This document shows positions 1-64,000 of a stretch of DNA of 64,000 bases, in pieces. The position numbers were made by a program, and so were the translations under genes. The number at the start of each line of letters is the position of its first letter. Within the stretch, counting starts at the first letter, position 1. The DNA lies in the IMG/VR virus record IMGVR_UViG_3300028581_000036, positions 7,041-71,040 of that record; one strand, given 5' to 3'. The notes under the pieces were generated by a model that did not search any database, was not told the origin of the DNA, and saw only the letters and a list, made by a program, of their open reading frames with translations. The DNA comes from a virus.

Positions 1-2
1 AG

Positions 3-305
3 TTCAAGACCGGCTCAGTAATAGTTGACCTTAATTACCCAGAGGAGGTCTTTACATTTATAGAGTGGTATGATGACCGCAATGGCACAATGTGCGTGAA
101 AGCCAGCGACTCATCTGGTTTCACCCGTCATCTCTATGGCGATAGCGTAAGACTGAGTACACTCACCGGCAAACATAAACGCACCAAGCGCGGCCTAACT
201 GAACTGTCAGCCAGTGAAAAACGTCTCAGTCGTTCAGAAAAGCGCAAGCTACGCCGTGAGCGCCGGGAGCCGGCCAGAAAGGAGCTAGCTGGTGATGTAC
301 TATAG
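3..305 (+). CDS. hypothetical protein, 5'-truncated by window edge, basic C-terminus
   Basis: Frame of ORF 90..305 stays open back to position 3 (FKTGSVIVDLNYPEEVF...); ends at TAG 303-305. Confidence 0.5.
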   Translation, partial: FKTGSVIVDLNYPEEVFTFIEWYDDRNGTMCVKASDSSGFTRHLYGDSVRLSTLTGKHKRTKRGLTELSASEKRLSRSEKRKLRRERREPARKELAGDVL

Positions 306-870
306 AGATGGGCCGCGGGTTCAGTATGCACAACCCGTAGCCCGGGGTTCTATAACCGCGGGTTCACTTTATTAAACCGGCGGCCCTATAGCAACCGGGC
401 GGTTCCACCGGCGGTCTCCGGCATGAACCGGCGGCTGCTCCGGTGGCTCTATAGAGGCTGCCCGGGCAGTCCCGGGGCCGCTATATGACAGCCCGGGTTG
501 CCCAGGTCAGCCCTATAGCATGCTGGAGAACAGTCCAGGGCAGAAAATCCATGGTACATATATCTTAAAATATATCTTAGATAGATGAAATATTCAGAAA
601 TTAAAAATATATCAAATAGTTACTAGTACTATATTACCCCTAATAGGGCGAACTGTTGCGCTTCTGTCGCTCATTTTTTACCGGCCCGGAGCCCCGGGGG
701 CCGCGCGATGCGATTCTATTAATAGAGAGGGTGGTTCTGAGTGTTCTGAGTTCTCTGAGCACTCTGAGTGCTCCGTGTCTAATAGGGCGGAGGTCACCGG
801 TGTTCAAAAAATTTTTGGCCGGGCCCTGAGTACCCCGACCTCTGTGTATAACCTAAATGAATATGAGACA
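300..870. other. GC-rich non-coding island with repeats; candidate genome terminus/packaging site or origin
   Basis: CTATA(G) at 300, 350, 386, 449, 481, 513; ACCGGCGG at 376, 407, 427; AT-rich block ~555-640; CTAATAGGGCG at ~640 and ~779; composition contrasts sharply with the rest of the window. Confidence 0.45.
736..773. repeat. 4x TCTGAG at exact 9-bp period, ending in palindrome GAGCACTC-T-GAGTGCTC
   Basis: TCTGAG at 736, 745, 754, 763. Confidence 0.8.
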
Positions 871-1020
871 ATATTGACATTGAATATATATAATAAAATA
901 ATAAATATGGTGGATATTTGTCTTATGAAGCCACTAAAGAAGAGAGTAGAAGAATCGGTGAATTACTTGACTATGATAAACAGGACATTGACTGGTACAT
1001 AAATAAAAACTACAAATAAC

Positions 1021-1578
1021 ATGAAGTATATCAAGACATTTGAGAGCTTTTTAAATGAAGCCATAAAGCTGCCTAAACCCAGTGAAGATTTTCGAAGTTA
1101 TAAGTATAGTAGTGAACTGCTAGATAACAGAGACTATAATTTTACAAGTGGCGGTTTTAAGTATGTTTTGAGATTTGCGGCAAGTGCACCGCCAGGCCCA
1201 TACAATTTATCAATGGATTTATATGTTAAGCTAAAACAGGGTGGCAAAACTGTACTTTCAACCGAACTGGTCGATAACCCAGAGGTCTTCGAACTCAACG
1301 ATATAATTAAACAAGCACTTGATACTACGCTAAAAGACATGTGGAGTTCAGGCAAAGAAATATCTGGTTTAAAAATTGAATTTACAAGAGGTAGCAAACC
1401 ACGAGAAAATAGACCTGACGGAAGAGCACGTGAGGATAAAAACACCAGAGCTATTATTTTTGGCAGAGCTATTAAAAAGACACTGGATGCCAATGGCATT
1501 AAGTATAGTGAGTCAAGTGAAGTGGTTGGCGACAAAGATGTGATAAGATATGAGTTCAATCCCATATATAAAAAATAA
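1021..1578 (+). CDS. hypothetical protein with capsid-targeting-like leader (putative internal head protein)
   Basis: N-terminus MKYIKTFESFLNEA. Confidence 0.75.
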   Translation: MKYIKTFESFLNEAIKLPKPSEDFRSYKYSSELLDNRDYNFTSGGFKYVLRFAASAPPGPYNLSMDLYVKLKQGGKTVLSTELVDNPEVFELNDIIKQALDTTLKDMWSSGKEISGLKIEFTRGSKPRENRPDGRAREDKNTRAIIFGRAIKKTLDANGIKYSESSEVVGDKDVIRYEFNPIYKK

Positions 1579-1584
1579 AAGAAT

Positions 1585-2214
1585 ATGAATCTTTTTAAAA
1601 CATTTGAAAAATTTCTGGAAAGCCAAAATGTCACAGAAGTTGTAATATCTGGTAAAACTTCACCAAGGCTAGCAATATTCGACCTTGATGACACGTTAAT
1701 TATTAGTGATGCCCGTATTAATGTCTTAGACAAAAACGGAAAAGTGATTAAGTCACTTACACCTTCTGAATTTAATGGCTATGTCCATGATCCGAAACAT
1801 TCACTTTCTTTTTCAGAATTTGAAGATGCTGGAATATTAGGCAGGTCAAAATTTATAAATGAAATTCTTGAAAAGCTTCTGGTCTTTTATAAAGAGGGTA
1901 CGCATGTTGCAATTGTTACAGCACGTTCTAGTTCAAAATTGATTCACGATTTTTTCTTAGATAAAGGCATTGATATTCATCCTGATTTGGTAATTGCTGT
2001 CAATGATCCAGCAAGTGGCCTCAGTGGTAACATTGCTGAACGCAAAAAGGCTGCTATACATGACCTTGTCAATCAGGGCTACAGGGACCTGATTTTCTTT
2101 GATGACGATTCTAAAAATCTAGAACTGGCAAGAGAAATTGAAGGTGAAAAAGACGTTAAGATAGAAACGGTAAAAGTCGAACACGGCGAAGTTAAAGCTA
2201 AATCTAAAAAATAA
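1585..2214 (+). CDS. HAD-superfamily phosphatase (Pnkp 3'-phosphatase-like) with capsid-targeting-like leader
   Basis: Motifs IFDLDDTL, IVTARS, K, FFDDD; N-terminus MNLFKTFEKFLE. Confidence 0.75.
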   Translation: MNLFKTFEKFLESQNVTEVVISGKTSPRLAIFDLDDTLIISDARINVLDKNGKVIKSLTPSEFNGYVHDPKHSLSFSEFEDAGILGRSKFINEILEKLLVFYKEGTHVAIVTARSSSKLIHDFFLDKGIDIHPDLVIAVNDPASGLSGNIAERKKAAIHDLVNQGYRDLIFFDDDSKNLELAREIEGEKDVKIETVKVEHGEVKAKSKK

Positions 2215-2220
2215 ACTAAT

Positions 2221-2736
2221 ATGAAATACATTAAAACGTTTGAAAGCTTCTTAAATGAAAAAGCGCCAGAGACTGGCCTGATGTTTATACCAAAAACACA
2301 GGTTGGTGCAAATAAAATGAATACAGCACTACAGGGGTCTGGACTGTCTGCAGAATGGAATGCACGTGAAGGTTACTTCTTATTTCCAGAAGAAGAAGTA
2401 AATTATGATACTCTTGAAGTTGAAATACAAAAACTTGCTGACCAAAATGGAATTGACGGTCGCATAGAGGGTATCTTTGAAAACCAAAGTACTTCAAAAG
2501 ACGATATAAAAAGCATTGAATATGTTGAAACTACACCAGGTAATAGATTATATAAACTAATAGTAAAATTAGCAAACGGTGAAGAAAAGAAACTCAGTTC
2601 AATTGGCAATCTAAATAAGGAATTTGGACTTGATATAGATGAATACTTAAACAGAGATTCAGCCGGTTTTGAAAAAGAGGTAAAGAATAAATACCCTGAT
2701 ATTGAAGTATTAACAAGCGAATTTGATGTTTCTTAA
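2221..2736 (+). CDS. hypothetical protein with capsid-targeting-like leader
   Basis: N-terminus MKYIKTFESFLNEK. Confidence 0.75.
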   Translation: MKYIKTFESFLNEKAPETGLMFIPKTQVGANKMNTALQGSGLSAEWNAREGYFLFPEEEVNYDTLEVEIQKLADQNGIDGRIEGIFENQSTSKDDIKSIEYVETTPGNRLYKLIVKLANGEEKKLSSIGNLNKEFGLDIDEYLNRDSAGFEKEVKNKYPDIEVLTSEFDVS

Positions 2737-2738
2737 AA

Positions 2739-3050
2739 ATGAAGTATATTAAAACGTTTGAGAGTTTTATAAACGAGTCAAATAAGTTTGAACTCTTTGT
2801 AGCAAATGACAACACATATTTAAAGTCAGGTGAAGTACATCTGGAGATACCTGAAAAAGAAGATGGCGCTATATTAATTGGGTCACGTGAAAAATTGGCA
2901 AAGATTTATTACTTAAAACCTGGCATAATGGTCGTTAAGGGCGGCGGCACTGAACAGGAGTTTACAAACATAGAAAAGCTGGTAACATGGTTAAATCAAA
3001 ATAACTGGTCATATATAACAAAAGACGATAATGAGAGACCCGATAATTGA
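2739..3050 (+). CDS. hypothetical protein with capsid-targeting-like leader
   Basis: N-terminus MKYIKTFESFINES. Confidence 0.75.
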   Translation: MKYIKTFESFINESNKFELFVANDNTYLKSGEVHLEIPEKEDGAILIGSREKLAKIYYLKPGIMVVKGGGTEQEFTNIEKLVTWLNQNNWSYITKDDNERPDN

Positions 3051-4074
3051 ACATAACAGACAGCTGAGTATTAAGGCCTGGGTCGAACAAGGTAAGCGAA
3101 CATTAAATGAATCTTTTAAAAACACGCCGATTGCTGCAGCAGGTTCCGGTATTGGTTCAGGCGGTGTAGTAGTTGGCCCAGGGCCAGATCCAGGCCCTGG
3201 GCCAGAGCCTCCGCCAGTGCCTGTTAGTGCCAATCTTATATTGTCTGTAGATATAGATACTGATCCATATACATTTGGGTTTGAAATTACAACCAGTACA
3301 GAGAAGGGTTTAACAGTAGTAGTAGACTGGAATGGTGTTGATATAACTACAGACCAGGTTGCAGCAGGTTCAACAAAACACATAATTAGTTATAATTATA
3401 CATCAGCTGATATATTTACACCTGTAATTGTGTTCAGTGATGTAAGTGCAGTTGAGGGTTTATTTTTTGATTGGCCTGTAGATAACAGCGGATCAGGTCG
3501 TATTAATAATATCCTTAATAGCGATCTTGTAAATTTAACAGCATTAACTGAACTAAGTTTTACAGAAAACAGTATTCCGGAGTTAAACTTATCAGGTCTT
3601 AATTTACAGACTATTACTGTAAACGACGATTCTGCGCTTGGGACACTTATTGTTGAATCTTCAATCATAGGTGAATTGTCTGTGACATCTTGCAACGGTT
3701 TAAATAACTTTTCGTGCGGAGGTTCAGAGTTTACTGATAATCTGGTGATATCAAACTGCAAGGCTTTATCTTTTTTAAGTCTTGCAAGCATTAATATATT
3801 AAGAGGTTTAGATATATCTGAAAATGCTAATTTAGATAAAGTTGAATTACCTTCTGAAAATTCTTTAGCCGGTGAAGGAATTATTATAACTACATATCAT
3901 TCACCAATAACATCAGAAGACGTCGATTCATTAATACAGAACATTTTAAACTCTGGCATTCTTACAGGATCTTTAGATTTAAGAGGTAGTGGCGCACCAG
4001 GCGAGAAAGGATTGGTGGATATAGTTAAATTAAATGAACCTCCGCGCGAATGGACAGTTTTATATACTGTCTAG
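3031..4074 (+). CDS. leucine-rich-repeat-like protein with Gly/Pro linker
   Basis: GPGPDPGPGPEPPP linker, beta-rich domain, then LxxLxLxxN-like repeats (LTALTELSFTEN, LRGLDISEN). Confidence 0.6.
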   Translation: MRDPIIEHNRQLSIKAWVEQGKRTLNESFKNTPIAAAGSGIGSGGVVVGPGPDPGPGPEPPPVPVSANLILSVDIDTDPYTFGFEITTSTEKGLTVVVDWNGVDITTDQVAAGSTKHIISYNYTSADIFTPVIVFSDVSAVEGLFFDWPVDNSGSGRINNILNSDLVNLTALTELSFTENSIPELNLSGLNLQTITVNDDSALGTLIVESSIIGELSVTSCNGLNNFSCGGSEFTDNLVISNCKALSFLSLASINILRGLDISENANLDKVELPSENSLAGEGIIITTYHSPITSEDVDSLIQNILNSGILTGSLDLRGSGAPGEKGLVDIVKLNEPPREWTVLYTV

Positions 4075-4079
4075 TTTTC

Positions 4080-4121
4080 TGCAAATTTCTTTATTAATCT
4101 AAATTTTTATTGTATATTTGC
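4080..4121 (+). promoter_or_regulatory. class 1 promoter: TGCAA ... TAnnTTTR (Bacteroidota -7-like element)
   Basis: TGCAA 4080, TATATTTG 4113; same 33-nt offset in five other intergenic copies. Confidence 0.7.
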
Positions 4122-4282
4122 ATGTGTTTAATAAACATTTCTTTATTATTACATATATTAATTACAATAACCTGTACCCTTGAAAAACTCGTATTATTCA
4201 AACTATTGGTAATTTACCGATAGTCCCTGATAGATAAGCAGGCTAGCTCCTATATAAAGGGGTAAGAGAATAAGGAGCAAAT

Positions 4283-4426
4283 GGCCAGGTTGCGGAATGT
4301 TTTGAAGCGACTTCAAAACTTGGAAAACGCTAGACAAGTAACTCACTAAGTGCATTTTGCGCAAATGCTTCTATATTGAGTAAAAATCTACCAGACGTGG
4401 TGTAGGTTCGAATCCTACTCTGGTCA
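4283..4426 (+). ncRNA. tRNA-like RNA (144 nt) with hairpin insertions in D-loop and anticodon arm
   Basis: Acceptor GGCCAGG/TCTGGTC-A; T-arm GTAGG-TTCGAAT-CCTAC; D-stem GCG/CGC; variable arm CCA-GACG-TGG; no canonical anticodon loop. Confidence 0.7.
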
Positions 4427-4472
4427 CAAATAAACATTTTTAATAAACTAGTATAATTTTAAAATAATTAAC

Positions 4473-5381
4473 ATGAAAAATAACAGTCTTTCGGCAACAG
4501 GCCTTTCGCTTTCACAAGCGCAATCTATTAGCAATCTTTGTTTTCAGAGAGCAAAGCAAATTGAATCAACTTTATCGATAGTTAATAACTGCACAAAGGA
4601 GTTGAAACTGAATGATGAAAATTATATTGAAACTGCCGGCAATAGAATGCCTTCTAATGTAATAGACCTATTAACTCAAAAATCAAGATTACATGCCTGT
4701 CAGGCTTTTCTAATGGATAACATCAAGGCAAAAGACTCTTTGTTAAAAGACTTGCAAAACAAGAAATTTGTAACTGATTTAAAACAACCAGCTGAACCTG
4801 AGTTAGATCGCTTCACTGAAGCACTATTGGTTGATGAACAATGGGGCTGGTCGCAGCTTTCTATTGGCGAATATAATGAATATCTTGAAGCTGAGGCTTT
4901 TGCATCACATATTGGCCAGTTCATCCATAGAAATGGTAAGCTAGATGAATTACGCAAAGAATTACCTGATATCAAGACACTTGAGTGGATTAATATTAAA
5001 GACGGTGAGAAGACACCTCTTAAAATTACAATCCACCATACTGCACAGGAATTGCTTGATTTACACGAAGAGCTTTCAGCTATGCATCGTCAATATGAGC
5101 AGCGTGTAAATTACTTCAAAGCCAAGGTTAAAAATATGGTAACAGAAGAAAATGCACGTATCTCAAAAGAAAATTCTATTAAAATGGCTGAGACAAATAG
5201 TGCGAATAATATTCGTATAAAAGAATTTGAAAATGCGTATAAGTCTTATCAGGCTGAATTTCTTAAATTAAAACAAGACTTTGAAGAAGCTCGTCAAGTT
5301 GAAATTAAAAATATTGCATCACTGAGAATCCAGGTCGATCCAAGATTTCAAGCTATGATTGACGTGTTTTTATCTAAATAA
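4473..5381 (+). CDS. alpha-helical/coiled-coil hypothetical protein (302 aa)
   Basis: Long ORF, heptad-like C-terminal half; lies directly upstream of a structured RNA. Confidence 0.8.
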   Translation: MKNNSLSATGLSLSQAQSISNLCFQRAKQIESTLSIVNNCTKELKLNDENYIETAGNRMPSNVIDLLTQKSRLHACQAFLMDNIKAKDSLLKDLQNKKFVTDLKQPAEPELDRFTEALLVDEQWGWSQLSIGEYNEYLEAEAFASHIGQFIHRNGKLDELRKELPDIKTLEWINIKDGEKTPLKITIHHTAQELLDLHEELSAMHRQYEQRVNYFKAKVKNMVTEENARISKENSIKMAETNSANNIRIKEFENAYKSYQAEFLKLKQDFEEARQVEIKNIASLRIQVDPRFQAMIDVFLSK

Positions 5382-5430
5382 AATAAAGGTGGTCCAGAAT
5401 TAAGCATAAGCCTATATTCTGTACTTTTGT

Positions 5431-5674
5431 ACCAAGTGGTTTGGTTTTTATAATACAGGATATTAATATTCGCCGCTTCATGTGGCCTACAAAAACAAAC
5501 CGCTTCCTCACAAAATCTAAAAACTGAGATAGAACTCAAAGTTAGACAGGTTATCCCGTTGTGGAAAAATTGGCTAACAAAAAGAGACTTGGTTTTTGAC
5601 TTTGCCTTTGAAGTGAGGAAGGTCTTTGGCTTAGATTTTGTTTTAGACTTTATCTATATGCCAAATCATTTGGT
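5431..5674 (+). ncRNA. putative structured ncRNA with phased GNYTTN hexamers
   Basis: 15-bp closing stem 5431-5445/5660-5674 (3 G-U); CTTCCTCAC 5503/GTGAGGAAG 5613; AAAATCTAA 5512/TTAGATTTT 5631; hexamer phase 5586-5651. Confidence 0.6.
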
Positions 5675-5686
5675 AACTTTATAATA

Positions 5687-5776
5687 ACGGGATTGGTGAA
5701 TTGGTATACACGGCTTACTAAAGCGTAAGTTGACATGCGAACATGTCGTCTAGAGTTCGAGTCTCTGGATCCCGTC
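5687..5776 (+). tRNA. non-canonical class II tRNA-like gene (8-nt anticodon loop, 6-bp T-stem); identity undetermined
   Basis: ACGGGAT/ATCCCGT acceptor; GTG-AATTGGTATA-CAC D-arm; GCTTA-CTAAAGCG-TAAGT; GACATG-CGAA-CATGTC variable arm; CTAGAG-TTCGAGT-CTCTGG. Confidence 0.65.
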
Positions 5777-5818
5777 GAGTGAGTTCTTTGAAATAAAAAT
5801 AAAAATAAATTAGAAAAA

Positions 5819-6196
5819 ATGGAAACAATTTCAACATTCGTTTTAGGTGCTCTTAGTGGCCTGTTCCTTATAGGGATAATCTACGCTTTTATAGGAGTGC
5901 TTAAGATTACACAGTCAGTACATCTTTTAAAAGATGAAGTAAAAAAGCTTAATATCATAAGAGACGAAGACCATCGATTTTTCGACGAAAGATTTACCGT
6001 AATAATTAATGATGCAGAGAAGACAGCTTCTGAATTATTTGCCGATACTTGCAGGCTCAGGGATGAACTAGCAGAAGAGGTGAACAAGGCACATCAATAT
6101 ATTGACAGTCGCCTAGACAAAAGCATACAGACTATATCCAATCGCATGGATGCTCTGTTTGTAAAGAAAGACGTTCAACAACAACTTAACTCGTAA
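5819..6196 (+). CDS. membrane-anchored coiled-coil hypothetical protein
   Basis: N-terminal hydrophobic helix FVLGALSGLFLIGIIYAFIGVL. Confidence 0.75.
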   Translation: METISTFVLGALSGLFLIGIIYAFIGVLKITQSVHLLKDEVKKLNIIRDEDHRFFDERFTVIINDAEKTASELFADTCRLRDELAEEVNKAHQYIDSRLDKSIQTISNRMDALFVKKDVQQQLNS

Positions 6197-6219
6197 AAAC
6201 AAAAGAACTCACTCAATTC

Positions 6220-6247
6220 AGGTCTGGATATTATCCAGACCTTTTTT
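6220..6247 (+). terminator. intrinsic terminator
   Basis: AGGTCTGGATA-T-TATCCAGACCT followed by T-run. Confidence 0.85.
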
Positions 6248-6269
6248 ATGATATATACCAAAACCTTCT

Positions 6270-6566
6270 ATGAAAAACTTTAAAAACTTTTCAGATTTTA
6301 TTTTCGAGAAATACGACAGTTCTATTGAATCTGGCCTTAAAAAGAAAAGTGAAGAAACTGGTGCGCCGCTTGGCATTTTACGTAAAGTATTTGACAGGGG
6401 TATGGCGGCTTGGAAAAGTGGTCACAAACCTGGTACTGGACAAGAACAATGGGCATACGCCAGAGTAAATTCATTTGTACTTGGGAAAAAAGGTACTTGG
6501 GGAGGTGCAGACAAGGATCTTGCTAAAGAGGCACGAGAAAAAGGTTTTAATCCCAAATCTAAATAA
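6270..6566 (+). CDS. small conserved viral protein (DUF5824-like) with capsid-targeting-like leader
   Basis: RGMAAWKSGHKPG...QWAYARVNSF motif; leader MKNFKNFSDFIFE. Confidence 0.65.
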   Translation: MKNFKNFSDFIFEKYDSSIESGLKKKSEETGAPLGILRKVFDRGMAAWKSGHKPGTGQEQWAYARVNSFVLGKKGTWGGADKDLAKEAREKGFNPKSK

Positions 6567-6835
6567 TGAGTTTAGTTAAATCATATAGCGACTGGTTATC
6601 TGAAGAGTCAAAAGATCCCTATTTTAAGGGTCTTAGTAAGTCTACAATTAGTGCAAAAAAGGCACAGATGAAAAAACAGGCCAAAATGCCCGATGACGAT
6701 CCTGCTGCTTATAAAGAATTGCCAGGTGACACTAAAGGCAAAAGCGCTCTTAAGCCTTCGCCCACTACCGGTAAGTATCAAGAAGTATATGGAAAAAAGA
6801 AAAATGAAAATAACGGCGATACACCTAAATTATAA
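6566..6835 (+). CDS. basic hypothetical protein with capsid-targeting-like leader
   Basis: YFKGLSKST...DDDPAAYKELPGD; leader MSLVKSYSDWLSEE; TAATG coupling to previous gene. Confidence 0.7.
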   Translation: MSLVKSYSDWLSEESKDPYFKGLSKSTISAKKAQMKKQAKMPDDDPAAYKELPGDTKGKSALKPSPTTGKYQEVYGKKKNENNGDTPKL

Positions 6836-6866
6836 TAACGATAAATATACTAAATAAATTTAAACA

Positions 6867-7307
6867 ATGGCATACGTAAACTCATATCATTCATTTGCAA
6901 ATACAATTAATGAAGCTGCTAAATACACTGAAGATAATAGAATAGGCACGCTTGCATTATACGGCCTTTGTCTAAGAGACCAAATTCATATTTTCCACTG
7001 GCAAACAGAAATTGGCGATATGCACAAAGCCCTTGGTGATTTTTATGATGCCTTTCTTTTAAGCTTTGATAATTTAATGGAAAGTATAATGGGTAAATAT
7101 GGCCGTTTTAAAGTTAGCACACTTGGCATGCCTGTTACATTTCTTGATTTAAACCAGGTTAACCCCGATGAATTTGCCCAAACCTATGTTCAGGTTTTTG
7201 AAAATTACAAAACTACTGTGTTCAATAACGACACAGAGATTATTAATATAATCGAAGAGATAATTGCATCTATACATAAATTGCAATACCTTCTTACAAT
7301 GTCTTAA
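6867..7307 (+). CDS. ferritin/Dps-like protein (DUF5856-like)
   Basis: HIFHWQT...HKALGDFYD...D.LMESIMGKYGR...YLLTMS pattern. Confidence 0.7.
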   Translation: MAYVNSYHSFANTINEAAKYTEDNRIGTLALYGLCLRDQIHIFHWQTEIGDMHKALGDFYDAFLLSFDNLMESIMGKYGRFKVSTLGMPVTFLDLNQVNPDEFAQTYVQVFENYKTTVFNNDTEIINIIEEIIASIHKLQYLLTMS

Positions 7308-7345
7308 TCTTAAACGACATTTCTGCAACCTGACAAGCCAAAAAC

Positions 7346-7387
7346 TGCAACAATCTTTTAATTGTCAGAATCATTACTTATATTTAC
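7346..7387 (+). promoter_or_regulatory. class 1 promoter
   Basis: TGCAA 7346, TATATTTA 7379. Confidence 0.6.
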
Positions 7388-7467
7388 TCTATAGCATTTA
7401 ACAGGGCCTATAACTCATAATCAACATTAATTGAGTTGGTTCCAAACATGCTCTCATATATTTAAAA

Positions 7468-8124
7468 ATGAAACTATTATTAGAAAAAGGTCAACATCTT
7501 TGGTTTACAAGCGATACGCATTATAATCATAGCAATATTTGCAGATCAACTACCAAGTGGGAGAATGCAGAAGATGTAACACGTGACTTTAAGTCACTGG
7601 ACCACATGAACTCTGTAATCGTTGAATCAATTAATGATGCTGTCGGTGAAAATGATATACTAATACATCTTGGTGATTGGTCATTTGGTGGTTTTGAAAA
7701 AATAAAAGAGTTTAGAAATAAGATCGTGTGTAAAAATATACATCTTGTCCTAGGCAACCACGATCATCATATTGAAAGAAATAAAGATGATGTACGCAGG
7801 CTTTTTTCATCCGTACAGCACTATATTAATCTTGATGTCAGAAGGCCGAGTTCTTATAAAAAGGGTGAAATGGACCAGTATAATTTTATACTAATGCATT
7901 TTCCAATTGCCAGCTGGGACGGTATGAACAATAACGCAGTACACTTACATGGCCATGTTCATTTACCTGCTGCTAAGAGAATAGCAGCAGGTAAAGCAAT
8001 GGATGTCGGAGTAGACGGCAATTACATGAAACCTATATCACTAGATGAAGTATTATCTTTAATGAAAAATAGGCCTATTGTAAAGCTTGCACTGCCTCAA
8101 GACCATCATGAGAAAAAATTATAA
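7468..8124 (+). CDS. calcineurin-like metallophosphoesterase
   Basis: SDTH, HLGD, GNHD, MHFP, HGHVH, DVGVD motifs. Confidence 0.9.
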   Translation: MKLLLEKGQHLWFTSDTHYNHSNICRSTTKWENAEDVTRDFKSLDHMNSVIVESINDAVGENDILIHLGDWSFGGFEKIKEFRNKIVCKNIHLVLGNHDHHIERNKDDVRRLFSSVQHYINLDVRRPSSYKKGEMDQYNFILMHFPIASWDGMNNNAVHLHGHVHLPAAKRIAAGKAMDVGVDGNYMKPISLDEVLSLMKNRPIVKLALPQDHHEKKL

Positions 8125-8224
8125 ATTTAGTATAAATGGTTATAGATAGCAAAAAACCCTCAATGACGCAAAACCGCTGTTACCTGCTGGGCGGTTTATC
8201 AGTAGGAACTTTAAAAGAAACAAA

Positions 8225-8587
8225 ATGAGTTTAGATGTTTATTTAACACGAAAAAAATGGATTAGCTACGATGCTGGCAAAACATTAACAGAAGAAGAAG
8301 AAACTGTTTACGATGCAAACATTACCCATAACTTAGGTAAAATGGCACGTGAAGCAGGAATTTATGAAGCACTTTGGCGACCAGAAGAAATTGGCAAAAC
8401 AAAGGCGAGTGAAATAGTTGAATTGCTTGAAAAAGGATTAGCTGATTTAAAAGCAAGACCTGAACATTTTGAAAAATTCAACTCGCCTAACGTATGGGGA
8501 ATGTATGAACATTTTGTTCCTTTTGTCGAAAAGTATTTAGAAGCCTGTAAAGAATATCCTGATGCTATTATCGGAGTGTCAAGGTAG
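8225..8587 (+). CDS. cassette gene, hypothetical protein
   Basis: 120 aa (ANITHNLGKMA...); bracketed by GTTACCTGC 8179 and GCAGGTAAC 8592. Confidence 0.85.
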   Translation: MSLDVYLTRKKWISYDAGKTLTEEEETVYDANITHNLGKMAREAGIYEALWRPEEIGKTKASEIVELLEKGLADLKARPEHFEKFNSPNVWGMYEHFVPFVEKYLEACKEYPDAIIGVSR

Positions 8588-8597
8588 CCTTGCAGGT

Positions 8598-8683
8598 AAC
8601 GATTGGGTGTATGAGAAGGTTTGCTTTGATGAATTTTCAAATTACCACTACTGCTGATAGCAAACTTTCTTATACACCTTGTT
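8598..8683 (+). repeat. attC-like hairpin 1
   Basis: AAC-GATTG-GGTGTATGAGAAGGTTTGCT ... AGCAAACTTTCTTATACACC-TT-GTT. Confidence 0.85.
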
Positions 8684-8800
8684 ATACACAGTACGGTTTA
8701 TTAAGGTAGAATGTTGATTTGAAACACGAATAAAAACTTTTTAAAAATGTGCGGTGGAAAATTTAATTCTGAATATTTATATATACAAATAAACTTTAAT

Positions 8801-9139
8801 ATGAAAAAGGAACTTAAACATTTGAAAACATTTGAACAGAACACAGATAAAAACTTGAATATATCTGGTGTTATACAACGGAATTTGTTATTATCAAAAT
8901 CTGATATTGAATACTTACGAAGTGTCGGATTTACACAAGATAATTCAAAAAATTCTGGTCTTTATTATTATGAAGATGATAATAAAACTAAGGTAATTGT
9001 ACCACAAGAAGATGGTACATATAAATTAGAATTTTATGAATGGTGTGATGATGGTGATGGTAATTATTACGAAGATTTTGATAAGGAATATAGTAAAAAA
9101 GGACAAACATTACAACAATTTATAGAAGATTGGATTTAA
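8801..9139 (+). CDS. cassette gene, acidic hypothetical protein; first 23 codons lie upstream of the GTT core at 8870
   Basis: ATG 8801 after A-rich leader; GTTATACAAC 8870 and GTTGTATAAC 9144. Confidence 0.75.
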   Translation: MKKELKHLKTFEQNTDKNLNISGVIQRNLLLSKSDIEYLRSVGFTQDNSKNSGLYYYEDDNKTKVIVPQEDGTYKLEFYEWCDDGDGNYYEDFDKEYSKKGQTLQQFIEDWI

Positions 9140-9150
9140 TTATGTTGTAT

Positions 9151-9236
9151 AACGGTTGCAAATATATGTAGGTTTTTTGTAACAAATGCTTAAAATTTAC
9201 GTATAACTTAATAAAAACTTACATATATTTGTTGTT
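9151..9236 (+). repeat. attC-like hairpin 2
   Basis: AAC-GGTTG-CAAATATATGTAGGTTTTT ... AAAAACTTACATATATTTG-TT-GTT. Confidence 0.85.
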
Positions 9237-9295
9237 ATGTGTATGTATTTTAATTTTTTGTGCGTGGGAAATATTAACTTAAAAATAGAAATAAA

Positions 9296-9505
9296 ATGGA
9301 AAAATTTATTGAAGTAAACGGAAACTGGTTGTTTAGTGATGAACATTTTTTATTGACTGAACGAGGTTGGCTAAAGGCAAAAGAACTACAAAATGGTGAT
9401 AAAGTTATTGGGGTGAAAGGAGAATCGACAATAAAAAATATTATAGAATGTGGAGAACGACCAGATGCACCGATTATTGGTGAAACAGGTGCGGTGGGAA
9501 ATTAA
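9296..9505 (+). CDS. cassette gene, minimal Hint/intein-like fragment
   Basis: SDEHFLLTERGWLKAKELQNGDKVI resembles Hint block B; ends in Asn; bracketed by GTTATGTGTA 9234 and TACACATAAC 9511. Confidence 0.65.
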   Translation: MEKFIEVNGNWLFSDEHFLLTERGWLKAKELQNGDKVIGVKGESTIKNIIECGERPDAPIIGETGAVGN

Positions 9506-9517
9506 AATATTACACAT

Positions 9518-9641
9518 AACGTGTTTGCGCTTGGCGCAGTGGTGGACTTCGGAGTGAAAAACTTTCAAGTTACCACCAAAGCCGATGCAAGGCACGATGT
9601 TGAATTAACCACTAAACCCGCCATTGAGCCAAACGCATGTT
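9518..9641 (+). repeat. attC-like hairpin 3
   Basis: AAC-GTGTT-TGCGCTTGGCGCAGTGGTGG ... CCGCCATTGAGCCAAACGCA-T-GTT. Confidence 0.85.
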
Positions 9642-9711
9642 AGGCGATGGCACGGTTAAATTAGTAGAAACTTAAAAACCTTGTGGTGTAAAGGCGAACC
9701 GCATATATAAA

Positions 9712-10320
9712 ATGACAAATACACAAAAATTTGCAAAGCAAGAGTTGGATATTCTTGCAGCAACAGTTCCAGATGCGATTGTAACACCATTCGCTAAAGA
9801 AATCTTAGCTTTATGTGAAGCATTTGGTAAATCAGGACAAAGTGGTGGTTCAGCACCATACACAGCATCAGCCATTGCACAATCGGTAAAAAAATTGTGC
9901 TTACAAGAGCCTATTTGTGATGTAACAGGACACGATAATGAGTGGGTTGATGTTGCCGAGTGGATGGGTGAACCAATGTATCAAAATGCAAGATGTGGCG
10001 GATTGTTTAAATACCAAAACGGGAAATGTAGCTATAATGATGCTATTGTTTGGAAAGGAGAAGAAGAACACGACACATTCACAGGCAGAGTTTACATTGA
10101 CGATAAGGATTTTGAACTGATTGGAAGTAGCCAATATGCAAGATTTCCATTTAAACCAAAAACATTTTATATTGACGTGGTTCGTGTTCCGATTACAAAA
10201 GATGATGCGGAAAAAAGAGGGATGCATTACATTGAGGATGGTTTTGGAGAATGTTACTACACGGTATTGAAAGACCCTAAACAACTTGAAAAGGTTTTTA
10301 AATACTATGACAAAAAGTAA
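9712..10320 (+). CDS. cassette gene, hypothetical protein (FxxxGQSGGSA motif)
   Basis: 202 aa; bracketed by GTTAGGCGA 9639 and TCGCCTAAC 10364. Confidence 0.85.
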   Translation: MTNTQKFAKQELDILAATVPDAIVTPFAKEILALCEAFGKSGQSGGSAPYTASAIAQSVKKLCLQEPICDVTGHDNEWVDVAEWMGEPMYQNARCGGLFKYQNGKCSYNDAIVWKGEEEHDTFTGRVYIDDKDFELIGSSQYARFPFKPKTFYIDVVRVPITKDDAEKRGMHYIEDGFGECYYTVLKDPKQLEKVFKYYDKK

Positions 10321-10369
10321 TTTAACGGGCAGGCACTATCGGATTAGCAGTTCGGTAGTGCTTTCGCCT

Positions 10370-10491
10370 AACGGTCGCAGGTATATTTAGTGCCTGATTA
10401 AATAGTAGAAACTTTCAAAATAGTAGAGAATATGAAAAATAAACAAATGTTAAAAACTGCGCAGAAACAGGCATTAAATATACCTGTTGTT
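10370..10491 (+). repeat. attC-like hairpin 4 (loop holds start codon of next gene)
   Basis: AAC-GGTCG-CAGGTATATTTAGTGCCTG ... CAGGCATTAAATATACCTG-TT-GTT; ATG 10432 in loop. Confidence 0.9.
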
Positions 10492-10722
10492 ATAGGTAGT
10501 GCTTTTGTTTCAATTTTTGATAGATTCGGGGTTACTTGTTACAATGAACACGACACTATTGACGATGCGATTAAATCATTAGAATACGGAAGTGATGAAG
10601 GTTTAATTATGGATATTGCTGTGATTGAAACAAAGACTAAACAAATGGTATGGTATCAAAAGTTTTTAGGTAAACATGAATGTAAAGCAAAGGTAGATAT
10701 GTTTGTTCAGCATTACCTATAA
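10432..10722 (+). CDS. cassette gene, hypothetical protein
   Basis: Stop TAA lies inside TACCTATAAC 10714, complementary to GTTATAGGTA 10489. Confidence 0.8.
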   Translation: MKNKQMLKTAQKQALNIPVVIGSAFVSIFDRFGVTCYNEHDTIDDAIKSLEYGSDEGLIMDIAVIETKTKQMVWYQKFLGKHECKAKVDMFVQHYL

Positions 10723-10805
10723 CGTCTGGCAATATATGTAGTTGCCATGTAGAAACTTAACAAATTAGTATAAACCTTAATGGGCAATTACATATATTGC
10801 TTGTT
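10721..10805 (+). repeat. attC-like hairpin 5
   Basis: AAC-GTCTG-GCAATATATGTAGTTGCC ... GGCAATTACATATATTGC-TT-GTT. Confidence 0.9.
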
Positions 10806-10821
10806 AGCAAACGTAATTATT

Positions 10822-11016
10822 ATGGCAAAAAGTTTAGAAAAAGAACCAATGATTATACCAAACGAATATGATGGATTATGGTCGGCATATTATGTTGAAA
10901 TTATATTCCACAACGGGAATAAATCACATCCAATTAAATTAGATGAAGGTGTTCGTGGGATAAACTGCAAATGTAAGGTAACTGTTGATGAGGATGGTTG
11001 GCTTTATGTTTGCTAA
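10822..11016 (+). CDS. cassette gene, hypothetical protein (alternative in-frame start 10780 inside hairpin)
   Basis: GTTAGCAAAC 10803 and GTTTGCTAAC 11008; stop inside TAAC. Confidence 0.75.
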   Translation: MAKSLEKEPMIIPNEYDGLWSAYYVEIIFHNGNKSHPIKLDEGVRGINCKCKVTVDEDGWLYVC

Positions 11017-11137
11017 CGGAAAAGTATTGGCGATGTTGCCAATTTGAAAAACAAATGTTCAAAATTTAAACAAAAGTTGATATGAAAATTGAAGTTAAAA
11101 TAACCGATGAAGCTGGCAATTTTGCCAATACCGTGTT
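11015..11137 (+). repeat. attC-like hairpin 6 (loop holds start codon of next gene)
   Basis: AAC-GGAAAA-GTATTGGCGATGTTGCCA ... TGGCAATTTTGCCAATAC-CGT-GTT; ATG 11082 in loop. Confidence 0.85.
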
Positions 11138-11405
11138 AGGTGCAGTTTATTTTTTCCCAAATTATATGATAGAACACATAATTGAACTATCACAAGAATA
11201 TAAAGAAATTGTTTCATTATCAGATATTGAAAAGTTTAAAAGCATTGCAACCGCTTACGATGAAACTTATATTAGCCAATTGATTTCAAACTGCGTCAAT
11301 TGGACAATGAAAAAAGATTGGGATGATAAATACTACCAAAAATTAAAAAGAGATGAAATTAAAACACTTGAAAGAGTAAAGTATCGGGTCAAACGTGGTC
11401 GCTAA
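11082..11405 (+). CDS. cassette gene, hypothetical protein
   Basis: GTTAGGTGCA 11135 and TGCACCTAAC 11408. Confidence 0.75.
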   Translation: MKIEVKITDEAGNFANTVLGAVYFFPNYMIEHIIELSQEYKEIVSLSDIEKFKSIATAYDETYISQLISNCVNWTMKKDWDDKYYQKLKRDEIKTLERVKYRVKRGR

Positions 11406-11469
11406 ATTGCACCTAACTATTATATATAAACAACTCTATGCAACTGACTGATTATTAATACTTTATAAC

Positions 11470-11682
11470 ATGAAAAAGACTGACTATTACAAAATCTGTG
11501 AACAAAAATTGAAGAACTTCAAACTGCAGCAGGCCATGAACCGCTTATGAGTGTTATCCCGACTAAGAATAGGTATCACCTGATTACTAGGCCTTTTAAT
11601 ATTAAACTATTAGAGCCATTGATGTACAGTGGGGCCGTTGTTCGATATTCACAAGGATAATCCAACTGTTCTTTATTTATAG
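11470..11682 (+). pseudogene. frameshifted remnant of a phage hypothetical gene
   Basis: IPTKNRYHLITRPFN and DIHKDNPTVLY segments occur in different frames; pattern recalled from phage proteins, not searched. Confidence 0.45.
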
Positions 11683-11688
11683 GATTAT

Positions 11689-11730
11689 TGCAAATTACTT
11701 TTTTATTTAAAACATTATATGTATATTTGA
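11689..11730 (+). promoter_or_regulatory. class 1 promoter
   Basis: TGCAA 11689, TATATTTG 11722. Confidence 0.7.
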
Positions 11731-11733
11731 ATT

Positions 11734-12150
11734 ATGACAGACAATAAAATTAAAATTTATTTAGACGACGTTAGAACCCCGGTTGAAAAGAATTGGGTTG
11801 TCGTAAGAAGCTATGATGAGTTCATAGCCAAAGTAAATGAAATTGGTTTAGAAAATATCGATTTTATTTCATTAGACCATGATCTAGGCGACTCAGCAAT
11901 GAAGGAATGGCATAAAAATGTGTATCACAACTATACATTAGACTACAACAGCATTACTGAGAAAACAGGCTATGATTGTGCTAAATGGTTGGTTGAACAG
12001 TGGATGGAAGGACAATCTGTTGTTGATGTGTACACCCATTCAGCAAATGCTATTGGCAGTGCAAACATCATGGGCTACATCAACAATTTCAGACACATAA
12101 ATCACTTACCGCAAAATTGTGTTAGAGTACAAATAGAACACACGGTATAA
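11734..12150 (+). CDS. cyclic-phosphate-processing receiver-like domain protein
   Basis: YLDDVR, ISLDHDLG, TGYDCAKWL, HSAN motifs. Confidence 0.75.
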   Translation: MTDNKIKIYLDDVRTPVEKNWVVVRSYDEFIAKVNEIGLENIDFISLDHDLGDSAMKEWHKNVYHNYTLDYNSITEKTGYDCAKWLVEQWMEGQSVVDVYTHSANAIGSANIMGYINNFRHINHLPQNCVRVQIEHTV

Positions 12151-12159
12151 TAGTAAAAC

Positions 12160-12312
12160 ATGAACAGCACAATACATCTTATTTTTCAGGAAGCAAAAAA
12201 CATGACAAGTTCACATTATGAAGACTATATTGCACTTAGTGCAATCGCTGCAGTCGTGGCAGTTGCGTTCTGGTTGAGTTTTAAAAATAATTCTAAATTA
12301 GAAACAGAATAA
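12160..12312 (+). CDS. small membrane protein (50 aa, not in ORF track)
   Basis: ATG 12160 to TAA 12312; YIALSAIAAVVAVAFWLSF helix; fills the gap between neighbours. Confidence 0.55.
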   Translation: MNSTIHLIFQEAKNMTSSHYEDYIALSAIAAVVAVAFWLSFKNNSKLETE

Positions 12313-12314
12313 AA

Positions 12315-13451
12315 ATGGAAAATTTAAACAGCGTGGCCTATGTAGCCAGAATTAATGAAATTAAACCCATTGAGGGCGCCGATAATATTGAACAGGCAGT
12401 TGTAGGAGGATGGAATTGTATTATCCAAAAAGGACAATATACTGAAGGCGGATTAGTTGTAGTAGCAACAACAGACGCAGTCATTCCGCAAAATCTTTCT
12501 GATAAGATGAATGTAACTAATTACTTGCGTAAAGGTCAACGAGTACGTACTGTAAAGTTAAGAGGTGTATATTCAGAGTGTTTGATTATTCCGTTGCTTT
12601 ACATACTTAAGGGTAATATTGATACTTACACTGAAGGTAAGGATATGATGGAAGTAATGGGCATCTCTAAATATGAACCGCCTATTAAGCAGGTTCAATT
12701 AGCATCAGGTAAAAAGATTAAATATCAATCAAATCCTAACTTCCATGTCTACTATAAGTTTCCAAACATTAAAAATGTTCCTGGAATATTCACTGAAAAG
12801 GATAACGTACAGATTACTCTCAAACTCCATGGAACCAATGCCCGTTATGGAATTGTAAAGAAGACTAAACTATCTTTAATAGATAAAGTCAAAAAGTTTT
12901 TTCGACTTGCAGATAAGTGGATTGATTATGAATTTGTGGTAGGTTCCCATAATGTTGAAAAAGGTTCTGATTCACAAGGATACTATGACACCAACGTCTG
13001 GTATGATATCGCTGATAAATACAAGCTAAAAGAAAAACTTTGGCATTATGTTAAGGTAAGAGCAAGTGTTGATAAAATAGAGGCAGGTGTGGTTATATAC
13101 GGAGAGATATATGGTCCAGGCATACAGAAAAACTACGACTATGGTTTAAAAGAGTTGGAGTTTGCTGTGTTTGATGTTACCTGGAATAATGAGTATGAGA
13201 ACGCAATTCGCACTGAGCATGTTGTTAAAAATGCTTTAATGCTTCCTCATGTTCCTGTTTTGTATACTGGCTGTTGGTCTCAAGGGGTACAAGACAAGTA
13301 TGTGTTTAATAACGTAATTGAAGGCACTAAAGTACCACATGAAGGAATTGTAATTAAGCACGTAAGTGGTAAAAGACAAAATATAGCCAAGGCCATCAAT
13401 CCGGATTACTTAATTTATGGAGAAAAGCACGATGTAGGTGATAGTCATTAA
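12315..13451 (+). CDS. RNA ligase, DRB0094/Rnl2-like family
   Basis: N-terminal IEGADNIE OB-like domain; KLHGTN, GEIYGPGIQ, FDV, HEGIV, AKAIN motifs. Confidence 0.9.
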   Translation: MENLNSVAYVARINEIKPIEGADNIEQAVVGGWNCIIQKGQYTEGGLVVVATTDAVIPQNLSDKMNVTNYLRKGQRVRTVKLRGVYSECLIIPLLYILKGNIDTYTEGKDMMEVMGISKYEPPIKQVQLASGKKIKYQSNPNFHVYYKFPNIKNVPGIFTEKDNVQITLKLHGTNARYGIVKKTKLSLIDKVKKFFRLADKWIDYEFVVGSHNVEKGSDSQGYYDTNVWYDIADKYKLKEKLWHYVKVRASVDKIEAGVVIYGEIYGPGIQKNYDYGLKELEFAVFDVTWNNEYENAIRTEHVVKNALMLPHVPVLYTGCWSQGVQDKYVFNNVIEGTKVPHEGIVIKHVSGKRQNIAKAINPDYLIYGEKHDVGDSH

Positions 13452-13530
13452 TATATACACAATAAACAGTGTCACGTCTACTAAAATCTAAGAAGTGTAA
13501 ATGATTTGGAAATAAAATAAAATTCATGAA

Positions 13531-13785
13531 TTGGTTAATAATTATGACATAGTAACATTTGAAATTGCAGAAAGGTTAAATAAGTTAGGCTATTTGCAAC
13601 ATAATGGGTATTATTATAACATTTATAATAAAATGGCTTTTACCACATCTTATCATACCCATTCCGAGGCCATTTTTGCGCCTGGTGTCAAGGAAGTCGC
13701 TGAATGGCTAAAGATTATGTTTAAAGCAAATGTTGAACCCAGTAATGATTCAATCGCCGAATTTTTAAAAACTATAAAATCGTAA
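13531..13785 (+). CDS. hypothetical protein
   Basis: 84-aa ORF (VTFEIAERL...APGVKEVAEWL). Confidence 0.6.
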   Translation: MVNNYDIVTFEIAERLNKLGYLQHNGYYYNIYNKMAFTTSYHTHSEAIFAPGVKEVAEWLKIMFKANVEPSNDSIAEFLKTIKS

Positions 13786-13787
13786 AC

Positions 13788-13829
13788 TGCAAATTACTTT
13801 CAAAGCTTACATATATTTTGTATATTTAC
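13788..13829 (+). promoter_or_regulatory. class 1 promoter
   Basis: TGCAA 13788, TATATTTA 13821. Confidence 0.65.
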
Positions 13830-13851
13830 ATTGTAACATTAATATATAAAA

Positions 13852-14301
13852 ATGGCATATAGCAGATGGTCGAATAGCAGATGGTATACATTTTGGGCGA
13901 GTGGCGAATCATTAAAGTATAAAATTCCATTACAGGTTATAAAAGATAATCAGGTCTTTGAAATTTGTGATATTCCAGGCTATAGTATAACATACGCCCA
14001 GATTAAACAAGAAGGTATGTTTAATATACTAATGGGTGTTAAAAATTTTTACGGCGAACAACATTCAGTTCCTATTTTAACAAAAACAGATTGTGGCGAA
14101 TTCATTTATGAAGAAACCGTTATAGACCAGGATGCTATCTCTTTTAAAGAATTACATGAACTAAGAACATATATCGAGAGGTTTATAGAAGACGTTGATG
14201 AATACTTTAAACCCCATAACTTCTTTGTATACGAGTGGTATTATCCTATAAGAAACACTGTATGTAATTTCTTTTTAAATTTTAAAAATAAAGTATTTTA
14301 A
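13852..14301 (+). CDS. hypothetical protein
   Basis: 149 aa, MAYSRWSNSRWYTFW start. Confidence 0.75.
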   Translation: MAYSRWSNSRWYTFWASGESLKYKIPLQVIKDNQVFEICDIPGYSITYAQIKQEGMFNILMGVKNFYGEQHSVPILTKTDCGEFIYEETVIDQDAISFKELHELRTYIERFIEDVDEYFKPHNFFVYEWYYPIRNTVCNFFLNFKNKVF

Positions 14302-14326
14302 ACATTCTAAAATATGTAAATATAAT
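14299..14326 (+). promoter_or_regulatory. class 2 promoter AAAC-N17-TATAAH
   Basis: TAAAC 14299, TATAAT 14321; same spacing at 16649, 20494, 23053, 32703. Confidence 0.6.
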
Positions 14327-14330
14327 AAAT

Positions 14331-15032
14331 ATGAGAATAACATTAATAAGCGATACACACAACAAGCATAAGCAAATAACACAGTACCTACAAGGCGGCG
14401 ATGTTCTCATCCATGCAGGAGATATCTCTAGCATGGGTTATGAACATGAAATCATAGAGTTTTGTAAGTGGTTTAATGGTCTCAATAATTACACTCATAA
14501 AATATTTATTGCAGGTAATCATGATTGGGGATTTCAACACAATCCTATAAAAATAAAAGAGATATTAGATTTTTATACTAACATAACTTATTTACAAGAT
14601 GACTTTGTTATTATTGGTGAAGATGCACAAAATATAGTTAAGATATATGGCAGCCCTTGGCAACCAAGATTCCATGATTGGGCTTTTAATGCTGACCCGG
14701 GACAAGACATTCAACAGCACTGGAATAAGATACCGAATGATACGGACATTCTTATAACTCACGGACCTGCATACGGTTATTTAGATACTGTAATAGGTAG
14801 AGGTCATGATAACTTAGGTTGCAAAGACCTTGTTAACAAAATTGTTGAGATAAAACCTAAAATCCATGCCTGTGGCCATATTCACACAGGTTACGGCCAT
14901 AAGGTAAGCACAGACGGTGCTGTAAACTTTTTCAATGCTGCTGTATTGAATGAACAGTATGTTTATGCACAAAAGCCAATTACGTTTGATTGGAATAAAG
15001 CAACTAATGAAATTGAATTTTTAAACACATAA
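14331..15032 (+). CDS. metallophosphoesterase (MPPED/239FB-like)
   Basis: ISDTH, HAGD, IAGNHD, THGP, CGHIH motifs. Confidence 0.9.
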   Translation: MRITLISDTHNKHKQITQYLQGGDVLIHAGDISSMGYEHEIIEFCKWFNGLNNYTHKIFIAGNHDWGFQHNPIKIKEILDFYTNITYLQDDFVIIGEDAQNIVKIYGSPWQPRFHDWAFNADPGQDIQQHWNKIPNDTDILITHGPAYGYLDTVIGRGHDNLGCKDLVNKIVEIKPKIHACGHIHTGYGHKVSTDGAVNFFNAAVLNEQYVYAQKPITFDWNKATNEIEFLNT

Positions 15033-15036
15033 TATT

Positions 15037-15321
15037 ATGCCAACATTTTACCAAAACGATTTCGATATTGAAGTTGATGATTTTTTAAATAACTGTGACA
15101 ATGAAGAAATAAATGAAATTATTTCCTATCTACGAGAAAATGACTATTTAACAAATGGTTTAAACAGTTATATTGCCTCTATTGACGATAGCGGATTAAA
15201 CCTACTTGAACACGAGTGGAATACACTTATTTCATTTATTTCAGACAGTAGATTAAGTATATCAAATGAAGACGAAGACATTATAAGAACCATTGCTAAA
15301 AAATATGGCTACTATCAATGA
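15037..15321 (+). CDS. acidic hypothetical protein
   Basis: 94-aa ORF in operon, ATGA overlap with next gene. Confidence 0.7.
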   Translation: MPTFYQNDFDIEVDDFLNNCDNEEINEIISYLRENDYLTNGLNSYIASIDDSGLNLLEHEWNTLISFISDSRLSISNEDEDIIRTIAKKYGYYQ

Positions 15322-15554
15322 AGTCAAAGATACATGTCAATCAACATCATATAAGGTCGAATAAGACTTACGGTACTGATCTGCCTGTTTTAACAATTAA
15401 AAGAGGCAAATCTAACACATACTGTAATGAAGTTGAAATATTAGGTCCAAGTAAAATAGTTTACTGCGGAAGTGGTTGTGATGCTAAACCGCTTCTTAGC
15501 TGCGGTGCAAGAGTTATAATAGAAACAGAAAATGAAATCAAAATCATTAGATAA
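15318..15554 (+). CDS. conserved phage hypothetical protein
   Basis: IHVNQH...KPLLSCGARV motif. Confidence 0.75.
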   Translation: MKSKIHVNQHHIRSNKTYGTDLPVLTIKRGKSNTYCNEVEILGPSKIVYCGSGCDAKPLLSCGARVIIETENEIKIIR

Positions 15555-16116
15555 AAAAATAAACTTCTTCGAGTATATTCGCTTGCGGTGGAAGTTTGAT
15601 GGTCAATATTTACATAAGGAATTTACTAGAGGTGTAAAAAATCTTTGGAAATGGTTTCCTGTTATTTGGAAAGACAGAGACTGGGACGATTATTTTATTT
15701 GGCAAATAATGATTTTTAAGCTTAAAAATCAAGCCAAATACATTGGCTGCAGGGATATCCACACTCGAGCAAAAAGAGATGCACAGATTATGATGACATG
15801 TGCGCGTTTAATGAAAAAGGTGAAAGAAGAATATTATCAAATGGAATACATGGATTATTGTGAAAATGACTTTGGCTTTGTTCCAGCCGAAACCCCGGGC
15901 TATAGTGAATTAAAAATCACTCCCATATCTGAAAATTTTGATGAGTATTTTACTAAAAGAAAAACAGCTTATCGCCATGTTATGAAAAACGGCGGCATCT
16001 TTGGTAATGATGATAAACAAAACATTGCAATGAGCATGTGCCGATATCAACATGAGAAAGCTCGAAAGATTTTATTTACACTTATGGAACGTAATATAGA
16101 ATGCTGGTGGGATTAA
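15532..16116 (+). CDS. conserved phage hypothetical protein
   Basis: IWKDRDWD and C-terminal WWD motifs. Confidence 0.8.
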   Translation: MKSKSLDKKINFFEYIRLRWKFDGQYLHKEFTRGVKNLWKWFPVIWKDRDWDDYFIWQIMIFKLKNQAKYIGCRDIHTRAKRDAQIMMTCARLMKKVKEEYYQMEYMDYCENDFGFVPAETPGYSELKITPISENFDEYFTKRKTAYRHVMKNGGIFGNDDKQNIAMSMCRYQHEKARKILFTLMERNIECWWD

Positions 16117-16126
16117 TAAAATAAAA

Positions 16127-16498
16127 ATGAAAAATATAATTAAAAAAGTACTTGGACCTAATAGTCGTATGATATCCGGATCTAAGTCAGGTTATAGGAA
16201 ACAGTTTCCAAAAAACGTGCCAGTCTTTAACGCAAACCTTTGTACGACTGAAGGTAAATTCTGGTATGGTGATATTGACTTAACGACAGACAAAAACAAG
16301 CTAGTCTTTCTGGCAAAAGAGCTCGACAAAGACGTTTATGTTTTATATGAAATGGATGCCAGATTTGAAAATGAGAAAAAGCCCAAGTTGGATAGGGCCA
16401 TCATGATATTTAAAAAAGATGGAACATTTCAATTGAGAGAAGATATGATAACTTATATCAAAATAACAAAACAGGGTGAAATTAAACTTAAAAAATAA
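16127..16498 (+). CDS. hypothetical protein
   Basis: 123 aa (RMISGSKSGY...WYGDIDLT). Confidence 0.75.
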   Translation: MKNIIKKVLGPNSRMISGSKSGYRKQFPKNVPVFNANLCTTEGKFWYGDIDLTTDKNKLVFLAKELDKDVYVLYEMDARFENEKKPKLDRAIMIFKKDGTFQLREDMITYIKITKQGEIKLKK

Positions 16499-16505
16499 TA
16501 TATCT

Positions 16506-16631
16506 ATGATAAATTTTCTAAAAAAATTTAACCAGTATTTCGAAATCAAATTTGGCTGGTTTTTTATAAACGGCAACATGCAACAGAAATGGATAGATTA
16601 TCTAAATAAAAAATATGCTGTAAAAAAATAA
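16506..16631 (+). CDS. small hypothetical protein (41 aa, not in ORF track)
   Basis: MINFLKKFNQYFEIKFGWFFING...; ATG 16506 to TAA 16631. Confidence 0.5.
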   Translation: MINFLKKFNQYFEIKFGWFFINGNMQQKWIDYLNKKYAVKK

Positions 16632-16702
16632 AATCTTAGCAAATCTGTTAAACAAACATATATCATTCACTATAACATTTATAATAATTAAATTCATAAA
16701 TT

Positions 16703-16942
16703 ATGAAAAACAATCAATCAAATCGCCCTTCAAGCTACAACAAGATTAGCTTAATGGCAAAAATTGCCAGTATTAATTCCCGCAGAAGGACAGGAGACGT
16801 AACACGCGTATCTGAACGTACTGGTTATTCAACTGCCCACGTAAGCGGTGTATTAAATGGCCACTATGTAAATGAGCAAATCATTAACTCTGCCTATGAC
16901 ATGACACGTGGTCGTATTCAAAACCATAACTACGTAGCTTAA
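16703..16942 (+). CDS. small basic HTH-like DNA-binding protein
   Basis: DVTRVSERTGYSTAHVSGVLNG helix-turn-helix pattern; own class 2 promoter and terminator. Confidence 0.65.
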   Translation: MKNNQSNRPSSYNKISLMAKIASINSRRRTGDVTRVSERTGYSTAHVSGVLNGHYVNEQIINSAYDMTRGRIQNHNYVA

Positions 16943-16964
16943 TTGTTGCCGTAAGTTAAAACTC

Positions 16965-16993
16965 AGGCCTGGCATGTGCCAGGCCTTTTTTTT
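16965..16993 (+). terminator. intrinsic terminator
   Basis: AGGCCTGGCA-TG-TGCCAGGCCT + T-run. Confidence 0.9.
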
Positions 16994-17038
16994 GAATATG
17001 CTAAATTTAATTATAAAACAACATATAAAAATAAAAAC

Positions 17039-17386
17039 ATGTATCAAATAATCAAGAAAGATAGAAAAACTCTTAAGAGTAGATTTCTAATCGACCAGTC
17101 TAATGAAGTAATTGAATTTGAAAACAGAGACGAGGCTTCTAAATTTTGTGATATTTTAAATGTAAATTCAACTGGCCATATTTACTTAGTAAAAAGCATC
17201 TATGAATCTTCAACAGGTGATAAAGTAACTGAAGAACTGGACCATGTAAATACTTTACTTAAAAAGGCGCAAAGACATGGACTAGAAGCAGAGTGTGTAG
17301 TTTTTGCACTTAAGTATATGCAAGAGAATCCGGCATTATCAATCAATCAGGCCATGTCCTATGGTTTTAATGAATGGGTAAAATGA
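17039..17386 (+). CDS. hypothetical protein
   Basis: ATG 17039 after A-rich leader, in frame with ORF 16976..17386. Confidence 0.7.
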   Translation: MYQIIKKDRKTLKSRFLIDQSNEVIEFENRDEASKFCDILNVNSTGHIYLVKSIYESSTGDKVTEELDHVNTLLKKAQRHGLEAECVVFALKYMQENPALSINQAMSYGFNEWVK

Positions 17387-17562
17387 ACATATTGATTTTC
17401 TTAGCAGGCGTCTTTGTGGCAAACATGTATAACAAGAAAAAAGCCAGGGAACTACAGTCAGAAATACAAGTACTTGAAGATAAAATAAAAAAGAAAGATC
17501 TTCAAAATTATAAAAATGCAACTGAAAGTCTTGGCAAAATGATGGACGAAAATCTTAACTAG
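17383..17562 (+). CDS. small membrane-anchored coiled-coil protein
   Basis: ILIFLAGVFVA helix; ATGA overlap. Confidence 0.55.
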   Translation: MNILIFLAGVFVANMYNKKKARELQSEIQVLEDKIKKKDLQNYKNATESLGKMMDENLN

Positions 17563-17607
17563 ATTAAGATATTGTGTAAAGTGATATATAATAAAAAACT
17601 TTACGAC

Positions 17608-18213
17608 ATGAGCTATACAAGGGAACAAATTGAAAGGGCTGTAAAATCAAAAGGTTATGTTTGGTTTGAAGATGCTGTCAATAAAGGTTTTGATGTTAAT
17701 ATAGTTGGTATTAGAAATTCATCAACTGGAAATAAAGTAACAAATGTATTTGATGACTGGTTAACATTATCTTATAAAGAAAATGGGGTATGGCAGTTTT
17801 ATATATGGTCTGCTACTACTGATCCTGGCAAAAAAAGTATGTTAGAATGGAAGCAAATGGGCATCACTGGTGGTTGTTCAAGATTGATTGCAAATCAATA
17901 TAGAGGATCGCATTGTATAGGTTTACACCAAGGTAGATACGAAGCCCTTAGACAACAAAGGAATGTAAAAGTCTATCGTGACGCTAACATGGACCTTTCG
18001 TATGATGAAAAATTAGTAACAGAAGGTTTATATGGTATTAATATTCATAAAGCAGGTCAAGATTCTACTTGGGTAGAAAACTGGAGTGCTGGATGCCAGG
18101 TATTTAAAAGAGTAAAAGATTTTGATGAATTTATGAAGATATGTAAAAAATCTTCTAAGATACATGGCAATTCATTTACTTATACTCTAATAGAATCTAA
18201 AGATATCACATAA
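17608..18213 (+). CDS. putative cell-wall enzyme/endolysin with YkuD (L,D-transpeptidase)-like catalytic motif
   Basis: TTDPG; GINIH-x13-SAGCQV His/Cys motif; preceded by GATATATA. Confidence 0.55.
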   Translation: MSYTREQIERAVKSKGYVWFEDAVNKGFDVNIVGIRNSSTGNKVTNVFDDWLTLSYKENGVWQFYIWSATTDPGKKSMLEWKQMGITGGCSRLIANQYRGSHCIGLHQGRYEALRQQRNVKVYRDANMDLSYDEKLVTEGLYGINIHKAGQDSTWVENWSAGCQVFKRVKDFDEFMKICKKSSKIHGNSFTYTLIESKDIT

Positions 18214-18246
18214 TATAGTAGATTAATAGTGACAAAAAGACGAATA

Positions 18247-18738
18247 ATGAAATTAAATAAATATATCAAACAATATGCCGACTTTCTTAATGAGTCTGCC
18301 GGGTCAATTGATGTCAATGGCAGTCAAGTCGATTGTTATGCAACAGATTGGGACAAAGGCAACCTAGCATATCTTTCAATAGTTAATAGAAGCGCTGAAG
18401 GCTGGATTTTAAATAAAATAGGTATTTTCCACGGTCTTGATAAAGATGAAATGATTAAATATAATAACGAAATACAGGCTCTAATGCTTGACTCTTCTAC
18501 AAGGCGAGATGATTATAAATACTTCATTTGCAAAAACGAGACAGACAAGGAAATGTTTAATACATTGCGCTGGAAAGACCTGGTTAATCAAGATGCTACT
18601 GGCGCTATATTGAAACCTAATTCATCGACTTCCATAGAAGATTTTAAAAATATAATTGAAACACATTTTCCATTTGTATATTTTACCAATTCAGGCGGCA
18701 CGCCGCATAGCATTGACTCATTTAAAGATAATGAATAA
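18247..18738 (+). CDS. hypothetical protein with capsid-targeting-like leader
   Basis: MKLNKYIKQYADFLNES. Confidence 0.7.
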   Translation: MKLNKYIKQYADFLNESAGSIDVNGSQVDCYATDWDKGNLAYLSIVNRSAEGWILNKIGIFHGLDKDEMIKYNNEIQALMLDSSTRRDDYKYFICKNETDKEMFNTLRWKDLVNQDATGAILKPNSSTSIEDFKNIIETHFPFVYFTNSGGTPHSIDSFKDNE

Positions 18739-18944
18739 TGTCATTTAACAAAAGATATATTAACTCAGCTTCTATAAAGAAGCTATACAAAGAACAGGGC
18801 GCAGAATTTGTGTATAATTACATCAAAAATCCTGACAGTATAATATCTGATAATAGCACCCTTTTTAGAAAATGTTACAATGCAGTAAATGATAGAGACT
18901 TGGATAAATTGAAAAAAATTCTTGAACAAATAGAACTTAATTGA
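18738..18944 (+). CDS. hypothetical protein
   Basis: 68 aa, TAATG coupling. Confidence 0.6.
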   Translation: MSFNKRYINSASIKKLYKEQGAEFVYNYIKNPDSIISDNSTLFRKCYNAVNDRDLDKLKKILEQIELN

Positions 18945-19017
18945 TATATAAATTGCAATGCTACTTGTAGGTTGCACAGTAACAGATTAAAACAAATTGT
19001 TAAAAAAACGTAAAGCT

Positions 19018-19473
19018 ATGAGAAATTTACTATTACTAAACCAGCGCGACCAATTTTTAAATTCATTTGATCGCCTATTTGACGAAATGATTGCACACCA
19101 GTTTCCAGCACTTTCAAAAGAGATCGGTGTATCTTTCTTTGAAAAACAAAGTTATCCAAAGGTCGATGCCATTGACGCAGGGTCAGAAGCCATAATTGAG
19201 GCTGAATTACCTGGTATGACAAAAGATGAGATTAAAATTAAAGTCAACGACGACATCTTGACAATAAGCGGCGAAAAGCGAAAAGTAGCCGAAGACAATC
19301 AAACTTATATTAAACGAGAACTTAAACGTTCATCTTTTTCTAGATCTTTTAGATTCAGCGAAGAGTTTGACCTGAACAAAGTCGAAGCTGAATTTAAAGA
19401 CGGCATTCTTAAACTCGTGGTCAAGAAAAAGAACTACGAGGAAAAGAAAGAAATAGAAGTTATAATAAAATAA
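19018..19473 (+). CDS. small heat-shock protein Hsp20
   Basis: YPKVD, AELPG, LTISGEK, FSRSF, AEFKDGIL alpha-crystallin motifs. Confidence 0.92.
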   Translation: MRNLLLLNQRDQFLNSFDRLFDEMIAHQFPALSKEIGVSFFEKQSYPKVDAIDAGSEAIIEAELPGMTKDEIKIKVNDDILTISGEKRKVAEDNQTYIKRELKRSSFSRSFRFSEEFDLNKVEAEFKDGILKLVVKKKNYEEKKEIEVIIK

Positions 19474-19494
19474 AAATACAAAGATCTGTTACTG

Positions 19495-19520
19495 AAAGGA
19501 GGCCGCCAGCCTCCTTTTTT
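19495..19520 (+). terminator. intrinsic terminator
   Basis: AAAGGAGGC-CGCCA-GCCTCCTTT + T-run. Confidence 0.85.
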
Positions 19521-19540
19521 ATTGCTTAAATATATACAAC

Positions 19541-19834
19541 ATGAAACTAGTCGTTGAGTCATACGAATTATTTGAGAAAATGTTAAAAGGCAGCTCTGAA
19601 CAGGATCCTAATCTTGAAGATATCAGGCATTTTAAGGGAAGTCTTTTACAATTCAAACAATATTGGGATAAAAAAGCTGGTACGCCGGCTCATAGAAAAG
19701 TTGACTATGAATATCCCGTAAAACGTACGTCTCACGACAAGTCGCTTCCATACCAAGATTTCGCTGACGGTGAAAGTGCATTGGTAAAAAGAAATATGGA
19801 GACCAGGGGAAAGTTAAAAGGTAGCGACAAATAA
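19541..19834 (+). CDS. hypothetical protein, possible capsid-targeting-like leader
   Basis: MKLVVESYELFEK; AATATATA upstream. Confidence 0.65.
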   Translation: MKLVVESYELFEKMLKGSSEQDPNLEDIRHFKGSLLQFKQYWDKKAGTPAHRKVDYEYPVKRTSHDKSLPYQDFADGESALVKRNMETRGKLKGSDK

Positions 19835-19859
19835 AATAAATACATGGAACCAGGTAGTA

Positions 19860-20114
19860 GTGATAATCAAACTAAGAAACAAGAATATAGAAATAGACAA
19901 AACCGATTTGTATCTAATGCTAGCGATGTTCTACAATCCATTTGGGTTCGATATAATATTTGCAGCAGTACTAAAAATGACGGGCTCTTTTCTAATAACA
20001 GATCTTGTCTTTTATTCCATTTCAATATTCTTCTTTATTTTATATTACATCAGTCGAAAAAAATCTGAAACAAATGAACGGCCACAGTATAGTAACGAAG
20101 AAACCACTGGGTAA
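19860..20114 (+). CDS. small two-helix membrane protein
   Basis: LMLAMFYNPFGFDIIF and LVFYSISIFFFILYY hydrophobic segments. Confidence 0.6.
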   Translation: MIIKLRNKNIEIDKTDLYLMLAMFYNPFGFDIIFAAVLKMTGSFLITDLVFYSISIFFFILYYISRKKSETNERPQYSNEETTG

Positions 20115-20295
20115 AATCAAGCTAACTTCTGACCACATTTCATTAAGCGGTAATAAGTATAAAGAGGGCCAGATATTTGAATATTACGCTATTTTTGTAA
20201 AATCTGAATGTGGCTCTTGTGGTAAACAGGGGTACAAAAAGACATATAAAATAAAAGGCGGTAATATACCTTTTGAAAAAGCCATTATAATATGA
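20074..20295 (+). CDS. small hypothetical protein with CxxC
   Basis: ECGSCGK; ATG 20074. Confidence 0.55.
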   Translation: MNGHSIVTKKPLGKIKLTSDHISLSGNKYKEGQIFEYYAIFVKSECGSCGKQGYKKTYKIKGGNIPFEKAIII

Positions 20296-20513
20296 AAATT
20301 CTAAACTATACGCAATTTCTTAAAGAGGATAATCCCATTCTTTTTACAGGGCAGTCTGGCGTCGGAAATACTAGCTCACGTGAAAATATTTTTGTACCAG
20401 GGCAAACATCTGTAATTAAGAGAAAGGGTAAAAAGGTAAAGACACCTAGCAGTGCCGTTACTCAACCCCCAATGAGTAATCCTCAATCTTACGTAAACCG
20501 TTTACTTCAATAG
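20292..20513 (+). CDS. hypothetical protein, capsid-targeting-like leader
   Basis: MKILNYTQFLKED. Confidence 0.6.
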   Translation: MKILNYTQFLKEDNPILFTGQSGVGNTSSRENIFVPGQTSVIKRKGKKVKTPSSAVTQPPMSNPQSYVNRLLQ

Positions 20514-20534
20514 AGTATAATCAAAAATAGAATA

Positions 20535-20729
20535 ATGGAATTTCATAAAACTTCAATGGGCAAAAAATTCTATGATATAGATTTGCCTAAATTAATACAG
20601 TCTATAAATAGACTTTCTGATGCACTTGAAAAGAGTAATGCACTCAGGGAAAAAGACATCAAGGAAAATAAAATAGCTGCAAGCAAAAAACTAAAGGCTC
20701 AGATTGCTGAATCTAAACCAAACTCTTAA
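20535..20729 (+). CDS. small hypothetical protein
   Basis: [11 protein letters not shown]...LPKLI; class 2 promoter upstream. Confidence 0.7.
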
Positions 20730-21547
20730 TGAATTACTATGAAACACTTGGCGTTGAAAAAGGTGCAAGTGCAGACGATATAAAAAAGGCCTATCGTAAA
20801 CTGGCCATGCAATACCATCCTGATACTAATCAAGGAGATGCATCTGCTGAAGAAAAATTCAAAAACATAGCTGAAGCCTATGAGGTTTTAAGTAACCCAG
20901 AAAAGAAGGCCCGATATGACGGAGGTTGCCGGTCTAATTTTTACGACAATTTACAAGATTTTAATTTTTCATTTGATTTTACAAATGGCTCCTGGTCTGA
21001 CCAGTTTGACCAGGCGTTTGGTAATACTAAAAAGGGACCCGATATTGTATTACAAATGATGATTACAATGAAAGAATCTTATACAGGCACTGTTAAAGAG
21101 ATACAGATCGAAAATAAACGATATAAAATTTCAATTAAAAGAGGTGTTACAGACGGTCAGAAACTTAGAATCAAGGGACTTGGCAGACCACATCCCTTTA
21201 TACAGAATGCTGAAAGGGGTGACTTATTGATATTTGTTTCCATTTTAAATGACGAAAATTTTATAAGAAGAGGTGTGGATCTTTATACATCGGCCAATGT
21301 ACATGTCTATAAATTAATTGCAGGCGGTAAGATAAACATACCAACACCAGAAGGCGACCTTGTTTATAATTTAGAACCTGGGCATGGTAATAAAACCATT
21401 TGTTTGAACGGATGTGGTATGCCGTATTATGATTCAGATAAAAAAGGAAATCTGTTTATTAAAATAAATACTATGTTTCCTGCGCAGTATACTGGGCAAG
21501 AGCTTGAAATTATTTCTAAACTCTCAGAATACATCAAAGATTTATAA
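20729..21547 (+). CDS. dnaJ: DnaJ/CbpA-type co-chaperone (no Zn finger)
   Basis: J-domain YYETLGV...YHPD...AYEVLS; C-terminal DnaJ_C. Confidence 0.92.
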
Positions 21548-21593
21548 TTCACTAATCTATCGACAGTTATAATTTGATATATAAATTATAGGT

Positions 21594-21851
21594 ATGGAAA
21601 ATTATTATAATCAATATGGGGATTTAGATAAATTCATTTTAAAAATGATTCAGGATGACCAACATCATACAAATGAAGTATGCTATATGCTACTTAATTT
21701 ATACAAAGATGAAATTATTTTAGAAAATCTTATATCAAAATCCGAAAAAAATAAAATACTTCAATGCCTTATAGATTATTATGAGGGAATAAAAGAGTAT
21801 GAAAAAAGTTCATTTATATTAAGTATATTTAATCAAATCAATATATGTTAG
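21594..21851 (+). CDS. hypothetical protein (YYExxxEYEK helical motif)
   Basis: 85 aa; C-terminus resembles that of 22093..22326. Confidence 0.6.
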   Translation: MENYYNQYGDLDKFILKMIQDDQHHTNEVCYMLLNLYKDEIILENLISKSEKNKILQCLIDYYEGIKEYEKSSFILSIFNQINIC

Positions 21852-22060
21852 AATTATTACAATTTACATTAAGCAGCCCAACTAATTTCTTGGGTTCAAT
21901 AATTATTATTACTACAGTAGGTATAAATATTGCTGCCATAGTTAAGTCTTTCAGGCTTTTTGAAATTAATAAAATAGAAATACCCGAAAATGAACAAAGA
22001 GATTTTATACAAGAAATAAAAGAATACTTTTCTCAAAAAACAGCATCAGACACAAAATAA
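21845..22060 (+). CDS. small membrane protein
   Basis: FLGSIIIITTVGINIAAIV helix. Confidence 0.6.
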   Translation: MLELLQFTLSSPTNFLGSIIIITTVGINIAAIVKSFRLFEINKIEIPENEQRDFIQEIKEYFSQKTASDTK

Positions 22061-22092
22061 AGAGTTAAACGCATGTTAAAAAATAACTTAAA

Positions 22093-22326
22093 ATGGAAAA
22101 GAAGGGTAATTTTAATGCAATTGTTAGAAAATCGTATGATTGTGCGGTCAATTCTGACATAAACGACATTTTCATAATATATGAAGAATCTAATGAAATA
22201 GTTGAAATACCATATAATATGAAATCAAGAATTAAAGTTATTGATAAACTAATTAAGTTCTTTGAAGATATCGAAGAATATGAAAAGTGCCAAGAACTTT
22301 TAAAAATTAAACAAAACGCGAATTAA
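22093..22326 (+). CDS. hypothetical protein (UVR-like FEDIEEYEKC motif)
   Basis: 77 aa. Confidence 0.65.
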   Translation: MEKKGNFNAIVRKSYDCAVNSDINDIFIIYEESNEIVEIPYNMKSRIKVIDKLIKFFEDIEEYEKCQELLKIKQNAN

Positions 22327-22327
22327 A

Positions 22328-23053
22328 TTGACAAACAAGAATAAACCTAAATTAAATAAGGCTAAACCTAAACCTAAATCAAATAAGCCTGAAATAACAA
22401 AAGAAAATCTTTCTCGAGTTAGTCTTAAGCCCAGGCAACAGGAGTACAAAAATATAATCATGTCAAACAAAATTACATTTTGCCATGGTCCTGCCGGTAC
22501 TTCAAAAACATTTACAACAATCTTTTCAGCGCTTGAATTATTAGCCGAACAGAAGATTAGTCAAATCATTTTAACTAAACCCATACAGGAGTCAGGAGAA
22601 AAACTTGGCTTTTTACCAGGTGATGTAGAAGAGAAGATAAAGCCTTTCATGGAAAGTTATGTAGATAATCTTACTCAAATCCTTGGACAAAATCTTACAA
22701 GCTGGTTATTAACAACAGGCATAATTAAATACGAACCACTTGCTTATATGAGAGGTAGAACTTTCCACGACTGTATTATGATATTAGACGAAGCACAGAA
22801 TGCTGACTTCAGACAATTAATGCTTTTTGTGTCCAGAATGGGTAAAGGCGGAAAAATGGTAGTTTCAGGTGACGTAAGTCAATATGATATTGAGAAAAAT
22901 AAGGTTGCATTACCTAGTTTTGTAAAAATGCTTGAGGGTATTGATGGCATTGGGCACTTTGTTTTTGAGAAGACAGATATTATGCGCGATAAGATTATTA
23001 TAGAAATTACCGACAGGTATGAAAAATGGAAATCAGAAAACCATAAGCTATAA
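22328..23053 (+). CDS. phoH: PhoH-family ATPase
   Basis: GPAGTSKT, LGFLPGD, YMRGRTF, ILDEAQN, GDVSQYD. Confidence 0.95.
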   Translation: MTNKNKPKLNKAKPKPKSNKPEITKENLSRVSLKPRQQEYKNIIMSNKITFCHGPAGTSKTFTTIFSALELLAEQKISQIILTKPIQESGEKLGFLPGDVEEKIKPFMESYVDNLTQILGQNLTSWLLTTGIIKYEPLAYMRGRTFHDCIMILDEAQNADFRQLMLFVSRMGKGGKMVVSGDVSQYDIEKNKVALPSFVKMLEGIDGIGHFVFEKTDIMRDKIIIEITDRYEKWKSENHKL

Positions 23054-23097
23054 AAACTTTTATGCCTGTTTAGATATAATTCATATCTAAAAATGAT

Positions 23098-24510
23098 ATG
23101 GCTAAATTTACCGACGAACAACTCGCATTTATTAAACATACCGGTCCTGAATCCGTTATATTAACTGCAACTGCAGGCTCAGGTAAAACAGCATCTGCAA
23201 CAGGTAGACTACTATGGTTACTTGAACAGGGTGTTAAACCTGGCAAAATTATTTTCTTCAGTTTTACAAATGACGCAGTAGATGAATTAAGAAATCGTAT
23301 TAAGGACGATAAAATTCATATAACGACGATTCACAGTTTCTGTCTTTCTGCTCTTGCAAAATGTAAGAAATTCAAATCTATTGCCGACTTCCGCCATTTT
23401 ATTAATTGGTATAAAAAGAAATCTAATCCTGGGCCAAAGGCCAGATTCGATGAAAAGCTGGCATATAAGCGTAGAGTAGAGAAGCTTGAAGACGATCCTG
23501 AATATTATGCATCACAAATCTCAAAGTACAAGATGCTGCAGTTAGATAACGTTAAGTCAAGGTTGCCGGATTATTACATCGACTATTGTAAGTTTCTAAA
23601 ATCTACAAACAGCCGAGATTTTGTCGACATGTTAACTGAAACTCTTAAACTAACTGACAGTAATATGTGGGATGATAATTTCTTTAAGAAGTATGACTAT
23701 GTATTTGTTGATGAATATCAGGACACTTCTGCACTTCAAATGAAGATATTACTTAAACTTAGAGCTCGTGTATATCATTTAATAGGCGACAGAAATCAAA
23801 GTATCTACGGTTTTTCAGGTTCTAATTGCTATATGATTGAAAAGCTTTTAAAGCAGGACAAACCTGTAGCTGAATATTCATTATCTAAAAATTTCAGGTC
23901 TGACCTTTCAATTGTCGAAAATTCAAATAAATATAGCTCACTGTTTGCAATTGCTGAAAGTAATAAACAGGGTAAAGTTGAATTGGGCTTGATAGATGAA
24001 TACGATGTGATTAAAATGATAAAACAAGGTAATGATGTTGTGTTGCTTGCAAGAACCAATCAGGTTATCAGGCAGTTAGAGGAAAAGTTCTTATTTAAAA
24101 AAATACCTATTAGATATTTGAATATTTTCTCCAAGGATGAAATAGAAATAATTAGAAAGCGTACAGGTGTTACACCTCAGCTTAATAGCAAACTGAAACG
24201 CATTCTACCTAATTTTGGTAAACCAAGTGAACTATTAACTTTTCTAGATGAAAATTCAACCAGCGGAAGTTTTATAACAACCATTCACAAGAGCAAGGGT
24301 CGTGAATTTCCAAGATGTGTAGTAGTAAATTGCCTTTCTCCTGAAATCATTGAATATAATTCACTGGATCTTGACAAGAAAGAATTGAAAGCAATCTCAT
24401 TTGATCCAGCTGACATAGACGACGAAGAGGCAAAAAACGTGCACTATGTTGCAGTAACCAGACCCAAGAATGAACTTTATTTTATGATATACAATGAAAA
24501 CCTTGACTAA
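23098..24510 (+). CDS. uvrD: UvrD/Rep-like SF1 helicase
   Basis: ATAGSGKT, TIHSF, VDEYQD, GDRNQSIYGF, NFRS, TIHKSKGRE, YVAVTR. Confidence 0.92.
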   Translation: MAKFTDEQLAFIKHTGPESVILTATAGSGKTASATGRLLWLLEQGVKPGKIIFFSFTNDAVDELRNRIKDDKIHITTIHSFCLSALAKCKKFKSIADFRHFINWYKKKSNPGPKARFDEKLAYKRRVEKLEDDPEYYASQISKYKMLQLDNVKSRLPDYYIDYCKFLKSTNSRDFVDMLTETLKLTDSNMWDDNFFKKYDYVFVDEYQDTSALQMKILLKLRARVYHLIGDRNQSIYGFSGSNCYMIEKLLKQDKPVAEYSLSKNFRSDLSIVENSNKYSSLFAIAESNKQGKVELGLIDEYDVIKMIKQGNDVVLLARTNQVIRQLEEKFLFKKIPIRYLNIFSKDEIEIIRKRTGVTPQLNSKLKRILPNFGKPSELLTFLDENSTSGSFITTIHKSKGREFPRCVVVNCLSPEIIEYNSLDLDKKELKAISFDPADIDDEEAKNVHYVAVTRPKNELYFMIYNENLD

Positions 24511-24582
24511 ATTAAAACCATATTTCAATGACTGTTATTAACGCATCTGAAAACTTAAAAACAATAATAAATTTTATAAATA

Positions 24583-25227
24583 ATGAAAAAAGCAAATAAA
24601 AGCCCACTATCATTAATGCCTTTAAAATCTTTTTTTCGCGATTGCGTTGAAGTCGGCATTGATGAAGTGGGTCGATGACGTGGGTGCTTTTCAGGTCCCG
24701 TCGTCGCAGCTGCAGTTATATTACCAAAAGATTTTGAACACCCTCTGGTAAAAGATTCTAAAAAGCTTTCTGAAAAGCAAAGACTTGAGGCCTGTGAAAT
24801 AATTAAAGCCAATGCACTTGCATATAGCATAGCATATAGTACAGTAGAGGAAATTGACAGTATAAATATTTTACAAGCCACTTTTCAGGCCATGTGGCGG
24901 GCACTTGATGGTTTGCAAATTAAACCTGAACACATCTTAGTCGACGGCGATAAATTTAAAAGCTATCGTGGTATACCTCATACATGTGTTGTAAAAGGTG
25001 ATGCAACTTATTATTCAATTGCCGCTGCATCGATTTTAGCAAAAGTTGAACGCGATTGTTATATGACTCGACTATCAAAGGAATATCCGCTGTATGGTTG
25101 GGATAAAAATAAAGGATATGGTACTCTTGAACACAGAAAGGCCTTGCTTGAACATGGCCCAGCACCCTATCACAGAAAGACTTTTATTAGCAATTATGTG
25201 CAAAATACACACTCACATCTTTTCTAA
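24583..25227 (+). pseudogene. rnhB: RNase HII interrupted by a 6-nt insertion containing an in-frame TGA
   Basis: GIDEVGR*RGCFSGPVVAAAV; DSKKL, VDG, KGDA, AASILAKV, KGYGT, HRKTF all in one frame; TGA 24676-24678. Confidence 0.85.
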
Positions 25228-25248
25228 TTATAATAAAAATAAACTAAT

Positions 25249-25368
25249 ATGAAATACATTAAAACATTTGAGGGCTTTATAAATGAAGGCTACTTATTTG
25301 AAAATTACGACACTGTTTCTATTATAAAAGAAGGAATTAAAATTAACTATTCAAGGGTTATAAATTAA
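25249..25368 (+). CDS. 39-aa ORF that is mostly capsid-targeting-like leader (possible remnant)
   Basis: MKYIKTFEGFINEGYLFE... Confidence 0.5.
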   Translation: MKYIKTFEGFINEGYLFENYDTVSIIKEGIKINYSRVIN

Positions 25369-25390
25369 AAATATTTAATTTCTAAAAAGC

Positions 25391-25432
25391 TGCAAATTAT
25401 TTTTAGTTATCAAATATATTTGTTATTTTTAC
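25391..25432 (+). promoter_or_regulatory. class 1 promoter
   Basis: TGCAA 25391, TATTTTTA 25424. Confidence 0.6.
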
Positions 25433-25435
25433 ACT

Positions 25436-25999
25436 ATGAAATGTATTAAATGTAAAAATAGCATACCTGAGCGTAGAGCTAACCTTGGTTATAAAGAGTG
25501 CATCAACTGCAGCACTACAGAGTCATATAGTTGTATAGATGTTGTATATCATAAGACTGGCAATACCCTTGAAATAGTAGATAAAGAAACGGCAGCTCGT
25601 ATTAATAAACTTGCACACCGAAGCGGATTTGGTGTCATGCGAGGTATTATTGGTTCAAAATCAAGAGGTTCAGAATTTTCACTTTCTGTACCTAAATTTG
25701 AAGAACCCATAATTGAAACCCAAGAAAATTTTAATATAGTAGGAGAGTCTGCAACAAATATACTTGATGAACAAGGTATTGAACATGCAATAAAGTATAT
25801 AACAAGCGCCTATTCTTTAAGAACTATTAGTTTATCACAGATGAATAAGTTATACTCAATACTACATAAACTGAATTCAGACATTAAAAAACCTCCAGTT
25901 AAATTATCACACAATCCTTACGCCAGGTCTGAACCCAGGTTTGAAAAATCTGAAGTATCAGATGACGTAAATTGGGTATTTCGTAATTGGAAAAAATAG
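25436..25999 (+). CDS. DksA/TraR-like C4 zinc-finger protein
   Basis: CIKC-x3-IPERR-x7-CINC. Confidence 0.65.
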   Translation: MKCIKCKNSIPERRANLGYKECINCSTTESYSCIDVVYHKTGNTLEIVDKETAARINKLAHRSGFGVMRGIIGSKSRGSEFSLSVPKFEEPIIETQENFNIVGESATNILDEQGIEHAIKYITSAYSLRTISLSQMNKLYSILHKLNSDIKKPPVKLSHNPYARSEPRFEKSEVSDDVNWVFRNWKK

Positions 26000-26005
26000 A
26001 AAGTC

Positions 26006-26047
26006 TGCAACATACTTTCATTATTAAAAAATATTTTGTAGATTTAC
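26006..26047 (+). promoter_or_regulatory. class 1 promoter
   Basis: TGCAA 26006, TAGATTTA 26039. Confidence 0.6.
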
Positions 26048-26067
26048 AATATAACAATTACAATAAG

Positions 26068-27378
26068 ATGATACAAGAATTAAAGACACTCCAGCAAATT
26101 TCACAATGTGAAGGAAAAGGCTCACAGGATAAAATGCAGGCCATATTAAAAAGCAATTTAACACCTGAAATGGAATTTATGCTAGATGTTGCATATAACC
26201 CATTTATTACAACTAAATTAAATAAGTTGACTGTGCCTGATTCAGGTGAAGGTGAACCTACATTCGCTGAATTTAAAAAACTAATCGATATTTTAAGAAA
26301 GACAAAGGCTGCAAATAACGATCTGCGTAAAGATGCAGGTGAATTTATTGCAAAATTCCCGTCTGAATTACGTCAGACAATGTTGGATATAATTACCAAA
26401 AATTTGAATATAGGCATACAGGCCAAGTCTATCAATAAAGCAGCAGGACGTGAGTTGATACCCAATCCCAGTTTAATGCTTTCTGAAGACGATGTCGAGC
26501 TAATTGAAACCTGGGATAAAATTTACTGCGAGCATAAATATGACGGTGTTCGTATTATTGCAATTTATAAAGGTGGTGAATTTCAATATTTTACCAGAAA
26601 TTTCAATCAAATATCTACTGAATATATGAAGTATGTAGATAATGAATTGCATCGCATTATTGACGCGCATCCGTCATTCGATTTTGAAGGCTGGTTCTTT
26701 GACGGAGAACTAACAGACCATGATCGCAAGTCAGTTTCAGGTAAATTGAACCGCATGCTTAAAGGCAAAGTTGACAGTGAAATTTCCAAAGAATTTATGT
26801 TTAATATATTTGACATAGAACATGAAAACGTCTTAAGAGCCGGAAAAGGTGTTGTAAAATATTTACAAAGACGAGAAATGTTAGAGCACTTTATAATCGA
26901 TGGTGTTAAGCATATTTGCATTTCTGAACGTTGGGAATTTGATAATGTTTCTGAAATGATGAAACGCTTCAATAGCATATTGAACGATGGTGGCGAAGGA
27001 GTAATTTGTAAAAACAACGGTGTCTATGAATGTAAGCGCAGCAGGAATTGGATTAAACTTAAAGAAGTTAATGACTGTGACCTTGTTGTAACAGGCTGGA
27101 TCCCAGGCGAAGGTCGCAGAACAGGTTTTATAGGAGGCCTTGTATGTGAAGATAAAACCAGGACCTTACAAGTAGGCGTTGGTTCAGGTTTTAGTGATGG
27201 TGATTTACAAATGTTTAATGATATGATTGCATCAGGTGAGCTTATGGGCAAGATTATAACAGTGCAATATAATATGCGTATTCAAGATAAGTATGGCAAT
27301 CATAGTCTATTCTTGCCTAGATTTATTGACGTAAGAAGTGATAAAATGGTCGCTGACGATATAGAAAATATAAAATAA
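26068..27378 (+). CDS. ATP-dependent DNA ligase
   Basis: KYDGVR, FDGEL, IFDI, EGVICK, WIKLK, VGSGFS, FLPRF...RSDK. Confidence 0.95.
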   Translation: MIQELKTLQQISQCEGKGSQDKMQAILKSNLTPEMEFMLDVAYNPFITTKLNKLTVPDSGEGEPTFAEFKKLIDILRKTKAANNDLRKDAGEFIAKFPSELRQTMLDIITKNLNIGIQAKSINKAAGRELIPNPSLMLSEDDVELIETWDKIYCEHKYDGVRIIAIYKGGEFQYFTRNFNQISTEYMKYVDNELHRIIDAHPSFDFEGWFFDGELTDHDRKSVSGKLNRMLKGKVDSEISKEFMFNIFDIEHENVLRAGKGVVKYLQRREMLEHFIIDGVKHICISERWEFDNVSEMMKRFNSILNDGGEGVICKNNGVYECKRSRNWIKLKEVNDCDLVVTGWIPGEGRRTGFIGGLVCEDKTRTLQVGVGSGFSDGDLQMFNDMIASGELMGKIITVQYNMRIQDKYGNHSLFLPRFIDVRSDKMVADDIENIK

Positions 27379-27379
27379 A

Positions 27380-27583
27380 ATGTTCGATCCCAAACACCTT
27401 TCTGAATTTATAAAACACGTAAAAGATATTCTCGAAAAACAAGATGTGTATACAGTTGCTTCTAAATTAAACGAGGCTGAACTTGTTGAATTATCAAAAC
27501 ATTTTACAATAAGTAAAACAGAAAATTTTTTACATTTACCCAAATATACTTTTACTAAAAATGCCGGAATTAGCAGAGATTAA
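27380..27583 (+). CDS. hypothetical protein
   Basis: 67-aa ORF filling the operon gap. Confidence 0.55.
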   Translation: MFDPKHLSEFIKHVKDILEKQDVYTVASKLNEAELVELSKHFTISKTENFLHLPKYTFTKNAGISRD

Positions 27584-28403
27584 AATAATGGCCGAGTATA
27601 TTAATTCTACTTGTGCAAATGAAGACTTTACTAGCATTTCTGTATCATCTGAAGTTGTAAATAGATTAGGTATTGTTCAACCAAGTGAATTGCAAGTATT
27701 TAGTATTACTGCTGAAGCCAGAGGCAAAGAACTAATACTGAATCTGTTGTCAGGTCAGAATAAGTATCGCCTTTCATGTGCAATGGGTATGTCAGGGCAT
27801 TGGACCATATCCGATCGTGACAATCCGCCTAAACATACTCATCTAAAATTCAATGCTATTAGTAAGCGATCTCTTTGTTTAGTTGATGCCAGGCGTTTTG
27901 CAAAATGGAAGTGGACTAAATCTTGGAATAATAAAAGAGGTCCTTGTCCATTGTCAGATTTTGACAATTTTAGAAATCATATAAACATAAACGCACATAA
28001 GCGCGCTTTTACTAAACCTATTTATGAGGTTTTAATGAATCAGTCATATTTCAATGGTATAGGTAACTACTTAAGAGCTGAAATATTATATAGACTGGAT
28101 ATTAATCCATTTCAGTCGGCATGGAATGTAATTGTTAAACTAGATAAAGGTGAAGAGTTGCTTAGATTATGCCATGATGTATGCCAGGAAGCTTATCTTG
28201 TAGGCGGTGGCGAACTAAAAGATTGGCATAATCCTTTTAAAACCGGATACGGCAGAGGGCGTATAAATGAAAAAATGAATAAACTTGCAGACACGTCTTT
28301 CAGAGAATGGTTACAGTGTTATGGCAAAATGTTATCGATTGACGACAACAAAAGTCGCAGGTTTTGGTATAATGAGAAATGGGCCTATTACGCTAATATA
28401 TAA
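27561..28403 (+). CDS. Fpg/Nei-family DNA glycosylase (Nei/NEIL1-like, no C4 zinc finger)
   Basis: MPELAE, RGKEL, GMSG, DARRF, NQSYFNGIGNYLRAEILY (H2TH). Confidence 0.9.
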   Translation: MPELAEIKIMAEYINSTCANEDFTSISVSSEVVNRLGIVQPSELQVFSITAEARGKELILNLLSGQNKYRLSCAMGMSGHWTISDRDNPPKHTHLKFNAISKRSLCLVDARRFAKWKWTKSWNNKRGPCPLSDFDNFRNHININAHKRAFTKPIYEVLMNQSYFNGIGNYLRAEILYRLDINPFQSAWNVIVKLDKGEELLRLCHDVCQEAYLVGGGELKDWHNPFKTGYGRGRINEKMNKLADTSFREWLQCYGKMLSIDDNKSRRFWYNEKWAYYANI

Positions 28404-28406
28404 ATT

Positions 28407-28661
28407 ATGAAAAAATTTAGCAAACTGCTTGAAAAGCAAAAATCTGAAATTATCGAGTTCGATAAAAAGAACATAGAAAAACTACTTAAAGAACACGGTG
28501 AAATCGATGTTATAGTAAGAGGCGGTCAGCGATATTTTATTGCACCTCACATGCATAAAGATGGTAAACTTGAAGAACAAGGAGCTGGTCTTTCTGTATT
28601 AAATAAAGATGGTGACAAGATACAAATTAATTTTTATGATATAGTAGGTGTTGAATTTTAA
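28407..28661 (+). CDS. hypothetical protein, possible capsid-targeting-like leader
   Basis: MKKFSKLLEK; AATATATA upstream. Confidence 0.65.
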   Translation: MKKFSKLLEKQKSEIIEFDKKNIEKLLKEHGEIDVIVRGGQRYFIAPHMHKDGKLEEQGAGLSVLNKDGDKIQINFYDIVGVEF

Positions 28662-28671
28662 TACACAGCAA

Positions 28672-29088
28672 ATGCCTAGAATAAATATTAACTCAGTATA
28701 CATGAATGTTGCGGTTGAAATAGCCGAATTATCTTATGCACAAAGAAAAAAAGTAGGATGTGTCATAGTAAAAGATGCTTCTATTATTAGCATGGGATAT
28801 AATGGAACACCCGCTGGGTTTGATAATAAATGCGAGACAATTGAAAATGGTGAATTGGTTACCAGGCCCGAAGTCTTGCATGCTGAATCAAATGCCATAG
28901 CAAAGGTTGCCAAGTCACCTAACTGTTCAGATGACGCAGATCTTTATGTTACACTTTCCCCATGTTTTGAATGTTCTAAATTAATCATACAGTCAGGTAT
29001 AAAAAGAGTTTTTTACAGAGAACTATATAGAATAAATGACGGTATCAAACTTTTAGAAAAAGCTGGCATACAATGCATGCAATGCTAA
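28672..29088 (+). CDS. dCMP deaminase
   Basis: GYNGTP, HAESNAI, TLSPCFEC. Confidence 0.93.
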   Translation: MPRININSVYMNVAVEIAELSYAQRKKVGCVIVKDASIISMGYNGTPAGFDNKCETIENGELVTRPEVLHAESNAIAKVAKSPNCSDDADLYVTLSPCFECSKLIIQSGIKRVFYRELYRINDGIKLLEKAGIQCMQC

Positions 29089-29115
29089 ATATATAGTAAA
29101 AACGACTATATATTA

Positions 29116-29832
29116 ATGATAATTGAGTCAACCAGTCTTAAGACGGTAATTGATCTTTTAGAATCACTTAGAAAAAATTCACTTAGTGCAACTAGCATAC
29201 GTCTCAGTTACACTAATTATGGTGGGTTAAAAAAATACGTGACGTTTAATAGTCTTGATGAACTCAAGGCTCTTTATACCAAAGACTATAATACTTTAGT
29301 CAACTCCAGAAGAAGTCCATTTACCGAAGATCCTGCACTAGCTGCAAGCAATGACTTTATCACAACAGTAGGTGATTTAATACTCATTAGTAACATTGCT
29401 GAAAATGAATTTAATTTTTTCAAAGAGACATTTTGTACAGTAGGAAGTCTTGTTACTCTTGAAAGTTTTAATTTACAAAGCTACCTAAAAGAATATAATT
29501 TCTCTTTTATAGTTAAGGACGTTACAAGCAATATTAAGATATTAGAAAATTCTAAATTTGACCTGAGAAGGCAAAGTGAAATTAAAACAGTTCTTGATAG
29601 ATTTAAGAGTAGCGTTACTGACTACATAAAAATATACAATGAAATTTATATAAAACTTAAATATCTTTTTATACAAGGTAGTAATGTTGATATATGCTAT
29701 GCAGAGATAGGATATTTTAAATTTACATTTGAATTATATAAACTATTCTTTTTTATAAATAAAAGAGGTTTAAATGCCGGAATCACAAATGATGTATTTA
29801 ACAAAACGTATCTAAGAACACAAAATAATTAA
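29116..29832 (+). CDS. hypothetical protein
   Basis: 238 aa; AATATATA upstream. Confidence 0.7.
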   Translation: MIIESTSLKTVIDLLESLRKNSLSATSIRLSYTNYGGLKKYVTFNSLDELKALYTKDYNTLVNSRRSPFTEDPALAASNDFITTVGDLILISNIAENEFNFFKETFCTVGSLVTLESFNLQSYLKEYNFSFIVKDVTSNIKILENSKFDLRRQSEIKTVLDRFKSSVTDYIKIYNEIYIKLKYLFIQGSNVDICYAEIGYFKFTFELYKLFFFINKRGLNAGITNDVFNKTYLRTQNN

Positions 29833-29837
29833 TTACA

Positions 29838-32705
29838 ATGCCACTATTAGGAGAATATATTAAATTACGCAGCGAACTAGGAAGAGCTTTGACTACACAG
29901 GAGTTAGACGACAACTTTCTATACGTTGCTAATGAATGGAACGCACAAAGAAGATATAAAAAGGGGTTCATAGTATATCATGATGCTGGACTTTCAGGAA
30001 GTGAAGGTAAATCCTGGTGGAGGGCTACTATAGACAATGGCCCTAATTCAACCTTCGACCTTGGTTCATGGGAATCAATAGGTGCATTTAATGCTGGTTC
30101 AGGAAGTATATTAGTAGAAAGTACTAGTATACAGTATACCGTAAATGTTGTAGAGTTTGATAGCACACACTTTATTGTTACAAACCCAGGCAGTACAGCA
30201 CTTATTCAAGTTAATACATCTGCTGTCAATCCATACTGGTTATTACCAGGTGACACGAATATAGGAGGCGTTGAAAACGATGCATCTATAATTCATACAG
30301 GTGATGTAGTAATAGGCGCTGGTACATTTCCAAGTGTATATAAATTAGCGGTAAACGGAACAGTAAATATAACAGGTGACTTAACTTTAGGTGGTACTAT
30401 TAATAATGTTGATATTTCTAATTTAGCAGCAGATTATCTTATTCATCAACATACTGCGCTACCTACTACCTATGCTAATTATGGCAGTTTATTCCCGGAT
30501 GCTACAACAAGCTTAGCAGATTTTAATATTAACACGACAACCCTTGTAAACGGGCATATTTTAACCTGGAATAATTCTTCTAAGCGCTGGGTAAATAGTG
30601 CACCATTATCATATTCAATTGCTACGCTTTCAGATACTTCTATTACATCGCCTTCGAATAATCAATTATTGAGATATAATAGTACTTTAGCTAAATGGCA
30701 AAATTTTACAATCAGCGCAGACGCTAATAATGGTATAAGTACTACCCCGTTTGTTCACAGTCACAATACTTTATATTATACAAAGACACAATTAAATACA
30801 TCGGGAGGTGGCGGTTTAGTTCATTGGAATAACGTTACGTCAAAACCTAATGATGCCAGAGAATATTTATTAGCAACTGCACCAGTATCTAGTTCACCAT
30901 TAAATTTAACTTCATATAGAGTTCTAACTTCATCTAATGGTAGCATAGACATAAGCACAGCTACATCTAATGTCATAGATATATCTTTATCAAGTGTTTT
31001 TTATACTTTACAAGTTGGTTATGATAACGATAATGTAGTCAACGGGGTTGATGTAGTTATTGAAAGTCTTACATCTGGTCAAACTACAATTGGTATAGGT
31101 GCTAATGTTTTAGCAGGTAACACTGGAGCAAATGTTATTTCATTTGGAGACTATTCATCATATAATAATATAAACGATGATGTTATAGCAATTGGTTACG
31201 GTGCAGCTTATGACAATGCAAACTCTGATATAGTAAGCATAGGAACCTATGCTGGTTATACAAATTCCGGTGAACATGTAAATTCAATTGGTTATCATGC
31301 CTCTGAAAGTAACACAGGAGACTATGTAAATTCAATTGGTTATAATTCTAATATAAATAATACAGGTTCAAATGTAAATGCGCTGGGTTATAGCGCATCT
31401 GAAAATGGTACAGGTTCAAATGTAAATGCACTTGGTAATAATTCAGCACGGAATAATTCTGGCAGCCATGTTAATGGCTTAGGTAATGAATCTGTTTATA
31501 ACAATACTGGCGACCATATTAATGGATTAGGTCAGTCATCTGCCAGAGGTAATACTGGTGCTAGAATAAACTCAATGGGTTACCATTCAGCTTATAATAA
31601 TATCGGAAATGATATAAATGTGTTTGGAAACAGAGCAGGTAAAAGTAATACTGGTTCCAATATTAATGCCCTTGGAAATGATGCAGCATTCAACAACACA
31701 GGTTCTGACATTAATGCAATGGGTTTTAATGCTGGCATATCAAATGCAGGAAGTAATATTAACGCATTTGGACAATATTCAGCTCTTGATAATATAGGAA
31801 ATGATGTAAACGCATTTGGCGACAGCGCTGCATATAATAACATTGGTGACAATATAAATGCCTTTGGATATGCTGCAGCACACGGTAATACATCATTTGG
31901 TACTGCTGAAGGAAATAATGTTAATGCGCTTGGATATTCAGCAGCCTATGGCAATACAGGTAACGATGTTAATTCCTTTGGTTATTCAGCAGCATATTCT
32001 AATACAGGCGATGAAGTCATTGCTCTTGGAAATACCAGTGCTAAAAACAATTCAGGTAACAATGTTATAGCAATGGGTTATATTGCTGCACAGGATAACA
32101 CAGCAGATCATATAATTGCACTTGGGTATTCAGCAGGTGATGGCAATACTGGAATTAATCTTATTGCACTTGGGCAAGAACCTGCTATTAATAATGTCGG
32201 CGATCATGTTATTGCAATAGGAAAAGGCGCATGTGAAAATAACTCAGGCGACCGTGTAATTGCATTCGGAATGAATGCCGCAAATAATAATCTCGGAAGT
32301 GACGTTAATGCTTTCGGTGATAATGCAGCTTTATGTACTGCTGAACCTGGCTCAGTATTCGGTAATGATGTTAATGCGCTTGGTTATCATGCAGCTTATG
32401 ATAGCGTAGGAAGTGATGTCAATGCTCTTGGTAGAAATTCATCAGAAAGTAATACAGGTAATGATGTTAATGCATTTGGTAATAATGCAGCTAAGAATAA
32501 TACAGGTAATGATGTAGTGGCAATTGGTAGAGATGCTGGTATAGGAAATATCATTTCTACAGCTTTTATAATAAGTAATAGTAGCTTACCATCTTATGTT
32601 AACCATGCTGCTGCAAATGCTGCTATATCCGGAACAGGTATAGCAGGCAATACTTATTTATATCATAATCAGGCAACTGATTCAATTGGCGCAGTAAGAC
32701 TATAA
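29838..32705 (+). CDS. tail fibre/receptor-binding protein with 16-aa beta-solenoid repeats
   Basis: LTTQELDDNF N-terminus; NGHILTWNNSSKRW motifs; roughly 30 NNTGxxVNAxGxxAAx repeats. Confidence 0.75.
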   Translation: MPLLGEYIKLRSELGRALTTQELDDNFLYVANEWNAQRRYKKGFIVYHDAGLSGSEGKSWWRATIDNGPNSTFDLGSWESIGAFNAGSGSILVESTSIQYTVNVVEFDSTHFIVTNPGSTALIQVNTSAVNPYWLLPGDTNIGGVENDASIIHTGDVVIGAGTFPSVYKLAVNGTVNITGDLTLGGTINNVDISNLAADYLIHQHTALPTTYANYGSLFPDATTSLADFNINTTTLVNGHILTWNNSSKRWVNSAPLSYSIATLSDTSITSPSNNQLLRYNSTLAKWQNFTISADANNGISTTPFVHSHNTLYYTKTQLNTSGGGGLVHWNNVTSKPNDAREYLLATAPVSSSPLNLTSYRVLTSSNGSIDISTATSNVIDISLSSVFYTLQVGYDNDNVVNGVDVVIESLTSGQTTIGIGANVLAGNTGANVISFGDYSSYNNINDDVIAIGYGAAYDNANSDIVSIGTYAGYTNSGEHVNSIGYHASESNTGDYVNSIGYNSNINNTGSNVNALGYSASENGTGSNVNALGNNSARNNSGSHVNGLGNESVYNNTGDHINGLGQSSARGNTGARINSMGYHSAYNNIGNDINVFGNRAGKSNTGSNINALGNDAAFNNTGSDINAMGFNAGISNAGSNINAFGQYSALDNIGNDVNAFGDSAAYNNIGDNINAFGYAAAHGNTSFGTAEGNNVNALGYSAAYGNTGNDVNSFGYSAAYSNTGDEVIALGNTSAKNNSGNNVIAMGYIAAQDNTADHIIALGYSAGDGNTGINLIALGQEPAINNVGDHVIAIGKGACENNSGDRVIAFGMNAANNNLGSDVNAFGDNAALCTAEPGSVFGNDVNALGYHAAYDSVGSDVNALGRNSSESNTGNDVNAFGNNAAKNNTGNDVVAIGRDAGIGNIISTAFIISNSSLPSYVNHAAANAAISGTGIAGNTYLYHNQATDSIGAVRL

Positions 32706-32734
32706 ACATTTAATTATTTCTTGATATAAAATTT

Positions 32735-33223
32735 ATGTATTCTGAAAAATATCAATGGGTAAAAGGCGAAAAAGCCGGAAATATTGAAAATTATATATCA
32801 CATGACGATGACTGGGTTTATTTCGCCGGAGGCGGTCGTATAAATCACAATCTTATAAATGAATATATGATGCAATATGACGGCAATGGATTTGAAGTTG
32901 AAATTACTAAACATGCACGAAAGGAACAGCCTATTAATAATGCTGTTATACAAGATGTACCCGTTAAGACAATGGATCCTGTTAAAACTTTGCTTAAACA
33001 GTCTACTAAAACAGAAGAGGAATTTAATTATAAAATACTTGTAAATATACCTAAACAAACAGTGTATGAACTAATTAAAGATTCTTTTGAGTGCGACATA
33101 GACGAGCTAATAAAAGAATTGATATTCGAAAATATTAATAAAAGTACACTATACGAAGAAATTCAAACAAGTATTAAAGAACAGATAATTAATTTTTATA
33201 AAAATGGAACAAGAAAATCTTGA
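32735..33223 (+). CDS. hypothetical protein
   Basis: 162 aa; class 2 promoter upstream. Confidence 0.75.
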   Translation: MYSEKYQWVKGEKAGNIENYISHDDDWVYFAGGGRINHNLINEYMMQYDGNGFEVEITKHARKEQPINNAVIQDVPVKTMDPVKTLLKQSTKTEEEFNYKILVNIPKQTVYELIKDSFECDIDELIKELIFENINKSTLYEEIQTSIKEQIINFYKNGTRKS

Positions 33224-33545
33224 AGTAACCAAATCCGCGCTTAAGCAATGGGTTAATAGAAGCAATCGCAGACAGTATCTTAAAAGAGCTGGCATCTTAA
33301 AATCTAAAAGCAAACTTAATTTTAAGGACTGGGCATCAATAGTCTCTTCTAATATTGAAAATGGAAAAAAGCGCAGCAGTGAATATGAAATTTTAGTAAG
33401 AACTGGAATTGAAGAACAATTGGCACAAATTGAAAAGTCTTTAATTTTAAATTGTAATCAGGCAGGTTATTCTAAAGAAGAAACTGATGCATACTTGCAA
33501 TCTTGGCAAGAGTCTTTAAAGCCATGGCCTAATTATAAGTTATGA
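33204..33545 (+). CDS. hypothetical protein
   Basis: 113 aa, overlapping operon. Confidence 0.7.
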   Translation: MEQENLEVTKSALKQWVNRSNRRQYLKRAGILKSKSKLNFKDWASIVSSNIENGKKRSSEYEILVRTGIEEQLAQIEKSLILNCNQAGYSKEETDAYLQSWQESLKPWPNYKL

Positions 33546-33889
33546 TAAAAATATTGCTTGACATAGCATCTAATGGTGTAATTAAAACTGTTACAGACAA
33601 TAACATCAACGGGGCAGGCGATATATTTGAAAGAAAAAATGTATATAATTTTGAAGACGATGAGTCATTTGAAAAACGTATTCAATTTTTATATGAACTG
33701 TGCGAAGAGATTGGCATTGAAACAGGTAATACATACGATAAAGATACTCTAATATTCACGGTAGAATGGGGTGTAAACTATACGCCTGTATTACAAGAAG
33801 TTAATAATAGAATTAAAGAAATATCTTCTGTACTCAAAGAACTAAAAATATTAAAAGCTAAACTGGATAATGCATCAAAAAAGATTTGA
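33542..33889 (+). CDS. hypothetical protein
   Basis: 115 aa, ATGA overlap. Confidence 0.7.
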   Translation: MIKILLDIASNGVIKTVTDNNINGAGDIFERKNVYNFEDDESFEKRIQFLYELCEEIGIETGNTYDKDTLIFTVEWGVNYTPVLQEVNNRIKEISSVLKELKILKAKLDNASKKI

Positions 33890-34253
33890 CTGTATATACG
33901 TCAAGAATAAAATTGACTTTAAAAAATACACCAAAGTAAACGAATATCAGGAAATTATTAGCTTTTATGATATTATTTCAAAACTTACAAAAAGCGATGA
34001 CCAGGGCTTAAAGCCAAGCGAATATGTAGTCAATTCTTATATCACAAAAAGGTTATCAAAAGCACTCTGTGAATCTAATAGTATATTGTATGCAATCAAA
34101 AACCTGGACCATGATACAGTCGATTCTATTAAATCACTTATAATTAAAAACACTGGCTGCATTCAATTTAATCTTATAATTCCTGACAAGGAAGAAATCG
34201 ACAGTGGGCTTTGTACAAAATTTACAAACGTTTTTTATATTAAAAATGATTAA
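33870..34253 (+). CDS. hypothetical protein
   Basis: 127 aa. Confidence 0.65.
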   Translation: MHQKRFDCIYVKNKIDFKKYTKVNEYQEIISFYDIISKLTKSDDQGLKPSEYVVNSYITKRLSKALCESNSILYAIKNLDHDTVDSIKSLIIKNTGCIQFNLIIPDKEEIDSGLCTKFTNVFYIKND

Positions 34254-34806
34254 ACACAGATTATTTGTCAAAGGTCAAGAAGTTTATACTTTGCTAATTT
34301 CGTATTCACATCCTAATATATTAATACCTGTAAAATGCATCATTAGAGATGTTAGATTAGATGAAATCAATCCTGAGTACAGAGTTGATATAATTAAATT
34401 TTTTGACTCTCCAGATTTTCTAAGAATGAATTTCTCTAAAATGAGCTTTGTGCAAACCTTCGGCGATAGACCTAGAAAATTAAAATTCAGAGAAGATAAT
34501 CCTCTTTTAACACATGAGGATTTTTTCAGGGATATTAGAGAACGTGAACATAGATTTACTTTTATTGTCGATTCTGTTATGACATTTGCATATAGAAAAG
34601 AAATGTTAGACGTATTTAATAAGATAGAAGATCATGTTATTGAAAAATATATCAGATCATTAAAAAGACATATAACAAGAACACACTATACTGGCAAGTA
34701 TAAAATTCCAACATATAATGAGTTTCATCTAAGATTGCGCAAGTTTATAGGCGATAAAATTACAGATGATGATAGAAGCTGGATTGACTATTCTGAAAAG
34801 CTCTAA
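34246..34806 (+). CDS. hypothetical protein
   Basis: ATG 34246 in frame with ORF 34204..34806. Confidence 0.7.
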   Translation: MIKHRLFVKGQEVYTLLISYSHPNILIPVKCIIRDVRLDEINPEYRVDIIKFFDSPDFLRMNFSKMSFVQTFGDRPRKLKFREDNPLLTHEDFFRDIREREHRFTFIVDSVMTFAYRKEMLDVFNKIEDHVIEKYIRSLKRHITRTHYTGKYKIPTYNEFHLRLRKFIGDKITDDDRSWIDYSEKL

Positions 34807-34837
34807 ACTCAATATATAAATAAAATAAATATATGGA

Positions 34838-36709
34838 ATGGCTGGACGCATAACAGGTCTAAACTCACCTTCATTGTCAAGTTCTCAGATATCACCGGAT
34901 GCTGCGCTTGAAATACAGGGTAGGTTAAAAAATGAATATACATCCGGCGCAGCTGACATTTTTATAAATTCACAGTACAATCAATCTTATCCTACTAAGA
35001 AATATAAAGTTGACGGTAAAGAAGTTGACTCACAGGGTACAGCTCCTTCGTCGATTGCAAACCGTTATGTTCTTTTTCAATTTAGAGGTCTAGGTGGAAG
35101 TGAACTTAATATCAGTGATTATAAAGATAATCCTGATTCTAGATTTGTAAATGATAATCAGTATAGACTTGCATTAGAACCTACTACAACTAATATAATC
35201 AAATTCTTTAATGATACACCAGGTAACATAGCAATGGTTTATAGCCATTCTGACTTCCTGTATTGTAAGTATCATGGAAAAATACCTAATAACTATTTAT
35301 TAACCTTAAGGAGGTTTCACATGCCAGTTGCCGATGACTTGCTGAGTGGGTTTACTATGAACTATGTTAAAGACGGTGACGGTAATGTAACATCTAAAGA
35401 ATTAGTAGATACAAGACAGCCTGATATTGCCAGAGCAGTAACATGGATGAGTGAAGTGACAGGTAATAAGCTTGAAGATATAATTAAATTCACAACAGAA
35501 TTGCCATTTAAGGAAGTTGAATCTGAATTACAGGTTCTAGAATCAAAGGCACAAGGCATACAAGGAAGTTCTATACTAGGAGTAGGTGTAAATAATGGTT
35601 CACTTGGTTTACTAGGCGGTCTAGCATCTACAGCAACAGTAGGTTCTAATCAATCATCAGCAAACGCAAGAGAACTTGAAGCAACAGCTGGATTTGACCC
35701 AATTAAAGGTACATATCCGAATTATGTTGAAGGACCTTTGTATATAATAAAAAGAATCATGGTTAAAGACAGTGGCATTTATTGCGCACAGGAGTTTAAA
35801 ATTAACTTTAATTATGAATTGAGATCTTACGGTAATGTTAATCCTAAAATGGCATTACTAGATATACTTGCTAACTTTTTAGTTTTAACTTATAATAGCG
35901 CACCTTTCTGGGGCGGAGCTGTTCGTTATATTTCAAATGGTAAATTTGGTAAACCTCTTGGTAACCATGCACTTCTTGCATCAGGAAATTTAAGTGGGTT
36001 TTTAAGCAGCCTAGTAAAAGACGCAGGTTCAATAATGGGTAAAGTCTTTGGAGACGGCCAAGGCGGATTTAGTATTGATTCTATAGCAGGCGGTGCTGGA
36101 AAAATAGCAGGAGATATGCTAGGCGGCTGGTTATCTAAAAACTTTAATACACCTCAGGGTGCACAGGGTACTCATGCTTTTTTATCGGGTGCGCCAACTG
36201 GTACATGGCATTTAACAATAGGTAATCCTCTTAATCCTATTGCTATGATAGGTAATCTAGTTTGCACACAGGCTGAATATTCATTTGAAGGACCACTTGG
36301 TAAAGATGACTTCCCGACGACATTGAATATATCTGTTACCTTAAAATCAGGTCGTGATAGAGATAAGGGAGATATTGAAAATATGTTTAATGGTGGTAGA
36401 GGAAGACTTTATCAAGTACCAGAAGGAATGGACGATTATGCGAATATATCCGGACTTCAACCAAACGTAGTTAATGCTTATAATAATGCTAAACTTGCAC
36501 AGAGTCAATCTAATAGCCTTCCAAAGTTATTTAGAGGTCATAATCCATCATCTGATAAATTACAAACTATACAAGAAGCTGCAAATAAAGTATACGACCA
36601 GGCAAAAGATTCAGGATCATTTAACTGGGTTAATAATAAATTCCCCAATGTAACTGAAAATATAGTAGCAGGAGTTAAAGTAATAGCCCAGGCTGTAAAA
36701 CACGGATAA
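34838..36709 (+). CDS. putative baseplate/tail-tube initiator-like structural protein
   Basis: 623 aa, first gene of hub cluster; WHLTIGNPLNPIAMIGNL...DDFPT; AATATATA upstream. Confidence 0.5.
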   Translation: MAGRITGLNSPSLSSSQISPDAALEIQGRLKNEYTSGAADIFINSQYNQSYPTKKYKVDGKEVDSQGTAPSSIANRYVLFQFRGLGGSELNISDYKDNPDSRFVNDNQYRLALEPTTTNIIKFFNDTPGNIAMVYSHSDFLYCKYHGKIPNNYLLTLRRFHMPVADDLLSGFTMNYVKDGDGNVTSKELVDTRQPDIARAVTWMSEVTGNKLEDIIKFTTELPFKEVESELQVLESKAQGIQGSSILGVGVNNGSLGLLGGLASTATVGSNQSSANARELEATAGFDPIKGTYPNYVEGPLYIIKRIMVKDSGIYCAQEFKINFNYELRSYGNVNPKMALLDILANFLVLTYNSAPFWGGAVRYISNGKFGKPLGNHALLASGNLSGFLSSLVKDAGSIMGKVFGDGQGGFSIDSIAGGAGKIAGDMLGGWLSKNFNTPQGAQGTHAFLSGAPTGTWHLTIGNPLNPIAMIGNLVCTQAEYSFEGPLGKDDFPTTLNISVTLKSGRDRDKGDIENMFNGGRGRLYQVPEGMDDYANISGLQPNVVNAYNNAKLAQSQSNSLPKLFRGHNPSSDKLQTIQEAANKVYDQAKDSGSFNWVNNKFPNVTENIVAGVKVIAQAVKHG

Positions 36710-36712
36710 CAT

Positions 36713-37231
36713 ATGAATATAAAATCTTTACAGAATTTAATAAAACTAGATACTGAAAGTGGTGAAGCTAAAATAAACATAGCTATACCTTCTTTTAAGA
36801 TAGCTGCTACAAGTAGTATCATAAGCGTACATTACGTTCAGCCATATCAGATTATGCGACCTGACTTAATATCACTTCAATATTACGGAACGACTGAATA
36901 TATTGACATAATACTGAAAGCGAATAGTATATCAAATCCATTTTGTATAAAAGAAGGAATGATTTTATTAATACCTGAAATTACAGGTGCTGTTAGAAAT
37001 TATAAACCTATTTCTAAAAATCTAAAACCTAGAACACAATTTCAAGATATTAAAAGAATTACGCCTATTGACAAAAAACGTCTTCAATTTCTTGCGCAGA
37101 AGTCTTCTGCTAAAAATAATGGATCTTCTGAAAATCTACCGCCTAATATGCTTAAGACTAATCAACAGAGCAAGGTTATAAAAAGCAATGAAATTATACT
37201 AGGTGCTAATATGAATATTAAAACTTCATAA
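36713..37231 (+). CDS. LysM-like baseplate wedge protein (T4 gp53-like)
   Basis: RPDLISLQYYG...ILKANSISNPF...G.ILLIP. Confidence 0.75.
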   Translation: MNIKSLQNLIKLDTESGEAKINIAIPSFKIAATSSIISVHYVQPYQIMRPDLISLQYYGTTEYIDIILKANSISNPFCIKEGMILLIPEITGAVRNYKPISKNLKPRTQFQDIKRITPIDKKRLQFLAQKSSAKNNGSSENLPPNMLKTNQQSKVIKSNEIILGANMNIKTS

Positions 37232-38730
37232 TGGGTATCATAAGCAATAATATACTAACCATAACTGAACCTGTTATCAAACTTGAAAAATTTGAGATAG
37301 GTAATACTGAAACTGCCGATGGTCCTAATAAGAACAACGACAGAATGAGTAAATTTACTGGCGATCAATATCCTGCTATACGTATTAATAAATTCGACTT
37401 TAACAAAGAGGACATTATTGCATTTTCACTTGACTTAAGTGGAATGTTTCCTGTCATGAGCGCTGTGCTAAAAGATAGCAAAGGTCTTTTCACAAAGGGT
37501 CAATACCCACAAGATGGTGATGTTGTTTCTATTTATATAAGAAGTAAAGATGAAACTATTTATAAGCCTATTAGAATGGACTTTGACATAACTGAAATAT
37601 CTGTTATACCAAATTCTAATGCTGAACAATATTCTGGGCCTTCAGGCGGAGGACCTGTTCAAATTTCCCTGAGAGGTGTTATTAGATTGCCTGGCTTGTT
37701 TGCTGAAAAATGTAAGACGTATACACAAGACACTTCTTATAATTTTATGATAGACTTATCTGAAGAGCTTGAAATAGGGTTTGCTTCAAATGAAGATTCT
37801 ACCGATGACAGCATGAAAAGAATATGTGCATTTGATACACTATATAAACTTTTAAAAGATGTTACAGACTCTGTATATAAAGATGATAATAGTTTTTTTA
37901 CAGCTTATATAGATCCTTATTATTATTTGAATCTAGTAAATGTTAACAAGCAAATAAAATTTAATACAGAAATAGAAGACACTTTAAATAGTCTCATACA
38001 AGATGCTAGTACACAAGCATCAGTAGAAGATGGAGCTTCAGCTAAAATAGAGGATAAATTATATTTAACAAATCACTTTTATAAAAAAGGATCTGCTACT
38101 TTTATGTCAAAATATTCTATAAAAAACAATGCGGCATCAATAACACTGGGTGACGGATATAGAAGAATTATACAATACTATGACACTGTAGATAAAGAAT
38201 ATAGAACGTTTTCTGTAGAACCTCTTACAAGTGAAAGTCTTCCCGCTGATCAGGCACCTCTTAAAGGTAAATACGATGCAGAAGGTACAAAAATGTACGA
38301 GACTCAGCAAAAATATAAGTATGTCGGAAAGCAAGGTAAAAATGTGCACTTAAATTATTATTTTGCACAAATGCTTAATTATAAAAACATGCTTGAGCTT
38401 GAAAAGATGTATCTTGAGGTAGAATTAGAAACTGCAAATATGGCTTTATATAAATATCAGATACTTCCAATTATTGTATATGAACAAAGTAACCAGGCTG
38501 CAACCATTCAGGACCAGAAAGAAAAGAATGCACAAGACAACGGCACATCAATGAAAGATAAAGTTGGAGATAAGGGTGATATAAAGAATGGTACAATAAA
38601 TAATAAAATTGACGAAAAACTTACCGGCACATATATTATAGGTAGAATATCATATACATATAATGAAGTAGAAGGTAGACTTAAACAAAAACTTGCACTC
38701 TTTAGAAGAGAGTGGCCTAATACACCATAA
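37231..38730 (+). CDS. putative baseplate hub protein (T4 gp27-like)
   Basis: Position between gp53-like and gp5-like genes; C-terminal LTGTYIIGRISY...LFRREW. Confidence 0.55.
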   Translation: MGIISNNILTITEPVIKLEKFEIGNTETADGPNKNNDRMSKFTGDQYPAIRINKFDFNKEDIIAFSLDLSGMFPVMSAVLKDSKGLFTKGQYPQDGDVVSIYIRSKDETIYKPIRMDFDITEISVIPNSNAEQYSGPSGGGPVQISLRGVIRLPGLFAEKCKTYTQDTSYNFMIDLSEELEIGFASNEDSTDDSMKRICAFDTLYKLLKDVTDSVYKDDNSFFTAYIDPYYYLNLVNVNKQIKFNTEIEDTLNSLIQDASTQASVEDGASAKIEDKLYLTNHFYKKGSATFMSKYSIKNNAASITLGDGYRRIIQYYDTVDKEYRTFSVEPLTSESLPADQAPLKGKYDAEGTKMYETQQKYKYVGKQGKNVHLNYYFAQMLNYKNMLELEKMYLEVELETANMALYKYQILPIIVYEQSNQAATIQDQKEKNAQDNGTSMKDKVGDKGDIKNGTINNKIDEKLTGTYIIGRISYTYNEVEGRLKQKLALFRREWPNTP

Positions 38731-38731
38731 C

Positions 38732-39985
38732 ATGGCTAATAAATTTACTAGAACATTTGACCTAGGGTCATTAGAGAGATATAAAAAAGGTCTACAGAAT
38801 GATTATGGGAAATACAATGATCCTACATATTTGGGGTTTGTATTTCTCTTTAACGACTATGACGTGCTTGAAAGCCCGTTACTGGTTAGAGATGATAATG
38901 GCGAAAAGGTTGGTTCTGCATTAAATTATCTAAAAAACATAAATCAGCCGCAGAGGTTTGAATATTTAAAAGCATTTCAAAGACTTTTATTTGATACCAA
39001 TTACTGGATGCCTTGGTTTTGGCAATCTATTAGCGGTATTGATAAAGTATGGGATTATAATAAATTGAAAGATCCTTATAAAGGAGGAGATGAATCTATA
39101 TTAACTATTGAAACGCTTGAATCAATAGATATGCGAATAACTGCCATGATGGATCTTTATAGAAAAGCCTGTTTTGACTATGAATATAGAAGGGAAATAC
39201 TACCTGTAAATCTAAGAATGTTTCAGTTATCGGTATTTGTACAAGAGATAAGAAATATACAAGTAGATTACGGTAGTGTTGGAAATGCTTTAAATACTAT
39301 AAATAGCGTCACAAGTGCATTCGGCGGACCTGGTAATCTTAAACTACCATTCGAAACGCCTGCTCAAAAAGCTGCAGCTGAAACAGCATCTGTTACAAAT
39401 GAGTTCGGTGCCAATCTTATGTATACATTAAGATTCTGTGAATTTGAAACGGACAAATCAGCTTCTGTATATAGCAATTTTAGTAATTCTGAAGCTCAGC
39501 AAATGGTTCAACAGCTTGTAATATCTTATGAAAATATTGACGAGTCTTATATTAACCCTACTGCATTCAATGTAGCATCTGGTTATAGCCCATCTGGTAA
39601 TTATTTCCCTGAGTTTGCAAAATTACCTTCACCTGAAACCGACGGAGGAGCTAGTTTATCAGACACTGTAAATAGTCTTAAAGATGATCCAGATTTTATA
39701 AAAGATAAAATGAGCGGTTTTGCCAAAAATCTTGGTGCTGCTGCAGCAGGTGCAGCATTAAATGCTGTTGATTCTTTAGCTGCAAGTGCTGCAAATAACA
39801 TACAAGGTAGACTTTCTAGACTTTTATTAGGTAATGTGTATGGATTTTCACCTAGTAATATATTAACGTCACTGCAACAGGGATCTCTTCTTTCACTAGG
39901 GCCTCAGGTGCAAAATATATCCAATCAATCTAATCAACAGGATCAAAACAATCCTGTGGATTTAGGTAATATCTATGATACATAA
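38732..39985 (+). CDS. putative tail tube-related/baseplate protein
   Basis: ATG 38732; LTIETLESIDMRI; context. Confidence 0.5.
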   Translation: MANKFTRTFDLGSLERYKKGLQNDYGKYNDPTYLGFVFLFNDYDVLESPLLVRDDNGEKVGSALNYLKNINQPQRFEYLKAFQRLLFDTNYWMPWFWQSISGIDKVWDYNKLKDPYKGGDESILTIETLESIDMRITAMMDLYRKACFDYEYRREILPVNLRMFQLSVFVQEIRNIQVDYGSVGNALNTINSVTSAFGGPGNLKLPFETPAQKAAAETASVTNEFGANLMYTLRFCEFETDKSASVYSNFSNSEAQQMVQQLVISYENIDESYINPTAFNVASGYSPSGNYFPEFAKLPSPETDGGASLSDTVNSLKDDPDFIKDKMSGFAKNLGAAAAGAALNAVDSLAASAANNIQGRLSRLLLGNVYGFSPSNILTSLQQGSLLSLGPQVQNISNQSNQQDQNNPVDLGNIYDT

Positions 39986-40794
39986 TGGGACTGAGCAATT
40001 TATTTTCTGATGATTTAACAACTTCTAGATGGTTAGGAAAGGTTATTGATAACCAGGATCCTGATTATGAGGGTAAAATAAAAGTCAGAGTGTTTGGTAA
40101 ATTCGATGACATAACAGATGAAGATTTACCATGGGCTAGACCCTGTGTTATGATAACAGGAGGTTCAGCAACAGGTTCAGGATTTCATTCTGTTCCTAAA
40201 GTAGATTCAGTAGTAGGTATATCTTTCGATAATGGAGATTTATATGAGCTTGAATATTTTTACCTGCAACACATTTCAGATGAACTGAAAAGTGAAATTG
40301 AAAACTCTTATGAAAATGCACATTCACTTATTTATGACACAGAAGTAGATGGCGGTATCAAAATATTTTTTACTACAGAGAAGGGTTTGATGCTGGATTA
40401 TAACGGCAGTCAAATTAATATAAGACCAGATAATACAATTTATCTGGAGCATTCAGGAGGTAAAGTTATACATATACAAAATAACAAAATTAGTATAGGT
40501 AAAGAAAATGAATCTGACGAGCCTGCAGTCCTTGGCGACAAGAATGTAGATGCATTAAATGCTCTCGCGGATCAGATTAATGCTCTTGCCACGGCAATTA
40601 CTACATATTCAGCTGCACAGGCTGCAATTACAGGAGCGCTTGTGATTTATTCACCTCTGACACCTGCGCTTACTGCACTGTCTGCACAGGTAGCGCCTAT
40701 TATTGCACAGTTACAAGCACCTATTAAAACAGTAACAATACCAAGGACCAGAAGTTCTACAGTAACAATAGACGGTCCATCAAAATTAATATAA
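39985..40794 (+). CDS. baseplate central spike (T4 gp5/VgrG OB-fold)
   Basis: WLGKVIDNQDP...GKIKVRVFG...LPWARP...VPKVDSVVGISF. Confidence 0.85.
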   Translation: MGLSNLFSDDLTTSRWLGKVIDNQDPDYEGKIKVRVFGKFDDITDEDLPWARPCVMITGGSATGSGFHSVPKVDSVVGISFDNGDLYELEYFYLQHISDELKSEIENSYENAHSLIYDTEVDGGIKIFFTTEKGLMLDYNGSQINIRPDNTIYLEHSGGKVIHIQNNKISIGKENESDEPAVLGDKNVDALNALADQINALATAITTYSAAQAAITGALVIYSPLTPALTALSAQVAPIIAQLQAPIKTVTIPRTRSSTVTIDGPSKLI

Positions 40795-40796
40795 CT

Positions 40797-41039
40797 ATGC
40801 CATTAGTAAAAAATACACTTGAGTTAGCATTAAAACAGGCATTCAAAGACGGCCTGGATGTTTTAGCAGCATATCCCGGATTGGATGCTAAACTAAACGA
40901 ATCTGCAGAAAAATTTGCAAAGCAAGCATCTACAGCAATTGATATTTATATAAAAACTGCTACTATAATTACTCCACCAGGGCAAGCAGTAGTATCAGGT
41001 GTTACAAGTTCACCGTCACTTCCTGCAGTTATTTCATAG
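40797..41039 (+). CDS. small protein after spike (possible spike tip)
   Basis: 80 aa; AIDIYIKTA; position. Confidence 0.5.
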   Translation: MPLVKNTLELALKQAFKDGLDVLAAYPGLDAKLNESAEKFAKQASTAIDIYIKTATIITPPGQAVVSGVTSSPSLPAVIS

Positions 41040-41087
41040 CATACGATATATAAATTATATTAATTATTCACTTTTAAAAACACATTA

Positions 41088-42248
41088 ATGCATATTGATG
41101 AAAATTTCTGGCTAGAAATAGAGTCAGAACAGCTTAAACTTAAGCAAACACAAAACAGAGCCGTTAAAGTTAACGGAAAAGACAAAGTTTATTATTACGG
41201 TAAAGATGCTCAGGGTAGATATGACCTTTACTACGGCTACACCAAAGATTACAAGCAACCTAAAACAGGTGAACTTACTGAAGCTAAGCTTGTTTCTATT
41301 ACAGGAGAAACTGCAGTACTTGATATTGGGTATAGGGAGTTTGCTTACATGGATCTTAAAAAAGAGTCCTCTTCTTATTCTGAGTATTTTAAAGTTGGTA
41401 ATACCATTTCGGTAAAACTAGGTAATCTCAAGAAAGAATTCATTTCCGTTTCATTTACTGACAGTGCGAATGAGAATAAATTAAAAGAGCTTATTGGCTC
41501 TATTAATAAACCTACAGCGTTCACTGCTCGTGTAGTTGAATTAGCATCAGCAGGTTATATGCTTGACATTGATGGAATTAAAGCTTTTATGCCAGGTTCT
41601 CTTGCAGGCTTAAATAAGATTACAGACTTTTCTGCTCTATTAGGTAAAGAACTTCCTGTATGTGCTGTAAACTATTCTAAAGAAAAAAATACTGCGGTAG
41701 TATCTCATAGACAATACTTACATTTCTTAATACCTAGTGCTATTGATGATTTAAGAAGTAATATGAGCAAATTACAAACAGGATTTGTAACAGGTAGTAC
41801 ACAGTACGGAATATTCTGCGAGTTTAATAACTGTTTAACAGGTATGATACATGCTGCAGATCTTTCTGATGAATTAAAGAGTGCACATGCTGCTGGTAAA
41901 ATTAAGCCAGGTGACAAACTTGAGTTTTATATAAAAGAGATTATCAATAATTTCAAAATCACTTTAACTCAATTCTATAAAGAAAACCCCTGGGATAATG
42001 CTGATGAAAAATATAAACCATTTCAGATTGCATTTGGTAAAATAACTAGCATTAAAGAATATGGTGCTTTCGTTGAACTTGAGCCTGGTATATCTGGTCT
42101 TATTCCGTCATCTGAAGTTAAAGGAAGCTTTAAAGAAGGTGACTCAATTGGTATACGCATAAACAAGATTGATAAAATTAACAAGAAAGTTTATTTAAGT
42201 GTAAATAATGATTTTAAAATTGGTTCTATTAAAGCCAAAGCTAATTAA
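41088..42248 (+). CDS. multi-S1-domain RNA-binding protein (ribosomal protein bS1-like)
   Basis: About four S1 repeats: AFMPGS, YGIFCEF...GMIH, YGAFVELEPGISGLI. Confidence 0.85.
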   Translation: MHIDENFWLEIESEQLKLKQTQNRAVKVNGKDKVYYYGKDAQGRYDLYYGYTKDYKQPKTGELTEAKLVSITGETAVLDIGYREFAYMDLKKESSSYSEYFKVGNTISVKLGNLKKEFISVSFTDSANENKLKELIGSINKPTAFTARVVELASAGYMLDIDGIKAFMPGSLAGLNKITDFSALLGKELPVCAVNYSKEKNTAVVSHRQYLHFLIPSAIDDLRSNMSKLQTGFVTGSTQYGIFCEFNNCLTGMIHAADLSDELKSAHAAGKIKPGDKLEFYIKEIINNFKITLTQFYKENPWDNADEKYKPFQIAFGKITSIKEYGAFVELEPGISGLIPSSEVKGSFKEGDSIGIRINKIDKINKKVYLSVNNDFKIGSIKAKAN

Positions 42249-42274
42249 ATATATACACTAAATAAACACTTAAC

Positions 42275-43588
42275 ATGTTAATTAGTGAGCGTACGTTAGA
42301 TATTTTATTAAAGTCTCGTATAAGCTATGATTTGGAATTTTGTTCTAAAATTAAAATACAAGAGGTTTCAGAAAATCTCTCAAAAAGCTTAGGTAAAAAA
42401 GTTTCAGTTTGTGATGAAAACACTGGTATAGATCTATCAGTCGATCATTACAAACTGGAACGCGAGTACGCTGACGGCGATAAAGTTATAAAACTTTCAA
42501 CAAGTTACCTGCCCTATCAAGAAGCAAGAATAGAGTTAATAAAAATATTGAATTATATAGGAGAAAACGGCTTTACTAATAAGGAGTGTGGTCTTCATAT
42601 AAATATTTCTATAAACGAGAGCTCTAGTAACAGGCAAATTTCACAAATGAATATCATTAAATTTATTTTAGAATTTAATGAAGATAAAGTCTGGAAAGAT
42701 TTCCCTGAAAGAAAGAATTCACCATATTCAAAGTCTATAAAATTTATAATGCCGGCTGACAAGCTAAATTATAATACTTCAAAAACCGTATTACAGTCTG
42801 ACTTTATTTATCCTAACAAACAATTTTACGGTGTAAATTTCGATAAGATACATGAAAATTATCTGAGATTTAACTATATCGGCGGAGCAGGTTATGAGAA
42901 AAAAGTAAATAGAATATTAGAAACACAAGATTACTTCATAGAACGCATTTCTGAAGTAGTTAATAACCCGACTTTTTCACAGGGTAATAAACAAACTCTT
43001 GGTAAAGTTATAATTGAGTTTAAAAAAGTACTGGAGGCATATTCATCCTTAAAGGGTTTCAAGAACAATTATCCTAATCTGGGTTTAATGGTTAACTTAG
43101 ATACTGATAACAATAACATAACCGCATTCTGGCCTAAAATACGTGACAGAATATTTGACCTCCTAACAGAAGGTGGCGTAACAGAAGGTATAATCAATTA
43201 TGATTCTAATACCGGCAAAGTACAGCTTAAGGATGCTGATCTTAGTAACTCTTTTTTGCTTGAGAATTTTGATATCGTGAACTGCGATAACGCTACAGGA
43301 CTTTTAAACAAGTGTGATATTTTCGGCACAACTATTATAGGTGCTGAAATAAACGAAAGCAATCTTTTTAATGGTACCAGGGTTAATAAATGTAAACTTG
43401 GTAACTGCTATATTAACAGATCGTCTATACTTGAAAATTCATTCGTAAATGGACCTAATACCATTATGAATGGTTTAATGAAAGGCGGAGTTTTTAAAAA
43501 GGGTAGAATTACTGATATATCTAAATTTGAAGATACAGAAGTAATTGAATACGAAAAAATAAGACCTGGTTCAAATGCCAAATATTAA
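42275..43588 (+). CDS. putative amidoligase (COOH-NH2 ligase-like) with C-terminal beta-helix-like region
   Basis: YDLEF, TNKECGLHINIS, YGVNF, YLRFNYIGG. Confidence 0.6.
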   Translation: MLISERTLDILLKSRISYDLEFCSKIKIQEVSENLSKSLGKKVSVCDENTGIDLSVDHYKLEREYADGDKVIKLSTSYLPYQEARIELIKILNYIGENGFTNKECGLHINISINESSSNRQISQMNIIKFILEFNEDKVWKDFPERKNSPYSKSIKFIMPADKLNYNTSKTVLQSDFIYPNKQFYGVNFDKIHENYLRFNYIGGAGYEKKVNRILETQDYFIERISEVVNNPTFSQGNKQTLGKVIIEFKKVLEAYSSLKGFKNNYPNLGLMVNLDTDNNNITAFWPKIRDRIFDLLTEGGVTEGIINYDSNTGKVQLKDADLSNSFLLENFDIVNCDNATGLLNKCDIFGTTIIGAEINESNLFNGTRVNKCKLGNCYINRSSILENSFVNGPNTIMNGLMKGGVFKKGRITDISKFEDTEVIEYEKIRPGSNAKY

Positions 43589-44390
43589 TGATGAATTAGC
43601 CGCTAATGCAGGCAGATGCATGGATAAGCTTATATCAAATGTAAATTCTGAGCTTACAAGCGCATGCATGATACCTATTACTATACCAAAGAAAGAAATG
43701 GTTAGGATAGTAACTGAAGCCAAGAAGTGGTTTTATAAAAACTACGAAGATTCTGTTAGAGAAGCATATTATGTAGTACCGACTACAGCCTTTAATACCG
43801 ATCTTTTTAAAAGTGTAAGGCAAATACCTTTACCAACATCTAAAGCTGATGGTTCAGGAAATGTAATAAGCATAAATGATTTTATGCAAGCAGGTGAGAT
43901 GCTAATAGGCGCCGGTAACAATGGATTTAGTATGGATGCTGACTTTACACTTGATAAATTTATATTTGCTAATGCTTATGCACTAGGCGGAGGAACCACT
44001 GTACTCGGTGAAAATTTAATGTACTATGTAGCAAATGAAAATTTGTTTGACATGGCAAGACAGGTTCTTCAACCTAAAGTGTCATATAGTTATAATCGTT
44101 TATCGCATACTTTAACTATACTAGGTAAAACGCCTAAGCATAATTGTGTATTAAGTGTATATGAGACAATAGATGATTGTTCACTTTATTCAGATGAGAT
44201 ATTTCATAGATATGTTGCGGCAAAATCTAAAGTTCAACTTGGCACAATGATGATGACATTTGGTTTTACTTTACCTGGTAACGTCACATTAAACGCTGAT
44301 ATGATACGAGATGCTGGACAGACTGAACTTGATGGTATTAAAGAGGAAATTAAAGGCGACGAAGGCGTTGATTATTTCTTAACTTCATAA
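43575..44390 (+). CDS. neck protein (T4 gp13-like)
   Basis: C-terminal YVAAKSKVQLG...FTLPGNVTLNA...ELDGIKEEI. Confidence 0.75.
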   Translation: MPNINDELAANAGRCMDKLISNVNSELTSACMIPITIPKKEMVRIVTEAKKWFYKNYEDSVREAYYVVPTTAFNTDLFKSVRQIPLPTSKADGSGNVISINDFMQAGEMLIGAGNNGFSMDADFTLDKFIFANAYALGGGTTVLGENLMYYVANENLFDMARQVLQPKVSYSYNRLSHTLTILGKTPKHNCVLSVYETIDDCSLYSDEIFHRYVAAKSKVQLGTMMMTFGFTLPGNVTLNADMIRDAGQTELDGIKEEIKGDEGVDYFLTS

Positions 44391-44404
44391 AAAAAACTAA
44401 GTAG

Positions 44405-45907
44405 ATGCAAAAATTTACTACATATATTACAGAGAGTTTAAATTCATCGAAATTTAAAAATACTGATGCGTTAAACGAGGCTAAAAAGGAAGATGCTATG
44501 AAAGTGGTATTGCTTTCTAATATGAACAGTAGCTCATATAGTATAAAAGAATTTGAAAAAGAGTTTAAAAGAAATGGTATAGATTACAAAATAATTAATA
44601 TTGGTTCTTGTAAACTTAAAAAGGGTAAAGCAGATACTGGTGATTTCATAATAAGTGACGAAAACACTAAAGATTTTATTATCAACGGTCAAGATACTGT
44701 AATTCTAACCAGAAGAGGCGTAATAAGAAGTACATACACAAGAAACCTAGTAGAGACATTAGAAAATTCAGGATTTTTTGTTTTGAATACGATTGAATCT
44801 ATAATGATTTGCGAGAACAAATACATTACATCTAATAAACTAATAGAAGCAGATGTGCCTACGCCAAAATCTGCAATTATCGAAAATGAAAATTATATAG
44901 AAAGTGCAGTCGAAGAAATAGGAGGTAAATTTCCTGTTATACTAAAAACGCTTTCTGGCTCACATGGAATAGGTGTGTCAATAATAGAATCAGCAGAGTC
45001 TCTTAGGTCTGTTTTACAGACTGTTTGGAAAGTATCTAATAACATAGAAGTTATGGTACAGGAGATGATAAACTCTACTTATGACCTGCGTATACATGTA
45101 CTATGTAAAAAATTTAATTCACCTGTACCTGAAAAAGATGACTTTGTTATCCTGGGTGCAATGAAGAGAAATAAAATTAAAAAGGATTTCAGGACTAATT
45201 ATTCGCTAGGAGGAACTGTAGAAAAGGTTAAATTAACAAAGGAACAAGAACAGATTGCAATAGATGCAGCTAAAGCTACAGGTTGCAACTGGTGTGGTGT
45301 AGATATTATAGTTGACAAGAATAAAAACAACTATGTGCTAGAAGTTAACTCTTCGCCTGGTACAAAAGGTATCAAAGAAGCTACAGGTATAAATATCGTA
45401 AAAGATATTGTTGAATTTATTTCTGACAAAGAAAATTGGACAAGAAATCATAGTATAATAGGTTATAGAGAACTTATAGAAGTACCCGGTATAGGTAAAA
45501 TGGTTGCTAAGTTCGACACAGGCAACGGAAGTGCTTCCAGTTCTATAACTTATGATGAAATTGATGTAGATGAAAAGAAGAAAACAGTAAGCTGGAAACT
45601 AGGTAATAAAAGTTTCAAAAATAAACTTATAGGCTATTCAACACCTGAGGTAGGAGACAGTGTTCAAAAAAGACCTGTTATTGAAATTGATATAATATTT
45701 GCTGGAAGATTATATAAAGATGTTAATATATCTTTGGTTGACAGAACTGAAAAGTCTACTAAATTTTTGGCAAATAGAGGTTTCATGGAAAGAATAGGTT
45801 GTACAGTAGACCCTGGAAAAACTTTTATACTTACAGAAGCCCCTGTTAATTATAACCCGGCTGAAAGTAAAGGTAAAAATCACCATGGAATAGAATTCAT
45901 AAAATAA
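44405..45907 (+). CDS. rimK: RimK-family ATP-grasp ligase fused to RimB/aspartic-protease-like domain
   Basis: ENKY, FPVILKTLSGSHGIGV, QEMI, DLRIHV, FRTNYSLGG, GVDII, LEVNSSPG; C-terminal AKFDTGNG...RP...LVDR...FLANR. Confidence 0.85.
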   Translation: MQKFTTYITESLNSSKFKNTDALNEAKKEDAMKVVLLSNMNSSSYSIKEFEKEFKRNGIDYKIINIGSCKLKKGKADTGDFIISDENTKDFIINGQDTVILTRRGVIRSTYTRNLVETLENSGFFVLNTIESIMICENKYITSNKLIEADVPTPKSAIIENENYIESAVEEIGGKFPVILKTLSGSHGIGVSIIESAESLRSVLQTVWKVSNNIEVMVQEMINSTYDLRIHVLCKKFNSPVPEKDDFVILGAMKRNKIKKDFRTNYSLGGTVEKVKLTKEQEQIAIDAAKATGCNWCGVDIIVDKNKNNYVLEVNSSPGTKGIKEATGINIVKDIVEFISDKENWTRNHSIIGYRELIEVPGIGKMVAKFDTGNGSASSSITYDEIDVDEKKKTVSWKLGNKSFKNKLIGYSTPEVGDSVQKRPVIEIDIIFAGRLYKDVNISLVDRTEKSTKFLANRGFMERIGCTVDPGKTFILTEAPVNYNPAESKGKNHHGIEFIK

Positions 45908-46266
45908 TGGCAGATCTTTATACTAAAATAGAAGGTGACCCAGGATTCACTGAAGATAAAATAGAGATCACTACCGATCTTGAATATCTCTTGACTCAAA
46001 TTGAAATAATTCTCTTTACTGAAAAGACTGAAGTCTTAGGTTCTCATTTACTTGGAGCTGATCTTAACAGAATGATATTTGAAACTAATATATCTGCATC
46101 AATGATTGAGGAAATAATAACAGAGCAAATAAGGTCTTACTGCCCGCTTTCAAATACATACAATGTAAAGGCATCTTGTAATTTTTTTAAGGGTGTCGAA
46201 AGAGATGTCGCACTATTAGATATAATCATAAATGATAATCTTGTAATGGGTATGACTTTTGCATAA
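45907..46266 (+). CDS. baseplate wedge protein (T4 gp25-like)
   Basis: ILFTEKTEVLG...LGADL...IFE; directly before gp6-like gene. Confidence 0.7.
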   Translation: MADLYTKIEGDPGFTEDKIEITTDLEYLLTQIEIILFTEKTEVLGSHLLGADLNRMIFETNISASMIEEIITEQIRSYCPLSNTYNVKASCNFFKGVERDVALLDIIINDNLVMGMTFA

Positions 46267-46279
46267 ATAAATACTAATA

Positions 46280-48112
46280 ATGGCTACTAAAAAAGATAAC
46301 TATACGTTTTTAAATAAAGCAAGAATATTAGGTGAACAGATCTATGAAGATTCTGTTAATTATCTTACTAGGTCTTATCAGAATTTTTCAAAAATATTTA
46401 CTCCAAGTTCACCGTTTGGCCAGCTACTGTCTGTTATGAGTAACATAGGCGAGCTGATAATGTATTATATCACGGATGCCACCAATGAGAACAATATCAT
46501 AACTGCTAATAATCTAGAATCAATATATGGCCTTTCTGCATTAACAGGGCATATTCCATCTAGGCCTGTAAGTGCACTAGGTGAAGTTCGCTTTAAATTT
46601 AAACCAGGTAAACAGGCAGAATTTCCAGGTGCTTATATACTAGTTCCTAATAAATGCGTTTTAAGGAATTCTGGAAATGGTATTAAATATACTGTACGTT
46701 TTAATACTGACTATATAAAAGTTGAGAAAAATAATGTTCAATTTATATATGCTAATATTATTCAAGGTGAATTTGAATCGCAGCGTGTAATTGGAAACGG
46801 TGCTCCGCTTCAATCTTTTAATTTAACTACACCTGGGCTTGTAGAAAATGATAATATAAGAGTTTATGTCAATGGTGAACTTTGGCAATTATATGATTCT
46901 TTGTATGATATGACTAAGGGAGCAAAAGGTGCACTTGTAAGAACAGGGCTTGGAGGCGGTATAGATATATTCTTTGGTAATGGTTTTTTTGGAATGGTAC
47001 CAGGACTTGGTTCATTCATAGATGTCGAGTATTTAGTAACAGCAGGCTCAGCCGGTAATACAAGTGCAAACGCAGAACCTGTTATTTTCAAATTTGAAGA
47101 TACTGGCCGAGATGTAAACGGTGATGAAGTTGACTTAAATAAATTTTTATTAATAGAAACTTCAAAAAATCCAACATTGGGTTCAGATGAGGAGAATCCT
47201 TCATTTACAAAATTAATAGCACCTCTTGCTAGTAAATCTTTTGTACTTGCTAATCCTGAAAATTATGAATATTTCCTTTCTAAATTTAATTACTTTTCAT
47301 ATATTGATGCTTTCAATCAAACTGACGATGAATATTTAGACGATGATAATATCATTTACTTATTCTTACTTCCAGATATAAGTAGAAAATTAAGTTCTGA
47401 TGAAGATTATTTTTCTTTACCATTGTCTGAATTTACAATAACAGGCGACGAAAAGAAAATAATCGTAGCAGCAATAAATGAAAGTGGTAGACAATTAACA
47501 AGTACTGAATTACAATTCATAGATCCTCTAATTAAAAAATATGCAGTTAATGTAGTATTAAGGACAATTGAAGGATATGATGTAGGTGTAATTAGAAATA
47601 AAATCAGAACATCTCTTAATGATTATTTCTTAAATATAAAAAGACGTGATAAAATTCCAAAAAGTGATCTTATAGCAATTATAGAAGGAATTGAAGGAGT
47701 AGACTCTGTTAATGTATTTTTTGTTTCTGAAGAAAATGAGACAGCAATTAAAAATGGTTACTACATAAAGAAGACATATAAAGTTTCACCTACTACTCCT
47801 TTTTTACAAGAAGGTGAAGGTAATAAAAAGAGATACGTTTTCTTTAATAAAGAACTTATTGAAACTAAAATTACGATAGCTGCTAACCAAGATCCTAATC
47901 TTGGTTTAGATGAGTTCGGTGATATAACAATTGGCTTAACGGACTTAGCTGTAATAAGAGGCGGATGGCAAGACAGAGACGGTGTGTATTATGAAGATAC
48001 ACCAACTGAAGGAAAATCTTCATCATTAAATATTTACTTTAACGGTACAGTATCTGATTCTATAAGCAATAGAAAAATGTATAACAATAAAAATTTAATT
48101 AAAAATTCATAA
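46280..48112 (+). CDS. baseplate wedge protein (T4 gp6/baseplate J-like)
   Basis: FGNGFFGMVP...VEYLVTAGSAGN; GSDEE; IEGIEGVDSV. Confidence 0.8.
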   Translation: MATKKDNYTFLNKARILGEQIYEDSVNYLTRSYQNFSKIFTPSSPFGQLLSVMSNIGELIMYYITDATNENNIITANNLESIYGLSALTGHIPSRPVSALGEVRFKFKPGKQAEFPGAYILVPNKCVLRNSGNGIKYTVRFNTDYIKVEKNNVQFIYANIIQGEFESQRVIGNGAPLQSFNLTTPGLVENDNIRVYVNGELWQLYDSLYDMTKGAKGALVRTGLGGGIDIFFGNGFFGMVPGLGSFIDVEYLVTAGSAGNTSANAEPVIFKFEDTGRDVNGDEVDLNKFLLIETSKNPTLGSDEENPSFTKLIAPLASKSFVLANPENYEYFLSKFNYFSYIDAFNQTDDEYLDDDNIIYLFLLPDISRKLSSDEDYFSLPLSEFTITGDEKKIIVAAINESGRQLTSTELQFIDPLIKKYAVNVVLRTIEGYDVGVIRNKIRTSLNDYFLNIKRRDKIPKSDLIAIIEGIEGVDSVNVFFVSEENETAIKNGYYIKKTYKVSPTTPFLQEGEGNKKRYVFFNKELIETKITIAANQDPNLGLDEFGDITIGLTDLAVIRGGWQDRDGVYYEDTPTEGKSSSLNIYFNGTVSDSISNRKMYNNKNLIKNS

Positions 48113-48113
48113 T

Positions 48114-48395
48114 ATGCCCTGGAGTGATGATATACTAACCGATAGCTTTTCGTATAAGAAGAAAAGTTTATATAAGCTTGCAAGAAACAGGGGTGAACAG
48201 AGATTAAACCTTTCATTTGATTATACAAATGATGTTATAACGAGGACAATTTCAAATCACCTATTAAGGGTTCCTATTATAGCTTATTTTGCAGTTTATC
48301 TAAACGATTACTTTGTTAATTTAATAAACACAGTAAAGATAATTAAGATATTCAGGGTATTTAGCGTAGATAAAGATTATGAGTATATAAACTAA
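48114..48395 (+). CDS. hypothetical structural-module protein
   Basis: 93 aa, coupled in baseplate operon. Confidence 0.65.
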   Translation: MPWSDDILTDSFSYKKKSLYKLARNRGEQRLNLSFDYTNDVITRTISNHLLRVPIIAYFAVYLNDYFVNLINTVKIIKIFRVFSVDKDYEYIN

Positions 48396-51300
48396 TGCCA
48401 GCGAATCAATATTTTAAATTTTTAGGGTTTTTTGACAAACAGGGATATGATCTAAATTTTGATTATGATGCATCTCTTGATATATGGACAGGTTCTATTA
48501 ATCTGCCACAGGTTTCTGTAGGCTTATATGAAACGGTAACTATTGTTTTACTTGAGCAATTTTTGACAACCGGTGGTTTAACTAAATGGGGTATTCCACA
48601 TTACAGTGATCCTTTTTATAACTTTACTGGAACATATACTACACCGACGTGGAAAGCTTATTGGGAAGATGAAACTCCTGATAATGATATGTTTATATTA
48701 TTTACATTTGATTTGTCTAAGGAAAAACCCCTGTTGAATATTGTCACAGAAGCAATTATAGACGTTGATATAGATACTACAGAGACTGTCAATTCAACAG
48801 GTGAAAAGATTACAAACGTAATAACAAATAGAGGTTTACAATTTAATGTAGCTTTAAGTTCAGACACTGAAGGTATATACGAGAGATATTTAATTATACA
48901 AGAAGATGGCACTGGTAATACAATTGCCAGAATTAAATTCTACGGCGAAGTAATAGGTGAAGACGAGAGGTTAACTGTATTAATGCAGAATCTTGGTTAT
49001 AGATTATATGAAGATGACTATATCGCATTTAGAAGCTCTGACATAAATGAAGCATTACCAGATTATCAGATAATGAATCAGAAGCGTAAGGAAATGCTTC
49101 TAGAAGGTAAGAATATTCAACCATTTATTGGTTCATATAAAGGTGTTATAAATGCCATTAAATTTTTTGGTTATGATAATATAAAGCTTAAAGAATACTG
49201 GCTTAATATAGATAGCACGTCGCAAAATTATGGTAAATATAAGACCAGTACTGTAATAGATATATTTGACAGGGCTGTAAATTTTAATGATGAGGGAGTT
49301 TATCTACCTAATAAAATTTATAAGAAGACTTCTTTATTTGCACTTGTTTATAGAATAAATGAAGTTACAAATTATCTAGATGAATATGACATACCTGTAG
49401 TAACTGAGTCCAGTGATTTTACACTGGAAGAGGCTTTAATTAAATTATACGGATTAAAGGAAGTTTTAAGAAAAAGATATTTGCCTTCCAGTTCAAGAAT
49501 AATCGATATAATTGGTGAAGCAGATTATTTTGGTAAAACAACTACTTCAGTTTGGAATGACCAACAAAGAATTGATAACTTAAAGATAGGAATTACACCT
49601 AAAATTGAAGTTACACCAAAGTATGGTTATATAGAAGATTTAAGACCGTTATCTGAACTTTTTTCTCCGGAGTATTCACCTTATTTTTTAAATAGATATT
49701 CACTTATAGGTGACAGCGATCTTGGTAATAGAGTAGTAGGTGATATAGGACCTGTGTTATTGGCATATTTTCAAAACTACGGACCTAATATTGATACCAT
49801 TGCTAAATTACCAGATAAGCCTGGTATACCTGTTGGTATGCCTGTTGTTTTAGAAAACAAAAGTTTTATTATAACCTGGGACGAAGCTGAAGTTTCATGG
49901 GATGAACTCTGGGCAAATGGTAGTTTAATCATGGACTTTATACCGACTGGCGTTGGAACAGGTGATGAATTTAGAATTACTAATTCAACTACAGGCCAGT
50001 ATATTAGTTATACTGCTTTACCAGGCGATGGCGCACTTGAAGTATCTACAGGTTTATTAACATCATTAATTGCTGCGTCAAATACAGGTGACGGAAGACC
50101 TTGGATATATTTTTCAGGCAGTTTAGCCGATGCTAATAATGACAGTATAAATGAAAGACTGAGACTTAGGCAAATTATAGGAGGTAACTTCAATGTAGAT
50201 TTACAAGCTTCTGTAATAGATAATGCTCTTGTCGGCACACCTAAGCTTACAAAAGCGTATACATCCGGAAGTAGCTTATTAAGCTGGGACACATTTGGTC
50301 AGAATAATTTTTATGAAATGGAATGGCATATCTTCAAGAGCCAGGATGACACTCCAGCTTATGATTATTCAGTCAGAGGCGATATAGCTACATATAATAC
50401 TATAGCAATTAATTTACCTTATTCAGGTTACTATAACGTTGAATTAAGACTGTATGATACGTTTAATAATATGTCTTCTAAGATATACAAAGACTATATT
50501 CAAGCAGTTTCTAAACAATCTGAATTTATAGGGTTTTACAAGTTTAGAGAAAAGGAATATACCTGGAATAGTATATTCAATATGAAAGAAATTTATCCAC
50601 CTACAAAAAATGCAAGCATTGAAGAACTGAGCAGAAGATATCCTCAATATGTATGGAATGAATATGGATCAAGCTGGGATTTACCAATAGCTCCATCATC
50701 AATACAATTTGACGGACAGGCCAGTCTTTACGAATCACTTGATCGTGCAAATTATATTTTAAATAATAGTAATCCTGACCAGGCACTTTGCTATCATTAC
50801 ACAAATCCAGAAGCACCTATAGATAATGTACTGTTTACACCAGGTCCATACTTCTGGGATAATACAGCAGGTGGAACCTGGAATGACGGTTACCATATAT
50901 GGTGGCAGTCATGTAAAGTAAGTGGTGATACACCAGCTAACTTTAGAATATATTCAATAACTGCAAGTGAAAGTATGACAATGTCTCAAAGATATCCAAG
51001 AATAGCAACAAGTACATATTATTTTACTACTGCTGACCTTGATGCTGAAGCAGATGCATTAAATCAAACATTAGATCCTGTTTTTAGTAAATTTGTATAT
51101 AATAAAGTCTATAGTATTGGAGCAGGTTCTGTACCTGTACTTGAATTTGTACAAGCTGTTGCTAAAATAACAGGCCAAAACGGTGACTGGACGGATTTTA
51201 CATGGAATACCTCTAACATTGACATACGTTACGATCAGCTTACTGAGATTAATAATCCAACATATAACGACGTAAGATTTTTAACTGACGCTAAAATTTT

Positions 51301-51535
51301 ACCTAAAATGACACATCTAACATTTACTTATGATATGTCAAAAATACCTGGAAAAGATTTACCAGAATGGTCTTTAACTAATATTGACAGTCCTGATACT
51401 GATGATATATACTTTACTGGTAGATGGTTTACATATTTGTTTAAACGAAGTGGCAGATATGAACTGAGTCTACAGCTTCAAGATACAAATGGTAATAAAA
51501 GTAAAACTACCAAAAATATATTAATAATAAAATAA
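48395..51535 (+). CDS. large baseplate wedge protein (gp7-like position) with PKD-like segments
   Basis: IGSYKGVINAIKFFGY; GYYNVELRLYD; GRYELSLQLQDTNGN. Confidence 0.6.
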   Translation: MPANQYFKFLGFFDKQGYDLNFDYDASLDIWTGSINLPQVSVGLYETVTIVLLEQFLTTGGLTKWGIPHYSDPFYNFTGTYTTPTWKAYWEDETPDNDMFILFTFDLSKEKPLLNIVTEAIIDVDIDTTETVNSTGEKITNVITNRGLQFNVALSSDTEGIYERYLIIQEDGTGNTIARIKFYGEVIGEDERLTVLMQNLGYRLYEDDYIAFRSSDINEALPDYQIMNQKRKEMLLEGKNIQPFIGSYKGVINAIKFFGYDNIKLKEYWLNIDSTSQNYGKYKTSTVIDIFDRAVNFNDEGVYLPNKIYKKTSLFALVYRINEVTNYLDEYDIPVVTESSDFTLEEALIKLYGLKEVLRKRYLPSSSRIIDIIGEADYFGKTTTSVWNDQQRIDNLKIGITPKIEVTPKYGYIEDLRPLSELFSPEYSPYFLNRYSLIGDSDLGNRVVGDIGPVLLAYFQNYGPNIDTIAKLPDKPGIPVGMPVVLENKSFIITWDEAEVSWDELWANGSLIMDFIPTGVGTGDEFRITNSTTGQYISYTALPGDGALEVSTGLLTSLIAASNTGDGRPWIYFSGSLADANNDSINERLRLRQIIGGNFNVDLQASVIDNALVGTPKLTKAYTSGSSLLSWDTFGQNNFYEMEWHIFKSQDDTPAYDYSVRGDIATYNTIAINLPYSGYYNVELRLYDTFNNMSSKIYKDYIQAVSKQSEFIGFYKFREKEYTWNSIFNMKEIYPPTKNASIEELSRRYPQYVWNEYGSSWDLPIAPSSIQFDGQASLYESLDRANYILNNSNPDQALCYHYTNPEAPIDNVLFTPGPYFWDNTAGGTWNDGYHIWWQSCKVSGDTPANFRIYSITASESMTMSQRYPRIATSTYYFTTADLDAEADALNQTLDPVFSKFVYNKVYSIGAGSVPVLEFVQAVAKITGQNGDWTDFTWNTSNIDIRYDQLTEINNPTYNDVRFLTDAKILPKMTHLTFTYDMSKIPGKDLPEWSLTNIDSPDTDDIYFTGRWFTYLFKRSGRYELSLQLQDTNGNKSKTTKNILIIK

Positions 51536-51541
51536 AAAGAC

Positions 51542-52177
51542 ATGGCGATAACTATTACTCAAATTCTTGGCACAGATTCGCTTACAGCATCTAGACCAAT
51601 TATTAACGATAATTTCAACATCTTAAAAGATGAAATAAATTCACTAGAATCTTATATTGATCCAGATGCTGGAACAATCGATGGTTTAAGTTCTTTGCAA
51701 ACTACTGAGCTTTATGTAGGACCTATTACAGGTTACTATATGGAAATAAATGGTTCTACTTTTAATATTAATACGCCTGCTGTATTTACTTCTACGACTT
51801 CTAGTATTACTTTTAATGGTCGTATTGCACACGATAGTTTTAGTGTATTAGATTCTAGTATTACAACTTCAGCTTATATACTTGATCCTGCAACAGGACG
51901 TGGTAATTACAGTGTAATTCATACTACAACTGGTTCTTATACTATATCTGTTAATGATGGATTACCTGGACAGGAGTTAACATTCTTCTGTGAAAATTTA
52001 TCGGGCGGTTCTATTGATATAATACAAGGTAGTTCATCTAATTTTACATTAGCAGGATCACTTTCAACAATAAGTTTAAATGATATAGGCTCAACTGTAA
52101 CACTACGCTTCATGACAGATTCTTCTGGAAATGAATCATGGTATATAGTAGGATCTTATGACGTAACATTATCATAA
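51542..52177 (+). CDS. virion structural protein
   Basis: DSLTASRPIINDNF fibre-attachment-like N-terminus; Ser/Thr-rich. Confidence 0.6.
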   Translation: MAITITQILGTDSLTASRPIINDNFNILKDEINSLESYIDPDAGTIDGLSSLQTTELYVGPITGYYMEINGSTFNINTPAVFTSTTSSITFNGRIAHDSFSVLDSSITTSAYILDPATGRGNYSVIHTTTGSYTISVNDGLPGQELTFFCENLSGGSIDIIQGSSSNFTLAGSLSTISLNDIGSTVTLRFMTDSSGNESWYIVGSYDVTLS

Positions 52178-52180
52178 TAA

Positions 52181-54262
52181 ATGGCAACACCTTTAATAAG
52201 AATACCACAGGTCAGTGGAGGAGTTTTTTATGCTTTTGCATCTGCGTCTAAAGACCTGTCTAAAACTTTTAATAACGACCAACTTAAATTTCAATTTTCT
52301 AAATATGCTCTGTTAAATATACCTAATATACAGGTACCTCAGCATAAAGAAAATTTCATACAGTTTTTAACTATAGAGGGTGCGCTTATTGCTAACCAAG
52401 GTTCGCCTAATGCGGATAATAATGTTAATTTAGCCGAGTCATTCCAGAACTACGCATTAAACCTGGAAGCACTTCTAATGGCTGATAATGATTTTGACAC
52501 TTCTCTTAAAAGATCAGTTTCAGAAAGGGTATTTTTTAAATGGTTGAAAGAAATAGGTGCACTTCGTTTTAGAAATGCAACCAGCACTGAAAAAAGCGTT
52601 TCAGCGCCGACTAATTTATTTGTAGAAGAAGATACTGCAACAAGCGGAACACGGAGGTATACAAGAGTCGTTGAATATCTAGGTGATATAGATGTTACTA
52701 ATAACGTAGATAAAGGCGGTCAAGCATATACAGAAATTTATTTTAATGTACCTACCAAGGTTGGTAATACACCTGTTGTACTTTTTAATTCAGTATCTGA
52801 TGCTAATTACATGCCGAACATGGTAGTTACCAATAACAGCGAGTACATATATGGTAGAAATTCATCTACTATTCAACCCGACGGTTTAAGTACTAACGCT
52901 TTTTATGACCAGGATACGATACCTCCTAGTCTTTCAAATTCACCAGATGCATGGTGGTGGTATCCAGAAAATACATTAAATAGTTATTTTACTGAAATAT
53001 CATTTAACGATATTACTACTGATGAAATATCAAAAACTGATACTGATTATACTTTTCCATTTACTACATTAAATTATTTAAGAAATAAACTGGACGGTAT
53101 TTCAGTAGACTGGACTTCTGATGATTATTATGACATTGCAGTAGATCCAAAAATTAGTACAATACAAGAATACAACTCATCGGCTAAAGCATCTAATTTT
53201 ACATTTAATGCCATCTTAGTTTATTATGATTTATATAACACTTCTTCACCTGATGAAAGATCTACAAATCTTTATGGTGTTATATTTCTAGATAATATTA
53301 CTGACACGCCTACAACAGGCTATATACAGAGATTTGAAAAATTCAAGCCTAATAAAATTACTGGTTTAAATGGTAATTCTTATGGTTTGAAACTTAACTT
53401 AAATTTTGACACAAGCGTTGATAATTCTACAATTGAAACAATCATCAATGATTACAGTCAATTTTCAATGGACTTATTTATAGATGCAAGCGTTCAGTTA
53501 CAGGAGTCAACAAGAGTTTTAATAGAATCTCAGAATCAGGTAATTGAATTAAATGACAGAGTTAATCAGCTTGAACTCATGATTTTTTCTAACGAAGATT
53601 TAACTGAAGTTAGAAATAGGATTACAGCACTTGAAGCGCAGGTTAATAATGCTCAACTTGCATTTTCGAGTTCAACTTCATTAATCGATCTTATAGCAAA
53701 TACAAATGATACTATAACACAAATAGTAAATGGTACTATACCTGTTAATTTACAATATAATGTAGATGTACTAAGAAACGGTACAGGTGTTTTATTAGAT
53801 AAGTCAACACCTAATCGAGTAAAAATAAACAACACTGTACAGGCGTTTAATGTTAATCTAATTTATAGCGATGGCAACTATAATACATTAATAAATTCAA
53901 CTTCACCGTTAAACATGAATGTTACAGGTGGAATTAAAGCTTATTTAAGACTTGAAGAGTTTACAAACATGATCAGAATACACACGGCTAACGCTGCGCA
54001 ATCTGATCTTAAAATATACATAGATGATAGTGCTATTAAATTCAAAGAAGGACAAAGTGTTAGATTTTCATTTGACACAACCTTGAATATGAATGGTAAA
54101 AACCTGATTATATATACTGATGCAAGTAATCGCTTCGGAGCAGGTGCACTAGGTCTTGTAATAGCTACAGTAGCAACTAATGATATATCAAGCAAACCGA
54201 TATTTGAGCTTACATGCTTAAACGAAACTGAATATACATTTGCAATAGACATATTAAGATAA
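52181..54262 (+). CDS. virion structural protein (baseplate region)
   Basis: 693 aa; FNAILVYYD, NLYGVIFLD; coiled-coil segment. Confidence 0.6.
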   Translation: MATPLIRIPQVSGGVFYAFASASKDLSKTFNNDQLKFQFSKYALLNIPNIQVPQHKENFIQFLTIEGALIANQGSPNADNNVNLAESFQNYALNLEALLMADNDFDTSLKRSVSERVFFKWLKEIGALRFRNATSTEKSVSAPTNLFVEEDTATSGTRRYTRVVEYLGDIDVTNNVDKGGQAYTEIYFNVPTKVGNTPVVLFNSVSDANYMPNMVVTNNSEYIYGRNSSTIQPDGLSTNAFYDQDTIPPSLSNSPDAWWWYPENTLNSYFTEISFNDITTDEISKTDTDYTFPFTTLNYLRNKLDGISVDWTSDDYYDIAVDPKISTIQEYNSSAKASNFTFNAILVYYDLYNTSSPDERSTNLYGVIFLDNITDTPTTGYIQRFEKFKPNKITGLNGNSYGLKLNLNFDTSVDNSTIETIINDYSQFSMDLFIDASVQLQESTRVLIESQNQVIELNDRVNQLELMIFSNEDLTEVRNRITALEAQVNNAQLAFSSSTSLIDLIANTNDTITQIVNGTIPVNLQYNVDVLRNGTGVLLDKSTPNRVKINNTVQAFNVNLIYSDGNYNTLINSTSPLNMNVTGGIKAYLRLEEFTNMIRIHTANAAQSDLKIYIDDSAIKFKEGQSVRFSFDTTLNMNGKNLIIYTDASNRFGAGALGLVIATVATNDISSKPIFELTCLNETEYTFAIDILR

Positions 54263-54263
54263 C

Positions 54264-57200
54264 ATGGGCAATACTAAAAATTCTTTATCAACATTAATGT
54301 CTCAGTTTTTAAGATTGAACAGAAACTCTCTTGAGATATTCCAAAGGCTTAACGAAGCAATAACATCAAACAGAGAGTCAGTTACGATACAATTATTTGA
54401 CGATAACGATACTCTTAAAAGCGTACAGGTTCCCAGTTTTGGCCATCTCTTAAAAAGAATTACAGACGCTGAAAACAATATTAAGAATCTTACAGGTGCT
54501 GGTGATACTGACGTTAATGTACGTTTAGCTGATGGTAGTTATAGAAAAATAGTTACTTCTAAACTTAAACTACCTGCTAATAATATTACATCAGTTGCAG
54601 CGCCAATTTCATTTGATATCAAGAGTAATTATTTCTTTGAGTCTTTTATAGACCCCTTGATGTATGTGACAATTGATCTTACAAATCAAATGCCTATTGA
54701 CACAGAGAATGTTATAGTTAGAAGATATCTTCTACAAATTGATAATGAAGACAAGCGTAAATATTTTAATAAAAATATAAAAGGCAGAGCTGATATTGGC
54801 TTTAGTGAATTTGTAAGTAATATGCTTGCACAGAACATTCAATTTATATTGGATGAGGAAATATTAGATGTTCCACCGCGTTCTGTTAAATACACAGGTA
54901 AATTTGATGTTATCAAAATATCAGATGTAACGACTCAGTCTTTAGTAAATGGTGTTACAGCTGATGTCAGAAGAAAAACTTACAGATTAAATAAATTAAC
55001 ATATTCTGATACTTCTACAGGTTATAATGACACAGTAGGATTAAAGATAGGTGATCAGCTGGCCGTTAATACTGGAACCAAGGGTACACGATATGTAATT
55101 ACAGATATTGATTCAAGTACAAATAGCGTAGTTCTAGAAGTTATTGAAGGATACGATGCTATTGCAATAGGTGCAGGAGTTCTTTCAATCTATAAGGGTC
55201 TTGAAAGCTCGATATCAATTGAAATACCAATTGGTTTTGATGAATATCTTGTAACTTTTGTAAAATCAATTGATCCAGCTTCTAAAATACCTTCAGAACT
55301 TTGGTCACCCGGTGTATCATTTTATACAAATGAATTAAACATTGTACTTTCTGATGGTTTATCACAATCTTTAGATGTTTTCTATAGAAATCAGGCAGTT
55401 GACTTTGGTCAAATGCTTCTCTCTTTTAGTAAAGACAAAATGATACCGTCTGCGTTTGGTATAAAGCCTATTGCGCCTGTTATTTCTAGTTCAGATTTTA
55501 AAGTAGTTCAAGTCAATAATCATATTACTGATAATCCAGTAATCGATGATATTAAAAGACTTGCTGACGATAGAAATAGATTAGCTTCAGAAATTAAAGA
55601 AAAGGACTCGTCTATTGCTATTAAAAGAACTACAATTAATACAAAACAATATAGCAGTGATGTAGAAAGAAATAAAGACTTAAATGAATTACAATCACTA
55701 ATAGATCAGCGATCTTCTACTGCTAAGCTTTTTGCATCGACAGTACAGGATATACAAGCAAAGTCTACATCTAAAGACTTATCTAATGCACAACCTAAAT
55801 ATAGAGTAAGAGGGTTCTGGCAAATACCTAATCCTCAATATTCAAAATATACAGGTAATCAGGAAATAGTTCAATTTATAGTAGAGTATAGATATTTAAG
55901 TACGTCTGGTAATGCTAATAATATCGATCAACTACAATTTACTGATAAAGACGGAGTTCAGAGAAGTGGCGCATTTACTAATTGGATTCCACAACCAGGC
56001 GCTGCTAGAAAAAGGGTAATGGATGAAACTACAGGTCAATATTCATGGGCTGTAGAAAATGTACAGGACGCTGATGTTATAAATATCAATCAACTTGATA
56101 TTTCAATACAGCAAAACGAATCTGTACAGATTAGAATTAAATCGGTATCTGAAGCAGGTTATCCTGCAAATCCAATGGAGTCTGATTATAGCGAAACTAT
56201 TATCATAGATTTTCCACAAGATTTAATACAGCCTGATACTACTTCAAGTATTATTAGCCAAAATGAAAAAGCACTTGCTACTGTTCAGATTAATCAAGAT
56301 CTTCAGGAAAAAGGAATTGATACTCATATATCATCTTCATTTAATGCTAATGGTAAATATTTTGCACATTCAAGTATAGATATTGCTTCTGGTTTTTTAT
56401 CACCTGAACAATCTCCTATAAACTTATTTGATACACTTAATACTTTACAGAATAGAATTTCTCAATTAGAGCAATACATACAAAGATCTAGAGGTGAACT
56501 TTCAGTTTCAATTCTGGATAATAATGGAATATCAACTTCTATACAGAAAGATACTTTAACAACTTTATTTGCTGGATATTATTCACAAGATGTTGCTAAT
56601 TTTAATGTTAGAAAAGGTGCAATAGTTTCCAAGAATTACTTTGTAAGACTTACAAATGTAAAAGCTACTGCACTAGAATTAATTTCTAGAATATCCGGTA
56701 ATAGATTAAAAAGAGCCTATGCATCAGGAGGTAAATTTGGATTTAATACTACAACTGACGTTGACTCATTTGTTTCAAGTGATAATTATTACACTAGCAG
56801 AGGTCAATATGATTTTGTGCCTTTGGTATTTTCAAAACCTGTTATATCAACTACTCTTTCTTCTGTGACATCTGTTACTGATCAAATCAATAACCCTACG
56901 ACCGAAAGGCAGAGTAGCCAAAGCAGAGGTCAGTACATATATTGTAGATATAGAGACATAGGTAATACTGAAGATTTTTATGTAGATTATGATATAGATA
57001 CTCCTAGCAATATTATTAATGGAACATCTGATGCTGAATATACATTAACAGAAGTACAATATATTTCAGGTAGTATAAATACTGATTTTATCTGGTCAGG
57101 TACTTATTCAGCAGGTACATCAGGAACACCTATTCCAACAAATATTAATAGCGCTAGTGGTGATTATATAAATGGAGTTAAGTTGTTAGTTCATATAGAT

Positions 57201-57824
57201 CATCCAAGTGTTAAGTCTAATATCCCATTAGCAACTGCACGGGAGCAATTGAGAATGGCTAAAACATCAACACTGACATCTTCTGATACAGACGGTAAAA
57301 AACAAACAGGTTTTTATTTTGATAGCACTTATGGAAATACGATTAAGACTTCTTTTGTGCCTAGCGATCAATATTTATTAGGTAAAGCTAGTTGCGGTTC
57401 ATATATGTTTTTATTACCTAAAGATGAAAATAACTTAACAGTCAGTGGAGATGATGCTCTTTCAATTAAGTCTATTATAGTTGGTGAAAATAATGCTATA
57501 TCTATTCCACTTGTATTTCAATATAGAATGACAGATTATTATGGTATTGGTGCAAAAGGCATAGGTGCAATTGCAGGAGATTATACGGGTGTAACAACTG
57601 ATGTAGTTTTTTCGAAAAGAATGGGATTCGATCTTTTTGATATAGATGAAAATAGATTTTCATTTGACATTGAAATATTCGCTAAATACGCTGTTGATAA
57701 ATTAAGCATTGATAACATACCTTCAATCTCTATTTCAAGCGCAGTAAAAGACTTAACTCAAAATATACCAGGAACTCAGCCTAATATAAATATATCTAGC
57801 AACAATCCTTTAACCAGTAAATAA
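54264..57824 (+). CDS. large virion structural protein
   Basis: 1186 aa, coupled operon. Confidence 0.65.
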   Translation: MGNTKNSLSTLMSQFLRLNRNSLEIFQRLNEAITSNRESVTIQLFDDNDTLKSVQVPSFGHLLKRITDAENNIKNLTGAGDTDVNVRLADGSYRKIVTSKLKLPANNITSVAAPISFDIKSNYFFESFIDPLMYVTIDLTNQMPIDTENVIVRRYLLQIDNEDKRKYFNKNIKGRADIGFSEFVSNMLAQNIQFILDEEILDVPPRSVKYTGKFDVIKISDVTTQSLVNGVTADVRRKTYRLNKLTYSDTSTGYNDTVGLKIGDQLAVNTGTKGTRYVITDIDSSTNSVVLEVIEGYDAIAIGAGVLSIYKGLESSISIEIPIGFDEYLVTFVKSIDPASKIPSELWSPGVSFYTNELNIVLSDGLSQSLDVFYRNQAVDFGQMLLSFSKDKMIPSAFGIKPIAPVISSSDFKVVQVNNHITDNPVIDDIKRLADDRNRLASEIKEKDSSIAIKRTTINTKQYSSDVERNKDLNELQSLIDQRSSTAKLFASTVQDIQAKSTSKDLSNAQPKYRVRGFWQIPNPQYSKYTGNQEIVQFIVEYRYLSTSGNANNIDQLQFTDKDGVQRSGAFTNWIPQPGAARKRVMDETTGQYSWAVENVQDADVININQLDISIQQNESVQIRIKSVSEAGYPANPMESDYSETIIIDFPQDLIQPDTTSSIISQNEKALATVQINQDLQEKGIDTHISSSFNANGKYFAHSSIDIASGFLSPEQSPINLFDTLNTLQNRISQLEQYIQRSRGELSVSILDNNGISTSIQKDTLTTLFAGYYSQDVANFNVRKGAIVSKNYFVRLTNVKATALELISRISGNRLKRAYASGGKFGFNTTTDVDSFVSSDNYYTSRGQYDFVPLVFSKPVISTTLSSVTSVTDQINNPTTERQSSQSRGQYIYCRYRDIGNTEDFYVDYDIDTPSNIINGTSDAEYTLTEVQYISGSINTDFIWSGTYSAGTSGTPIPTNINSASGDYINGVKLLVHIDHPSVKSNIPLATAREQLRMAKTSTLTSSDTDGKKQTGFYFDSTYGNTIKTSFVPSDQYLLGKASCGSYMFLLPKDENNLTVSGDDALSIKSIIVGENNAISIPLVFQYRMTDYYGIGAKGIGAIAGDYTGVTTDVVFSKRMGFDLFDIDENRFSFDIEIFAKYAVDKLSIDNIPSISISSAVKDLTQNIPGTQPNINISSNNPLTSK

Positions 57825-57839
57825 AAGTTCAAGTATAAA

Positions 57840-60800
57840 ATGGGTGTTAAAATCTTAGAAAACTCTTCCTTTGGTATACTTAGAACTAATCCTAAAATAA
57901 CTGGAAATGTGAAAGTTGTTGTAGATAGTTCTGATAATATCTTTATCGAAAGCATAGATGCTAATGATGAATTAGCAAAGTCTAAATACAAAGCTTATAA
58001 AACGTCTTCTGCGTCAGGTTATCAATATGACCTGGCTAAGGTTTTCGGTAATACACCATCAGATATTTTTTATGATGTCAAAAAAACAGGTTCTGATTAT
58101 ACTGTATTAGATAATTATGGCTCACAATATGATTTCGACTATTGCTATGGCGCATACTCTGTCAACTCAAAGTCGTATAAAGAAGAATTTGGCATATTCG
58201 CACCACTTTGGCTTGAGAATAATTTACCGGACTATTTTATTATTTTTAAAATAGATGGACCTGTTACCGTAAATAATAAAAATGCTACATCTGAAAATGA
58301 AAATTCTTCAACTGTAGAAAATCCTTTAAATTTTAAAGAACTTTTTTTATCTAACGCAAAGATAATTAAAACATTTAACCTAAAGGACTCGACTAATACT
58401 GGTAGATATATTAGAAATTATAAAACTTCAAATAATTTCCCGACATCAGCTATAAATTTTAGCACAAGACAAGATCAGGCTACATATTGGAATGGTATCT
58501 GTCTAGATAAGCCAGGCGGTTTTACAAACATGGCTGAAAATATTTATAATACATTATTCACAGTTGATAGAACAATTCTAGAAAATGACTTTTTTATAAC
58601 AACAGGGTTTGAAAGAAATAGATTAACATGTGCAAATGTCATGAATTTTGAATTTCTATTTGATGATGCTGAAGCTAACCCACTTGAAATTAATAGATAT
58701 TTTGGATTTTTTGTAAATGCTGAACAGGAAGGTACATTTAGACTGGATTCAAACAAAGCATATATCCGTTCAAGAGGTGATAATCAAACAGTACCATTAA
58801 GTTCACAAACATTTTCATCTAAAAATGAAAAATCATATACTGTTACAAATAGTGATGGTGTAAAATTGTATGTAGATACTAACTTTACAACATCAGTGTA
58901 TAATATACCTACTGGCTCAGGATTAACACATAATAGTTTTTTACCTTCATTTAATGATATAAATTCTCTAGACAGCGTATTTTTTGTTCAAGATAGATTT
59001 GGTAATTTTCATAATCTAAATTATAAAAATAGATGGCTTTCAGATGAGGTGCGATTAGTTGATACTAGTATAGATATTAGTAATTTTAGCGGTACTGAAG
59101 AGACTATTTTAACAACAAGGGCTCTATTCGCAGATAAACCTAGTAAAGCTTCTACTTTTATTACAATTAACGATCAGCTTACCCCAGGTGATAATTACAT
59201 TATAGCTTTACCTAAAAAACAAACGTATATAGTTGAAGTAATAGAGGCAAACGCCGGCGATCAAATAACAATTGAATCAGGTGTTTACAATTTTACTTTT
59301 GCATTAATTGATTCAAATCATCTTATTGCACTAAGTGATATTAAGTATAACTGGGATCTACAAAGCGATGAAATATTTTCAAAATATAATCTTTCTATTA
59401 GAAATAATAAATTGATTATAACTGAAACTATTTTTACCAGCGTAGATGACAATTTTACTATAACATCTCTTAGTACAACTTCAGACTTTAGTATAACAAA
59501 ACAAGTATCTGCTGATCTAACTTTAAATACAATATATGCGCAGCCAAGTATAGCAACGACAGTAGGTGAAGCAAAAGAGCTTTTCTTTAATCCTAATGGA
59601 ACACCTGCAGAAATTGCTAAATCTATGGCTGCTGCAATTAATAATATTAAAGAGAGTTTATTTGAAGCAGTTGCAGTAGATAATAAAGTTGTAATAATTG
59701 CTAAAATTGCCGGTCCTAGATTTAACGATCTAGTAATTGGGCGTGACATATATTTAACGTCATCTGATGCAACATTAATAACCGACATTCCAGCTTTCAC
59801 TACAAGTACACATAAATTTTATAAATTTCTAGGCGGTACCTCAAATATTAATAGTAAAGCAATTGTTGATATTGATTTGTTCCAAACTTTTTCTGTACCT
59901 AATAGATATCTAAGAACAACTTCAAATAAAAATGGAGAAAGCCTTATAAAAATACAAAGTGTTTTTTATTTTACTGATAGAGAAATTAGGAATGCTAGCG
60001 GTGTATTAACAGGATTTTTAGATTTTGATAAGTATTGTGTTGTTTCAATTAACGATGCCTATGAAATATACAGGGATTCTTCATACTCTATTCATTTATA
60101 TGAATTATATGATATACCATTTGGTAGATTTTCTTTTTTCCCTATAAAAGACCAGGACTTTAATTATCTCAGTACAGAATACGGCGACTTTAAGGAACTG
60201 TCTGTTGAAAAGGAATACTATTCTAATTTTTTAAATAGTGGATTTGCAAATCAAAATCAAGACATATTAGACTTTTATACAAATAGCGGTTTTACTAAAC
60301 TATTAGGTGTACTAGAGTCGCAGTCAGAAATATTTAAAAAAGATGTTTCTTTAACTCCAATAAGTATTGATTCTGAATATGATCGCCTAAGAGAAAATAC
60401 ACAAATTAACCTGTCTGTACCTTCAAGAACTGTACCTTATATTAATAAATGGGTTTATAGAAACGGTTTAAATGTAAGAGAGACTGATTATAGACTTACA
60501 ACTTCGACAGCATTTGGTTTGACTAATTTCTCGCCTGCTGCTGATGAAATTTATAAAAATCCTATTTATTTTACACATGAATGGTATTACTTACAGGGCT
60601 TACCAAAATATTATGGATTATATGATCCTAGCGAATTAAATAAAACGTTTAGTTATTTTCCAGAAAAAATAGTAACCACATCAAACGGTTTACGTTCAAT
60701 TGATACTGATTATTTCACAGAGTATTTCACTGTAAATTATCAAAAATATCCTTTAATAGACCTGTCTGAAGTGACAGGAGGTGTTCAGCAGCCTTTTACA

Positions 60801-62834
60801 TTAACAGATGAGAAATTATATGAAATTAAAAAGCAATTTAGATATTCTTTATTTGAAGGTGCAAGCTCAAGTAATTTTGCTTCTACGCTTTTCAGAGGCG
60901 TTAAAGTAATTATAAAAGAACGTGTAGAAAATTCAATAGAAATTAATTATAATTTACCTGAAATTAAATTTAAAAATGATACCAGATATAATAGTTATAA
61001 ATTTTCTTGTGTTTTAATTCCACATAACGGTGAATATGACGGTATAAAAAGGAAAACTATAGAATACGAGTTTTTAGAAAATAGAAAACATAAATGCGTT
61101 ACATTATTAATTTTTATAAAATTAGATGATGTTTTATCTGAAGTCACTTATGACAGGGATATACTTGGACCTATTGAAATTAAACCTGATTATATAGATA
61201 GGACGCTTCTTTATGCACTTAATAGTAAAATGGAAACGCTTGAAAGCAATTCCGCTTATGCTGATATTATCCTATCAGGTGTAATTGATGCTAGAAATGG
61301 CCAGAGTACACCTACAAATTTAAAAGGTGTTGCAAATATTACAGGTCAGATAACTTTATTTACTGAAGAAATTTTAATAAATATCGAAGGTTACTATAAT
61401 CAAATAAAAATCGAGCCTGCTGGCAATGCTGATATAGAAACGTATAACCTGAAAAGCGTTAAAGATAATTCAAATTTAGAAATACAAGGTGGTAATTTAT
61501 ATGGAGGTACTACATCTAATTCCCAAATATTAAATGGTACATACACATACTTAAATGGTGGTTATAAATTTTGGACAGCGAGATTGAATAAAATTTCATT
61601 TGCATTTATACAAAATTTAATAAACAACGGCTACCCTGATATTACATATAATACTGTAATGGAAGACGGCAGTATAAAAACAAATATGTTTACAGTTGAA
61701 TTACAGACTGCGTCTTACGCTATGTCATCTGATTATTTATATCCACTGCGTATTGAAAATAAATCCAATGTAATAAACGACCTTACAGCTCTTATTGGTG
61801 ATACTTTAACTATAAATCCAAATACTACTGTTACTCCTCTATATAGACATAGTGGTTATTATCAGCCTAAATTTATAGATATTGTTAATTTTAAAGACCC
61901 GTATGTAGTTAAGAGTGAACCTAGTATAAGAGAGTCTCTTATTAAAAATAACATGGCTGATAAAAATACTGTATTTATGATAACGCTTGGATATGAAGAT
62001 CAGCCAAATGTAGTAACAGATTTTGGTAAGATAAAAAATCTATACTTCCATAAATCTAATGATATAAACCCATCTGGTATTATTCAACTTTCATTACAGT
62101 CATCTGAATTACCAGTCTATCCTATAACCGGAGAAATAGCAATTGACAAGCGAGATTTTTATATTTTTAAAACAAACTGGGATGCAAGTTACTTTAAAAG
62201 ATCTATTGATAAAAATAATATACAACAGTTATCAGGTACAAGAAGTATACTTGAAAAAAGATCTTTCTTTGGTTCTAAATCTATGAAGATATTAGACACT
62301 ATAAATATTGAAACTTTCAATTCTCTAAAAGTTGATAACAGGGATGAATTAGATTCAATATCTACAGCTATATTTAATCCAGATAATAATTTGGAAATAG
62401 TTTATTTTGAAGATGCTAATTTAATTATTATTGATGTGTATTTAGAAAAAAGATTAATAAGATACTTATCTGAACAGGGTATTTATGAATATTTTTCACA
62501 ATATATTAATCCTACTTACGGCTTCGGCACACAGGATAGTATAAATGATGATGTTAATGGTTATATAAAAACAAATATTTTACCTAGATATTTATTAACT
62601 GATATTAATATGTATGTCCTTAAGTCTGGAAGAGTTGACTTAAATGAAACTTATCCGGTTATAGATTCTGTACTTACTGACATAGAAAAGATCTCCGCTG
62701 GTTTCAGAACAGATAAAAATGTACAGGTTTTACAATTAGGTAATTTAAGTAACTTTAATCAAAGACTGATATATAATAAGACAGCCGGATTTAAGTATTC
62801 GTTTGCTCCTAGCTTTACATTAAATAAGAAATAA
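57840..62834 (+). CDS. very large virion structural protein
   Basis: 1664 aa; LRTNPKITGNVK start. Confidence 0.65.
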   Translation: MGVKILENSSFGILRTNPKITGNVKVVVDSSDNIFIESIDANDELAKSKYKAYKTSSASGYQYDLAKVFGNTPSDIFYDVKKTGSDYTVLDNYGSQYDFDYCYGAYSVNSKSYKEEFGIFAPLWLENNLPDYFIIFKIDGPVTVNNKNATSENENSSTVENPLNFKELFLSNAKIIKTFNLKDSTNTGRYIRNYKTSNNFPTSAINFSTRQDQATYWNGICLDKPGGFTNMAENIYNTLFTVDRTILENDFFITTGFERNRLTCANVMNFEFLFDDAEANPLEINRYFGFFVNAEQEGTFRLDSNKAYIRSRGDNQTVPLSSQTFSSKNEKSYTVTNSDGVKLYVDTNFTTSVYNIPTGSGLTHNSFLPSFNDINSLDSVFFVQDRFGNFHNLNYKNRWLSDEVRLVDTSIDISNFSGTEETILTTRALFADKPSKASTFITINDQLTPGDNYIIALPKKQTYIVEVIEANAGDQITIESGVYNFTFALIDSNHLIALSDIKYNWDLQSDEIFSKYNLSIRNNKLIITETIFTSVDDNFTITSLSTTSDFSITKQVSADLTLNTIYAQPSIATTVGEAKELFFNPNGTPAEIAKSMAAAINNIKESLFEAVAVDNKVVIIAKIAGPRFNDLVIGRDIYLTSSDATLITDIPAFTTSTHKFYKFLGGTSNINSKAIVDIDLFQTFSVPNRYLRTTSNKNGESLIKIQSVFYFTDREIRNASGVLTGFLDFDKYCVVSINDAYEIYRDSSYSIHLYELYDIPFGRFSFFPIKDQDFNYLSTEYGDFKELSVEKEYYSNFLNSGFANQNQDILDFYTNSGFTKLLGVLESQSEIFKKDVSLTPISIDSEYDRLRENTQINLSVPSRTVPYINKWVYRNGLNVRETDYRLTTSTAFGLTNFSPAADEIYKNPIYFTHEWYYLQGLPKYYGLYDPSELNKTFSYFPEKIVTTSNGLRSIDTDYFTEYFTVNYQKYPLIDLSEVTGGVQQPFTLTDEKLYEIKKQFRYSLFEGASSSNFASTLFRGVKVIIKERVENSIEINYNLPEIKFKNDTRYNSYKFSCVLIPHNGEYDGIKRKTIEYEFLENRKHKCVTLLIFIKLDDVLSEVTYDRDILGPIEIKPDYIDRTLLYALNSKMETLESNSAYADIILSGVIDARNGQSTPTNLKGVANITGQITLFTEEILINIEGYYNQIKIEPAGNADIETYNLKSVKDNSNLEIQGGNLYGGTTSNSQILNGTYTYLNGGYKFWTARLNKISFAFIQNLINNGYPDITYNTVMEDGSIKTNMFTVELQTASYAMSSDYLYPLRIENKSNVINDLTALIGDTLTINPNTTVTPLYRHSGYYQPKFIDIVNFKDPYVVKSEPSIRESLIKNNMADKNTVFMITLGYEDQPNVVTDFGKIKNLYFHKSNDINPSGIIQLSLQSSELPVYPITGEIAIDKRDFYIFKTNWDASYFKRSIDKNNIQQLSGTRSILEKRSFFGSKSMKILDTINIETFNSLKVDNRDELDSISTAIFNPDNNLEIVYFEDANLIIIDVYLEKRLIRYLSEQGIYEYFSQYINPTYGFGTQDSINDDVNGYIKTNILPRYLLTDINMYVLKSGRVDLNETYPVIDSVLTDIEKISAGFRTDKNVQVLQLGNLSNFNQRLIYNKTAGFKYSFAPSFTLNKK

Positions 62835-62836
62835 AA

Positions 62837-64000
62837 ATGGCAAATATTACTATTAAGGAATTAATCGCATCTGATACAGTATCTGATATCGTTGATAAAA
62901 TAAATTTCAATTTTGATCAGTTACTATTAAACGGTGGAGGACCTGTAGGTTTGACAGGAGGAGCAGGACCGATTGGACCGCAAGGACCTAGAGGTACAAC
63001 ATGGTTTACAACCAGAGATCTTTATAATACTTCTTTAACTACAGAAGGTTCTACTGGTTATACATTTCCAACCTGGTCAGGAACTCCTGTATTGGTAAAT
63101 AATCCAACACAATTTAATGGCGATCCTAATAAATATTTACCTATTGCAACACCTTCATCACCTAATACATATCCATTTTACTCATTTACATTTGGTACAA
63201 CTGGAAGTGAGCCTAGGTCAGGCGATTTATTTTTACAAGAATCTGATGACACATTTAACGGCGTTAATTCAACTGATGGTGATGTATGGCAATATAACGC
63301 AGTAGCAAATACCTGGAGTTTTACTGGTGTGAATATAAAAGGAGAAACCGGTTCAACAGGTTCAAGCGCTGCTACAGAATGGCAGAGAACAACTGACAAT
63401 AATCTTGTTGATGAAATCCATCCTAAACTAGAAACAGGTCATGACGACGTGGTTAGAGTTTTAATAGGAACAGACGATTCTACAATAATAACAGATAATC
63501 CAAATGAATATACGTCTAATATAGTAACTATATACCAAGATACAGGCGGCTATAATTTAGCTTTTATTGATGATAATTCAACAAGTGGTATAAGCACAAC
63601 AGACGACTATGCTGGCATAAAGACCGGTAATAACGTCATAGCAATTGAAGGTTTTAGTGGCACTTCTGGTGAAAATACATTCGATGTGGAATTAACGGCC
63701 AGGTCTGGTTCTATTATTTTAAAATCAAGTGATGATTCACTTACAGATATTACATTAGAATTAGACAGAAATGGTCCACCGGGATCCGATCCGTACTACC
63801 CTAAATTTTTATTCAAAGCTGCAACAATTAACGTAACAAGTGAATTAAATGATTTTAATAACAACGGGCCCGTGCACTGGTTAACTGATGGTTATAATAC
63901 TTTAACCATTATGCATAATACAGATACTATATCTGGTTCTACAGATTATCCTTACAATGGAGGAGTACAAACTTATACACAATGGACAGGGAATTACACG
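62837..64000 (+). CDS. tail fibre-like protein with short collagen-like repeat, 3'-truncated by window edge
   Basis: MANITIKELIASD...KINFNFDQL...GPVGLTGGAGPIGPQGPRG; missing from ORF track, consistent with no stop before the window end. Confidence 0.75.
   Translation, partial: MANITIKELIASDTVSDIVDKINFNFDQLLLNGGGPVGLTGGAGPIGPQGPRGTTWFTTRDLYNTSLTTEGSTGYTFPTWSGTPVLVNNPTQFNGDPNKYLPIATPSSPNTYPFYSFTFGTTGSEPRSGDLFLQESDDTFNGVNSTDGDVWQYNAVANTWSFTGVNIKGETGSTGSSAATEWQRTTDNNLVDEIHPKLETGHDDVVRVLIGTDDSTIITDNPNEYTSNIVTIYQDTGGYNLAFIDDNSTSGISTTDDYAGIKTGNNVIAIEGFSGTSGENTFDVELTARSGSIILKSSDDSLTDITLELDRNGPPGSDPYYPKFLFKAATINVTSELNDFNNNGPVHWLTDGYNTLTIMHNTDTISGSTDYPYNGGVQTYTQWTGNYT

Follow-up and report, generated by a model that had tools for sequence, protein, structure and literature searches.

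The region 8179-11550 of the window, i.e., of the whole 64,000-nucleotide stretch of viral DNA that was analyzed, probably contains seven mobile gene cassettes in an orphaned array, which belongs to an integron-like system of Bacteroidota phages. Each cassette extends from GTTA and a private core of 5-6 nt to the complementary core and TAAC, and imperfect palindromes of ~80 or ~117 nt separate the cassettes. In relatives, the last cassette is followed by a short non-palindromic terminal site and then directly by the gene of a Xer-like tyrosine recombinase, and cassettes are gained or lost exactly after AAC at this site; in the window the recombinase gene is deleted to its first 15-16 codons. 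The reading draws on direct observations of the array anatomy, the mobility and boundaries of the cassettes, the linkage to the recombinase, the recombinase stub, a strand bias of the sites, in-frame leaders and a Tad3 cargo gene. No published description of this architecture was found in the literature searched.

Organization of the cassette array

It was originally predicted that each ORF of the region is bracketed by its own GTT-X / X'-AAC pair. All seven pairs are present at the positions given for them, as exact 9-mers, which are consecutive and non-overlapping between 8179 and 11417, and the cassette-specific pairing at the ORF ends is confirmed. Six of the seven are among the 25 longest inverted repeats, where they measure 14-16 nt at 86-93% complementarity. 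The 71-kb contig contains 28 GTT+6...AAC 9-mer pairs, compared with 14.25 +/- 3.86 (maximum 25) in 100 block shuffles; the remaining 21 are scattered and are mostly A+T-rich chance pairs, and two of them lie in the contig upstream of the window, one being a genuine cassette that stands alone. On average, 5.71 of the 6 core positions that follow GTTA match the cassette's own 3' partner, vs 1.81 of 6 for the other partners; the observed total is reached by only one of 5040 permutations. The mismatch of 1-2 nt noticed earlier within the end arms is a constant G (5' arm) vs T (3' arm), located ~11 nt from the end in all seven cassettes. The corresponding asymmetry, G in the 5' arm and A in the reverse complement of the 3' arm, has a single orientation in 7/7 window cassettes and the same one in nearly all cassettes that were oriented independently via the leader hairpin. 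All array ORFs are encoded on one strand. The array-bearing phage is a freshwater phage.

At the upstream edge (8125-8178; + strand, as for all features of the array) a right-arm remnant ending AAAACCGCT precedes the first GTTA, without left arm and without TAAC; homology to the window begins at 8162-8173 in 14 loci bearing C1, several of which have a full hairpin there. Cassette C1 (8179-8600; GTTACCTGC...GCAGGTAAC) contains an ORF (8225-8587, 120 aa) of PHROG 4019, which is of unknown function. The compound junction that follows (8601-8869) begins with hairpin site 1 (8601-8680), continues with the 5' stub of a further cassette (GTTATACAC at 8681, up to ~8736) and ends in a half-site with an ATG at 8801 and a leader ending LNISGV. 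Its first part (window 8597-8736) is 85% identical to positions 8603-8745 of locus L099, comprising the hairpin and the first 58 nt of the cassette that follows. The ORF of cassette C2 (8870-9153; GTTATACAAC...GTTGTATAAC) spans 8801-9139 and starts in the upstream half-site. Hairpin site 2 (9154-9233; 80 nt, -12.6 kcal/mol, z -4.6) is of the short type without start codon and has relatives in site 5 and in L106 17693-17782. Cassette C3 (9234-9520; GTTATGTGTA...TACACATAAC) encodes 69 aa (9296-9505) with a weak, sub-threshold match to PT-HINT, and both of its ends, though not its middle, are homologous to the L106 cassette at 17030-17354.

Hairpin site 3 (9521-9638, 118 nt) has diverged relatives that sit before C4 homologs in L110-L113. 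Cassette C4 (9639-10372; GTTAGGCGA...TCGCCTAAC) carries an ORF of 202 aa (9712-10320), whose product matches Pfam PF25185 (E 3.6e-23, 82 bits vs a cut-off of 27) and is assigned by this match to the Tad3 family of inhibitors of type I Thoeris, i.e., the predicted cargo is an anti-immunity gene. Hairpin site 4 (10373-10488, 116 nt) has an ATG in its loop (10432), and its right arm encodes the leader MKNKQMLKTAQKQALNIPVV in frame with cassette C5 (10489-10723; GTTATAGGTA...TACCTATAAC), the ORF of which (10432-10722) has its start codon inside the site. Hairpin site 5 (10724-10802; 79 nt, z -5.6), again of the short type, is followed by cassette C6 (10803-11017; GTTAGCAAAC...GTTTGCTAAC; ORF 10822-11016, 64 aa) and by hairpin site 6 (11018-11134, 117 nt), which supplies an ATG (11082) with the leader MKIEVKITDEAGNFANTV and is 82% identical to L088 9134-9250. 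The last cassette, C7 (11135-11417; GTTAGGTGCA...TGCACCTAAC), has the ORF 11082-11405; of its protein, the leader part alone recurs elsewhere (3 loci).

Cassette turnover in other viruses

The original prediction of modular gene shuffling, against which a fixed gene order without gain or loss at AAC/GTT was named as the contrary outcome, is supported by related DNA, in which cassettes are gained, lost and re-assorted exactly at the AAC/GTT boundaries. Homologs of C4 are found in 24 viral loci. In eight of them the homology is delimited by GTTA and TAAC and the downstream sequence is unrelated; the homologous DNA of these eight starts at 9610-9648, around the GTTA at 9639, and stops at 10363-10383, close to the end of TAAC at 10372. 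The end pairing of the cassettes appears to be under selection, because both C4 cores changed complementarily in one C4 lineage (four loci; GGCGA/TCGCC to GCAAC/GTTGC). Homologs of C1 occur in 28 viral loci, and homology stops 0-21 nt past TAAC (8600) in 16 of them, for which 7 upstream and 13 downstream contexts can be distinguished; in five C1 loci the end cores are unmatched (L134, L140, L141, L142, L148). Copies of C1 with 88-96% identity stand behind seven different upstream sites, and therefore the association of site and cassette is not strict. Still, the upstream site tends to travel with its downstream cassette: in three groups of C1 loci the upstream site is common and the downstream sequence different, the reverse being seen in no group, and L099 and L106 share a site plus cassette (94.8% over 479 nt) from the upstream TAAC to 12 nt beyond the cassette's own TAAC. 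In related phages, 80 loci surrounding the RNA ligase contained none of C1-C7; the array lies in a hyperplastic region, and from the phosphoesterase to p138/RNA ligase the relatives have different genes. Taken as sequence comparisons, these data support the integron-like reading of the array.

Recent events are seen in the cultured Polaribacter phages Freya_1, 5, 9, and 10, which differ only by nested cassette blocks. The flanks of Freya_1 and Freya_10 are 100% identical over 9155 and 2403 nt and the difference is a block of 4942 nt. All four junctions read [C/T]AAC directly followed by ACCCCTATAAC, lie beside the recombinase and fall at one phosphodiester position, exactly after AAC.

The array-linked recombinase and its remnant in the window

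A search for a co-occurring recombinase had been proposed, and a Xer-like, non-IntI enzyme was found just downstream of the arrays in 53 of the 55 contigs with at least 1500 nt upstream of the gene. These 53 loci carry 262 same-strand cassettes upstream of it, counted here and in the wider set by our own detector (exact 9-mer plus G/A signature), which misses CAAC/GTTG-type ends. Cassettes downstream of the recombinase occur in 2/77 loci only, and the distance from the end of the last cassette to the recombinase match is 37-86 nt in 37/53 loci. The enzyme has 267-279 aa and reaches 156-158 bits on the integron integrase model TIGR02249 (cut-off 265) and 177-197 bits on its best match, the XerA-type model NF040815 (cut-off 220); it matches PDB 5hxy with E 2e-35, and its alignment with VchIntIA ends near residue 172. 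Judged from these comparisons, the array-linked recombinase is not an IntI. Recombinase relatives at 30% identity (L100, L101) are without array. What links the enzyme to the sites is adjacency alone, and we infer catalysis by the Xer-like recombinase as well as the exact crossover position.

In the window, C7 is followed by a non-palindromic, attI-like terminal site (11418-11469; TATTATATATAAACAAC...) that reaches from the last TAAC to the recombinase start codon and is homologous to the spacer between last cassette and recombinase in at least 30 recombinase loci; the layout of terminal site and recombinase was checked individually in G002, G006, and L172. Behind it lies a tyrosine recombinase gene stub (11470-11550) that encodes MKKTDYYKICEQKLK and then unrelated residues up to a stop codon. 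Of its 15 N-terminal residues, 14 are the same as in the L172 recombinase, and DNA homology ends at ~11525. The earlier statement that the window holds no tyrosine recombinase is correct for an intact gene, both in the window and in the contig, as PF00589 has no match anywhere in the contig (control genomes 14/14 positive), but it overlooked this 5' stub. Likewise, the proposal that the array is run by an integrase elsewhere agrees with the lack of an intact enzyme here, but the recombinase was once encoded at the array's own end. Since nothing but the terminal site and the 15-16 initial codons of the recombinase gene is left, the window array is considered orphaned, and without enzyme from the host or from a co-infecting phage it is probably frozen.

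Leader-bearing sites as probable expression modules

Three window junctions provide a start codon and an in-frame N-terminal leader. Sixteen other viral loci contain an exact copy of a 25-nt stretch from the right arm of hairpin 4, and homology stops there at TAAC and GTTA. This hairpin provides start codon and in-frame leader for 13 different cargos, and the leader frame stays open 43-122 codons into the cargo in 13/13 distinct junctions, which suggests that the site also acts as an expression module. Of the hairpin-4 records with at least 90% completeness, 2/6 are without a PF00589 gene. In metagenome contigs, hairpin bins are 5-15 times deeper than neighboring bins.

The loops with start codons and A-rich leaders, the recurrence of the modules in many phages, their elevated depth and the position of the array in a hyperplastic region would also fit regulatory modules of the PeSL type, which combine promoter or terminator with a translation start and between which genes are shuffled by homologous recombination, as in T4-type phages, in the absence of a site-specific recombinase. 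Published PeSLs are, in the accessible parts of the sources, said to mediate shuffling and mini-circles (PMC2839356, PMC4122927). We nevertheless regard this explanation as unlikely: homology stops exactly at TAAC even where no related hairpin lies downstream, and homologous recombination requires homology on both sides. It also leaves unexplained the cassette-specific end pairing with its compensatory change, the recombinase close behind the last cassette and the single position of the four Freya junctions. Moreover, PeSLs are described in the accessible part of PMC2839356 as sigma-70 promoters with short G/C-rich stems, whereas the stems here are A+T-rich, have 18-20 bp and stand on AAC/GTT feet.

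Folding of the sites and strand bias

The TAAC-to-GTTA spacers measure, in order, 269, 80, 118, 116, 79, and 117 nt and gave z-scores of -1.9, -4.6, -2.3, -3.7, -5.6, and -4.4 when folded as DNA (100 shuffles each). Six hairpins of 85-124 nt and of one architecture had been described; stable hairpins do lie between the cassettes, but the first spacer (8601-8869) is compound. The 5-6 and 1-3 free nucleotides assigned to the hairpin feet were not recovered, as in the minimum-energy folds of 4/6 spacers TAACG pairs with YGTTA and the left arm has a 3-nt bulge. In a circularized cassette the two private ends would lengthen the palindrome into one long hairpin; the R boxes of an attC site extend its hairpin likewise. 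Folded single-stranded DNA and circular intermediates may take part in array turnover. No circular cassette, excision junction or folded intermediate was seen; the runs with this DNA were covered as Logan contigs, in which rare forms do not show.

The coding strand folds more stably in 5/6 window spacers, in 6/6 composite sites and in 29/31 spacers of the wider set, and G.T pairs make up 78/1003 (7.8%) of its pairs vs 25/824 (3.0%) on the other strand. This bias is equally expected from RNA structure in the mRNA, where the same pairs are G.U-compatible and ~3x commoner on the sense strand, and the folds place start codons in hairpin loops. Purely RNA-level elements, i.e., transcript hairpins and long-range stems that bracket ORFs for processing, stability or translational control with only incidental DNA rearrangements, are nonetheless quite improbable, since RNA structure does not account for precise DNA breakpoints, recombinase linkage and the Freya ladder; a search against Rfam returned seven matches, every one far below its gathering score, and thus no family. 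An RNA role alongside recombination may exist.

AAC...GTT cores and imperfect palindromes resemble attC sites, and the array could have come from a bacterial integron as a canonical attC cluster (CALIN) on which a host IntI acts. According to the accessible part of PMC9892861, CALINs are reported in 17 phages including Polaribacter phage P12002L, and 5/6 tested phage attC sites recombined with IntI1. A methyltransferase gene of P12002L lies within the same GTTAGGCAC/GTGCCTAAC bracket. This origin is, however, very unlikely, as the linked enzyme scores far below the IntI cut-off and best on a XerA-type model, it lies at the opposite array end with respect to the direction of the genes, the strand preference in folding is reversed and the sites bear start codons. 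Each ORF has inverted repeats of 14-16 nt on its two sides, which combine a common GTTA core with a private spacer. Flipping of the ORFs as in invertons or a shufflon, with the pair-specific cores as crossover regions, is hardly credible, since inversion would exchange the inner arms and give both states, whereas the G/A asymmetry has one orientation in all window cassettes and the ORFs are all on one strand.

Comparison with known systems

The PeSLs (promoter-early stem-loops) of T4-type phages are similar in being intergenic stem-loops with expression signals in hyperplastic regions, in flanking small accessory genes and in their association with modular shuffling and mini-circles, but the accessible parts of the sources ascribe the shuffling to homologous recombination between similar modules and, unlike the phage array, their PeSLs appear without AAC/GTT cores, cassette-specific end pairing or linked recombinase (PMC2839356, PMC4122927). 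Clusters of attC sites in phages have already been published, and in the accessible part of that work the CALINs are treated as bacterial integron components carried by phages and tested with IntI1 (PMC9892861). What they share with the window is that attC-like sites form an array in a phage of the virulent type that lacks an intact integrase; a dedicated Xer-like recombinase, flipped polarity or leader-encoding sites are not described in that part (PMC9892861). P12002L shows the same kind of bracket, which may not correspond to the sites tested there with IntI1.

Integrons (IntI, attI, attC), especially sedentary chromosomal ones with one attC family, have in common with the phage system single-gene cassettes between imperfect palindromes with AAC...GTT feet, complementarity of the cassette 5' end to the beginning of the cassette's own site, the recurrence of a cassette in different arrays, and a tyrosine recombinase with a non-palindromic insertion site at one array end. 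In both, new cassettes adjoin the insertion site, as in the Freya ladder, and one strand folds better than the other. The phage system differs in being carried by a phage, in its Xer-like recombinase of 267-279 aa, which scores under the IntI cut-off and lacks the IntI-specific segment, in cargo genes that point toward the recombinase, in the coding strand as the better-folding strand (the reverse of the canonical polarity), in sites with start codons and leader peptides, and in end stems of 14-16 bp that contain a fixed G.T pair. The role of XerA is the resolution of chromosome dimers at dif sites, and to our knowledge it serves no cassette arrays. By sequence, the array-linked recombinase is most closely related to archaeal XerA-type recombinases (NCBIfam NF040815; PDB 5hxy, 4a8e), and it scores under the 220-bit cut-off of that family.

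Architecture of the cassette array

The array at 8179-11550 contains seven cassettes (C1-C7), each of which runs from GTTA and a private core to the complementary core and TAAC. All seven inverted pairs of the original prediction were recovered at their positions, and six of them, when extended to 14-16 nt, rank in the region's top 25 inverted repeats by length. Pairs of 9-mers consisting of GTT plus six nucleotides and their counterpart ending in AAC occur 28 times in the contig, compared to 14.25 +/- 3.86 in 100 shuffles, and the only consecutive chain of such pairs is formed by the seven at 8179-11417. On average 5.71 of the 6 core positions pair with the cassette's own partner and 1.81 with the partners of other cassettes, and the observed total was reached by only one of 5040 permutations. 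The interruption in the end stems is constant: the 5' arm has a G where the 3' arm has a T.

The six spacers between the cassettes measure 269, 80, 118, 116, 79 and 117 nt, the first (8601-8869) being compound, and their DNA-fold z-scores range from -1.9 to -5.6. In the predicted folds TAACG pairs with YGTTA, followed in four of the six by a 3-nt bulge on the left arm, and then by an A+T-rich stem of 18-20 bp with a loop of 30-70 nt. Folding the two ends of a cassette around its upstream spacer, the arrangement expected in a circle, gives a single uninterrupted hairpin of about 35-45 bp. A search of 7900-11900 against Rfam with E-values up to 5 returned seven matches, all far under the gathering scores, so that no known RNA family fits. 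The loop motif GAAACTTTCAA was considered as a promoter; it occurs 57 times in the window with up to two mismatches compared to 45.5 +/- 6.9 expected, a count matched by 6 of 100 shuffles, and as it is not enriched it was dropped as a candidate. The patterns TAAC-N6-10-KTATR (15 found, 16.9 expected per strand in the window) and YATA-N5-9-GTTA (39 found, 35.4 expected) occur at chance level and are uninformative.

Two further features were observed. A direct repeat resembling GTGCGGTGGGAAAT lies in the 5' leader of C3 and again just before its 3' end stem (copies at 8746-8766, 9262-9280 and 9488-9505), and also before the 3' ends of two cassettes of the viral locus L125; it is left unexplained by the hairpin model. 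The same locus carries an empty mini-cassette, GTTAGCAAA, a few nucleotides and TTTGCTAAC, about 29 nt in all and without cargo, which lies between the ORFs 3783-3983 and 4178-4681 and is flanked by two hairpin sites.

Genomic setting

The IMG/VR virus record that contains the window (as its positions 7041-71040) has 71,040 bases, 33% G+C and genes nearly all on the + strand; CheckV estimates its completeness at 26%. The closest cultured relatives of the window by DNA are Flavobacterium phages of the Immutovirus group, and the stretch is present in lake and freshwater metagenome runs (24 runs listed). The array apparently interrupts an RNA-repair-like set composed of a phosphoesterase (PHROG 547; 7468-8124), a cREC_REC protein with a cyclic-phosphate-processing receiver domain (11734-12150; PF20274, E 3.5e-23) and an RNA ligase (PHROG 968; 12315-13451), genes that lie close to one another in relatives such as the locus L056. 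None of C1-C7 was found in the 80 loci around the RNA ligase of related phages, where 9-mer pairs occur near chance (250 versus 212 expected), and between the phosphoesterase and p138 the relatives carry other genes. This marks the region as hyperplastic and leaves the cassette boundaries uninformed.

Cassette mobility and cargo

The C4 ORF (9712-10320) encodes a protein of 202 amino acids of the Tad3 family, i.e., a type I Thoeris inhibitor (PF25185, E 3.6e-23); the match covers residues 3-121, and no matches were found for the C-terminal 80 residues. Relatives of this protein occur at 24 viral loci. In eight of these (L110-L114, L120, L124, L125) the DNA homology is bounded, as it starts at 9610-9648, with GTTA at 9639, and ends at 10363-10383, with TAAC ending at 10372 and unrelated sequence beyond, while at seven others (L115-L118, L121-L123) the gene has an ordinary neighbourhood without cassette structure. 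At four of the bounded loci the same cargo lies between cores changed in a complementary way, GGCGA/TCGCC being replaced by GCAAC/GTTGC, with a single mismatch in one of the four. This compensatory change and the pairing of each core with its own partner uphold the original claim of cassette-specific core complementarity.

For C1, 28 related loci were found. The homology ends 0-21 nt past the TAAC at 8600 in 16 of them, in seven exactly at 8600, and starts at 8162-8173 in 14; upstream there are seven different contexts and downstream 13. Five C1 loci (L134, L142, L140/L141, L148) have end cores that do not match, which speaks against a strict rule. C7 is represented elsewhere by its leader only (residues 1-21 to 1-34, three loci). 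The original prediction had proposed a platform for gene shuffling, and the contexts compared across related phages agree with it: the neighbours of C1 and C4 differ, and the homology is limited at GTTA and TAAC. Judged from these limits, the cassettes are mobile units with boundaries at GTTA and TAAC, and the position of the putative crossover is known only to within AAC.

The 5' end of C1 (8168-8227) is also 90% identical over 60 nt to positions 579630-579690 of LR756502.1, a 642-kb record of an uncultured phage. The 69-residue product of the C3 ORF (9296-9505) shows a weak, sub-threshold match to the pretoxin HINT family (PF07591; E 0.0028, 18.4 bits, cut-off 27.7).

Logan contigs covering 7400-12400 in four runs break at the hairpins and contain no circle junctions, rare forms being beyond what such assembled contigs show. 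One weak joint of low support connects 9318 to 11219, with 27 foreign letters between and a 22-nt side.

Recombinase, terminal site and stub

The original prediction had stated that no tyrosine recombinase is present in the window. This holds insofar as a profile search found no PF00589 domain anywhere in the contig, but a 5' stub of such a gene begins at 11470. Among the records that carry hairpin 4, the spacer at 10373-10488, four of ten encode a tyrosine recombinase, and among those at least 90% complete four of six. In two of these relatives (G002 and G006) an ORF of 267-268 amino acids lies on the same strand, 37 and 56 nt past the last cassette. As sole query the G002 enzyme retrieved only three loci, two of them without arrays; the search was repeated with an alignment of three enzymes, and 80 viral loci were taken in. 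Arrays lie upstream of this Xer-like enzyme, with same-strand cassettes, in 53 of the 55 loci with at least 1500 nt available upstream. At least two same-strand cassettes are present in 49 loci; these cassettes number 262 in all, as against 4 on the opposite strand, and in 37 of the 53 loci the last cassette lies 37-86 nt before the recombinase match. Downstream, a same-strand cassette was found in two of the 77 loci with at least 1500 nt available. The cassette detector used for these counts and for those in bacterial loci was purpose-built and strict, so that ends of the CAAC/GTTG type are missed by it.

The array-linked enzymes combine a SAM-like N-domain (PF13495) with PF00589. Their top NCBIfam model is of the XerA type (177-197 bits, cut-off 220), and their closest relatives of solved structure are archaeal XerA proteins. 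On TIGR02249, the integron integrase model, they score 156-158 bits (cut-off 265) and on NF011946 103-107 bits (cut-off 435), and their match to VchIntIA (2a3v) is confined to residues 13-172.

At 30 or more of these loci the terminal spacer and the 5' end of the recombinase gene show homology to 11404-11525 of the window. The ORF that begins at 11470, directly after the attI-like terminal site (11418-11469), reads MKKTDYYKICEQKLK, of which 14 of 15 residues are identical to the enzyme of the viral locus L172; beyond this the ORF diverges and ends with a stop at 11548-11550. With the G002 and G006 enzymes as tblastn queries, only the first 13-15 codons were recovered from the contig and from 11401-11760. 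From this arrangement the recombinase is taken to belong to these arrays, and the window has lost its own.

Two other loci are mentioned here as separate observations. A solitary cassette of the same kind lies outside the window, at 3432-3737 of the same record (L165), with the ends GTTAGGTGTAGTTTA...TAAATTACACCTAAC and a leader-fused ORF. Behind this cassette comes TAGTATGTAT, similar to the terminal site that precedes the recombinase gene of L125. The next ORF (3921-4835 of the record) was considered as a recombinase and turned out to encode a KaiC/RecA-like ATPase. In the cultured Cellulophaga phage phi13:2 an array of some 15 small ORFs at 2680-7783 has the same TAAC/GTTA sites, hairpin 4 among them, and is followed by the gene of a 433-residue tyrosine recombinase that belongs to another, larger type (PF00589, E 6.5e-9).

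Sites as expression modules and polarity

Exact copies of a 25-nt stretch of the right arm of hairpin 4, 17 in number, occur at 16 other viral loci, on contigs that span 7 to 327 kb and in the Cellulophaga phages phi13:2 and phi19:3. The similarity extends in every case from TAAC to GTTA and none is seen beyond. Hairpin 4 contains an ATG in its loop, and its right arm encodes ...QALNIPVV. At 13 of 13 distinct complete junctions this leader frame continues open into the cargo for 43-122 codons, whereas both other frames are mostly closed within 0-25 codons, and one copy of the hairpin differs by 3 nt in frame. Both observations argue for translation of the leader. In the window the start codons of C2, C5 and C7 are supplied by the upstream junction.

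Summed over contigs, the depth at the hairpin modules exceeds that at the adjacent cassettes about 5-15-fold in four lake or freshwater runs (deep bins at 8569-8735, 9404-9737 and 11074-11240), and metagenome contigs lead from the hairpins into other cargos, from which it follows that the modules are multi-copy across the phage community.

The coding strand folds more stably than the other strand in five of the six window spacers and in all six composite sites, and the same is true of 29 of 31 spacers in a wider set (Wilcoxon p = 2e-6). On the coding strand 78 of 1003 pairs are G.T, versus 25 of 824 on the other. The cargo genes point at the recombinase end of the array. In one contig pair a site is shared together with its downstream cassette (94.8% identity over 479 nt); the common part begins at the upstream TAAC and extends 12 nt beyond the cassette's own TAAC. 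Among the C1 loci there are three groups with a common upstream site and different downstream sequence, and the reverse is found in none; the tie between site and cassette is not strict, as C1 occurs in seven upstream contexts.

Cultured phages and bacterial relatives

The Polaribacter phages Freya_1 to Freya_10, with genomes of 43,978 to 48,920 bases, encode a recombinase of the same family (37.6% identity) that is annotated as integrase. Freya_1 and Freya_10 are 100% identical over the 9155 and 2403 nt flanking a block of 4942 nt, which contains 12 small ORFs and lies immediately upstream of the recombinase gene. Freya_9 lacks only the last unit of this block and Freya_5 about 3.2 kb. The co-isolated Freya_1, 5, 9 and 10 (L326-L332) thus form a nested series with 0 to 12 small ORFs, and their junctions all read [C/T]AAC|ACCCCTATAAC, i.e., they join right past AAC at the terminal site. 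Most of the block is contained in the first 4.2 kb of the Freya_10 record, and Danklef phages have 38% of this segment in common with it at 97.3% identity. In the available part of the paper describing the Freya phages the recombinase gene was taken as a sign of a temperate lifestyle, and the words cassette, indel and variable region are absent from that text.

Bacteroidota genomes commonly encode relatives of the recombinase; those with 40-56% identity were collected from 80 bacterial loci, most of them titled Bacteroidota (L246-L325). In contrast to the phage arrays, with cassettes upstream on the same strand, the bacterial cassettes lie downstream on the opposite strand (21 of 47 loci, at least two cassettes in 13 of these); same-strand upstream cassettes were found in four of 68.

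Interpretation and alternative readings

We consider it reasonably probable that Bacteroidota phages, and apparently Bacteroidota chromosomes too, run their own non-IntI, integron-type system of gene capture. Its components would be a short recombinase of the Xer-like kind, a simple insertion site at the end of the array and hairpins resembling attC, which fold on the coding strand and double as portable expression modules with a start codon and often a shared N-terminal leader. Phages would trade small accessory genes by this system, including anti-defence genes such as the Tad3-family Thoeris inhibitor of this window, which would be a decayed member with its recombinase deleted.

The closest regulatory analogue are the PeSLs of T4-type phages (PMC2839356, PMC4122927), described as a sigma-70-type early promoter with a short G/C-rich terminator stem that are exchanged by homology between modules (PMC2839356). 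Read as such regulatory cassettes, the present sites would have to accommodate A+T-rich stems of 18-20 bp and breakpoints at TAAC beside unrelated sequence, and the breakpoints, the end pairing and the recombinase are left unaccounted for. Invertons or shufflons, and MITEs inserted at palindromic targets, are rejected because the orientation does not vary and pairing of the ends spans the ORF and not the hairpin: the G/A asymmetry and the ORF show a single orientation in all seven window cassettes and in nearly all cassettes from 16 other loci, where the leader hairpin served as an independent guide to orientation.

The integron-type reading has consequences if the mechanism holds. It would show lytic phages exchanging small accessory and anti-defence genes at single-gene resolution, and more kinds of tyrosine recombinase would have to be considered capable of acting on folded sites. 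The cultured Polaribacter Freya isolates, differing only by nested cassette blocks, would be the test phages and constitute a ready experimental system, and the cargo of the arrays is a practical source for finding new anti-defence genes. In the abstracts and text passages searched, no account was found of such arrays being served by an Xer-like recombinase, of a reversed polarity or of leader-encoding sites; the attC coordinates in the supplement of PMC9892861 and the genome comparisons in that of PMC8776804 may be relevant to the novelty.

Comparison with integrons

Integrons are the textbook bacterial device for the capture and reshuffling of genes and are defined by the IntI integrase. The window shares with them six imperfect palindromes bounded by TAAC and GTTA, cassettes whose 5' end complements the inverse core of their own site and not that of the neighbour, and discrete mobile units with differing neighbours (C4 in eight loci, C1 in 16). 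A recombinase and a simple insertion site at one array end, with the newest cassettes adjoining, are also found; this is based on the terminal site and stub in the window, on 53 of 55 relatives and on the Freya blocks. Two features of integrons are absent: an IntI-type integrase with the IntI-specific additional segment, and promoterless cargo pointing away from the integrase with the recombinogenic fold on the non-coding (bottom) strand, for which the start codons inside three window junctions were weighed as well.

A CALIN is defined by two or more attC-type sites with no integrase nearby; the window presents six attC-like sites, no intact integrase and the stub of a non-IntI recombinase. 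Clusters of attC without integrase have been reported from 17 phages, including the Polaribacter phage P12002L, and five of six phage attC sites tested recombined with IntI1 (PMC9892861). In P12002L a methyltransferase gene is enclosed by the same bracket, GTTAGGCAC/GTGCCTAAC, and a TAAC-hairpin-GTTA site of the same family is also present.

The array would belong to a parallel viral system, with a different recombinase clade and reversed gene polarity, in which the recombination sites also encode the start of each protein. Turned over, its layout is that of a canonical integron: the recombinase, a simple site, and cassettes with the palindrome on the far side, and the strand that folds better is not the top one, as in the canonical integron. 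The difference is that here the cargo lies on the other strand, and consequently the palindrome precedes the gene and supplies its start.

Follow-up and report, generated by a model that had tools for sequence, protein, structure and literature searches.

Integrons are regarded as bacterial and, more recently, archaeal devices, and are defined by the IntI integrase together with attC sites placed after the genes. In classical integrons, the bottom strand of attC is folded, IntI cuts it at 5'-AA/C and each attC follows its gene, and in the sedentary chromosomal integrons families of sites are common to unrelated cassettes. The CTX-type IMEX and the pdif modules undergo Xer recombination at folded single-stranded or dif-like sites by means of the host Xer proteins and the chromosomal dif; to our knowledge, none of these systems comprises hairpin-led cassette arrays beside a recombinase of its own. 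In the Polaribacter phage P12002L, two predicted attC sites lying among methyltransferase genes have been reported as a CALIN (Qi et al. 2023, PMC9892861). In the part of that report which is available, the sites are treated as integron components recognised by the bacterial IntI1, the bottom strand of P12002L_attC2 was recombined by IntI1 whereas no recombination was obtained with the top strand, and 'divergent directions' are noted. The PeSL of T4-type phages, as far as the accessible portion of the source describes them, combine a promoter and a terminator stem-loop and are recombined by homology (Arbiol et al. 2010, PMC2839356).

The window analysed here is a freshwater phage stretch of 64,000 nucleotides. 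Between positions 8597 and 11138 it contains six imperfect hairpins (S1 to S6), all on the coding (+) strand and built on one shared architecture, 5'-TAAC-G-NNN(bulge)-stem-loop-stem-T-GTTA-3'. All the features of the array are on the + strand. At its 5' edge, before the ORF at 8225, stands the half site AAAACCGCTGTTACC (8170-8184), which resembles the right-arm consensus and has no left arm; a right-arm-like sequence before the first cassette had been pointed out in the earlier note. Cassette 0 (8225-8600) consists of an ORF of 120 aa (8225-8587, phrog_4019) and a cassette-type tail, TAGCCTTGCAGGTAAC, comparable to the semi-conserved tail consensus of 11-12 nt, ATTRYNNMTAA, in which the TAA frequently serves as stop codon. 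The short-class hairpin S1 (8597-8684) is followed by a conserved 115-nt leader (8685-8800) and by the ORF of cassette 1 (8801-9139, 112 aa), which starts 117 nt past the hairpin. S1 is 94% identical to a hairpin of loci L084 and L132, with which the common part is the downstream leader only. The next short-class hairpin, S2 (9150-9237), precedes the 69-aa ORF of cassette 2 (9296-9505), for which a weak Hint-like match was obtained (PT-HINT, E 0.0028, below the cut-off). S3 (9517-9642) belongs to the long class, has a branched interior without any start codon and precedes the ORF of cassette 3 (9712-10320), a 202-aa Tad3-like Thoeris inhibitor (PF25185, E 3.6e-23, 82 bits for a cut-off of 27). 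An interval of 46 nt between two AAC triplets (10324-10369), which has no ORF and contains a small hairpin, may be an empty or degenerate unit. The long-class S4 (10369-10492) overlaps the 96-aa ORF of cassette 4 (10432-10722), whose stop codon TAA is part of the TAAC that follows. The short-class S5 (10720-10806) and cassette 5 (64 aa, likeliest ORF 10822-11016) come next, then the long-class S6 (11014-11138) and the 107-aa ORF of cassette 6 (11082-11405) with its tail, ATTGCACCTAAC.

The last cassette ends in ...CACCTAAC (11410-11417) and no hairpin comes after its AAC, in agreement with the earlier observation. The final TAAC is followed by TATTATATATAAAC (11414-11431), an attI-like site which in relatives is conserved before a recombinase gene. 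A remnant of such a gene, reduced to 26 codons (MKKTDYYKICEQKLK...), is present at 11470-11550: 14 of 15 residues coincide with the N-terminal ones of the recombinase of L059 (small search, E 4.5e-8) and 56 nt are alignable at 86% identity. No recombinase was found elsewhere on the 71-kb contig. As the recombinase gene has been cut down to 26 codons, the array is probably no longer autonomous. Fifteen relatives of the phage, identified through a neighbouring phosphoesterase, have neither such hairpins nor a nucleotide match to the array, which is therefore an accessory island; these relatives yielded no information on junctions. The region probably represents a phage-borne platform of hairpin-first cassettes, similar to an integron, that has decayed.

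The structure of the hairpins was analysed on both strands. In the inner stem of S1, S2, S4 and S5, every non-Watson-Crick pair (2-3 in each) is a G·T on the + strand and A·C pairs are absent, exactly as claimed earlier for the mismatches of these four sites. Folding as DNA, which had been put forward as a check of the strand preference, favoured the coding strand for five of the six sites (-15.4/-12.6, -12.6/-10.2, -15.0/-12.7, -15.1/-12.3 and -16.2/-13.8 kcal/mol for the + and - strands, respectively), whereas the two strands of S3 fold equally (-18.0/-18.5 kcal/mol). The z-scores of + strand folding range from -6.5 to -2.8, that of S3 being only -1.1. In related loci, where the hairpins fall into length classes of 46, 85-88 and 121-125 nt, 34 distinct hairpins were collected with a transition-symmetric detector; within the first 14 pairs of their stems, the imperfect pairs on the coding strand comprise 82 G·T against 6 A·C. 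The stems covary: out of 25 predicted pairs, 18 display double changes, and a G·U is invariant at two positions (28/29 each). Hairpins with the full geometry are found 511 times on the dominant strand against 92 times on the other one in 1.15 Mb of related loci. In the window, the bare pattern TAACG-N40-70-GTTA is not enriched (12 found for 13.8 expected), and the specific and informative signal is the full hairpin geometry rather than this pattern. An ungapped comparison of the arms missed sites because of the bulge. The extension of the stem past TAAC/GTTA, which the earlier note had also cited, was rejected as a conserved structure, its pairing being no better than that of shuffled partners.

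The position of the start codons relative to the hairpins differs between the short and the long class. As noticed in the first examination, the ATGs at 10432 and 11082 fall inside hairpin loops (S4 and S6, respectively) and read through the right arm and GTT; their ORFs extend as far as the next TAAC. The right arm of S4 encodes ...QALNIPVV, and in all 15 members of the S4 family the loop together with the right arm codes for MKK...QALNIPVV; this family is present in 14 IMG/VR contigs, and S4 shows 82% identity to Cellulophaga phage phi13:2. In long hairpins (∼123 nt), the start codon is located within the structure itself about half of the time (108/230). The suggestion that the site serves both as leader and as coding sequence is thus supported for these 108 long-class hairpins, S4 and S6 included, and does not extend to the short ones, in which the start usually lies 15-45 nt after GTT (downstream in 61/73, inside in 7/73). 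The ATG at 10780 had been listed with the two loop codons; it is in frame at the edge between the loop and the arm of S5, but given the usual spacing in the short class the start of cassette 5 is more likely at 10822.

These data have to be weighed against a purely RNA-level function, in which the hairpin would be an mRNA structure that either exposes the start codon, in a loop rich in A, or stabilises each cistron, the position of the junctions being a mere by-product of its travelling with the gene. The conserved G·U-type wobbles of the coding strand and the loop start codons fit such a role at least as well as a DNA role, and the orientation is always that of the genes. The invariant AAC/GTT foot and the conserved tail upstream of AAC are left unexplained by it, as are the terminal TAAC-TATTATATAT site, the recombinase linkage and the precise cassette duplication described below. 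In addition, the window matched no family among the Rfam 15 covariance models, apart from one sub-threshold chance hit at 11540-11573 (18.4 bits for a gathering threshold of 35). As a sole explanation, this function is improbable, but an RNA role could coexist with a DNA role.

To establish which gene moves with a hairpin, a check already proposed in the earlier note, 129 related phage loci selected on their hairpins were compared. Among hairpin pairs at least 85% identical and located in different loci, the downstream flank alone was common in 40 pairs and the upstream flank alone in none, both flanks being common in 55 pairs and neither in 192; 30 pairs were dropped at locus edges. Many of these counts are not independent since the same phage was sampled several times. 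The flank test was used instead of an earlier nucleotide clustering of cassettes flanked by two hairpins, which gave 41 pairs, about 6 of them informative and most being duplicates from the same phage. The shared units begin at AAC, identity falling to background within 3-4 nt upstream of it, and their ends coincide with the following (T)AAC(G) in 10 independent families. Phages phi13:2 and phi19:3 share a 99% identical unit with junctions at AAC (L001, 4002-4372), and further AAC junctions were identified among loci L024, L028, L031 and L042. Exactly after TAAC, one and the same unit continues into four different sequences, among them non-hairpin DNA, and one cassette which is internal in L082 adjoins the attI-like site in L093. 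Taken together, the 40-to-0 asymmetry, the AAC starts and the (T)AAC ends indicate that the unit is the hairpin with its downstream ORF, as had been inferred before. The crossover had been placed at AA/C; the shared units do start at AAC, but the cut can only be located within T-A-A-C.

The same asymmetry bears on the possibility that the array is an ordinary bacterial integron fragment (CALIN) taken up by a phage, with attC after the gene, a folded bottom strand and a host IntI as the acting enzyme. Two features agree with it: the AAC/GTT foot fits the R-box consensus, and a phage of the same host class has been reported as CALIN-bearing, one of its sites being recombined by IntI1 according to the available part of the report (PMC9892861). 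A CALIN is defined by at least two attC sites without an integron integrase in the vicinity; six sites are present in the window and the 71-kb contig contains no intact recombinase, but the polarity of the sites is not that of classical attC. P12002L itself carries hairpins of the present family on the gene strand. Nevertheless, hairpins moving with the ORF upstream of them were not encountered (0 of 40), the coding strand is the folding strand, a polarity unlike that of classical attC, and the associated recombinase is devoid of the IntI-specific region. Moreover, in a collection with one genome for each of 185,579 species, the S4-arm pattern was detected in only 6 stretches, all on MAG contigs. 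A CALIN origin is therefore extremely doubtful.

A tyrosine recombinase of the Xer/IntI family (265-270 aa) is closely linked to the hairpins, which lie directly upstream of its gene and on the same strand in 47 of 48 recombinase loci. The upstream hairpins of these loci number 185 on the same strand and 0 on the opposite one, and only 3 hairpins occur within 3 kb downstream. A conserved site, TAAC-TATTATATAT, separates the last cassette from the co-oriented recombinase gene in 37 of the 48 loci, with the consensus ATT.....TAAC TATTATATAT in 16 arrays. The recombinase matches the XerA_Arch (3.2e-49) and integron integrase TIGR02249 (1.3e-44) profiles, and also XerD and XerC; its closest solved relatives are XerA and VchIntIA, and its alignments show the RHR-H-Y motif regions. 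The TIGR02249 match is in two stretches and reaches 153 bits, under the cut-off of 265. The additional domain specific to IntI, which is thought to read the extrahelical bases of attC, is absent: residues 19-179 and 213-268 of the L084 recombinase (269 aa) align with residues 16-180 and 261-316 of VchIntIA, leaving 33 residues opposite 80 between the two stretches, so that roughly 47 residues of the IntI-specific region are missing. In L084, a cassette of 394 nt is duplicated with 100% identity into the position adjoining the TAAC-TATTATATAT site. This terminal duplicate, the terminal site and the adjacent recombinase support the earlier proposal that the array grows at its 3' end, the direction itself remaining an inference. 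The Cellulophaga Baltivirus arrays adjoin a different tyrosine recombinase, of the Phage_int_SAM_5 and not the Xer/IntI type, and we do not claim it as the acting enzyme.

In the hairpin-selected loci, the recombinase was found after the last cassette in 11 of 129, and only 7 of the 37 arrays with at least 2.5 kb of downstream sequence have one; on one contig with a completeness rating of 100%, PF00589 gave no match at all. That most arrays lack an adjoining recombinase is compatible with PeSL-like regulatory cassettes, whose hairpins would be transcription or translation signals and which would be shuffled by homology or microhomology without any dedicated enzyme. The phage arrays share with PeSL, as far as the accessible text on the latter goes, conserved stem-loop modules that separate small non-essential ORFs, a location in the hyperplastic regions of lytic phage genomes, and gene gain, loss and replacement at the modules. 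There is a precedent in T4-type phages (PMC2839356), and hairpin families recur before unrelated ORFs, as seen in the 192 pairs without a common flank. A second class of junctions occurs at or near the start codon in about 8 families and some Baltivirus exchanges fall in the conserved leader, so homologous exchange also shuffles these regions. Against a PeSL-like origin, exchange within a symmetric module should not produce the 40-to-0 asymmetry, one unit has four different followers after exactly TAAC, and the AAC-specific junction, the directional unit and the tight linkage to a dedicated recombinase and a conserved terminal site distinguish the phage arrays. A strong sigma-70 promoter with a terminator stem-loop, by which PeSL are recognised, was not found either: in the window, sigma-70-type promoters (24 found for 19.6 +/- 4.8 expected, in a scan which omits the Bacteroidota-type promoters) and terminator-like sites (2 found for 2.0 expected) are not in excess. 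We consider this explanation unlikely. A further paper on the PeSL cassettes of T4-type phages, by Comeau et al., reportedly appeared in 2014.

Our preferred reading remains that of hairpin-first cassettes moved by a recombinase. From 5' to 3' on the coding strand, a cassette comprises an attC-like site, one small ORF and the tail of 11-12 nt. The site is predicted to fold as 5'-(T)AAC-G-[3-nt bulge]-covarying stem with fixed G·T wobbles-variable loop-stem-T-GTT(A). The recombinase would recognise this hairpin folded from the coding strand; both the single-stranded substrate and the catalysis are inferred, no experiment tying the recombinase to the sites. Strand exchange is inferred to take place in the T-A-A-C that forms the foot of the hairpin on its 5' side, so that cassettes would be excised as hairpin plus ORF, and re-insertion at the recombinase-proximal site would make the array grow at its 3' end. 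The terminal TAAC-TATTATATAT would be a site of the double-strand type. By analogy with the Xer systems, to whose single-Xer enzymes (XerA) the phage recombinase is closest, the folded strand could mimic a duplex core site.

Such arrays resemble integrons in several respects. They are arrays of single-ORF cassettes, their sites satisfy the description of attC as an imperfect AAC...GTT palindrome with an unpaired spacer and a variable centre, and their site families are also common to unrelated cassettes. One strand is favoured for folding, the putative exchange point is in the AAC of this strand's 5' foot, and a simple conserved site adjoins a recombinase of the Xer/IntI clade, which is beside the array in the relatives (47/48) and a mere remnant in the window. 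They differ from integrons in that attC is not 3' of the ORF and the bottom strand is not the folded one: folding involves the coding strand, which places the site ahead of its ORF. The gene of the recombinase is at the 3' end of the array and co-oriented with it, and its product, of about 269 aa, is without roughly 47 residues of the IntI-specific region. Other differences are the 3-nt bulge on the 5' arm, the fixed G·T wobbles, the frequent coding of the N-terminus by the hairpin and the carriage by phages. No publication describing the recombinase, its polarity of cassettes or how widely the arrays occur was found, one related phage array having been flagged as CALIN in 2023; the available part of that study (PMC9892861) describes no cognate phage recombinase, hairpin-first polarity, loop starts or wide distribution.

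The evidence points to a widespread viral counterpart of integrons with a reversed cassette polarity. We are inclined to conclude, with some reserve, that aquatic phages, whose named relatives infect Flavobacteriia, carry their own integron analogue, in which a compact Xer-type recombinase without the IntI insertion shuffles anti-defence cassettes and a coding-strand hairpin before the gene provides the leader and N-terminal coding sequence. If this is true, viruses would possess a second answer to the integron problem, or else a sister lineage informing the origin of integrons from Xer. If the system is active, anti-defence genes could be rapidly exchanged among unrelated phages, and a recombinase lacking the domain thought to read the extrahelical bases would offer a natural test of the attC features essential for folded-strand recombination. 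It would also be a tractable system for the unsolved question of cassette birth, the start-codon-precise junctions between module and ORF being able to reveal how cassettes are made. Standard integron finders would miss these hairpin-first arrays.

The stretch is wholly or partly present in 20 lake or freshwater sequencing runs. In the Logan contigs of four lake metagenome runs (X9-X12), no clean excision joint was found: the contigs are interrupted at the hairpins and accumulate on S1 (depth 89 vs about 7), their loose ends run into other cassettes, and the sole joint, from 9318 to 11219, is poor (side 22, 27 foreign letters). These contigs are evidence neither for nor against excision. The cargo of the cassettes is enriched in orphan DNA methylases and in Thoeris and restriction inhibitors; it includes Tad3, Tad2-like and Lar proteins, and methylases are the commonest recognisable class (16/150). 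One hairpin pattern has matches in more than 118 contigs, and a recombinase of the Xer/IntI type is encoded by 216 viral contigs.

The window is taken from an IMG/VR virus record of 71,040 bases (completeness rating 26%), of which it represents bases 7041-71040, and the sequencing runs containing the stretch are lake or freshwater metagenomes. Of the phages with a name, Flavobacterium phage vB_FspM_immuto (69.7% identity, covering 17% of a 6.1-kb query) and, over one short stretch, Cellulophaga phages are the closest. Six imperfect hairpins, S1 to S6, lie on the + strand between small ORFs at 8597-8684, 9150-9237, 9517-9642, 10369-10492, 10720-10806 and 11014-11138, respectively, and the genes surrounding the array are on the + strand without exception. 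The six hairpins have a common geometry, which reads (T)AAC, G, an unpaired stretch of 3 nt, the first arm of a 12-20-pair stem, a loop, the second arm, T and GTT(A), and in which the G after AAC is paired with the T before GTT. The array ends at its 3' side with ...CACCTAAC at 11417, without a hairpin behind, and at its 5' edge a right-arm-like sequence (8170-8184) without left arm stands ahead of the first ORF. These hairpins and array ends, a G·T bias and loop ATGs at 10432 and 11082 had been described in an earlier note, and all of them are present. Just past the Tad3-like ORF, a 46-nt interval between two AAC triplets (10324-10369) contains a small hairpin (GCACTATCG / CGGTAGTGC) but is without an ORF, and could represent a cassette of the 46-nt 'mini' class that is empty or degenerate. 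The product of the first gene past the array remnant (11734-12150) has a cREC_REC (cyclic-phosphate processing receiver) domain (PF20274, E 3.5e-23), and the immuto match reaches 12151, spanning this gene.

The pattern of the S4 arms was matched in 14 IMG/VR contigs and a generic long-hairpin pattern in at least 118 stretches. In 129 hairpin-selected phage loci (1.15 Mb), the detector yielded 511 dominant-strand hairpins versus 92 on the other strand, with length peaks at 46 (mini), 85-88 (short) and 121-125 nt (long). The opposite-strand count serves as the measure of background, by which roughly one in five of the 511 could be spurious. RNAalifold analysis of 29 dissimilar long hairpins predicted 25 pairs, 18 of which are kept through two-sided changes, and G·U occurs at two positions in 28 of the 29. 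With DNA folding parameters, the + strand is favored over the - strand by 2.4-2.9 kcal/mol in five window sites, S3 being equal, and the non-Watson-Crick stem pairs of S1, S2, S4 and S5 are all G·T on the + strand. Because a detector accepting G·T as a pair would bias the comparison, G·T and A·C were treated alike and the S4 family was counted once; the first 14 stem pairs of 34 distinct hairpins then contained 82 G·T versus 6 A·C on the coding strand. These data bear out the proposal that the coding strand folds: it is the strand selected for folding, whether as DNA or RNA, and RNA as well as DNA could be the substrate.

The earlier note had also assigned each hairpin to the ORF downstream of it and proposed a flank comparison as the test. 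This was carried out on hairpin pairs from different loci (identity of 85% or more across 80% or more of the length), excluding 30 pairs without 100 nt of flank. The downstream flank alone was common to 40 pairs and the upstream flank alone to none, in agreement with the proposed unit; both flanks were common to 55 pairs (same or syntenic phages) and neither to 192. The 40 pairs represent about 15 families and are not independent. Their identity profile is 1.0 at AACG and falls to background level within 3-4 nt upstream, apart from two consensus T residues, at -1 and -8. In 10 families, (T)AAC(G) marks the end of the shared stretch. A 371-nt unit common to Cellulophaga phages phi13:2 and phi19:3 (99%) starts with AACG, ends with TAACGG and is flanked on both sides by unrelated DNA. 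Another, common to loci L024, L028, L031 and L042, starts with CATAACG and ends with CAACTAAC, beyond which lie non-hairpin DNA in L024 and three different hairpins in the other loci. Outward of TAAC/GTTA, pairing showed no gain over shuffled partners (e.g. 0.52 vs 0.48; 0.78 vs 0.79), which fits a boundary at AAC that leaves the tail before it (ATTRYNNMTAA in consensus; 311/320 have T at -8) to the preceding cassette. The cassette deduced from these sequences is therefore hairpin, ORF and tail, and the cut can be placed only within TAAC. In many loci the three bulged bases (+4 to +6 after AAC) have identities of 0.60, 0.80 and 0.85 and are less conserved than the remainder of otherwise 90-100% identical hairpins; this could reflect relaxed constraint, or an overlap region exchanged with the partner site.

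The ATGs at 10432 (S4) and 11082 (S6) lie in loops, with frames open as far as the next TAAC. When an internal start was defined as a hairpin ATG opening an ORF of at least 40 codons past GTT, the long class had one in 108 of its 230 distinct hairpins, usually 50-79 nt after AAC, the short class in 7 of 73 and the mini class in none of 21. Hairpins without it have a start within 120 nt downstream, typically at 15-45 nt in the short class. Of the hairpin-internal starts claimed previously, those of S4 and S6 conform to the long-class pattern and stand, whereas for S5 the ATG at 10822, 16 nt after GTT, is likelier than that at 10780, given the short-class starts. The 115-nt leader after S1 is 81% identical to a leader of locus L084, the ORFs beyond being unrelated. 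This similarity points to another type of junction, located at the start codon or close to it, which is seen in about 8 families. In Baltivirus phages some exchanges fall in a conserved leader and not at AAC. Conserved modules are therefore also sites of homologous exchange here, the process proposed for PeSLs (PMC2839356). A motif of the form TGTGCGGTGGGAAAT has three copies in the window, two (8748-8762, 9259-9272) in leaders 3' of short hairpins and one (9489-9502) at the end of ORF 9296-9505; the S1-type leader of L084, which is conserved, contains a similar one, TTTGGGGTGGA.

L084 contains two 100% identical copies of a 394-nt cassette. The second copy is the last cassette of the array; it is followed by TAAC-TATAATATAT and, 36 nt on, by a 269-aa ORF. 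The protein matches XerA_Arch (3.2e-49), XerD and XerC, and the integron integrase model TIGR02249 in two stretches (1.3e-44, 153 bits, below the cut-off of 265). The proteins of solved structure nearest to it in sequence are two XerA proteins from archaea and then VchIntIA, with which it aligns in two blocks leaving 33 residues opposite 80; this recombinase therefore lacks the IntI-specific region. Of the 129 hairpin-selected loci, 11 have a homologue behind the last cassette and co-oriented with it, each preceded by ATT.....TAAC TATTATATAT. A cassette that lies inside the array in L082 is the terminal one in L093, where it adjoins TATTATATAT. The recombinase is absent from most hairpin-selected arrays with downstream sequence (present in 7/37), and one contig rated complete has no tyrosine recombinase.

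The reciprocal, recombinase-selected test is stronger. From 216 viral contigs encoding a relative, 80 loci were kept, 48 with at least 3 kb of upstream and 43 with 3 kb of downstream sequence; some represent one phage sampled repeatedly and are not independent. Same-strand TAACG-type hairpins were found in the 3 kb upstream in 47 of the 48 loci (two or more in 40; 185 in all), opposite-strand ones in none, and only 3 hairpins lay in the 3 kb downstream of the 43. The terminal motif was within 200 nt of the recombinase in 37/48. The family is large (E ≤0.001 for 7,740 of 8,000 scored candidates); the best 120 of the 7,740 are 67-100% identical and carry the source name XerD wherever named. Action of the recombinase on the hairpin sites is inferred from this linkage, without experimental evidence. 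In four Cellulophaga phages (L001 7498-7560, L003 6713, L004 5721, L005 5291), TAAC-AATGTTATATAAC is the exact point at which the variable array meets a conserved block, made up of a 78-aa ORF and a tyrosine recombinase of 418 aa and Phage_int_SAM_5 type; this site resembles TAAC-TATTATATAT, although the recombinase type differs.

The window itself has the terminal site (TAAC 11414-11417, TATTATATATAAAC 11418-11431, + strand), followed from 11470 by a 26-codon + strand ORF whose first 15 residues match the recombinase N-terminus of L059 at 14/15 (56 nt at 86%). Nothing else resembling the recombinase or PF00589 was found in the rest of the contig, and the platform in the window is therefore without its enzyme. 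A second decayed platform is seen in L029 (5936-6175, oriented), where TAAC-AATTATATAT precedes an open frame of 79 aa that equals the recombinase in its N-terminal part. The L029 contig also has an intact PF00589 gene, at another place.

A full-text literature search found no description of this hairpin/recombinase system. The nearest published work is that of Qi et al. 2023 (PMC9892861), which reports 17 CALINs from IntegronFinder and HattCI+Infernal on 10,705 phage genomes. One of the 17 belongs to Polaribacter phage P12002L, whose attC sites are described as lying 'in divergent directions', and P12002L_attC2 was recombined by IntI1 as bottom strand, the top strand giving no recombinants. 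In our analysis, P12002L has hairpins that belong to the present family and lie on its gene strand between methyltransferase genes, without a correspondence to the published attC1/attC2 being assigned, and its array ends in ...GCCTAAC. The inverted-cassette reading is supported. Two defining features of integrons were tested for and are absent, namely the IntI-specific domain in the recombinase and an attC located behind its gene; the array is accordingly placed as a variant of the integron kind and not as a member.

Cassette 3 of the window encodes the Tad3-like protein (PF25185, 3.6e-23). The 150 distinct cassette proteins analyzed (4 of the window, and 146 of the 189 distinct ones from other loci) include 16 DNA methyltransferases; single ones match Tad3, Tad2-like, Lar, dATP/dGTP diphosphohydrolase and MazG-like families, and at least 124 have no Pfam family match. 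The 69-aa product of ORF 9296-9505 resembles Hint/pretoxin-HINT domains only weakly (E 0.0028; the 18.4 bits are below the cut-off) and could be what is left of an intein- or Hint-type domain, as a fragment. No clean excision joint emerged from the contigs of four lake metagenome runs. In runs X9-X11, contig depth over the S1 hairpin (window 8527-8687) was 89, 43 and 41 versus about 4-8 in the flanks (about 6-12x), and loose contig ends run into other cassettes; the same hairpin families are multi-copy in the lake communities.
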